NCBI GenBank assembly: GCA_964485275.1
Contig: CAZAIZ010000001.1
Coordinates: forward strand, 1 to 31,009
Source of the DNA: an uncultured Pedosphaera sp.
GTDB taxonomy: Bacteria > Verrucomicrobiota > Verrucomicrobiia > Limisphaerales > UBA1100
Length of the DNA stretch: 31,009 nt
Direction of reading: 5' to 3'
The position numbers and the translations under genes were made by a program. The notes under the pieces were generated by a model. The model saw only the letters and a list, made by a program, of their open reading frames with translations, searched no databases and was not told where the DNA came from. Position 1 is the first letter of the stretch, and each line of letters starts with the position of its first letter. Below, one piece after another: positions 1 through 31,009 of the stretch.

Positions 1-87
1 GCAGCAACAGACGACGCAGCAACAGACGACGCAGCAACAGACGACGCAGCAACAGACAACGCAGCAACAGACAACGCAGCAACAGAC
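1..87 (+). repeat. 15-bp tandem repeat GCAGCAACAGAC(G/A)AC, ~5.8 visible copies, encoding (QQQTT)n; truncated by window start
   Basis: Units read directly at 1-15, 16-30, 31-45, 46-60, 61-75 and a partial unit at 76-87; in frame with the ORF ending at 322. Confidence 0.95.
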
Positions 88-322
88 CAATCAGCCGCCA
101 ACCATGCGTCCGAATAGATTTCCTGCGCGGCCTCAGCAGCAGCAAGTGGGTACTCGTATTCAAGGTCGCGGCTCAGCCATTTTCCTAAGAAGACATCTTA
201 ATCCTAAGACCGGCAAGGTTGAGGTTATTCAAAATGGAGTGATTAGCCGTAGTGGATATCTAAATCTTCCGGGCAATAAACTGAATCGCCGCCAAGCCCT
301 GCGCAATTACCGTTACCGATGA
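2..322 (+). CDS. 5'-truncated hypothetical protein: Gln/Thr-rich linker plus basic C-terminal module shared with the next gene
   Basis: Frame is open from base 2 (QQQTT repeats) through the track ORF 104..322. C-terminus LRR..N..G.VE...G.LNL...RRQALRNYR matches ORF 319..1017. Confidence 0.75.
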   Translation, partial: QQQTTQQQTTQQQTTQQQTTQQQTTQQQTNQPPTMRPNRFPARPQQQQVGTRIQGRGSAIFLRRHLNPKTGKVEVIQNGVISRSGYLNLPGNKLNRRQALRNYRYR

Positions 323-1017
323 ATAAAATACGGGCCATCCTGATTTTGGCGTTTTACCTGGGAGAGCTATGTACGCACGCCCAGCAACAACCAACCCCGA
401 CAAATCTAAGCGGTCACGCGCGGCATTTACGGGTGGCCACCAACATCAACAAGACCTTCATTGGAACAGTGACTGGCGCTACTAGTGGTGGAACCGTCTG
501 GGGAACGGACATCTATACAGATGATTCCCATGTGGGAATGGCCGCGGTTCATGCCGGAATGGTAAACGTGGGACAAACAAAGCAGGTCGTAATCACTATT
601 CTAGCGGGTCAAAGTACCTACCAAGGATCTTCCAGAAATGGAATTGTCTCTTCTAGTTATTCTACCTGGAGTGGAAGTTATTCCTTTGTTGGTGGCGGGC
701 AGCAGACTCAGAACCAGACTCAGAACCAGACTCAGACTCAGACTCAGAACCAGACTCAGAACCCACCACGGCAGCAAAATCAGTCTATGTTCCCGGGGCC
801 ACAGCAGCAGAGTGCCGGCATAGGCAGCCGGATCCAGATGGGTAACCGGGGGCAGACAGGCAGATCAACCCTCATTCTGCGAAGGCGTTACAATGCGCGT
901 CGTGGGCGGGTGGAAATCGTCAAGTACGGTATTTTCAGCCAAACCGGCTTCCTGAATCTACAAAACTCCAGTCTCCAAACCCGCCGCCAAGCCCTGCGCA
1001 ATTACCGCAGCCGGTAA
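319..1017 (+). CDS. Secreted LCCL-domain protein with QTQN linker and basic C-terminal module
   Basis: Signal-peptide-like N-terminus (MNKIRAILILAFYLGELCTHA); LCCL signature VWGTDIYTDDS..AAVHAG..Y.GS.RNG..S..Y..W.GS; ATGA overlap with the upstream stop. Confidence 0.85.
   Translation: MNKIRAILILAFYLGELCTHAQQQPTPTNLSGHARHLRVATNINKTFIGTVTGATSGGTVWGTDIYTDDSHVGMAAVHAGMVNVGQTKQVVITILAGQSTYQGSSRNGIVSSSYSTWSGSYSFVGGGQQTQNQTQNQTQTQTQNQTQNPPRQQNQSMFPGPQQQSAGIGSRIQMGNRGQTGRSTLILRRRYNARRGRVEIVKYGIFSQTGFLNLQNSSLQTRRQALRNYRSR
703..762 (+). repeat. CAGACTCAGAAC / CAGACT tandem repeat encoding a QTQN/QT linker
   Basis: Read directly from the sequence. Confidence 0.9.
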
Positions 1018-1112
1018 ACTTTAATCCATCAGGCACCTAATTCTGCGTTTCTTCACAGTGGTCAACTAAAGTGGGTTGCCTATGGCCAGTAACCTAAGGC
1101 AGAATTCTCTTC

Positions 1113-1613
1113 ATGCTGCTGCATTTCACCCGGGATGGACAGGCCTTCGGTCCTTACCCCATTGAAGAGGCACGCGAATACCTCAAGCGTGGGGAGATTC
1201 TACCCACTGACCAGGCCTGGTATGAGGGATGCGCCAACTGGATGCCGGTAACACAGGTGCCGGGCATGATTGGGGCACCCGGTGCCGATGCGCCGCCCCC
1301 TCCACCCCCTCCTCCGCCACCCCCCCCTTCGGCGGTTCCGGCGGCCCCGGTGGTGTTGGCCACCTACAACAGTACCAATATTAAGTTTAATAAAAAATTT
1401 ATTGAGACGGAGCTCGGGCGGTTTATGAAACTTAATCCCGATGGCTTTACTGAGCAGCTCTTCATGCGGACGCGCAATGGGGATTTTCTTTTGTATCGCA
1501 TTGCCAAGACCGAGGGGGATCACTGTATCCTGCAGGTGGATGTGGACGGGGTGCGTAAGGATAAACGGATGGATTATTTTAATATTACAGAGATTGAAGT
1601 ACGTCAGCGCTAG
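1113..1613 (+). CDS. GYF_2 (DUF4339) domain protein with 12-Pro linker and unassigned C-terminal domain
   Basis: N-terminal DGQAFGPY..EE....L..G.I...D.AW.EG..NW.P pattern is typical of GYF_2; Pro12 at 1293-1328. Confidence 0.8.
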   Translation: MLLHFTRDGQAFGPYPIEEAREYLKRGEILPTDQAWYEGCANWMPVTQVPGMIGAPGADAPPPPPPPPPPPPSAVPAAPVVLATYNSTNIKFNKKFIETELGRFMKLNPDGFTEQLFMRTRNGDFLLYRIAKTEGDHCILQVDVDGVRKDKRMDYFNITEIEVRQR

Positions 1614-2094
1614 TCTTGGGCTTCTGGCTCTATCTTTGTTGACCGGTTGTGTTGCCTCAACCGAGGTTTATACCGCCTCCTATTCACAGCAGGAGTTGAC
1701 CCGGTATCAGGACCTGGCAGATGAGGTGCATGAAAGGGTGAATGTCTACCGGATGACTCTAGGGCTAAACAAGCTGCGGTTGGACCCACGAATTAGTCAG
1801 GTGGCTCAAAGGTACAGTAATAAAATGGCACGCACCGAAAGCTTCAGCCACGTTGGATATAAAAGACGGGCTAGGGCGGTTGGCCGATTTCTTCCCTACC
1901 GGACCGTCTCGGAAAATCTGGCACGAAACTGGGGTCACACAGATCCCGTAGTCATAGCCGTGAATTCCTGGCTTAACAGTTCCTCTCACCGTGGAGCCAT
2001 TGAGGATGGCCGGTATTTGAAGACAGGCATCGGGGTGGCCAAGTCCTCAAAGGGCAGATATTACTTTACCCAGATTTTTGTGCTACCTCGCTAG
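1594..2094 (+). CDS. CAP/SCP-domain lipoprotein
   Basis: CAP motifs: VN.YR..GL..L, FSH, VSENLA, WLNSSSHR.AI, TGIGV, YYFTQIF. TTG at 1594 gives a signal peptide with lipobox LLTG-C; the track start at 1441 is probably too long. Confidence 0.8.
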   Translation: MKYVSASLGLLALSLLTGCVASTEVYTASYSQQELTRYQDLADEVHERVNVYRMTLGLNKLRLDPRISQVAQRYSNKMARTESFSHVGYKRRARAVGRFLPYRTVSENLARNWGHTDPVVIAVNSWLNSSSHRGAIEDGRYLKTGIGVAKSSKGRYYFTQIFVLPR

Positions 2095-3096
2095 GGTTTT
2101 AATAAGCTTTCTATGCGAAGCGGTGATGGGGAGTTTAATTAAGTCCGAGGAATTGCACCATTTGCCCTTTGGTTCCCTGTCCTTTGGCCTTAGCGCGTAG
2201 GCATTGAGCCTGATTCGGTACCGGGTGATGTTATGGCGCACAGTGGCAATGGCCTGCGCATTTTTTGGCAGGTCGAGGTCTGGACCAGTTTCATTGTTGG
2301 GCAGTTCCCAGAAGCCGGCGTTGGTAAAACCCTCGGGGCGTTGCTGCAAGAGCATTTGTCCATTGCGCGACAGGACGTACACTTCGATTTTCTTTTCCTC
2401 GTATTGGGTTGATTTTCCCTTGGCAGGAATGAGGTGGGTGATCTTTTCACGTTTGGCGGTACAGCTGCGGGCCACGGGGCAATTCCCGCATTCGGGATGG
2501 CCGCGGTGACAGACCATGGCCCCCAGTTCCATGAGCGACTGGTTGATTGACGAGCAGTTTTTAGTCGCACTTACCAGTAATTGAGCCAGTTCCCAAAGTT
2601 TCTCCCGTGTTTTTTTGTCCTCGGGGCTTTGCCGGATGCCAAAAATTCGGGTGAGGATACGGACAATGTTTCCATCAACAATGGGTTCGGGTCGGCCAAA
2701 GGCAATGCTACTGATGGCACCAGCAGTGTAGCGGCCAACACCGGGAAGTTTACTGATTTTTTCGGGCTCGTTCGGGAAAACCCCGCCGTGTTCAGCCATG
2801 ATCCTTTGAGCGGCAGTCTGCAGGTTGCGTGCGCGCGAGTAGTAACCCAGACCCTCCCAGAGCTTGAGGATGCGCTCGGGCTTGGCCCGGGCAAGTTTCT
2901 GGAGCGTTGGCAGGGCACGCATCCAGCGTTCCCAATAGGCGATGACCGTGGTCACCTGGGTTTGCTGCAACATGACTTCTGAAACCCAGATGGCATAGGG
3001 GTCTGAGGTATGTCGCCAGGGTAGGTCACGGGCATGGGCCTGGTACCAATCCAGCAGTTTGGGAACCAGACGACGGGTTTTACGGCGGTGGGGCAC
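2083..3096 (-). CDS. mutY: A/G-specific adenine glycosylase MutY
   Basis: RDLPWR, WVSEVMLQQT, WEGLGYYSRARNL, HhH LPGVGRYTA, VDGN, 4Fe-4S motif C-x6-C-x2-C-x5-C, NUDIX-like C-terminus. Confidence 0.95.
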   Translation of the reverse strand: MPHRRKTRRLVPKLLDWYQAHARDLPWRHTSDPYAIWVSEVMLQQTQVTTVIAYWERWMRALPTLQKLARAKPERILKLWEGLGYYSRARNLQTAAQRIMAEHGGVFPNEPEKISKLPGVGRYTAGAISSIAFGRPEPIVDGNIVRILTRIFGIRQSPEDKKTREKLWELAQLLVSATKNCSSINQSLMELGAMVCHRGHPECGNCPVARSCTAKREKITHLIPAKGKSTQYEEKKIEVYVLSRNGQMLLQQRPEGFTNAGFWELPNNETGPDLDLPKNAQAIATVRHNITRYRIRLNAYALRPKDREPKGKWCNSSDLIKLPITASHRKLIKTLAR

Positions 3097-3179
3097 GGAC
3101 AGGGAACCTCAGGGCACAAACCCTGCCTTGTCAAAGCGTTTTACGTTTGCGCAGCAGGCCTGCTGGTGTACAGAAAGGC

Positions 3180-3950
3180 ATGCAATTGATTTCCAAAATA
3201 GTAGTCGTGGCAGTGTTATGCATTGCAGGGGCGAGGGCTGGAGCCGCGGAGTGGGTTTCGATCTTTAACGGGAAGGATTTGAAAGGCTGGACACCCAAGA
3301 TAAAGGGTCAAAAGGTCGGTGAAAACTTCAAGAACACTTTTCGCGTGGAGAACGGCCTGTTGAAGGTGGGTTACTCAGGCTACAAGGCGTTCGCAGAGCA
3401 ATTCGGCCATATCTTTTACAAAGCAAAAGTGTCACATTACCGCGTGGCAGTCGAATACCGGTTTGTTGGGGAGCAGCTAACCGGTGGCCCAGGGTGGGCC
3501 TGGCGCAATAGCGGTATCATGCTGCATTGTCAGGATCCCAAGACGATGCGAGTGGACCAGGATTTTCCCGTCTCAATCGAAGTGCAGTTGCTGGGCGGCA
3601 AGGAGAAGGGCAAGCGCACCACAGCCAACCTTTGTACGCCCGGAACCAACGTGGTGATGGATGGGGAGTTGCAGACCCGGCATTGTTTCAGCAGTAAATC
3701 CAAAACCTTTCGGGGAGATCAGTGGGTGAGGGTGGAGGTTGAAGTTCGTGGAGGTGAAGTGATTAAACATTTCGTCAATGGAATGGAGGTGATGAGTTAC
3801 TCCAAGCCTCAATATGATCCGCGCGATGAAGATGCCAAGAAACTTGTTGAGGAAGGCAATCTGTCGCTGAAAGAAGGTTACATCTCCCTGCAGTCCGAAA
3901 GTCATCCGGTGGAATACCGGAAAGTGGAGTTGATGCTGCTGAAAAAATAA
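3180..3950 (+). CDS. Secreted DUF1080 (3-keto-disaccharide hydrolase-like) protein
   Basis: IFNGKDLKGW, FRVENG, NSGIMLH, EVQLL, GYISLQSE..PVEYR motifs; signal peptide; ATG 3180 follows AGAAAGG. Confidence 0.9.
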   Translation: MQLISKIVVVAVLCIAGARAGAAEWVSIFNGKDLKGWTPKIKGQKVGENFKNTFRVENGLLKVGYSGYKAFAEQFGHIFYKAKVSHYRVAVEYRFVGEQLTGGPGWAWRNSGIMLHCQDPKTMRVDQDFPVSIEVQLLGGKEKGKRTTANLCTPGTNVVMDGELQTRHCFSSKSKTFRGDQWVRVEVEVRGGEVIKHFVNGMEVMSYSKPQYDPRDEDAKKLVEEGNLSLKEGYISLQSESHPVEYRKVELMLLKK

Positions 3951-4924
3951 TGGCGGAAAAAACGCTTACTTCCTATACCTGCAAGCTGACCGAGGAGCAG
4001 GCGGCTCAACTTGAGGCGTATCTTTTGGGGCATGATTTCGAAATGCGTGGAATTCCCCACACTCGGTTTGCAGGGCATCGTGATAAATTAAACGTTAATT
4101 ATTATACAAGCGGCAAACTCTTGGTGCAGGGAAAGGGGACACAAGAGTTTGTTGAGTTTGTTCTGGAACCGGAAATACTAAAAGAGGCGCGTCTGGGGTA
4201 TGAGGCAGAGATTAACCCGGACTTTATTCGCCCGCGTCTGGGGGTGGATGAATCGGGGAAAGGGGATTTCTTTGGGCCATTGGTGGTGGCCGCAGTTTAT
4301 GTGAATGAATCAGTGGTGAGACATTGGCAGGAAGAGGGAATCAAGGATTCCAAAAGGGTGACCAGCGACAAGCGGATTGGCGAGTTGGCAAAGATCATTC
4401 GTGCAACTCCCGGATGCATCTGGAGTGTGGTTCCCATTGGCCCGGAGACCTACAACCGGATGCACGGTAAGATGCGCACAGTAAATAAGATTCTTGCCTG
4501 GGGTCATGCCCGGGTTATTGAAAACCTGCTCGAGCGGCGTTCGGAAATGAATCCTGCTCCTGAGCGGGCCATCAGTGACCAATTCGCTCGAAGCAAGTCC
4601 ACTGTTGCTGATGCATTGATGGAATTAGGTCGTGATTTGGAGCTGATTCAGCGTCATAAAGCCGAGGAAGATTTGGCTGTAGCCGGTGCCTCCATCCTAG
4701 CACGGGACGTTTTTGTCCGGAAAATGGCTGAATTAAGCCAGAAAACAGGGGTTTTATTGCCTAAAGGCGGAGGAAAACAGGTGGATGAAGTGGCAAAGAA
4801 ACTCGTGAAAACAGGGGATGTAAAGGTATTGAATCAGGTAGCTAAAATGCATTTTCGCAACGCGGCACGTGCCTTAGGGCTCCCAGAATTACCCAGGACT
4901 GATCAAATGTGGCAAAAAAAGTGA
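3950..4924 (+). CDS. rnhC: Ribonuclease HIII
   Basis: N-terminal TBP-like region (YTSGKLLVQGKG), catalytic GVDESGKGDFFGPLVVAAV, DSK, VAGASILAR, KMHF. Confidence 0.92.
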   Translation: MAEKTLTSYTCKLTEEQAAQLEAYLLGHDFEMRGIPHTRFAGHRDKLNVNYYTSGKLLVQGKGTQEFVEFVLEPEILKEARLGYEAEINPDFIRPRLGVDESGKGDFFGPLVVAAVYVNESVVRHWQEEGIKDSKRVTSDKRIGELAKIIRATPGCIWSVVPIGPETYNRMHGKMRTVNKILAWGHARVIENLLERRSEMNPAPERAISDQFARSKSTVADALMELGRDLELIQRHKAEEDLAVAGASILARDVFVRKMAELSQKTGVLLPKGGGKQVDEVAKKLVKTGDVKVLNQVAKMHFRNAARALGLPELPRTDQMWQKK

Positions 4925-4932
4925 AAAAAGTG

Positions 4933-4971
4933 TTGACCAGACAGCGTTAAAGGCTATTTTCCCGCACCCGT
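4933..4971 (+). promoter_or_regulatory. Putative sigma70 promoter of the tRNA-Thr/tuf operon with GC-rich discriminator
   Basis: TTGACC-N16-TATTTT followed by CCCGCACCCGT; near-identical layout at 18361-18399. Confidence 0.6.
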
Positions 4972-5105
4972 CGATTACTCTTTTTTGGATGTTTTTGACG
5001 GAAAAAACGACGAAAATCCAGTCACTTTCTCGAAAAATGAGGGTAAGTGACCATGGGGTTTTATCGTTTTTTATACAATTAGAGAAGAGCTTTTAGACTT
5101 GGTTT

Positions 5106-5181
<76 letters not shown>

Positions 5182-5223
5182 GTTTAAACTAACGACATAA
5201 ACAACATATAATAAAGAAGCGAC

Positions 5224-6432
5224 ATGGCTAAAGAAGAGTTCGTACGAGGTAAACCGCACGTAAATATAGGCACGATTGGCCACGTGGATCACGGTAAGTC
5301 CACCCTCACCGCAGCAATTGTGGAAGTGCAGTCTAAGGATGGCATGGCAACGCCCATTTCATATGCAGACATTACCAAGGGCGGTACGGTGCGTGATGAT
5401 TCAAAGACCGTGACCATTGCTGTGTCGCACGTGGAATACGAAAGCGAGAACCGCCATTACGCACACGTGGACTGTCCGGGACACGCTGACTATGTGAAGA
5501 ATATGATCACCGGCGCCGCCCAGATGGATGGAGCAATTCTGGTGGTGGATGCTTCCAGTGGTCCGATGCCGCAAACCAACGAACACGTACTGCTTGCCAA
5601 GCAGGTGGGAGTGCCGTCGATCGTTGTCTGTTTGAATAAGAGCGACCTGGTGGACGATGCTGAGCTTCTGGACTTGGTGGAGATGGAAGTGCGCGAGCTG
5701 CTCAGTAAGTATGACTTCCCAGGTGACGACACCCCAGTGATACGTGCCAGTGCCACTGGTGCCATGAATGGTGAGGAGAATTGGGTAGGTGCCATCAAGG
5801 AATTGCTCGTTAAATGTGATGAATTTATCCCGGAGCCCGAGCGTGCCGAGGACAAGCCGTTCCTGATGTGTATTGAGGATACCTTTATTATTGAAGGTCG
5901 TGGTCTGGTGGCCACCGGCCGCGTGGAGCGTGGTATCATCAAGAAAATGGACAAGGTTGAGATTGTCGGCATTAAAGACACTGAGGAAACAGTGGCGACG
6001 GATCTTGAAATGTTTCGCAAACTATTGGACGAAGCGCGTGCCGGTGAGAACGTGGGCGTGTTGCTCCGTGGCAAGAAAAAAGGTGAAGTGGAGCGGGGCC
6101 AGGTGTTGGCCAAGCCCGGATCCATCACGCCGCACAAGAAATTTAAGGCCCAGATTTATGTACTTAAAAAGGATGAGGGGGGCCGCCACAAGCCTTTCTT
6201 CTCGGGCTACCGCCCGCAGTTCTTCTTTCGCACCTCTGACATCACCGGCAGCATAAATGCGTTGCGCGATAGTGATGACAAGAATGATGTCGAGATGGCG
6301 ATGCCAGGTGATAACGTGGTGATTAATGTGGAATTACACCAGGCAGTGGCGATGGAAGACGGGCTTACTTTTGCGATCCGCGAAGGTGGCCGAACCATTG
6401 GTTCGGGTCGTGTGATTGAGGTTATGGAATAA
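5224..6432 (+). CDS. tuf: Elongation factor Tu
   Basis: [16 protein letters not shown], NKx[19 protein letters not shown]. Confidence 0.99.
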
Positions 6433-6503
6433 TCACAAGGAACCCTTTTGCTGGCCAGGGGCGACCATGGTCCTCCAGTCGGCACCTGTTTCGGGTTTAT
6501 TGG

Positions 6504-6579
6504 ACGGCGATAGCTCAATTGGTAGAGCAGCGGTCTCCAAAACCGCAGGTTGGGGGTTCGACTCCCTCTCGCCGTGCCA
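6504..6579 (+). tRNA. tRNA-Trp(CCA)
   Basis: Acceptor ACGGCGA/TCGCCGT, anticodon arm GCGGT-CTCCAAA-ACCGC, encoded CCA; 76 nt. Confidence 0.97.
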
Positions 6580-6591
6580 GTCCGGAATGAC

Positions 6592-6679
6592 GGAGGGGTG
6601 GCAGAGTGGTCGAATGCGGCGGTCTTGAAAACCGCTTTGGCGCAAGCCAACGGGGGTTCGAATCCCTCCCCCTCCGCCA
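6592..6679 (+). tRNA. tRNA-Ser(TGA)
   Basis: Acceptor GGAGGGG/CCCCTCC, anticodon arm GCGGT-CTTGAAA-ACCGC, long variable arm TTGGC-GCAA-GCCAA, encoded CCA; 88 nt. Confidence 0.97.
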
Positions 6680-6715
6680 ACAGGGTTTTTTAGATAGTCG
6701 GAGCAATTTGAATTG

Positions 6716-7186
6716 ATGGCAGACGCAAATAAATCTGAAGCAACAGGGAAATCCAATCCGGTGCCGGTCCAAGCAGGCACTTCTGAATCGGCAAAAAGCC
6801 CGGTGACCCAGCCAGAGAATAAAGTTCCTCAAATGGGGGCTGAACAGGCTCCTCCAACCAAAGAATCAGGTGAAACAGCTCCGTCGGAAGGTTTTCCGGT
6901 TTGGGAGGTTTTTTGGTCTGTATTGGTTTTAGTGGTGTTCATTGCCCTGTGGAAGAGCGGCAAGATTACAGCCATCAAGACATACATTCACGAAACACGT
7001 GAACAGCTGCGCAAAGCTACCTGGCCTACCGCCGAAGAATTAAAACAGCACATTGTTGTCGTGCTGCTTTCATCGCTTTTACTGGCGGTTTTCACCGTTG
7101 CCGCGGATTTTGTGGTGCGTGAGATTATTTGGGGCGCACTGCTCAATGGTGACACCGTATTGTTTGATAAAACACCAACTCAATAG
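6716..7186 (+). CDS. secE: Preprotein translocase SecE with N-terminal extension
   Basis: ETREQLRKATWPT motif followed by a TM helix; lies between tRNA-Trp and nusG. Confidence 0.92.
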   Translation: MADANKSEATGKSNPVPVQAGTSESAKSPVTQPENKVPQMGAEQAPPTKESGETAPSEGFPVWEVFWSVLVLVVFIALWKSGKITAIKTYIHETREQLRKATWPTAEELKQHIVVVLLSSLLLAVFTVAADFVVREIIWGALLNGDTVLFDKTPTQ

Positions 7187-7208
7187 ATCGATAGAAGTAA
7201 GCTGAGCG

Positions 7209-7757
7209 ATGCCCAACGAATGGTACACCATACAGACTTTGTCTGGTCAGGAAATGAAGGCAGAGAAAAGCCTGCGAAAGCGCATTATTGAAGAAGAGAT
7301 GGGCGAGTATATTGAGGAAATTTTATTACCCATGGAAAAAGTGGTGGAAGTGCGTGGAGGCAAGAAGACAGTGTCTCAACGCAAACTTTATCCGGGATAT
7401 CTCTTCATCAAGATGAAGGTGTATGATGATGAGCGCCGATTATTGCCCTTACCCTGGGATTTTATCCGCAACACGGTGGGGCTGATTGGTTTTCTTGGTG
7501 GAGAAAGGCCTGAGCCCACGCCGGAGGCGGAAGTGGAGGCGATCAAGTCGCAGATTTCTGAGGCTGAGGAAGGCGATAAACCCAAGGTGCTTTTTGATAT
7601 CGGTGAAATGGTGAAGATCAATGATGGCCCCTTCCAAAATTATGATGGCGCGGTGGAGGAAATCGATACCGAGGCTGGGAAGCTCAAGGTTACGATAGAT
7701 ATCTTTGGTCGCAGCACACCCGTCGAGTTGGAATATTGGCAGGTCGAAAAACAGTAA
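7209..7757 (+). CDS. nusG: Transcription termination/antitermination factor NusG
   Basis: WY....SG.E, LYPGYLFI, KOW GEMVKINDGPF, IFGRSTPVELEY.QVEK. Confidence 0.98.
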   Translation: MPNEWYTIQTLSGQEMKAEKSLRKRIIEEEMGEYIEEILLPMEKVVEVRGGKKTVSQRKLYPGYLFIKMKVYDDERRLLPLPWDFIRNTVGLIGFLGGERPEPTPEAEVEAIKSQISEAEEGDKPKVLFDIGEMVKINDGPFQNYDGAVEEIDTEAGKLKVTIDIFGRSTPVELEYWQVEKQ

Positions 7758-7780
7758 TCGCTTAAACAGAGACTTTAACA

Positions 7781-8206
7781 ATGGCGAAGAAAGAAATAGG
7801 ACAGATAAAGTTGCAGATTCCCGGTGGCGATGCCAAACCAGCCCCGCCCGTTGGCCCTGCCCTCGGTCAGCTTGGTGTGCCAATCATGCCTTTTTGTAAG
7901 GAATTTAACGCCAAGACCCAGAATATGGCGGGCACCCTCGTGCCAGTGGTGATCACGGTATATCAGGATAAATCCTTTGATTTCATCCTCAAGTCGCCGC
8001 CCGCTTCGGACCTGCTGAAAAAGGCTGCCGGTATCGCCGCTGGTTCCGGTGTGCCAAACAAGGAAAAGGTCGGTCAAGTCACCAAGGCACAGGTTCTCGA
8101 GATCGCCGAGCGTAAGAAGGCTGACCTGAACGCGAATGATGATGAAATGGCTGCACGAATCATCGCCGGAACCGCCCGCAGCATGGGAATTGACGTAGTC
8201 GAGTAA
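7781..8206 (+). CDS. rplK: 50S ribosomal protein L11
   Basis: [27 protein letters not shown]. Confidence 0.99.
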
Positions 8207-8222
8207 CTTTTAAACCCTAACC

Positions 8223-8252
8223 GCGGGAGGGCGTCATGCCCGTTTGAACCGC
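8223..8252 (+). promoter_or_regulatory. Putative L1-binding autoregulatory RNA between rplK and rplA
   Basis: GCGG-GA-GGGC-GUCAU-GCCC-GUUUGAA-CCGC: two stems around an asymmetric loop, resembling known L1 leaders as recalled (GGGAG...CGnUnnAACC). Confidence 0.65.
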
Positions 8253-8261
8253 AAAGACAAA

Positions 8262-8963
8262 ATGCCTAGCAAACGATATAAGCAAGCCTTCGAGGCCAGG
8301 AACGGTGGGGAAACCGTTTCCCTGATGGACGCAATTGCCACTCTGGGAAAATTTCCTCGCGCCAAGTTCGACGAATCGGTCGACTTGGCCATGCGTCTTG
8401 GCGTGGACCCCAAACATTCAGACCAAATGGTGCGAGGCACCGTTGCTTTGCCCAATGGCAGCGGTAAGACAGTGTGTGTAGTGGCCTTTGCAGCGGAAGG
8501 TCCGACGGCTGAGGCCGCCAAGGAGGCTGGTGCTGACCACGTGGGACTGAAGGAGCTCATTGAAAAGGTCGAGGGTGGTTGGACCGATTTTGACGTGGCC
8601 GTGGCTACTCCCGAGGCGATGAAGTCCGGTGTGGCCAAGTTGGGTCGCCAACTCGGTCCACGTGGGCTTATGCCGACGCCAAAGGCGGGCACCGTTTCCG
8701 ATGATTTGGGAAAGGTTATCGGTGAGGTGAAAGCAGGCCGCGTGGAGTTCAAGGTGGATAAAAGCGCGAATCTCCAGCTGCCAATCGGGAAGACTAGTTT
8801 CGATTCCGAGAAACTATTAGAGAACGCTAAGGCCGCAATTATTGCCGTGCTAAAGGCAAAACCGGACTCGGCCAAGGGGACTTATCTCAGATCTGCTTCA
8901 GTATCTGCCACCATGAGCCCGAGTGTAAAGCTCGACGTAAAGGAGATATCAAAGCTTGGATAA
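8262..8963 (+). CDS. rplA: 50S ribosomal protein L1
   Basis: KFDESVD, LGVDPKHSDQMVRG, LGPRGLMP.PKAGTV; ATG 8262 preferred over track TTG. Confidence 0.99.
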   Translation: MPSKRYKQAFEARNGGETVSLMDAIATLGKFPRAKFDESVDLAMRLGVDPKHSDQMVRGTVALPNGSGKTVCVVAFAAEGPTAEAAKEAGADHVGLKELIEKVEGGWTDFDVAVATPEAMKSGVAKLGRQLGPRGLMPTPKAGTVSDDLGKVIGEVKAGRVEFKVDKSANLQLPIGKTSFDSEKLLENAKAAIIAVLKAKPDSAKGTYLRSASVSATMSPSVKLDVKEISKLG

Positions 8964-8981
8964 AGCTCAGGAGACCTAATC

Positions 8982-9494
8982 ATGCGACCCGAAAAGCAAT
9001 TTTTGACAGAGGAATATGTGGAGTGGTTGAACCAATCCCCGTTTTTCATTGTAACCGAATACACCGGACTGAACGTGGCAGAGTTTGAGTCGTTGAGGTC
9101 GAAACTTCGCGAGAGTAATACCCAAATTCACGTTGTAAAGAATTCGGTGTTTCGTGCTGCGGCAACACAGGCGGGCATCGGTAATCTGAACGGGGCTTTG
9201 GCCGGGCAGGTTGCAGTAATAACCGGAGATCAGGAAATTTCGGCGGCAGCCAAGGTCGTAAAGGAATTTTCCCGGAAATCCGGCAAGCCTAAAATTCAGT
9301 TTGGCTATGTCGGTGAAGACCGACTCGAGGGAGAGGTCGTGCTTCGTATAGCCGACCTGCCCAGCATCGAGGTGCTGCGTGCACAACTGCTTGGAGTAAT
9401 TCAGGCACCGGCTACTCAGTTGGCCCGTGTGATCAATACGCCAGCTAGCATGGTGGCTCGAGCAATCCAGGCCCATGTGGATAAAGGTGATTGA
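8982..9494 (+). CDS. rplJ: 50S ribosomal protein L10
   Basis: YTGLNV, LR..LR, VVKNS, ADLPSIEVLRAQLLG. Confidence 0.97.
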   Translation: MRPEKQFLTEEYVEWLNQSPFFIVTEYTGLNVAEFESLRSKLRESNTQIHVVKNSVFRAAATQAGIGNLNGALAGQVAVITGDQEISAAAKVVKEFSRKSGKPKIQFGYVGEDRLEGEVVLRIADLPSIEVLRAQLLGVIQAPATQLARVINTPASMVARAIQAHVDKGD

Positions 9495-9631
9495 ATTAAA
9501 TGAATTTCAGCCTGACCGGGTGGTTGGGTTGAGTGAAAAATGATAATGTAAATCGTCGGAGCGCAGGCGGCGCACTGAAATTTTTCCAGCCGGGAAAGCG
9601 ACGAGACGACAAACAACAAAAGGAAAAGATA

Positions 9632-10015
9632 ATGGCAGATCTAGACAAGATCGTTGAGGACCTGAGCAGCCTAACCGTCATCGAGGCGGCTGAACTGGTA
9701 AAACAACTTGAGGAAAAATGGGATGTTAGCGCTGCAGCGCCAGCCGCGGCGGTGGCTGTGGCGGCACCTGCGGCAGGTGACGCGGGAGCAGCGGAGGAAA
9801 AGGATTCCTTTGATGTTGTTCTCGTGGGTGATGGAGGCAACAAGGTGGCTGCTATTAAGGCAGTACGTGCCATCAACAGCGAAATGGGTCTCAAGGACGC
9901 CAAAGAATTCGTTGAGGCTGCTCCAAAGGCTCTTCTCGAAGGCGTGAGTAAGGATGAGGCCGAAGAGGCCAAGAAGAAACTTGAGGAAGCCGGCGCAAAG
10001 GTTGAACTCAAGTAA
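9632..10015 (+). CDS. rplL: 50S ribosomal protein L7/L12
   Basis: [17 protein letters not shown], Ala hinge, [21 protein letters not shown]; ATG 9632 follows AAGGAAA. Confidence 0.98.
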
Positions 10016-10027
10016 TCGGTTGTTTCA

Positions 10028-10072
10028 CCGGGTGCCAGTGGTGGCTACAGCTCCACTGGTAGTCCCGGCTTT
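10028..10072 (+). terminator. Strong hairpin after rplL (possible attenuator)
   Basis: CCGGG-TGCCAGTGG / CCACTGGTA-GT-CCCGG followed by only CTTT. Confidence 0.4.
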
Positions 10073-10203
10073 AGGACGAGGCAAAGCACACGCGGTTATT
10101 AAGGACCGTTTTGGGTGCAGGGTAGTAATAATGATTCCGGGTGGTTAACCCGGGACACGGGGAAACCCAGCCGGGTGGTCCGGCACACAACAAATTAGGC
10201 GAT

Positions 10204-13200
10204 ATGGCAGCGAATACTAGGGATCGGATTAATTTCAGTAAGATCAGAGAGGTCATCGACTTCCCAAACCTGATCGACATACAACAAAAATCGTACGTCG
10301 AATTCCTCCAGCTAGGGACAGACAAATCCAAACGCATTGAGGACGGCTTGCAGGCGGTCTTCAAGGAGGTGTTTCCGATCGAGAGTTACGACGGAAATAT
10401 TACTCTCGACTTCTATAGTTATGAAATTCGTCCTCCCAAGCAGACTTGGCTTGAGGCTCTGGACGAAGGTAGTACCTATGGTGCGGCCCTCTACGTGACT
10501 TTCCACCTGAAGCAAGGCAAGCAGGTCAAGGAAGAGGAAGTATTCATGGGGGAGATACCGCTTATGACCCCATCGGGTAGCTTTGTGATTAATGGAGCTG
10601 AGCGCGTGATTGTGAGCCAATTGCACCGTTCGCCCGGTTTGGCTTTTGAAGCCAGTACTCACGCTAATGGAAAAACGCTGCACTCATTCCGGATTATTCC
10701 CGATCGTGGTTCCTGGTTCGAGACGCAGTTTGACACGAATGATCTTCTTTACGTCTATTTGGATCGTAAGAAGCGCAGGAGAAAGTTCCTGATCACGACC
10801 TTCTTCCGTGCTTTGGGATTCCTAAAGGATGACGGTTCCAAGGGGACCGATCAGGAAATTCTCGAGATGTTTTATAACATACAGGAGATGACACTGAAGA
10901 AGGCGGAGAAACATGAAAATCTTGCCAACCTTGTTCTCGTTAATGATGTTGAGGATGAGGAGAAGGATGTGATTGTTGCCCGTGCCTTCGAGCCGTTGTC
11001 CCGCGCAATTTTGAAACAGATTGCCACCACAGGATCAACCAAGGTGAAGGTTGTGGATATTTCAGGTGATGAAGGTCTCATTATCAAGTGTATGAAAAAG
11101 GATCCGACTCACAATGAGGAGGAGGCACTTAAGGAAATTTACGGGCGTTTGCGTCCCGGGGATCCGCCGACTGTGGCAAATTCTCGCGCACTCTTGAAGC
11201 GCTTGTTTTTTGATCCGAAACGGTATGACTTGGGCCGGGTGGGTCGATACAAGATTTGTCAGAAGCTTGATTTCACCGACCCGGAGGAATCCCGCACGTT
11301 GACCAAGAATGATCTGGCAGAAGCCACGCGTTATCTACTTAAGCTCAAGATGGGTGAAGGGGTGTTGGATGATATTGATCACTTGGGCTCTCGTCGTGTG
11401 CGTACGGTGGGTGAATTGGTCGCCAATCAGTGTCGGGTGGGGCTTGCCCGCACCGAGCGTCTAGTGAAGGAGCGTATGACCCTGTTTGATCAGGAAACCG
11501 ACACCATGACGCCAACCAAGTTGGTCAATCCCAAGGCACTTAGCGCAGTAATCCGTGATTTCTTTGGTCGCAGCCAACTCAGTCAGTTCATGGATCAGAT
11601 CAATCCTCTGGCTGAAACCACGCACAAGCGGCGTTTATCTGCCCTCGGTCCGGGTGGTTTATCGCGTGATCGTGCTGGTTTTGAGGTTCGTGACGTGCAT
11701 CCCTCGCACTATGGTCGGATTTGCCCGATTGAAACGCCTGAAGGACCGAATATTGGTTTGATTGCTTCCTTGGCAACCTTTGCCCGGGTAAACGACTTTG
11801 GCTTTATTGAAACCCCATACCGTAAGGTGGTTAAAGGTAAAGTATCTGAAAAGATTGATTATCTGACGGCAGACGCTGAAGAGAAATACGTTGTGGCTCA
11901 AGCCAATGCTCTCATCAATGACAAAGGGGTTTTCCAGACCGAACGAGTGACCTGTCGTCGTAAAGGGGACTTTATTGATGTGCCTCCAGTAGAGGTTGAT
12001 TATATGGATGTAAGCCCGAAACAGCTCGTGTCGGTGGCTGCGGCGATGATTCCGTTTCTCGAGCATGATGATGCGAACCGGGCATTGATGGGTTCGAACA
12101 TGCAACGACAAGCCGTACCTTTGCTCGTTTCAGAAGCACCGTATGTTGCCACGGGTATGGAAGGGCGGATCGCACAGGATTCTTGTGCGGTGGTGAAAAA
12201 TGAAGTGGCCGGCAAAGTGGCCTCCGTTAGTGGAGATCGCATCGTGGTTACCAAAGATGGTGAGATGCCCGAGGGTAAGCGAAAATTCAGGCATGATCCT
12301 GAATCAGGGATGTGGGTATACCAAATGCGTAAATTCCAGCGCTCCAATGCTTCGACATGCATCAATCAGAAGCCACTGGTGAGTCGGGGGGATTTACTCA
12401 AAGCCGGCGAAGTAGTTGCCGATGGCCCCTCCACCGACAAGGGGGAACTTGCTTTGGGCAAAAACGTGCTTGTCGCGTTCATGCCGTGGAACGGATACAA
12501 CTTTGAGGATGCAATTATTATTTCGCGGAGGATTGTCAAAGATGACGTTTTCACTTCGGTGCACATTTCTGAATATGAGGTTGCTGCACGCGACACCAAG
12601 CTGGGGCCTGAGGAAATTACTCGTGATATTCCCAATGTCGGTGAAGAAGCCTTAGCCGATCTGGGTCCTGATGGTGTGGTCCGTGTGGGGGCAGAGGTAG
12701 AACCTGGCGACATCCTCGTAGGCAAAATTACTCCCAAGAGCGAGACGGAACTCGCCCCTGAAGAACGTCTATTGCGAGCCATTTTTGGTGAGAAGGCAGC
12801 CGATGTTAAGGATACATCCCTGCGCGTTCCCAGCGGTAGCACAGGGATCGTGATGGACGTCAAGATATCGGCCAAGGAAGAGAGAGTTATAAAGAACAGT
12901 GCCTCTTCTGCTTCCAAGAAGGGCGAAAAACAGGTCCAGGACGAGCACAAGAAAAAGAATGCTGATCTGCAGGAGCAACTCACGGAGGCTTTATCAAACA
13001 TTCTCTTGGGTGAAAAGATACCTCTGGATGTGGTGAACAGTGAAACAGGGGAAATTATCATCCCTTCGAACCGCAAGATCACCAAGACGCTGCTTCGAAA
13101 GTTGGCAGCCAGCTATGACAAGATCGAGATCGATCCTTCGCCGATTCGGAATAAGATCAATGAAATCTTGGATGCTTTCCGTAAACGTTTTGACGATTTA

Positions 13201-14079
13201 CAAATGGCTCATGACGATGAGTTGCAACGCGTGGAAGCGGGTGATGAGGGCGAGCCAGGCGTGGTCAAGAACGTGAAAATATATATCGCCTCCAAGCGAA
13301 AGCTGTCGGTGGGGGACAAGATGGCTGGACGCCACGGGAACAAGGGTGTGGTAGCTCGAATTGTGCCTGAGGAAGACATGCCTTATCTGAAAGATGGGAC
13401 TCCGGTGGATATTTGCCTGAACCCTCTGGGTGTTCCCAGTCGTATGAATGTGGGTCAGTTACTCGAAACACACTTGGGTTGGGCGGCCAGAATGTTGGGT
13501 CTTCATTATGCCACCCCGATTTTTGACGGTATTAGTGAAAAACAGGTCCGCGAATACTTGCAGCAGGCAGTTGACAAGAATGTAGCTGAGGTTGGAGACC
13601 AATTGGTTGGTGAAAATGGAAAGGCTTATCTATATGACGGTCAAACTGGCGAACGGTTTGATCAGGAAATTGTAGTGGGTTACATCTACATGCTGAAGCT
13701 GGGGCATTTGGTTGCTGATAAGATTCACGCTCGAGCGGTGGGTCCCTATAGCCTTGTTACCCAGCAACCTCTGGGAGGAAAGGCTCAGTACGGGGGGCAG
13801 CGCTTCGGTGAAATGGAAGTGTGGGCCATGGAGGCTTATGGTGCGGCCTATACATTGCAGGAACTGTTAACAGTGAAATCAGATGATGTGCAGGGTCGCA
13901 CTCGTATTTATGAAAACATTGTTAAAGGGGACAATACGTTGGATGCCGGGATTCCGGAGTCATTCAATGTTCTGGTAAAGGAAATGGAATCACTCGGGCT
14001 AGAGGTAAAGGTGGGGTACACCAATCCCTCCGACAATTCTACTGAAGCTGATGAGACCCTTGCCGCCCTGGCCAGTTAA
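10204..14079 (+). CDS. rpoB: RNA polymerase beta subunit
   Basis: [57 protein letters not shown]; ATG 10204 preferred. Confidence 0.99.
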
Positions 14080-14108
14080 CCCACGATAATCAAAAGGAAT
14101 TTAATAGA

Positions 14109-17100
14109 ATGAATAGCACAGATTCAGCCCGCGAGTTACTAGGGTTAGAGCGCGTCAACCTTGTGGATTATGTCCAGGTTTCGGTTGCCTCCCCTGATAC
14201 CGTTCGCCAATGGTCCAAGGGTGAGGTTAAAAACCCTGAGACAATCAATTACCGTACATTCAAGCCTGAGAAAGGCGGGCTTTTTTGTGAACGTATTTTC
14301 GGTCCGGTAAAGGATTGGGAGTGTTCTTGCGGCAAATACAAGCGGATTAAATATAAGGGAGTGGTTTGTGACCGGTGTGGTGTTGAGGTGACATTGGCCC
14401 GGGTGCGACGCGAGCGGATGGGTCACATTGAATTGGCCGTGCCTTGTAGTCACATTTGGTTCTTTAAGTGTATGCCCTCACGTTTGGGATTGATGCTGGA
14501 TATGACCGGGCGTCATCTTGAGAGGGTTATATACTACGAGGATCATCTGGTGATTGACCCGGGTGACACGCCGCTGGAAAGAAATCAATTACTCACTGAA
14601 GCGGAGTTACGCGAAGCCATAGAGACCTATGGTCCTAATGACACCAAGGAGGAAGGTGGTGCATTTGTTGCTAAAATTGGCGCTGAGGCGGTCCATGAGG
14701 CCTTGTCTAATATAGATCTGGATCAAGGTATTGACGAGCTGCATGAGGCGATGACCAAAACTCGCAGCAAGCAAATTCGCAAGAAGCTCGCCAAGCGCAT
14801 CAAGCTTTTTCAGGGTTTTAAGGAATCGGAGAAGCGTCCTGAGTGGATGATTCTCAGTGTTTTGCCGGTGATCCCGCCGGACTTGCGCCCTCTTGTGCCT
14901 TTGGAAGGCGGGCGTTTTGCGACCTCGGACTTGAATGATCTCTATCGTCGGGTAATTAACCGTAACAACCGGTTGAAGAACCTCATGCAGCTGAAGACTC
15001 CTGAGGTGATTATTCGGAATGAGAAAAGAATGCTGCAGGAGGCGGTGGATGCGTTGTTTGACAACGGGCGCCATGGTCGTGCGGTCACCGGTGCGGGTAA
15101 TCGCGCGCTTAAGTCGCTTTCGGACATGCTCAAGGGTAAGGGCGGACGTTTTCGCCAGAATCTCTTGGGTAAACGTGTTGATTATTCGGGTCGATCGGTG
15201 ATCGTTATCGGTCCAGAGTTGAAGCTGAATCAGTGTGGTCTGCCCAAAAAGATGGCGCTGGTACTCTTCGAACCATTTATTATTCGCCGACTTAAGGAGT
15301 TGGGCTATGTACATACTGTACGGTCGGCCAAGAAGCTGATTGAACGCCAAACACCGGAGGTATGGGATGTATTGGAAGAGGTAACCAAGGGGCATCCGGT
15401 TATGCTTAACCGGGCTCCAACGCTGCACCGACTGTCTGTCCAGGCTTTTGAGCCGGTCCTCATCGAGGGTTCTGCCATTCGGGTGCACCCTTTGGTGTGC
15501 ACCGCCTATAACGCTGACTTTGATGGCGATCAAATGGCGGTTCATGTACCACTATCAGTGGAGGCGCAAATGGAAGCGCGCCTTTTGATGTTGGCGCCTA
15601 ATAACATCTTCAGCCCTTCAAGTGGTAAGCCCATCATGACACCGACTCAGGATATTACTCTGGGATGTTATTATCTCACGGTGGAACCACGTGATTTGCC
15701 TGGCAAAAAGGGCAAAAAGAAAGATCGAATTCCCATGTTTGCATCGGCAGATGAGGTTTTCTTTGCGTTAGAAGAAGGAGATATAGATCATCATTCGCGC
15801 ATCCATTTGGCGAATCCGGATCGTGGTTGCGAAACATTTTATGGTGATGCCGAGTTAGCGGTGATCACTACAACCGCGGGTCGCGTGGTCTTCAGCGAAA
15901 TTTGGCCTGAGGAACTGGGCTTCCCAAATTTTGCAGTGGCAAAAGGCAAGCTGGGTGAACTCATCGGAAACTCGTATAAATTTGCCGGCCAGAAGAAAAC
16001 GGTTGTGGCATTGGATAAGCTCAAGGAATTGGGCTTTAAGGAGGCCACTATGGCAGGTGTCTCAATTGGGATTGATGACATGATCATTCCGGCTGAAAAG
16101 AATCAGGAAATCAAATCAGCCCAAAAGGAAATAGAGGACGTTGAAAAGCAATACCGTAAGGGCGTGATTACACCTGGTGAACGCTATAACAAGATCATTG
16201 ATATATGGACCCACGCCACAGACAAGATTTCCAACGTGATGCTGGAGACGTTGGAGACCAACCAGGGTAAAGATGAATATAACCCAGTTGCTCTCATGGT
16301 GGATTCGGGTGCAAGGGGTAATCGACAGCAGGTGAGGCAGTTGGCTGGTGTCCGAGGATTGATGGCCAAGCCGAGTGGAGACATTATTGAGAAGCCCATT
16401 CTCTCCAATTTCCGCGAAGGGCTCACGGTGTTGGAATACTTTATTTCCACTCATGGAGCTCGCAAAGGGTTGGCGGATACTGCGCTGAAAACAGCTGACT
16501 CTGGTTATATGACCCGCAAGCTTGTCGATGTAGCACAGGACGTGATCATTCAAGAGACGGATTGCCAAACTACAAATGGGGTTTGGCTTGAGGCCATTTA
16601 TGAAGGAGAAGAAGAGGTGGTTCATTTGGCAGATCGCTTGGTTGGGCGTCACTCCTGTGAGGATGTGGTTAACCCCTTTAATCCCGATGAATTTTTTGTG
16701 CGTTCAGGCGAAGAAATTGATGAGCATAAGGCTGAAGCGATTGAGGATGCGAATATTGAAAAAGTAAAAGTTCGCTCTGTGCTCACCTGTGAAGTGCGTC
16801 ATGGTGTATGTGCTCATTGTTACGGTCGAAATCTTGCGACCGGTTTGACTGCAGAGCATGGGCAGGCTGTCGGTATTATTGCTGCACAATCGATCGGGGA
16901 ACCGGGCACGCAATTAACGATGCGTACTTTTCATATCGGAGGGACAGCTTCCTCAGTCTTTAAACAGCCTGAGATTAAAGCCAAGGAGAGTGGTATTGTG
17001 GTCTACCAAGGTCTACGGATTGTGGATCTGGAGGATGGTAGTCATATTGTGCTCAACAAAAATGGTCGTGTTAGTGTGCGTGACGCAGAAAAGAATACTG

Positions 17101-18296
17101 AGATTGATGATTATGATGTGCCGATTGGTGCCGTAATCTCAGTTGCCGACGGTGAGAAGGTGAAAAAAGGTCAGACCTTCGTTCAATGGGATCCTTACAA
17201 TGTCCCTATTTTGTCCGAGAAAGGTGGGGTGATTGTGTTCCATGATATCATTGAAGGAGTGACCATGGATCATGACGTGGATCCAGCTACCGGTCAGGAA
17301 TCGATGGTGATTATTGAACACAAGGAGGACTTGCATCCACAAGTAATAGTGGAGGAGAACGGCCATGCCGTGGCAAACTATCCAATTCCCGCTGGAGCCC
17401 ATGTGACACGTGAAGAAGGTGACGTGATTGCTCCTGGAACGCTTTTGGCGAAGACCCCACGTAAGACTTCTAAGACCAAGGATATCACTGGAGGTTTGCC
17501 GCGAGTATCAGAGCTCTTTGAGGCGCGCCAGCCCAAGGATGCGGCGGAGATCGCCAAGATTGACGGCATGGTTGACTTTGGGCCGATTGTACGCGGAAAA
17601 CGTTCACTGATCCTTACCAATCAGGAAACTGGAGAGGAAGAAGAGCATCTTGTGGCCATTGGTAAACACTGCATCGTGTTTAAGGGTGATGTTGTCAAAA
17701 AAGGTCAACAATTGACTGAAGGACCGATTCTGCCTCATGACATACTGGACATTTTGGGTGTACATGAGTTGCAGGCGTTTCTGGTTAGTGAGGTGCAGGA
17801 AGTGTATAGGCTGCAGGGTGTGACGATTAACGACAAGCACATCGAAATGATCGTGCGCCAAATGCTTCGCAAAGTTCGGATTACTGAGGCAGGGGACACG
17901 ACGTTCCTCTGGGGCGAGCAGATTGACAAGGTTACTTTTGAGATAGAGAACGAGCGAGTGGAGGAAATGGGAGGGCAGCCAGCTGAGGCTTCACCAGTGC
18001 TACTGGGAATCACCAAGGCGTCTGTGGAAACAGAGAGCTTTCTCTCGGCAGCCTCATTTCAGGATACCACACGGGTTCTTACCGAAGCGGCGACGCTTGG
18101 CAAAAAGGACATCCTGCACGGCTTTAAAGAGAATGTGATTATGGGTCACATTATTCCTGCTGGCACCGGTTTTGATGGTCACCGCAAGTTGAATTTGAAT
18201 CCGCTGTCAGATCCAATTGAGATGGAGGAAGAAGACAACTTGCTCCTAGCTCCGTCGGAACCAGCCATTGATGAGCCAAATCCGCTGGTAGGGTAG
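14109..18296 (+). CDS. rpoC: RNA polymerase beta' subunit
   Basis: N-terminal Zn finger, catalytic [27 protein letters not shown]. Confidence 0.99.
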
Positions 18297-18360
18297 ATTC
18301 TTTACCTAGCTATCAATTTGTGCAATGAGGAATATTTTTGCTAAAAAGTAAGAAATCTTG

Positions 18361-18399
18361 TTGCACTGGGGATAACCTTTGGTAATATCCCGCCCCCGT
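18361..18399 (+). promoter_or_regulatory. Putative str operon promoter (extended -10, GC-rich discriminator)
   Basis: TTGCAC-N16-TAATAT with TGn just before the -10, followed by CCCGCCCCCGT. Confidence 0.65.
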
Positions 18400-18410
18400 T
18401 TGCTAAAATA

Positions 18411-18431
18411 GCGTCCCAGACGCGCTTTTTT
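18411..18431 (+). terminator. Small hairpin plus U-tract in the rpsL leader
   Basis: GCGTC-CCA-GACGC then GC-TTTTTT. Confidence 0.35.
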
Positions 18432-18450
18432 GCAAGGTATTTATAACAAA

Positions 18451-18822
18451 ATGCCAACCATTAACCAGTTGATCCGCAAAGGGCGGAAAAAGATAAAGGA
18501 GAAAACAACTTCTCCCGCCCTTAAGTCGTGCCCATTCAGACAAGGGGTTTGTCTGATGGTATATACCCGCACGCCCAAGAAACCCAACTCGGCGATGCGT
18601 AAGGTGGCAAAAGTCCGCCTAACTACTGGTCATGAAGTGATCGCTTATATTCCCGATGAGGGACACAATTTGCAGGAACATAGTATTGTTTTGGTACGGG
18701 GGGGGCGAGTGAAGGATTTGCCAGGTGTTCGTTATCACGTGGTACGTGGGCAGCGAGATGCCCAAGGTGTGGAAAAAAGGCGGGTGAGCCGTTCCAAATA
18801 TGGTGTCAAGCGTCCTAAATAA
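18451..18822 (+). CDS. rpsL: 30S ribosomal protein S12
   Basis: [33 protein letters not shown]. Confidence 0.99.
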
Positions 18823-18846
18823 AGTATTAATTCAAGATTTTAGACA

Positions 18847-19320
18847 ATGTCACGAAGACGTAGAGCAGTTAAGCGCGAGATTTATCCGGATGTACAGTTT
18901 GGCAGCCGGCTGGTTGGCCGTTTGGTGAATACGGTGATGAAGCGTGGTAAGCGCAGTGTGGCGCAGCGTATTGTCTACGGTGCTTTTGATCAGATCGTTG
19001 ATAAACACGAAGGGACAACCGCTCTTGAAGTTTTGGAGCGTGCAGTGGATAACGCCAAGCCACGACTGGAAGTCAAAAGCCGCCGTGTAGGTGGGGCAAC
19101 CTATCAAGTGCCCATGGAGGTAAGTGGAGATCGGTCTGAGGCTTTGGCATTACGATGGATTGTTTCCGTTGCAAAGAGTCGCAAGGGTTCCCCGATGAGT
19201 AACGCCTTGGCCAAGGAAATTATGGAAGCCTATGAAGGGGAAGGGAGCACGATACGGCGCCGGGATGAAGTTCACCGGATGGCACAGGCTAACAAGGCCT
19301 TTGCACATTTCCGGTGGTAA
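18847..19320 (+). CDS. rpsG: 30S ribosomal protein S7
   Basis: SRRVGGATYQVP, MAQANKAFAHFRW. Confidence 0.99.
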   Translation: MSRRRRAVKREIYPDVQFGSRLVGRLVNTVMKRGKRSVAQRIVYGAFDQIVDKHEGTTALEVLERAVDNAKPRLEVKSRRVGGATYQVPMEVSGDRSEALALRWIVSVAKSRKGSPMSNALAKEIMEAYEGEGSTIRRRDEVHRMAQANKAFAHFRW

Positions 19321-19340
19321 GAAAATTTGTACGGAAATTC

Positions 19341-19372
19341 GCTCCGGGCGACAGTGATCCCGGGGCTTTTTT
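19341..19372 (+). terminator. Intrinsic terminator-like element between rpsG and fusA
   Basis: GCTCCGGG-N10-CCCGGGGC followed by TTTTTT. Confidence 0.6.
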
Positions 19373-19387
19373 GGTAGTTGAGATAGA

Positions 19388-21553
19388 ATGGAATTAGCAA
19401 TCGAAAGAGATGTTAGTGCGATAAATTCGCCAGACCGCGAGTATACGCTGGAGCGTACTCGTAATATTGGCATTGCTGCGCATATAGATGCAGGTAAAAC
19501 GACTACTACCGAGAGGATTCTCTTTTACACAGGTCTTTGTCATAAAATAGGGGAGGTGCACGATGGCAACACCGTTACTGACTGGATGGAGCAGGAGCGA
19601 GAACGGGGCATTACCATTACTTCTGCGGCTACCACCTGCTTTTGGAAACAAGCAGAGGATGGAACGACCAAGTTGTGGTCTGAGGTCGGTCATCGTGTTA
19701 ATATTATTGATACTCCCGGTCATGTTGACTTTACCGCGGAAGTGGAAAGGTCCATGCGCGTTTTGGATGGGGCTGTAGCGGTTTTTTGTGGAGTTGCCGG
19801 AGTCCAACCTCAGTCTGAGACTGTTTGGCGGCAGGCTACCAAATACGGAGTTCCTCGGATTGCCTTTGTCAACAAGATGGATCGCACCGGTGCGGATTTT
19901 GGGAATGTGGTCGCAGAAATGCGTGACCGCCTTGGAGCACCTGCGTTTTCAGTAGGGATTCCGCTTGGAGCCGAGGAAGATCTCAGGGGCGTACTTGACG
20001 TGGTAAACCAAAAGGCCCTGATGTACGATCCTGCTGATGAATTTGGATCCCGGATTCTGGTTGAGGATATTCCGGAAGATCTCAAGGCTGATGCAGAAGC
20101 CGCACTAGCTGATCTGGTGGAGGCCGTTGGGGATCGAGACGATCAGGTTATGGGGTTACTTTTAGACGAAGAGCCCGTGGACGCGGTGACCCTCAAGCAA
20201 GCTATTCGTCGACTGACGATTGCTGGTGAGTTTGTTCCAGTCCTCGGCGGGTCAGCATTCAAGAACAGGGGGGTTCAACCGTTGGTGGACGCGGTGGTTG
20301 ATTATCTTCCTTCACCCCTTGATGTGGCGGTGCAATCTGGGGCAGATCCAGATAATGCAGATGAAATAACAGAGTTTCCTGCTGATGATAACGGCAAGTT
20401 CTGTTCGCTGGCTTTCAAGCTGTGGACGGACCCTTTTGCAGGTAAATTGGTCTTTTTCCGCGTGTACAGCGGGCAGATTAGCAAGGGTCAAATGATTTAT
20501 AATCCACGTACCCGCAGGAAGGAACGTGTAAATCGGATCATGATGATTCAGGCCGATAAACAGGAGAATGTTGAGACGGTTTATGCGGGGGATATTGCTG
20601 CCTTGGTAGGTATCCGTAATATAACTACAGGTGATACCCTCTGTACACCGGACATAGATGTTTGCCTTGAGCCGCCGACATTTCCTGAGCCAGTGATTTC
20701 CATGGCCATTGAGCCCGATACCAAGGCCGATCAAGAAAAGATGGGAGCGGGACTACAAGCTCTGTCTGAAGAAGATCCTACTTTTAACTGCTATACTGAT
20801 CAGGAGACCGGGCAGACTTTGATAGCCGGAATGGGAGAGTTGCATCTTGAAATTATCCGCGATCGGTTGTTCCGCGAGTTTAAGGTTGAAGCGCAGGCGG
20901 GGGCTCCTCAGATTGCCTATCGTGAAACGATAACTGTTTCGGCTGAAGGACGTGGTTTGTTCAAGAAACAGTCTGGTGGTCGTGGTCAGTACGGCGATGC
21001 TACAATTACCATTGAACCAAATGAGTGTGGTGCCGGTGTGGAGATTGAAAGCAAAATTGTAGGTGGCGCAATTCCCCGCGAATACATTCCGGCGGTGGAG
21101 AAAGGTATTCAGGAAACGATTCAAAGCGGTGTGCTGGCAGGGTATGAGATGATCGACCTTAAGGTGGCCATCATAGATGGCTCCTACCACGAAGTGGATT
21201 CGAGTGAAATTGCTTTCAAAATGGCCGGCATCCTGGCGATGAAAGAGGCTGTAAGCAAGGCCAGAGCAGTTTTATTAGAGCCAATGATGAAGGTAGAATC
21301 TACCACGCCTAGCGAATATCAGGGTGATATTATTGGTGACATGAATCGGCGCCGGGGAGTGGTGCAAAGCATTGACACAAAAAATTCGGGAACCGTAATT
21401 ACAGCAAAGATACCTTTAGCAACGATGTTTGGCTATGCCACTGATATCCGCTCCCTTTCCAGTGGTCGAGCTTCCTATTCAATGGAGCCGGATACTTTTG
21501 AGCAGGTACCCAACTCGATCTCTGAGGAAATTTTAGATAAGGCCAGAAAGTAA
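19388..21553 (+). CDS. fusA: Elongation factor G
   Basis: [46 protein letters not shown]. Confidence 0.99.
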
Positions 21554-21565
21554 GGAAACCAGAGC

Positions 21566-21880
21566 ATGCCAGCAGGACAACAAATTCGAATACGGCTAAA
21601 GGGGTTTGATCACCGCGTTTTGGACCGGTCGTCTACAGAGATTGTGGAGACGGTTAAGCGGACCGGTAGTCGTGTTGCAGGCCCTATTCCTTTGCCGACG
21701 CGTCGGGAGCGTTTCACCATGACTCGTTCGCCGCACGTGAACAAAAAGAGTCAGGAAACCTTTGAACAGCGTACTCATAAGCGCTTGATTGATATTATGG
21801 AGCCCACCCCCGCTACAGTTGATGAGCTTAAGAAGCTCAATTTGCCGGCTGGGGTGGATATTAACATCAAGATTTTTTAG
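21566..21880 (+). CDS. rpsJ: 30S ribosomal protein S10
   Basis: [32 protein letters not shown]. Confidence 0.99.
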
Positions 21881-21884
21881 GGAA

Positions 21885-22538
21885 ATGATCGGTCTGATAG
21901 GAAAAAAACTGGGGCAAACGCGCGTGTTTGATGCAGACGGCAAAGCTGTGTGCGTTACTGTGGTGCATGCTGGGCCGAACCGTGTTGTGCAGATCAAAAA
22001 CGACGAGGGACCTGACGGCTATAATGCAGTGCAGCTGGGATACGATGACCAGGCTAAGCCTGCCAAGCGCACGGCCAAGCCTTTAAGGGTACATTTTGAG
22101 AAGCATGGCAGTCAGGTCACGAAACTAATCAAGGAATTCCGTGATTTTTCACTCGAAGTGAAAGCGGGTGATGTCGTGCCTTTGTCGGTATTCGAGGTCG
22201 GCGATTATGTGGATGCCATTGCCGACACCAAGGGACGGGGCTTTCAGGGAGTCATGAAACGTTGGAACTTCGGAGGTGGTCCCGCGAGTCATGGCCACGG
22301 TGGTTTTACTCGACGCCCTGGTGGTATTGGTGCCTGTGCGACGCCTGGTTGGGTTGATAAGGGAAAGAAAATGCCGGGTCATATGGGACAAGAACGACGT
22401 ACGGTACAGAATTTGGAAATCATTCAGGTGCGTGAAGAGGATAACGTACTCCTGATTAAAGGAGCGATTCCTGGTTCTAAGGGTGACTATGTGGTCATTC
22501 GTCAGGCAATCAAACGCACTAAGCCGGCGAAGGTGTAA
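21885..22538 (+). CDS. rplC: 50S ribosomal protein L3
   Basis: GKKLGQT, GYNAVQLG, KGRGFQGVMKRW, KKMPGHMG; ATG 21885. Confidence 0.99.
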   Translation: MIGLIGKKLGQTRVFDADGKAVCVTVVHAGPNRVVQIKNDEGPDGYNAVQLGYDDQAKPAKRTAKPLRVHFEKHGSQVTKLIKEFRDFSLEVKAGDVVPLSVFEVGDYVDAIADTKGRGFQGVMKRWNFGGGPASHGHGGFTRRPGGIGACATPGWVDKGKKMPGHMGQERRTVQNLEIIQVREEDNVLLIKGAIPGSKGDYVVIRQAIKRTKPAKV

Positions 22539-22552
22539 TGAGGTAGGATGAC

Positions 22553-23188
22553 ATGGAACTTGATGTAAAAACACTTTCCGGCGATGCCTCTGGCAAGGTT
22601 GCTGTCGGCTTCGAGATGATTGAAGGCAGTAAAGGCAATCAGGCGGTCCACGATGCAGTTGTTGCCCACATGGCTGCTCAAAGAAGTGGGACAGCCAAAA
22701 CCAAGGACCGTGGAGAGGTCAGTGGGACAGGTAAAAAGCCATGGCGGCAAAAGGGTACAGGGCGAGCACGTACAGGTTCGCGTCGTACCAATATTTTTTC
22801 GGGGGGTGGTGTTGCGCACGGACCACATCCGCGTGACTATTGCAAAAAGGTTAATACAAAAACTCGTCAACTTGCCCTGCGCAAGGCTCTTAGTGAGCGC
22901 ATCAAGGATGACGAAATAGTAGTGGTAGACAGTCTAAAACTTGAATCTCACAAAACCAAGGATTTGCACGCGCAAATTGAGGCGCTTGCACCAAAGGGTA
23001 CCGTCCTGCTCGTCACTGGCGAAGCCGACGGTAACCTTTCCTTGGCAGCCCGTAATATTCCGTTGGTTCAGCTGGTCGAGGCTGATTGTCTGAATACCTA
23101 TGAAGTACTGCGACCAGACGTAATAATTATTTCCAAGGATGGTCTTGAAAAAGTGGCTGCCCGACTTAACCCGACCAAAGACCAATGA
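22553..23188 (+). CDS. rplD: 50S ribosomal protein L4
   Basis: RGEVSGTGKKPWRQKGTGRAR, GGGVAHGP.PR. Confidence 0.99.
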   Translation: MELDVKTLSGDASGKVAVGFEMIEGSKGNQAVHDAVVAHMAAQRSGTAKTKDRGEVSGTGKKPWRQKGTGRARTGSRRTNIFSGGGVAHGPHPRDYCKKVNTKTRQLALRKALSERIKDDEIVVVDSLKLESHKTKDLHAQIEALAPKGTVLLVTGEADGNLSLAARNIPLVQLVEADCLNTYEVLRPDVIIISKDGLEKVAARLNPTKDQ

Positions 23189-23505
23189 ATTCATTTACTG
23201 TAATCAAGGGTTTGATCGACACTGAGAAAACGCAGCACTTGAAGGACCTCTTCAATAGCCGGCGGTCAAAGGGGATGAAAGAAGAAGTGGCCCGTAAATA
23301 CACACTGCAGGTGGATGTGCGTGCTAATAAACACCAGATCCGGCAGGCGGTTGAGGAAATGTTTCCAAAGGTTAAAGTGGCGTCGGTAAACACCGCCCGG
23401 ATGATTGGAAGAACCAAACGTGCTCGCACCAAGATGGCCGGTAGCACAGCAGAGCGAAAGAAGGCTGTGATTACTCTCAAGGAGGGGGAAATCGAACTCT
23501 TGTAA
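23185..23505 (+). CDS. rplW: 50S ribosomal protein L23 (with insertion)
   Basis: TEK, KY...V...ANKHQI..AVE, V.SVNT, KKAVITL; position in S10 operon. Confidence 0.95.
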   Translation: MNSFTVIKGLIDTEKTQHLKDLFNSRRSKGMKEEVARKYTLQVDVRANKHQIRQAVEEMFPKVKVASVNTARMIGRTKRARTKMAGSTAERKKAVITLKEGEIELL

Positions 23506-23517
23506 GGAGAATTTAAT

Positions 23518-24387
23518 ATGCCTATCCGTTCCTACAAGCCAGTGACTCCCTCGCAACGCTACATTAAGCGATCGACCTTTGAGGAGATCACGAAAACCAA
23601 GCCCGAGAAATCTCTGGTAAAGACCAAGAAGAAGACCGGTGGTCGCAATAGTGATGGGCATATCACCATGCGGGGACTGGGAGGCGGGGCAAAACAGAAG
23701 ATTAGAAATGTCGATTTCCGCCGCCGCTTTGCGCGGGATAAATACGGGCCTGGTGCCACCGTGGAAGGCAAGGTGATCGCCATAGAATATGACCCCATTC
23801 GTTCTGCGCGAATAGCGCTTGTGGAATACGCTGATCAAGAGAAGCGTTATGTTATTGCAGCCAAGGGAATGGAAGTGGGCGGTAAGATTTTTAGTGGGCC
23901 GGATGCGGAGCCTGAACCCGGCAATGCTTTGCCTTTAAGCAACATTCCTCCCGGGACGGTCATTCATAATATCGAACTCTCCCAAGGCAAAGGGGGTCAG
24001 ATCGTTCGTGCAGCTGGAAGTTCAGCTACAGTGATGGCGAGTGATAAAAATTACGCACAAATAAAACTGCCTTCGGGTGAGATTCGTCGAGTAAACGCGA
24101 GTTGCTGGGCTACTGTTGGTGTGGTTGGTAACGCGGATCATGAAAAACAGGTGATCGGCAAGGCGGGCAACACCCGCCATCGAGGGCGACGAGGAATTAC
24201 TCGTGCAGTGGCGAAGAATCCCGTGGATCACCCGATGGGTGGCGGTGAAGCCAAGACCTCCGGTGGAGGGCATCCTGTAACTCCTTGGGGTGTAATTACC
24301 AAGGGATACAAGACTCGTTCCAAGAAGAAATACTCAAACAAATTTATTCTCGTTCGTCGTGATGGACGGCCGATGAAACGGAAGTAA
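23518..24387 (+). CDS. rplB: 50S ribosomal protein L2
   Basis: [32 protein letters not shown]. Confidence 0.99.
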
Positions 24388-24393
24388 GCAAGC

Positions 24394-24672
24394 ATGGCAC
24401 GTTCAATAAAAAAGGGTTTCTACACCGATGCTAAACTTCAGGGCAAGGTGATGAAGGCCAAGGAGAGTGGCTCCTCCAAGCCGATCAAGACCTGGTCTCG
24501 AAGAAGTACTATTATGCCTGAATTCGTCGGACTTACGTTTAACGTGCACAATGGGAGAGCATTTTTGCCCGTGTATGTGAGTGAAAACATGGTAGGGCAC
24601 AAGCTCGGTGAGTTTTCTCCAACCCGACAGTTTAAAGGCCACAGTGCTCATGTGAAACGAGAAGTTAAGTAG
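24394..24672 (+). CDS. rpsS: 30S ribosomal protein S19
   Basis: [24 protein letters not shown]. Confidence 0.99.
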
Positions 24673-24673
24673 T

Positions 24674-25159
24674 ATGAAGATTACCTCCACAAGCCGCAAT
24701 GTACGGATGTCGCCGAAAAAGGTTCGCGAGGTCACGCGCCAAATATCGGGCTTGCCGGTGGCACGGGCAAAAGCGGTGCTGGCCAATATTCCCAGAAAGT
24801 CTGCACAGCTCGTTTCTCAGACCCTGAATACAGCTATTGCAGATGCAGAGCACATCAGTGCCAATTGGAATGAGGCAGACGTACAGAATCGTGTGGCTGA
24901 AATTAAGGAAAAGATAAATAACAAAACCACCGACAAGGGTACATTGGCGCGCAAGTATCGTCATTTGAAAGCAGAGCTTGTGCGTTTGGAGGAATATCTG
25001 GATTCGGAGAATAAATTGGCTGCAGACACTCTTGTCATCAAGGAAGCCATGACCGGAGCAGGGACCCCACTGCGTCGTTGGCGTACTCGGGCCCGAGGTG
25101 GTGGCACACCTATTATCAAGCGGACTAGCCATATTCGAATCACACTTTCTGATGAGTAA
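24674..25159 (+). CDS. rplV: 50S ribosomal protein L22 with ~51-aa internal insertion
   Basis: RMSPKKVR at the N-terminus, RARG...IIKRTSHI at the C-terminus; position rpsS-rplV-rpsC; 161 aa versus ~110 typical. Confidence 0.95.
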
Positions 25160-25164
25160 ACAAA

Positions 25165-25842
25165 ATGGGAAATAAATCTAATCCAATCGGGCTCCGTCTG
25201 GCAGTGAATAAGGACTGGGCTTCTAAATGGTACTCAGACAAGAAAGGCTTTGCTTGTTTTCTTGCTGAAGACCGGGCGATTCGTGAGCTGTTAAAAAGCA
25301 AACTTTCTGGTGCAGCCGTGACCAAGATTCTGATTGAACGTGCTACCCAGCGAGTGCGTATAAAGATTCTAACGGCTCGTCCGGGTGTTGTGATTGGTCG
25401 ACGTGGAGCTGAGATCGATAAAATTAAGGAGCAACTCGCCCGCATGACCGGCAAAGAGGTTTATGTGGATATACAAGAGATTCGTAAGCCGGAAATTGAT
25501 GCCCAACTAGTTGCTGAGAATGTGGCCCAACAACTCGAACGACGTATAGCCTTTCGTCGCGCCATGAAGCGGTCGGTTCAAATGGCCATGGATTTTGGGG
25601 CCGAAGGAATTCGAATTCGGTGTGCCGGTCGGCTTGGTGGCTCGGAAATTGCGCGAACCGAACAGTATCTAGAAGGAAGGGTGCCTCTTCATACATTACG
25701 GGCAAATATTGATTATGGCTTCACCGAAGCCAAAACCAAGGCCGGTATACTCGGTATTAAGTGTTGGGTTTGTACAGGTGAGGATAAACCTTCCAACAGG
25801 GCAGAAGAAGTGATTGAGACAGGTGCAGTAGAGAGCAAGTAA
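25165..25842 (+). CDS. rpsC: 30S ribosomal protein S3
   Basis: [35 protein letters not shown]. Confidence 0.99.
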
Positions 25843-25858
25843 GCGAAAGAAAAGATTC

Positions 25859-26269
25859 ATGGCAAATGAAATTCCAGCACGAGTAAAATACCGCAAGATG
25901 CATCGAGGTAGTCGTGCGGGCATTGCTTGGAGAGGCTCGGATGTATCTTTTGGTGAGTATGGTTTGCAGGCACTTGATCGGGCTTGGATTACCACCCGTC
26001 AAATCGAAGCTTGCCGTCAAACTATTACGCGTAAAATGAAACGGCGTGGTAAAGTTTGGATTCGGATTTTTCCCCAGAAATCGTACACCAAGAAACCATT
26101 GGAAGTACGGATGGGTAAAGGTAAGGCAGCCGTGGAGGGGTGGGTGGCGGTAGTGCGTCCAGCAACCATGCTTTTTGAAATTTCGGGAGTGAGCGAGAGT
26201 CTTGCTAAGGAGGCGTTGGCCCTTGCCGCTGCAAAATTGCCGATTAAAACCAGAATGATTAAGCGCTAG
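25859..26269 (+). CDS. rplP: 50S ribosomal protein L16
   Basis: [26 protein letters not shown]. Confidence 0.99.
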
Positions 26270-26271
26270 CT

Positions 26272-26526
26272 ATGAAGATGAGCGAAATTGTAGAGATGCC
26301 CCCAGTGGAGCTGCAGGTCAAAGGGCGAGATCTCCGGCAGGAGTTGTTTAATTTGAATCTACAGAAATCGATTGGGACTCTGGAGAAATCTCACCGGATA
26401 GGGCAGCTGCGCAAGGATATCGCCCGTGTTGAGACTGCCTTGAATGCTAGAAAGAAGGCTGCAAAGGCTACTCTGGATAGTGGAGTTGAGATAGCTGCAA
26501 CCTCCGGAGAAAACGCCGCCACATAG
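26272..26526 (+). CDS. rpmC: 50S ribosomal protein L29 with C-terminal tail
   Basis: ELFNL, LEKSHRI..LRKDIAR..T; position rplP-rpmC-rpsQ. Confidence 0.96.
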   Translation: MKMSEIVEMPPVELQVKGRDLRQELFNLNLQKSIGTLEKSHRIGQLRKDIARVETALNARKKAAKATLDSGVEIAATSGENAAT

Positions 26527-26548
26527 TTGAATCTAATTTGATCAAAGC

Positions 26549-26806
26549 ATGAGTGAAACGACAGAGAAACACCGTAAGCAGAGACAGGGCGAAGTGGTCT
26601 CGAATAAATCTGATAAGACCATAGTGGTTAAGGTGAAGCACCGAATTCGTCATCCTCTGTATAAGAAGGTGGTAACGCGTTACAAAAAGTTTTACGCCCA
26701 TGACGAGCAGAACGCGGCAAAGATTGGGGATGCGGTCCGTATTCAGGAGTGCAGGCCGCTTTCCAAGCTTAAACGCTGGGAATTGATAGAGGTTGTCGGA
26801 AACTAA
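26549..26806 (+). CDS. rpsQ: 30S ribosomal protein S17
   Basis: G.VVS.K.DKTIVV, HPLYKK, AHDE.N, RPLSK.KRW. Confidence 0.99.
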
Positions 26807-26829
26807 TTAGGACCGTAGGGATTTAAGAA

Positions 26830-27198
26830 ATGTTGCAGTTACGTTCAGTTTGTGATGTGGCCGATAACACGGGAGCAAAACGTGCGGCTATAATTGGTGT
26901 GCTTGGCGAAGCCAAGCGGTTCGGCGAAATAGGTGATATTGTGAAGGCGCATATCAAGGAAGCGGCTCCAGACGGTACTGTGAAAAAAAGTGAAGTGGTA
27001 GACGCGGTGGTTGTTAGGACACGTAAAGCCATTCGTCGTGCTGATGGGTCATACCTGCGTTTTGACAACAACGCTGTGGTGATTATAGACAAGGAAGGGA
27101 CTCCTCGTGGGACACGAATTTTTGGCCCTGTTGCTCGTGAATTAAGGGAACAAAAAAAGTTCATGAAAATCATCTCTTTAGCCCCGGAGGTTCTGTAA
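26830..27198 (+). CDS. rplN: 50S ribosomal protein L14
   Basis: [38 protein letters not shown]. Confidence 0.99.
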
Positions 27199-27554
27199 TG
27201 AGTGCAAAAAAAGAGAGACGAATTCAAAAGGACGACGAGGTATATATTTTATCCGGTGAACATGCTGAGAGGAACGGAAAGGTGATACGGTTGTTACGCG
27301 AATCCAACCGGGTTGAAATTGAGATTGAAGGTTTGGACGACAGCGAAAAGATCATCAAGCATCAGCGTAGAAGCCAGGAATTTCCGAACGGCACCAAGCT
27401 TTATCTTAATCCGACGGTTCATGTGTCCAATGTCATGAAGCAGAGTAGATGGGATGAACGCCAAGGCAGCAAAGCAAAGTCGTCACCAGAAGAAAAGGCT
27501 GCAAAGGCTTCAGATGGAAAAACAAAAAAGTCGAAAGTCGTAGAATCCGAATAA
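27198..27554 (+). CDS. rplX: 50S ribosomal protein L24 (divergent)
   Basis: KDDEV.ILSG...GKV, KHQRRSQ.FPNG, P.VHVSNVM; position rplN-rplX-rplE. Confidence 0.9.
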   Translation: MSAKKERRIQKDDEVYILSGEHAERNGKVIRLLRESNRVEIEIEGLDDSEKIIKHQRRSQEFPNGTKLYLNPTVHVSNVMKQSRWDERQGSKAKSSPEEKAAKASDGKTKKSKVVESE

Positions 27555-27564
27555 CAAGCTATCA

Positions 27565-28107
27565 ATGAAACCACGACTTCAAAAAAAATATCAGGAGCAG
27601 GTAAAGCCAGTCCTGCAGAGCGAACGGCAGTATAAAAATTTGCATCAGGTCCCAACCATTGAAAAAATTGTTGTCCGCATGGGAGTGGACGCAACCTTGG
27701 AGAAGTCTGCTCTGGATGATGCAGTTAAGGACATGAGCACAATAACCGGTCGCAAACCCGTTATTGATAAAGCACGTAAAGCAGTTTCCAACTTCAAGCT
27801 TAGAATAGGTCAGGCAATTGGTTGTCATGTTACACTGCGTCGTGAAGTGATGTGGGAGTTTCTTGATCGCCTAACCACCGCGGCTTTGCCCCGAATTCGT
27901 GATTTTCGCGGCATTAGCCCCCGGGGTTTTGATGGCAGTGGAAATTATTCCATGGGAGTGAGTGACCAATCCATTTTTCCTGAGGTTGAACTGGATAAGG
28001 TAAAGCGGACTCAAGGTATGGATATCACCATTGTAACTACCGCCAAAACAAACGAAGAAGCAAAGGATTTACTCACCAAGTTGGGGATGCCCTTCGCGAA
28101 AAAGTAA
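27565..28107 (+). CDS. rplE: 50S ribosomal protein L5
   Basis: P.IEKIV..MG, ITGRKP, LPRIRDFRG, FDGSGNY, GMDITIVT. Confidence 0.99.
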   Translation: MKPRLQKKYQEQVKPVLQSERQYKNLHQVPTIEKIVVRMGVDATLEKSALDDAVKDMSTITGRKPVIDKARKAVSNFKLRIGQAIGCHVTLRREVMWEFLDRLTTAALPRIRDFRGISPRGFDGSGNYSMGVSDQSIFPEVELDKVKRTQGMDITIVTTAKTNEEAKDLLTKLGMPFAKK

Positions 28108-28116
28108 GGATAATTT

Positions 28117-28386
28117 ATGGCAAAAAAATCGTGGATCGCGCGTAATAAGAAAAAGCAACGAACAGTTGCCAAGTACGCAGTCAGGCGTGCGGAGCTCAAG
28201 GCAGCTGGAGATTATGAGTCACTTTCACAATTGCCTCGCAACGCTTGTCCGGTGAGGGTGGTTAACAGGTGTGAACTCACTGGTCGCCGACACGGTTTTA
28301 TTCGCAAATTTGGACTCTCACGTATTGCCTTCAGGGAGGCCGCAGTGAGTGGACTGATTCCAGGAGTAACTAAAGCGAGCTGGTAA
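28117..28386 (+). CDS. rpsN: 30S ribosomal protein S14 (89-aa, Zn-independent form)
   Basis: [33 protein letters not shown]; lacks the two CxxC pairs. Confidence 0.98.
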
Positions 28387-28387
28387 A

Positions 28388-28771
28388 ATGGATACGGTAG
28401 CCGACATGTTGACCATTATTCGTAACGCCAATAAGGCGTTAAAACCCCAGGTGTTAATTCGCCACTCCAAGTTGAAGGAGAACGTTGCTCGAATTCTAAA
28501 GCAGGAAGGCTTTATCAGTGACTATTCGGTGGTTGAGGAAACCAAAAAACAATTACAGATTAATTTGAAATTTAAGGCCCGTAAGGGAGTGATTGAGGGA
28601 ATCAAGCGGGTTAGCAAACCTGGGCTGCGCCAATATGTGGGAGTGAATGAAATACCCCGTGTACTGGGTGGGTTAGGAGTGGCCATCATCAGTACCCCGA
28701 AAGGTCTGCTAACCGGGCAAGAAGCTCGCGAACAGAAGGTGGGTGGGGAGGTCTTGGCCCACGTCTGGTAG
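28388..28771 (+). CDS. rpsH: 30S ribosomal protein S8
   Basis: D.VADMLT.IRNA, LKQEGFI, RVSKPGLR.Y, STPKG, GGEVL. Confidence 0.99.
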   Translation: MDTVADMLTIIRNANKALKPQVLIRHSKLKENVARILKQEGFISDYSVVEETKKQLQINLKFKARKGVIEGIKRVSKPGLRQYVGVNEIPRVLGGLGVAIISTPKGLLTGQEAREQKVGGEVLAHVW

Positions 28772-28783
28772 AAAGGAATTACG

Positions 28784-29320
28784 ATGTCGCGAATTGGAAA
28801 AATGCCCGTAATAGTACCTGATACTGTGAAAGTTGCGATCAGTGATCGCACGGTTTCTGTGGAAGGACCAAAGGGGAAACTGCAGTTGGATTTACCGGAA
28901 TTGACCGAGGCCAAGCTTGAGGACAATCAAATTGTGGTAACTCGTGAAAGCGACGAAAAGCGGGCGAAGGCCATGCATGGGCTGGCCCGGTCCCTGATAA
29001 ATAACATGGTTATTGGGGTTGAGAAGAGTTTTGTGAAGAAACTTGAAATTCACGGTGTAGGCTTCAAGGCAGCTGTGAATGGACAGATGCTGAACCTTAA
29101 TTTGGGTTACTCGCATGAAATTAATCACGAGATTCCTGTCGGTATCAATGTGAGTATCGAGAATAATACCAATATTACCATTGAGGGTGCTGACAAAGCG
29201 GTAGTGGGAAAGGTGGCTGCAGAAGTGCGCTCTTACTACCCGGTTGAACCCTATAAGGGCAAGGGCGTGCGTTATTCTGATGAGCAGGTGGTGCGCAAAC
29301 AAGGTAAGCAGGTGCAATAA
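28784..29320 (+). CDS. rplF: 50S ribosomal protein L6
   Basis: MSRIGK.P, V.GPKG, GVGFKA, LGYSH, EPYKGKG.RY. Confidence 0.99.
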   Translation: MSRIGKMPVIVPDTVKVAISDRTVSVEGPKGKLQLDLPELTEAKLEDNQIVVTRESDEKRAKAMHGLARSLINNMVIGVEKSFVKKLEIHGVGFKAAVNGQMLNLNLGYSHEINHEIPVGINVSIENNTNITIEGADKAVVGKVAAEVRSYYPVEPYKGKGVRYSDEQVVRKQGKQVQ

Positions 29321-29341
29321 TTTAACTTCTGAAATCAAACG

Positions 29342-29713
29342 ATGAGACCTGAAGTAAAACGTAAGACGGAGCAAAAGCGGCGCTTTCGAATTCGGAATAA
29401 GGTAAAGGGCACTTCTGATCGTCCCCGGATGAGCGTGCGTTTTACTGAGAGAAATATTTATGTGCAATTTGTGGATGATGAAAAGGGTCAGACTTTGGCC
29501 TCTGCCTCCACTCGCCACAAGGCACAGGCCGATCGCGAAAAACTAACAGCCAATAAGACGGCTGCAGAGCAAATTGGTAAGGCCGCAGCAGAAGCTGCAA
29601 AAGGGGTGGGGATTACTGAAGTAGTATTTGACCGAAGTGGCTCGCGATATGTCAAAGGAGGCAAGATTGATATTTTGGCCAACGCCGCACGTGGTGGAGG
29701 GCTCAAATTTTAA
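29342..29713 (+). CDS. rplR: 50S ribosomal protein L18
   Basis: RPR.SV, IYVQ..DD, VVFDR.G..Y, A.AAR.GGLKF. Confidence 0.98.
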   Translation: MRPEVKRKTEQKRRFRIRNKVKGTSDRPRMSVRFTERNIYVQFVDDEKGQTLASASTRHKAQADREKLTANKTAAEQIGKAAAEAAKGVGITEVVFDRSGSRYVKGGKIDILANAARGGGLKF

Positions 29714-29735
29714 TTAGAACGGAAAGACGAATACC

Positions 29736-30446
29736 GTGGCAGACGAAGAACAACAGGATAATCAGACAACCCAGACAGCAGAGACTGTAACCCCCCCCGA
29801 GGGTCAGGCTGCCAAAGAAGCCCCTTCTGTTGAGGAGGCAACTGAAAAGGTTTCAGAGACTGCGGCATCGACCGAAGGGAATAAAGAACTTTCAGGGAAC
29901 GATTCTCCTGGTGGTGGTCAACGCGGGGGGAGACAGCAGCGCGGTCGGAGAGGCAATAACCGAGGAGCGCGTGGGCCGCAGAAGGAGGACGATGGTATTG
30001 TTGAGAAGGTGATTCACATTAACCGATCCAGTAAGGTGGTCAAAGGTGGTCGCCGTTTTGGGTTTAGTGCTTTGGTGGTGGTAGGGGATAAAGATGGCAA
30101 GGTGGGGCTTGGCACGGGTAAGGCCCGTGAGGTGATTTCCTGTATTGTCAAGGGCACCGAGGTGGCCCGCCGGAACATGGTCAGTGTTTCTCTCCATGGG
30201 GCTACGCTGCCTCACGAGGTCTACTCGATATATGACGGGGCACGTGTACTACTCCGTCCAGCTTCGCCCGGTACTGGTATCATCGCGGGCAAAACTGTTC
30301 GAGCCGTTCTTGAAAGTGCCGGAGTACGTGATGTACTAAGTAAGTCCCTTGGATCAAAGAATCCGGCCAATGTGGCGAAAGCGGCTTTACAGGCATTGCA
30401 GCGGTTGCGCCGGCGTGAGGATGTAATGGCTGGTCGCGATAAATAA
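29736..30446 (+). CDS. rpsE: 30S ribosomal protein S5 with long N-terminal extension
   Basis: INRSSKVVKGGRRFGF, GKAREV, PASPGTGIIAG, KSLGSKNP.N; GTG start. Confidence 0.98.
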   Translation: MADEEQQDNQTTQTAETVTPPEGQAAKEAPSVEEATEKVSETAASTEGNKELSGNDSPGGGQRGGRQQRGRRGNNRGARGPQKEDDGIVEKVIHINRSSKVVKGGRRFGFSALVVVGDKDGKVGLGTGKAREVISCIVKGTEVARRNMVSVSLHGATLPHEVYSIYDGARVLLRPASPGTGIIAGKTVRAVLESAGVRDVLSKSLGSKNPANVAKAALQALQRLRRREDVMAGRDK

Positions 30447-30474
30447 TTTGAGTATTTACGACGGAGGAATTTTC

Positions 30475-31009
30475 ATGCGTTTACACGACATAAAACCAAA
30501 TCGAGGAGCCAAGAAACGTCGCAAACGGGTGGGGCGTGGACCTGGCAGCGGGCGAGGTAAGACCAGTACCCGGGGACATAAAGGGCAAGGTTCCCGGGCA
30601 GGTAGCAGTACCCGGGCGACTTTTGAGGGAGGGCAAATGCCCTATATTCGTCGAATACCCAAGCGCGGTTTTAACAATGCCCGTTTTCGTACCGAATATG
30701 TTCCGGTTAACCTTTCGGATTTGCAGGAGAATTTTGATGCCGATGCAACAGTGGATGTAACGACCATAAAGGCAGCAGGGCTTGCTAATGGGAGAGGTGA
30801 AGTTGCGGTGAAAATTCTTGGCAATGGTAAGCTTGAGAAAAAACTATATGTTAAGGCGCATGCTTTCAGTGAATCAGCTCAAAAGGCAATAGAAGGAGCA
30901 GGCGGTTCTTGTGAACTGCTGAAGGGCAATAAATCATCAGCTGATTGCCAAGAGGCTCCGGCAGAAGAAGCTCCGGCAGAAGAAGCTCCGGCAGAAGAAG
31001 CTCCGGCAG
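30475..31009 (+). CDS. rplO: 50S ribosomal protein L15, 3'-truncated (not in the ORF track because no stop is visible)
   Basis: Manual translation from ATG 30475 (after GGAGG): MRLHDIKPNRGAKKRRKRVGRGPGSGRGKTS..GHKGQ..FEGGQMP...PKRGF...KILGNG..AIEGAGG, then (EEAPA)n. Confidence 0.98.
   Translation, partial: MRLHDIKPNRGAKKRRKRVGRGPGSGRGKTSTRGHKGQGSRAGSSTRATFEGGQMPYIRRIPKRGFNNARFRTEYVPVNLSDLQENFDADATVDVTTIKAAGLANGRGEVAVKILGNGKLEKKLYVKAHAFSESAQKAIEGAGGSCELLKGNKSSADCQEAPAEEAPAEEAPAEEAPA
30955..31009 (+). repeat. Perfect 15-bp tandem repeat GCTCCGGCAGAAGAA (>=3.7 copies) encoding (APAEE)n; truncated by window end
   Basis: Units at 30955, 30970, 30985 and a partial unit at 31000. Confidence 0.95.

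Follow-up and report, generated by a model that had tools for sequence, protein, structure and literature searches.

A sequence-novel polybasic C-terminal module on a clade-restricted family of predicted secreted proteins in uncultured Pedosphaera

The two overlapping genes at the start of a contig of an uncultured Pedosphaera sp. are part of an undescribed, clade-restricted paralogous family of small proteins of ~190-325 amino acids, which are predicted to be Sec-exported. The members are laid out as a signal peptide, one variable beta-rich or lectin-like passenger, usually a Gln-rich linker, and a C-terminal mini-domain of ~48 amino acids, here called the tail, which matches no described family and is novel in sequence. 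The tail may serve as a non-covalent, polyanion-binding anchor or tether of secreted lectin-like proteins, a reading that we favor tentatively over the others that are discussed with the evidence that bears on them.

Results

Two tandem genes at the start of the window

The window, i.e., the whole stretch of 31,009 nucleotides that was analyzed, is the start of contig C1 (G000:C1:1-31009) of G000, a MAG of 2.2 Mb in 460 contigs that is 79% complete. The original prediction for its first kilobase was that two tandem genes, overlapping by ATGA, share a C-terminal module behind different repeat linkers, and that the second gene encodes a signal peptide and an LCCL domain. The features assigned to this region are as follows.

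2..322, + strand: gene 1, 3' part (106 codons plus TGA), an open reading frame that is open at its 5' end
2..103, + strand: Gln/Thr-rich linker of gene 1, (QQQTT)5 QQQTN QPPT, encoded by a 15-nt tandem repeat
119..319, + strand: extended C-terminal module of gene 1, FPARPQQQQVGTRIQGRG plus the core (tail alignment, BLASTP)
173..319, + strand: polybasic core of gene 1, SAIFLRRHLNPKTGKVEVIQNGVISRSGYLNLPGNKLNRRQALRNYRYR, net charge +10
287..312, + strand: 26-nt stretch, copy 1, coding RRQALRNY(R), an exact match to 982-1007
319..1017, + strand: gene 2, complete, 232 aa, its ATG overlapping the stop codon of gene 1
319..381, + strand: signal-peptide-like N-terminus of gene 2, MNKIRAILILAFYLGELCTHA, with QQQ following the predicted cut (hydrophobicity heuristic and sequence inspection)
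481..678, + strand: LCCL domain of gene 2, PF03815, residues 55-120 (Pfam scan, E 1.4e-15)
691..789, + strand: Gln/Thr/Asn-rich linker of gene 2, (QTQN)n, encoded by a 12-nt tandem repeat with its period at 691-786
790..1014, + strand: extended C-terminal module of gene 2, FPGPQQQSAGIGSRIQ... plus the core (tail alignment, BLASTP)
865..1014, + strand: polybasic core of gene 2, STLILRRRYNARRGRVEIVKYGIFSQTGFLNLQNSSLQTRRQALRNYRSR, net charge +11, predicted to form a beta-hairpin, a short strand, and a C-terminal helix
982..1007, + strand: 26-nt stretch, copy 2, an exact match to 287-312

The module common to both products was recovered by BLASTP with 37/77 identical residues (E 1e-11), and the ATGA overlap between the open reading frames 2..322 and 319..1017 as well as the different linkers, (QQQTT)n in gene 1 and (QTQN)n in gene 2, were found as predicted. 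The same holds for the N-terminal part of gene 2, in which a signal-peptide-like segment precedes a PF03815 match that scores 57.6 bits against a Pfam cut-off of 22.6; the M-x-K-I-R-x-I-L-I-L type of N-terminus is seen again in paralogs. Both tandem open reading frames are present, but gene 1 is cut by the contig end, and its N-terminus and signal peptide are not visible. The assembly cuts this gene inside its (QQQTT)n-coding repeat, the 15-nt period of which spans positions 1-105, and seawater-run assemblies likewise break at Gln-repeat regions. None of the other G000 contigs, when searched for the QQQTT repeat that should lead to the N-terminus of gene 1, carries this repeat, and the upstream neighbor predicted from synteny is absent from the G000 assembly. 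One contig from a seawater RNA library covers positions 571-736 at ~98% identity, which is not proof of transcription.

The identity of the two 26-nt copies was exact, as had been noted originally. All of the RRQALRNY codons (8/8) are the same in genes 1 and 2, most other residues common to both tails differ in codon, and the probability of the RRQALRNY codon match is ~1e-4 when codons are drawn independently from the codon usage of this genome. In a comparison of 12 tails drawn from several genomes, variation at synonymous sites was close to that expected, with the exception of an invariant AAT-TAC, and on this basis a family-wide DNA element underlying RRQxLRNYR, such as a recombination site or an RNA motif, was rejected. 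Because of this near-expected variation the 26-nt identity, which is limited to the tandem pair and a few paralogs, is best read as probable local gene conversion and not as a DNA signal. A loose end at position 287 was encountered in a seawater assembly, where a further paralog joins exactly at the 26-nt stretch.

The tail defines a family of paralogs

A tblastn search with the tails against the whole MAG detected two more genes, on contigs C457 (235 aa) and C236 (265 aa), giving a total of four copies. In both products an MGKIR-x-ILIL signal peptide leads into a middle part of unrelated sequence, after which come a Gln-rich stretch and a tail that ends in RRQVLRNYRYR-stop. The 3' flanks of these two genes share the sequence AAAGAGTTTC.GGTTTGC.TTG (L002 past 843; L003 past 1442; L004), suggesting that the duplication unit reaches past the stop codon. 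Two further G000 contigs, C98 (- strand, 598..1) and C18 (- strand, 248..1), end in Gln-rich coding repeats, (QQQGG)n and (RQQQ)n, respectively, after signal peptides, and may represent additional members that were split by the assembly; the true tail copy number in G000 is probably >4. Seven tail copies are present in the congeneric MAG G011 ("uncultured Pedosphaera sp."). A jelly-roll-type member on its contig C110 is split over two overlapping frames (L025 753-1382 and 1303-1689, + strand), representing either a frameshifted pseudogene or a sequencing error.

A profile built from the four G000 tails was searched against 1.84 billion representative proteins, clustered at 50% identity, and matched only 41 clusters at E <=1e-3, including 26 at E <=1e-10. 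With these 41 metagenome clusters next to the four copies in G000 and the seven in its congener, the module is not confined to one duplicated pair; such confinement was one of the outcomes that the original prediction had named as refuting it. The module occurs once per protein. It had been expected always at the extreme C-terminus, and it does end all full-length matches but two, P0022 and P0038, in which a short extension of degenerate appearance follows. The fragment P0040 is cut within the module, and P0042 (3562 aa, with Ala/Gly/Thr-rich repeats) was discarded as a spurious match that covers only 24 profile positions. Signal peptides were called by a hydrophobicity heuristic and sequence inspection; all members with a complete N-terminus show a basic n-region and a hydrophobic h-region, in agreement with the proposed occurrence of the tail on signal-peptide proteins, and the members without a signal peptide are fragments from short contigs.

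Sequence and predicted structure of the tail

The conserved core of ~48 amino acids reads TTLRxRFNPKTGxVEVxKNGxISRxGFLNxxxxxLNRRQxLRNYR(xR), and carries a net charge of +9 to +14 over 47-49 residues, with acidic residues numbering <=3. No variation was seen at the second R of RRQ and the R of LRN, both in the terminal helix, or at the Gly of the first turn, and hardly any at the single Glu, two more Gly residues, and the final Tyr-Arg. Such a pattern is in keeping with a folded unit that bears a specific ligand surface. The proteins stop 0-3 residues past the YR motif. The FPGPQQQ..G.RIQ motif upstream of the core, which was included in the original consensus, is restricted to one subfamily. 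Members of another subfamily terminate in LRGYR and are often without the Gln-rich linker. The lack of a hydrophobic transmembrane segment, noted originally, was confirmed by a maximum 15-residue hydropathy of <=1.2.

The tail falls outside the known Pfam domains, as anticipated; no Pfam or NCBIfam model matched the tail when 29 full-length members and the tails were scanned, and no relatives of the tail were found in PHROGs and PADLOC. Foldseek comparison of the tail model, which is of low confidence, with PDB and the ESM Atlas gave nothing meaningful (best E 1.7, TM <=0.43), an ESM Atlas feature search with the tail gave no usable match, and PDB sequence profile matches to ribosomal S3 and Kre29 (best E 0.09) were judged to be noise. 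A literature search for a Verrucomicrobiota C-terminal signal of this type found nothing relevant.

AlphaFold2 modeling of the tail alone, with 37 sequences, yielded a beta-hairpin and a short strand, followed by a terminal helix of 12 residues, at a mean pLDDT of only 57.8. The hairpin and terminal helix appeared again in the full-length model of another member, at pLDDT <50 with the passenger at 70-89; given this low confidence for the tail, a folded domain is not established. Prediction of a tail-core homodimer (two copies) gave a score of 0.01, which counts neither for nor against a dimer.

Low confidence of the monomer could also mean that the tail folds only upon partner binding, as would be the case for a protein-protein docking module (dockerin-like, on an acidic scaffold) or an oligomerization module (foldon-like, raising the avidity of the lectins), and a specific interface would be in keeping with the invariant Arg, Tyr, and Glu. 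The architecture is that of dockerin-bearing cellulosome proteins, since type I and II dockerins are, like the tail, small and clade-restricted C-terminal modules that secreted proteins of varied domain content carry behind a flexible linker. Dockerins are, however, acidic, consist of duplicated Ca-binding EF-hand-like segments, and bind cohesins, whereas the tail is polybasic, has no Ca-binding motif or other dockerin features, and matches nothing in Pfam, and neither a cohesin-like partner nor any repeated partner protein was identified. Moreover, a net charge of >+9 per copy speaks against self-association without a polyanion, and a docking or oligomerization role is considered quite unlikely.

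A scan for acidic secreted partner candidates returned one protein on G000 contig C31 (5694-6686, + strand), with a net charge of -48 over 331 aa, DDPF(I/M)EEK-type repeats, and a glutaredoxin-like C-terminus; nothing ties this protein to the family.

Variable passengers and conserved tails

The N-terminal domains vary among the members, as the original prediction required. Besides the LCCL domain of gene 2 they include a Laminin_G_3 (LamG) domain in P0005 and, in the largest subfamily, a ConA-like jelly roll (Foldseek E ~2e-5 to legume lectins, TM 0.35-0.5); the remaining passengers are beta-rich and without family assignment. The likeness to LCCL proteins (PF03815) concerns the passenger of gene 2 only and not the tail, other members having other passengers. 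All recognizable passengers are binding-type folds. P0014 consists of a signal peptide, a linker, and the tail, and has no passenger.

Of the 17 related pairs that were compared, 16 show higher conservation in the tail than in the passenger (e.g., 70% versus 31%, and 81% versus 39%), the exception being a near-identical pair (tail 96%, passenger 97%). In P0037 and P0043 the tails are identical (47/47) and the bodies share 34% identity. The contrast in conservation indicates strong purifying selection on the tail, along with a putative exchange of tails or passengers between paralogs. In P0028, a leucine-rich-repeat-type N-terminus is apparently fused into the middle of the tail. The P0037/P0043 pair, P0028, and P0014 may be signs of recombination or cassette exchange, or may in part be assembly chimeras.

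Distribution and the syntenic site

The tail is present in 2 of 31 genomes of the family, and was not found in the 13 other genomes of the genus and 16 more of the family, nor in 400 other Verrucomicrobiota genomes (379 of high quality). Members occur in seawater and other aquatic metagenomes. The contigs that carry tail genes are 1-3 kb long or end at these genes, and as Gln repeats and shared tail sequence break assemblies, MAGs may lose tail genes; the distribution is a MAG-based pattern that involves short contigs, so that little weight can be given to absences outside the syntenic site.

At the syntenic site itself, the absence of a tail gene from G003, G004, G008, and G007 is solid, these genomes having a small secreted gene, GYF_2, CAP, and MutY on one contig. 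In G000, genes 1 and 2 are followed by GYF_2, CAP, and MutY, and G011 has a tail gene after its ortholog of the small secreted gene. G003 and G011 are equally close to G000, the RpoB of G003 being 94% identical to its G000 counterpart. The occurrence of the same syntenic block with and without tail genes identifies these genes as an insertion or a deletion at the site, and the family appears to be of very recent, narrow origin.

Neighboring genes

Tail genes are dispersed or in tandem. Their neighbors over approximately ten loci encode rhodanese, SNase, thioredoxin-like, SIMPL, peptidase M19, ECF sigma factor, phage integrase, and GYF_2 proteins. With regard to the co-distributed transporter or protease genes that a dedicated sorting pathway would entail, no transporter, protease, or outer-membrane protein recurred in these approximately ten contexts.

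GYF_2 (PF14237) is encoded at 1113-1613 of the window (+ strand), at L002 9-275 (+ strand), and at L015 5123-5449 (- strand), adjoining tail genes at two G000 loci and lying within 4 kb at one G011 locus; G000 contains 28 GYF_2 matches in 2.2 Mb. A functional partnership was dismissed, as the same site holds GYF_2 in relatives without tail genes, and the adjacency at the window locus reflects the insertion site. The listed open reading frame of a CAP/SCP protein (PF00188; window 1441-2094, + strand) overlaps the GYF_2 gene, and its real start is probably located further downstream, before a lipoprotein-like LLALSLLTGC segment; the CAP gene is found in the same position in four relatives. A secreted, ConA-like DUF1080/3-keto-disaccharide hydrolase (PF06439, E 3e-37) is encoded near the family genes at window 3147-3950 (+ strand). 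A secreted SNase homologue (PF00565) is located beside tail genes in both carriers (L003 177-971 and L023 1225-1869, both + strand), and has a Gln/Gly-rich linker of its own as well as a basic C-terminal extension that differs from the tail.

One could imagine that the tail is the active part of these proteins, as a cationic element directed at other cells or at polymers that is, for example, membrane-active, condenses DNA, or cross-links a matrix, with the N-terminal domains only targeting it. The extreme positive charge, the strongest conservation within the proteins, the tail-only member, and the secreted SNase gene near tail genes in both carriers would agree with such a role. The tail lacks, however, the amphipathic or hydrophobic face that is typical of membrane-active peptides, no immunity-like neighbor or processing site was recognized, and the idea is purely speculative; we regard it as very unlikely.

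Comparison with C-terminal sorting signals

The original prediction was that the tail is a candidate sorting or anchoring signal. A true C-terminal sorting or secretion signal would be read by dedicated machinery after Sec export, upon which the passenger would be moved across or attached to the outer membrane and the tail possibly removed, as with T9SS CTDs. The single-copy and nearly always terminal position of the tail, the signal peptides, the flexible linker, the interchangeable cargo, and the presence of several paralogs per genome are in favor of such a signal, and the ending of the proteins 0-3 residues past YR would place a free C-terminus at a fixed distance, which could aid recognition.

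The T9SS CTDs (Por_Secre_tail, TIGR04183/PF18962) resemble the tail in their location at the extreme C-terminus of signal-peptide proteins, their varied passengers, and their occurrence in several copies per genome. In Bacteroidota, these CTDs are weakly conserved Ig-like beta-sandwiches of 70-100 amino acids, which PorU removes and which are found together with SprA/PorV, in contrast to the tail of ~48 amino acids that is strongly basic, highly conserved, and predicted to form a hairpin and a helix. The TIGR04183 and PF18962 models gave no match in the 29 full-length members or the tails, and Verrucomicrobiota are not known to have T9SS-type sorting. The PEP-CTERM, GlyGly-CTERM, and LPXTG signals share with the tail a C-terminal position on secreted proteins, lineage specificity, and a many-to-one logic. 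The signals for exosortase, rhombosortase, and sortase are tripartite, a short motif being followed by a hydrophobic transmembrane helix and then a basic cluster, whereas the tail has no hydrophobic segment and no NCBIfam match.

Searches for the corresponding machinery in five genomes of the genus, G000, G011, G003, G004, and G008 (79-95% complete), gave no match to exosortase (PF09721) and none to SprA (TIGR04189), the latter a weak result, as the model was also silent in the control set and G000 is only 79% complete. No candidate machinery was found beside the members in the approximately ten contexts. The tail has neither the tripartite organization of motif, transmembrane segment, and basic end nor a beta-sandwich CTD; it is, moreover, the most conserved part of the proteins, and a tail-only member exists. 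With the tail in 2/31 family genomes and 0/400 other genomes of the phylum, a private machinery would need to be equally recent. The sorting-signal proposal has been borne out in its architecture, but found no support beyond that, with no machinery found, a narrow clade, and the tail as the best-conserved part, and we consider a true sorting signal rather unlikely. That the tail is the recognition tag of a new export or surface-attachment pathway, private to the clade of marine Pedosphaeraceae-like Verrucomicrobiota, is likewise deemed unlikely.

Discussion

The best-conserved tail with its invariant Arg residues and extreme charge, the tail-only P0014, the searches for machinery that found none, and the narrow origin together fit a domain that acts on the mature protein better than an export tag that is recognized and removed, and a pure sorting tag without cargo, as P0014 would be, would be odd. 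For the tentatively preferred anchor, the tail would function as an independent domain that stays on the mature protein, and its Arg/Lys-rich surface would bind non-covalently to a polyanion in the envelope or matrix of the cell. Candidates for this ligand are LPS or the head groups of anionic lipids, peptidoglycan, polysaccharides that are acidic or sulfated, and extracellular DNA. The linker would let the lectin-like passenger reach outward from the attachment point, such that the tail would be a tether and not an export tag that is removed.

The tail can be likened to the GW modules of Listeria InlB and Ami and to SLH and LysM domains, which are basic or ligand-binding and hold varied secreted domains non-covalently on an anionic envelope polymer, although they have no sequence or fold similarity to the tail. 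These modules are larger, usually form tandem repeats, and have been described mostly in Gram-positive walls. LysM, SLH, and GW anchors are often arranged in tandem or located at either end of the protein, and the single-copy, C-terminal placement of the tail, which is more typical of sorting signals, counts against an anchor.

C-terminal modules on unrelated secreted proteins have repeatedly opened up envelope biology, as illustrated by sortases, exosortases, T9SS, and cellulosomes. The very narrow distribution of the tail limits its general importance. Within its clade, the tail identifies lectin-like proteins of uncultured marine Verrucomicrobiota that form a rapidly shuffling set, and marine members of this phylum have been linked to polysaccharide turnover. 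Should the tail be a sorting tag, it would point to a new pathway. If it is an anchor, it would show how these cells display binding proteins, and would in addition constitute a compact (~48 aa) candidate display or affinity tag for polyanions.

Follow-up and report, generated by a model that had tools for sequence, protein, structure and literature searches.

The ribosomal protein uL22 encoded in the verrucomicrobial DNA analysed here (31,009 nucleotides, hereafter the window) contains a genuine in-frame helical hairpin insertion that is specific to a clade within the order Limisphaerales (= Pedosphaerales). The inserted sequence resembles a hairpin in RpoC, the beta-prime subunit of RNA polymerase, and we estimate a probability of roughly 55% that it was copied from rpoC and now acts as a surface RNA-binding strut on the 50S subunit.

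The gene, rplV (24674..25159, + strand; 161 aa in the open reading frame list), lies in the S10 operon between rpsS (S19, 24394-24672) and rpsC (S3, 25165-25842), as part of a plus-strand cluster that runs tuf / rplKAJL / rpoBC / rpsLG-fusA / S10-spc. A single base separates the S19 and L22 genes in the window, and the two are likewise adjacent in every locus where both were mapped by coordinates. The product matches Pfam PF00237 at 94.6 bits (cut-off 28) in two separate stretches and PDB uL22 chains at E 7e-15, and its NCBIfam TIGR01044 score of 72.3 falls just below the cut-off of 73.65 because the insert splits the match. When aligned by phmmer with PDB chains of ordinary uL22 (110 aa), query residues 5-60 correspond to chain residues 7-62 and query residues 115-160 to chain residues 66-111, leaving ~51 extra residues where solved uL22 structures have 3. 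Alignments with relatives that have an 11-residue linker, together with the split Pfam and PDB matches, delimit the inserted block as H60-K114 (24851..25015, + strand), which stands in place of four linker residues of the insert-free proteins for a net gain of 51 aa. Both termini align with ordinary uL22, so that the extra residues are internal (60-114). A first-pass annotation made from the letters of the DNA had claimed a ~51-aa in-frame insert at 24854-25006; this interval is I61-S111, inside the block, and the annotation was also correct in every residue number it gave for the heptad positions (V70, V74, I77, I81; L91, Y95, L98, L102, L105, L109) and in the linker NNKTTDKG, which occupies residues 82-89.

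The G+C content of the block is slightly reduced (0.42-0.45 vs ~0.52), as expected of a Lys/Glu/Asn-rich helix. The window sequence shows no direct repeats flanking the insert and no mobile-element signs, only short repeats of chance size, and Pfam and NCBIfam scans place no intein or transposase family on uL22, bearing out the earlier statement that repeats, mobile elements and inteins are absent. There is practically no chance that the insert is an assembly or annotation artefact: more than 30 genomes, each assembled independently, have it, as do ~80 clusters of metagenomic proteins drawn from several sources, always in frame, and this recurrence in dozens of independent assemblies also disposes of the misassembly that the first-pass annotation had named as a threat to its claim.

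AlphaFold2 (AF2) models uL22 with a mean pLDDT of 89.5 from a 40-sequence alignment and confidently predicts the insert to be an antiparallel helical hairpin between helix 3 and strand 2. Helix 3 extends to residue 64 and is followed by a break at W65-N66 (W65, 24866..24868, + strand, located from the alignment of inserts and the AF2 secondary structure), helix A at residues 67-84 (24872..24925, + strand; pLDDT ~89-94), a loop at residues 85-92 (24926..24949, + strand; AF2 and alignments) and helix B at residues 93-110 (24950..25003, + strand; AF2, hhalign and the HMMER alignment to E. coli beta-prime). Beyond the hairpin come the usual strands (121-129, 133-138, 144-149 and 152-159) and the tunnel hairpin, and the core fold, including the long exit-tunnel beta-hairpin, superposes on solved uL22 structures in Foldseek with TM scores by target of 0.85-0.93. 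The helical hairpin read from the heptad spacing is thus recovered as a confidently predicted helix-loop-helix, with no prediction of disorder.

In the structure collections searched, uL22 proteins with a counterpart of the hairpin were confined to the clade. Foldseek searches of the PDB returned uL22 cores only, with query-normalised TM scores of at most 0.64, which means that no solved uL22 has the element; this agrees with the earlier statement that bacterial L22 is ~110 aa long and that known extensions are mostly terminal. Among 2.3 million AlphaFold DB fold clusters, one representative, a marine metagenome protein that is 72% identical, covers all 161 residues (TM 0.97), and every other match covers the core only. 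The ESM Atlas holds one cluster (53 members, Verrucomicrobiota) with the same shape over 161 residues (TM 0.94). Outside the clade, solved or AlphaFold DB-cluster uL22 proteins reach TM scores by query of at most 0.65 and leave the insert uncovered. Literature searches found no published account of a uL22 insertion in Verrucomicrobia or the PVC group, and the insert is new as far as these literature and structure searches reach.

We built a profile from 14 inserts and used it to search 400 genomes of the phylum, translated in six frames. Besides L22 it matched one thing only, an ungapped 52-residue stretch of RpoC, and it did so in eight genomes of four families, at the same stretch each time, in open reading frames of ~1400 aa and with E ~1e-6 per genome. 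Aligned by hhalign, insert and RpoC hairpin give a probability of 97% (P 7e-11), and after removal of all L22 core residues the probability is 96.7% (P 4e-10) with a score of 45, compared with a mean of 9.1 and a maximum of 16.5-17.8 for heptad-preserving shuffles. With a less tightly trimmed insert alignment, the real target scored 55.1 and the reversed target 12.6. A profile search of the PDB placed beta-prime in all of the top 30 positions (E 0.003, E. coli residues 182-233). E. coli beta-prime scores 21 bits there, and the next families, Csf2 and GroEL, score 14-18 bits. TIGR02386, the NCBIfam rpoC model, matches the insert within uL22 of two genomes (G363, E 6.6e-4; G034, E 0.084); Pfam RNA_pol_Rpb1_1 gives no match on insert-bearing uL22.

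The reverse search points the same way. An HMM of 13 RpoC hairpins was run against 27,628 six-frame open reading frames of the window's genome plus 91 uL22 proteins; it ranked RpoC first, then nine uL22 proteins with the 46-aa type of insert (35.6 to 14.7 bits), and then the best background open reading frame at 12.0 bits, and it matched no insert-free uL22 among the 91. The AF2 model of the RpoC fragment comprises a helix, a three-residue break, a helix, a three-residue loop and a helix, a layout as in uL22. The 50 inserted residues of the 46-aa form align one-to-one with E. coli beta-prime 184-233, with 28-38% identity by hand count from the alignments, and the alignment of inserts with RpoC is ungapped save for a five-residue loop extension in f1, the window's family. 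In helix B, the basic stretch R93 K94. R96 H97. K99 aligns with the KKLTKR region of RpoC and is Arg/Lys-rich in the 46-aa forms as well. We initially entertained the possibility that the matched region was the sigma- and NusG-binding clamp helices, which we take to be E. coli beta-prime 260-309, but the PDB numbering (182-233, a hairpin preceding the lid) rules this out, and the idea of sigma/NusG mimicry was dropped since the two elements differ.

The window encodes its own complete rpoC (14109..18296, + strand; 1395 aa from the open reading frame list and its translation), which belongs to the same cluster as rplV and lies 6.4 kb upstream of it, with the corresponding hairpin at A192-R243 (14682..14837, + strand; equivalent to E. 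coli beta-prime 182-233 by profile searches, hhalign and AF2). Because this hairpin is intact, the insert would represent an extra copy and not a relocation, and every insert-bearing genome that was checked likewise has an intact rpoC. In the search of the window's own genome, the RpoC hairpin reaches 8.4 bits (E 4.8), and the profile of the 51-aa inserts of the window's family gives an hhalign probability of ~37% (P 3.5e-4, score 21.5) against RpoC. The window's 51-aa form is therefore not significantly RpoC-like on its own, and the link runs through its homology with the 46-aa forms of sister families, to which its profile aligns at 98.2% (hhalign, P 5e-14). A further caveat is that, with the 46-aa profile, RpoC hairpins from the window's order score lower (15-25 bits) than the eight matches from other classes (31-37 bits), though these eight were picked as the best of 400.

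Taken on sequence and predicted fold, homology of the insert with the RpoC hairpin is probable. We regard as possible, if rather unlikely, that the hairpin instead has a de novo origin, for example through gradual growth of the loop from the 18-residue linker of neighbouring families, an intermediate allele that exists in at least 10 families, and that its likeness to RpoC reflects convergence of basic hairpins of similar length: short helical hairpins can converge, generic ones such as that of GroEL reach the bit scores given above, and the window's own form stands at background against RpoC. Convergence has to contend, however, with an alignment that stays ungapped over 50-52 residues with equal break, loop and helix lengths, with scores far above those of the heptad-preserving shuffles, with RpoC as the sole non-L22 match in 400 genomes and the top PDB family, and with a curated rpoC model that matches the insert and a reverse search that separates inserts from all background open reading frames.

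In E. coli numbering, the matched RpoC hairpin is placed between the clamp toe (beta-prime 142-180, PMC13198411) and the lid. An rpoC deletion of residues 215-220, which removes KKLTKR, changes both the kinetics and the stability of transcription complexes and reduces the activity of rRNA promoters (PMC3420936, PMC2936116). These residues fall inside the matched hairpin, and KKLTKR opens its second helix. The uL22 insert shares with beta-prime 182-233 its length, its layout, an ungapped alignment and a basic stretch at the opening of the second helix. It differs in sitting in a 161-aa ribosomal protein and not in the polymerase clamp, in having an invariant Trp where RpoC has none, and, in the window, in a loop that is five residues longer and a sequence that has diverged past direct detection.

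We searched for the insert among L22 orthologues, as the first-pass annotation had proposed, and found it conserved through the genus, patchy in the order and restricted to the clade; that annotation had noticed neither the patchiness nor the likeness to RpoC. The order was sampled with 401 Limisphaerales genomes, of which 380 gave an L22 match (a count that includes G318, an unpublished genome without the insert that supports none of the claims made here), and the insert is present in 32 of the 380. All 15 sampled genomes of the window's genus and a second genus of the same family have it, and three other genera of that family do not. Carriers comprise these two genera of f1, all matched genomes of families f2, f27 and f82, and single genomes of f11, f15, f51 and f76. 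In the remainder of Verrucomicrobiota, sampled with 398 genomes, a profile of the insert detected no L22 that carries it, and when the window's insert was searched against 1.84 billion cluster representatives, uL22 of this clade and one 2178-aa protein were the only matches. The latter is matched in eight stretches and is presumably spurious. A database protein, P0067 (254 aa), follows uL22 to just past the insert and then continues into unrelated sequence; it probably derives from a chimeric or frameshifted contig.

Inserts fall into two net length classes, 46 aa in most families and 51 aa in the window's family, the latter with five extra loop residues. Across all clades, W65, at the break between helix 3 and helix A, is the sole invariant residue inside the insert, and also kept are the hydrophobic heptad positions and, in the second helix, the basic stretch at its start and a closing Tyr/Phe-Leu-x-Ser motif. 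Comparisons within the genus put dN/dS at 0.19 in the insert and at 0.07-0.09 in the core halves on either side, rough values with dS near saturation. That the insert evolves faster than the core, and that it has repeatedly been lost or shortened, would fit a tolerated, essentially neutral passenger, a reading we consider very doubtful given a dN/dS of 0.19, a reading frame that is intact in every copy seen, and the retention of the invariant Trp, the heptads and the basic stretch in families whose inserts share only 23-38% identity.

The history of the insert within the order was traced on a FastTree phylogeny of 91 taxa, built from the flanking proteins L2, S19, S3 and L16 and rooted on five genomes of other orders. 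Linker states are interspersed on this tree (45 taxa without the insert, 16 with an 18- or 19-residue form and 30 with the full insert), and a full-insert genome is sister to an 18-residue-form genome three times. Parsimony requires at least seven changes between the full insert and the rest and 16 among the three states on the flank tree; on the tree of the uL22 core the numbers are 7 and 14, compared with ~38 for shuffled labels. Linkers of 11, 18, 19, 57 and 62 residues occur among the relatives. A search for recent lateral transfer of the insert allele could show no transferred tract: core identity tracks the flanking genes and not the insert state, and sliding-window comparison of three close pairs with and without the insert shows flat nucleotide identity of ~80-85%, with a dip only at the indel and ~100 nt after it. 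Between clades the inserts are 23-60% identical, about as divergent as the flanks, which argues for old, mostly vertical inheritance.

The 18-residue linker (E-D-L-K-x-H-K-x-E-Y ...) is near-identical in at least nine families, where it occurs among 11-residue and full-insert forms (loci L029, L030, L040, L041, L044, L045, L182, L186-L188, L194, L196, L215 and L216); f30 has a distinct 19-residue form. The ends of the 18-residue form resemble those of the full insert, and from its sequence it may be a deletion remnant that has spread or a product of short-patch exchange. Separately, genome G363 (contig C64, locus L034) carries the full insert while the same-genus genomes G401 and G155 lack it, and it groups with f82 and f27 in a small flank tree; it may be mis-binned or mis-classified.

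We compared five full and three partial 23S rRNA sequences and then the 3' region in 23 sequences (loci include L072, L161-L163, L168, L169 and L172). In the available sequences no indel tracks the insert, a negative co-variation result that is weak evidence given how partial the rRNA data are. Genera g1, g3, g4 and g5 of the window's family lack helix 98, as does G178; it is present in g2 and in most other families and is unusually long in G105. Its loss is independent of the insert, and it is present in the insert-bearing families f2 and f82.

From these observations we infer the following course of events. Early in the Limisphaerales, one member would have acquired in its rplV a copy of a 50-codon piece of rpoC, equivalent to E. 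coli residues 184-233, in place of four linker residues. By alignment, the 46-aa form is an insert-free linker with four residues swapped for 50, and in our reading of the alignments the Ala-Glu that ends uL22 helix 3 appears to coincide with the Ala-Glu that starts the RpoC segment, so that the dipeptide would be common to both at the left junction. Purifying selection would since have preserved the copy in some lineages, others would have shortened or lost it, and in the window's family the loop of the copy would have grown by five residues.

On the ribosome, the hairpin would project from the solvent-side corner of uL22 near the C-terminus, opposite the tunnel hairpin. In the AF2 model the insertion point adjoins the C-terminus by sheet topology, and the tails of other lineages lie at this corner; a solvent-side arm, and hence a plausible surface exposure, is suggested by this position, by the modules that other lineages add there and by the varied linkers that relatives tolerate. 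The basic face of the hairpin would bind RNA, most simply 23S rRNA, as an extra strut on the 50S surface. This role is proposed because the basic stretch is kept where the polymerase needs KKLTKR for stable nucleic-acid complexes; taken with the presumed descent from RpoC, the conservation of this stretch makes nucleic acid a likelier target than a membrane or translocon.

Alternatively, the arm might serve at the tunnel exit as a docking site, whether for the membrane or for a protein such as the translocon, SRP, trigger factor, YidC or a factor peculiar to the lineage; membrane, translocon and lineage-specific factor had been suggested by the first-pass annotation, alongside rRNA. uL22 is among the exit-region proteins, and the hairpin is amphipathic with a conserved Trp. 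We nonetheless find such docking unlikely: the best conserved of its surface features is a run of basic residues like the one with which RNA polymerase holds nucleic acid, and the insert state flips between close relatives, with at least seven changes and without replacement of the L22 core, which is hard to reconcile with a co-evolved essential partner. A quite improbable further reading is that the hairpin keeps the grip on nucleic acid that it has in the polymerase clamp but applies it to mRNA or the nascent transcript, nucleoid DNA or the rRNA of a neighbouring ribosome, or that it binds a factor that normally recognises this face of beta-prime; if true, the display of part of the polymerase on the 50S subunit would give translation a physical connection to transcription or to the packing of ribosomes.

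Several other lineages have added sequence to uL22. The C-terminal tails of mycobacterial and Mycoplasma uL22, chloroplast uL22c and the uL22 proteins with SAP or helix-hairpin-helix modules are likewise lineage-specific, and several are basic or nucleic-acid-binding; these tails and fusions are terminal, whereas the insert in the window is internal, between helix 3 and strand 2. The SAP and helix-hairpin-helix modules would provide precedent for nucleic-acid-binding additions at this corner. In the ESM Atlas, among uL22 clusters of ~245-250 aa, an Actinomycetota-labelled one carries SAP in 98% of members and a Verrucomicrobiota-labelled one carries HHH_5 in 16% of members; we assume that both additions are C-terminal. 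A second, independent insertion of ~10 residues, rich in Lys/Arg (LPRK..KG.K), lies in the loop between uL22 helices 1 and 2 in some insert-bearing lineages (L016-L018 of genus g5, L014 of G010, and the proteins P0063, P0068, P0070 and P0073). The window does not have it; its site would correspond to residue 24/25 (~24743-24748).

A parallel to the proposed function comes from plastids. In chloroplast ribosomes, a helix of uL13c replaces 23S helix 98 and is positioned by uL22c and bL21c, with uL22c-specific parts helping to place this helix, which contacts rRNA ends (PMC5694952). There a protein helix near uL22 serves as an RNA-contacting strut on the 50S surface, as we propose for the insert. 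The plastid helix compensates an rRNA loss, whereas no compensated rRNA loss was found for the insert.

Lineage-specific extensions of ribosomal proteins are common; to our knowledge, their origins are almost never traceable. What is new here is the internal position in uL22, the traceable polymerase origin that the likeness to RpoC suggests, and the rapid turnover among relatives. [quoted passage not shown] The alternating linker forms (11, 18 and 57/62 residues) constitute a natural experiment on the role of the arm, and they supply a simple lineage marker in an abundant, uncultured marine group.
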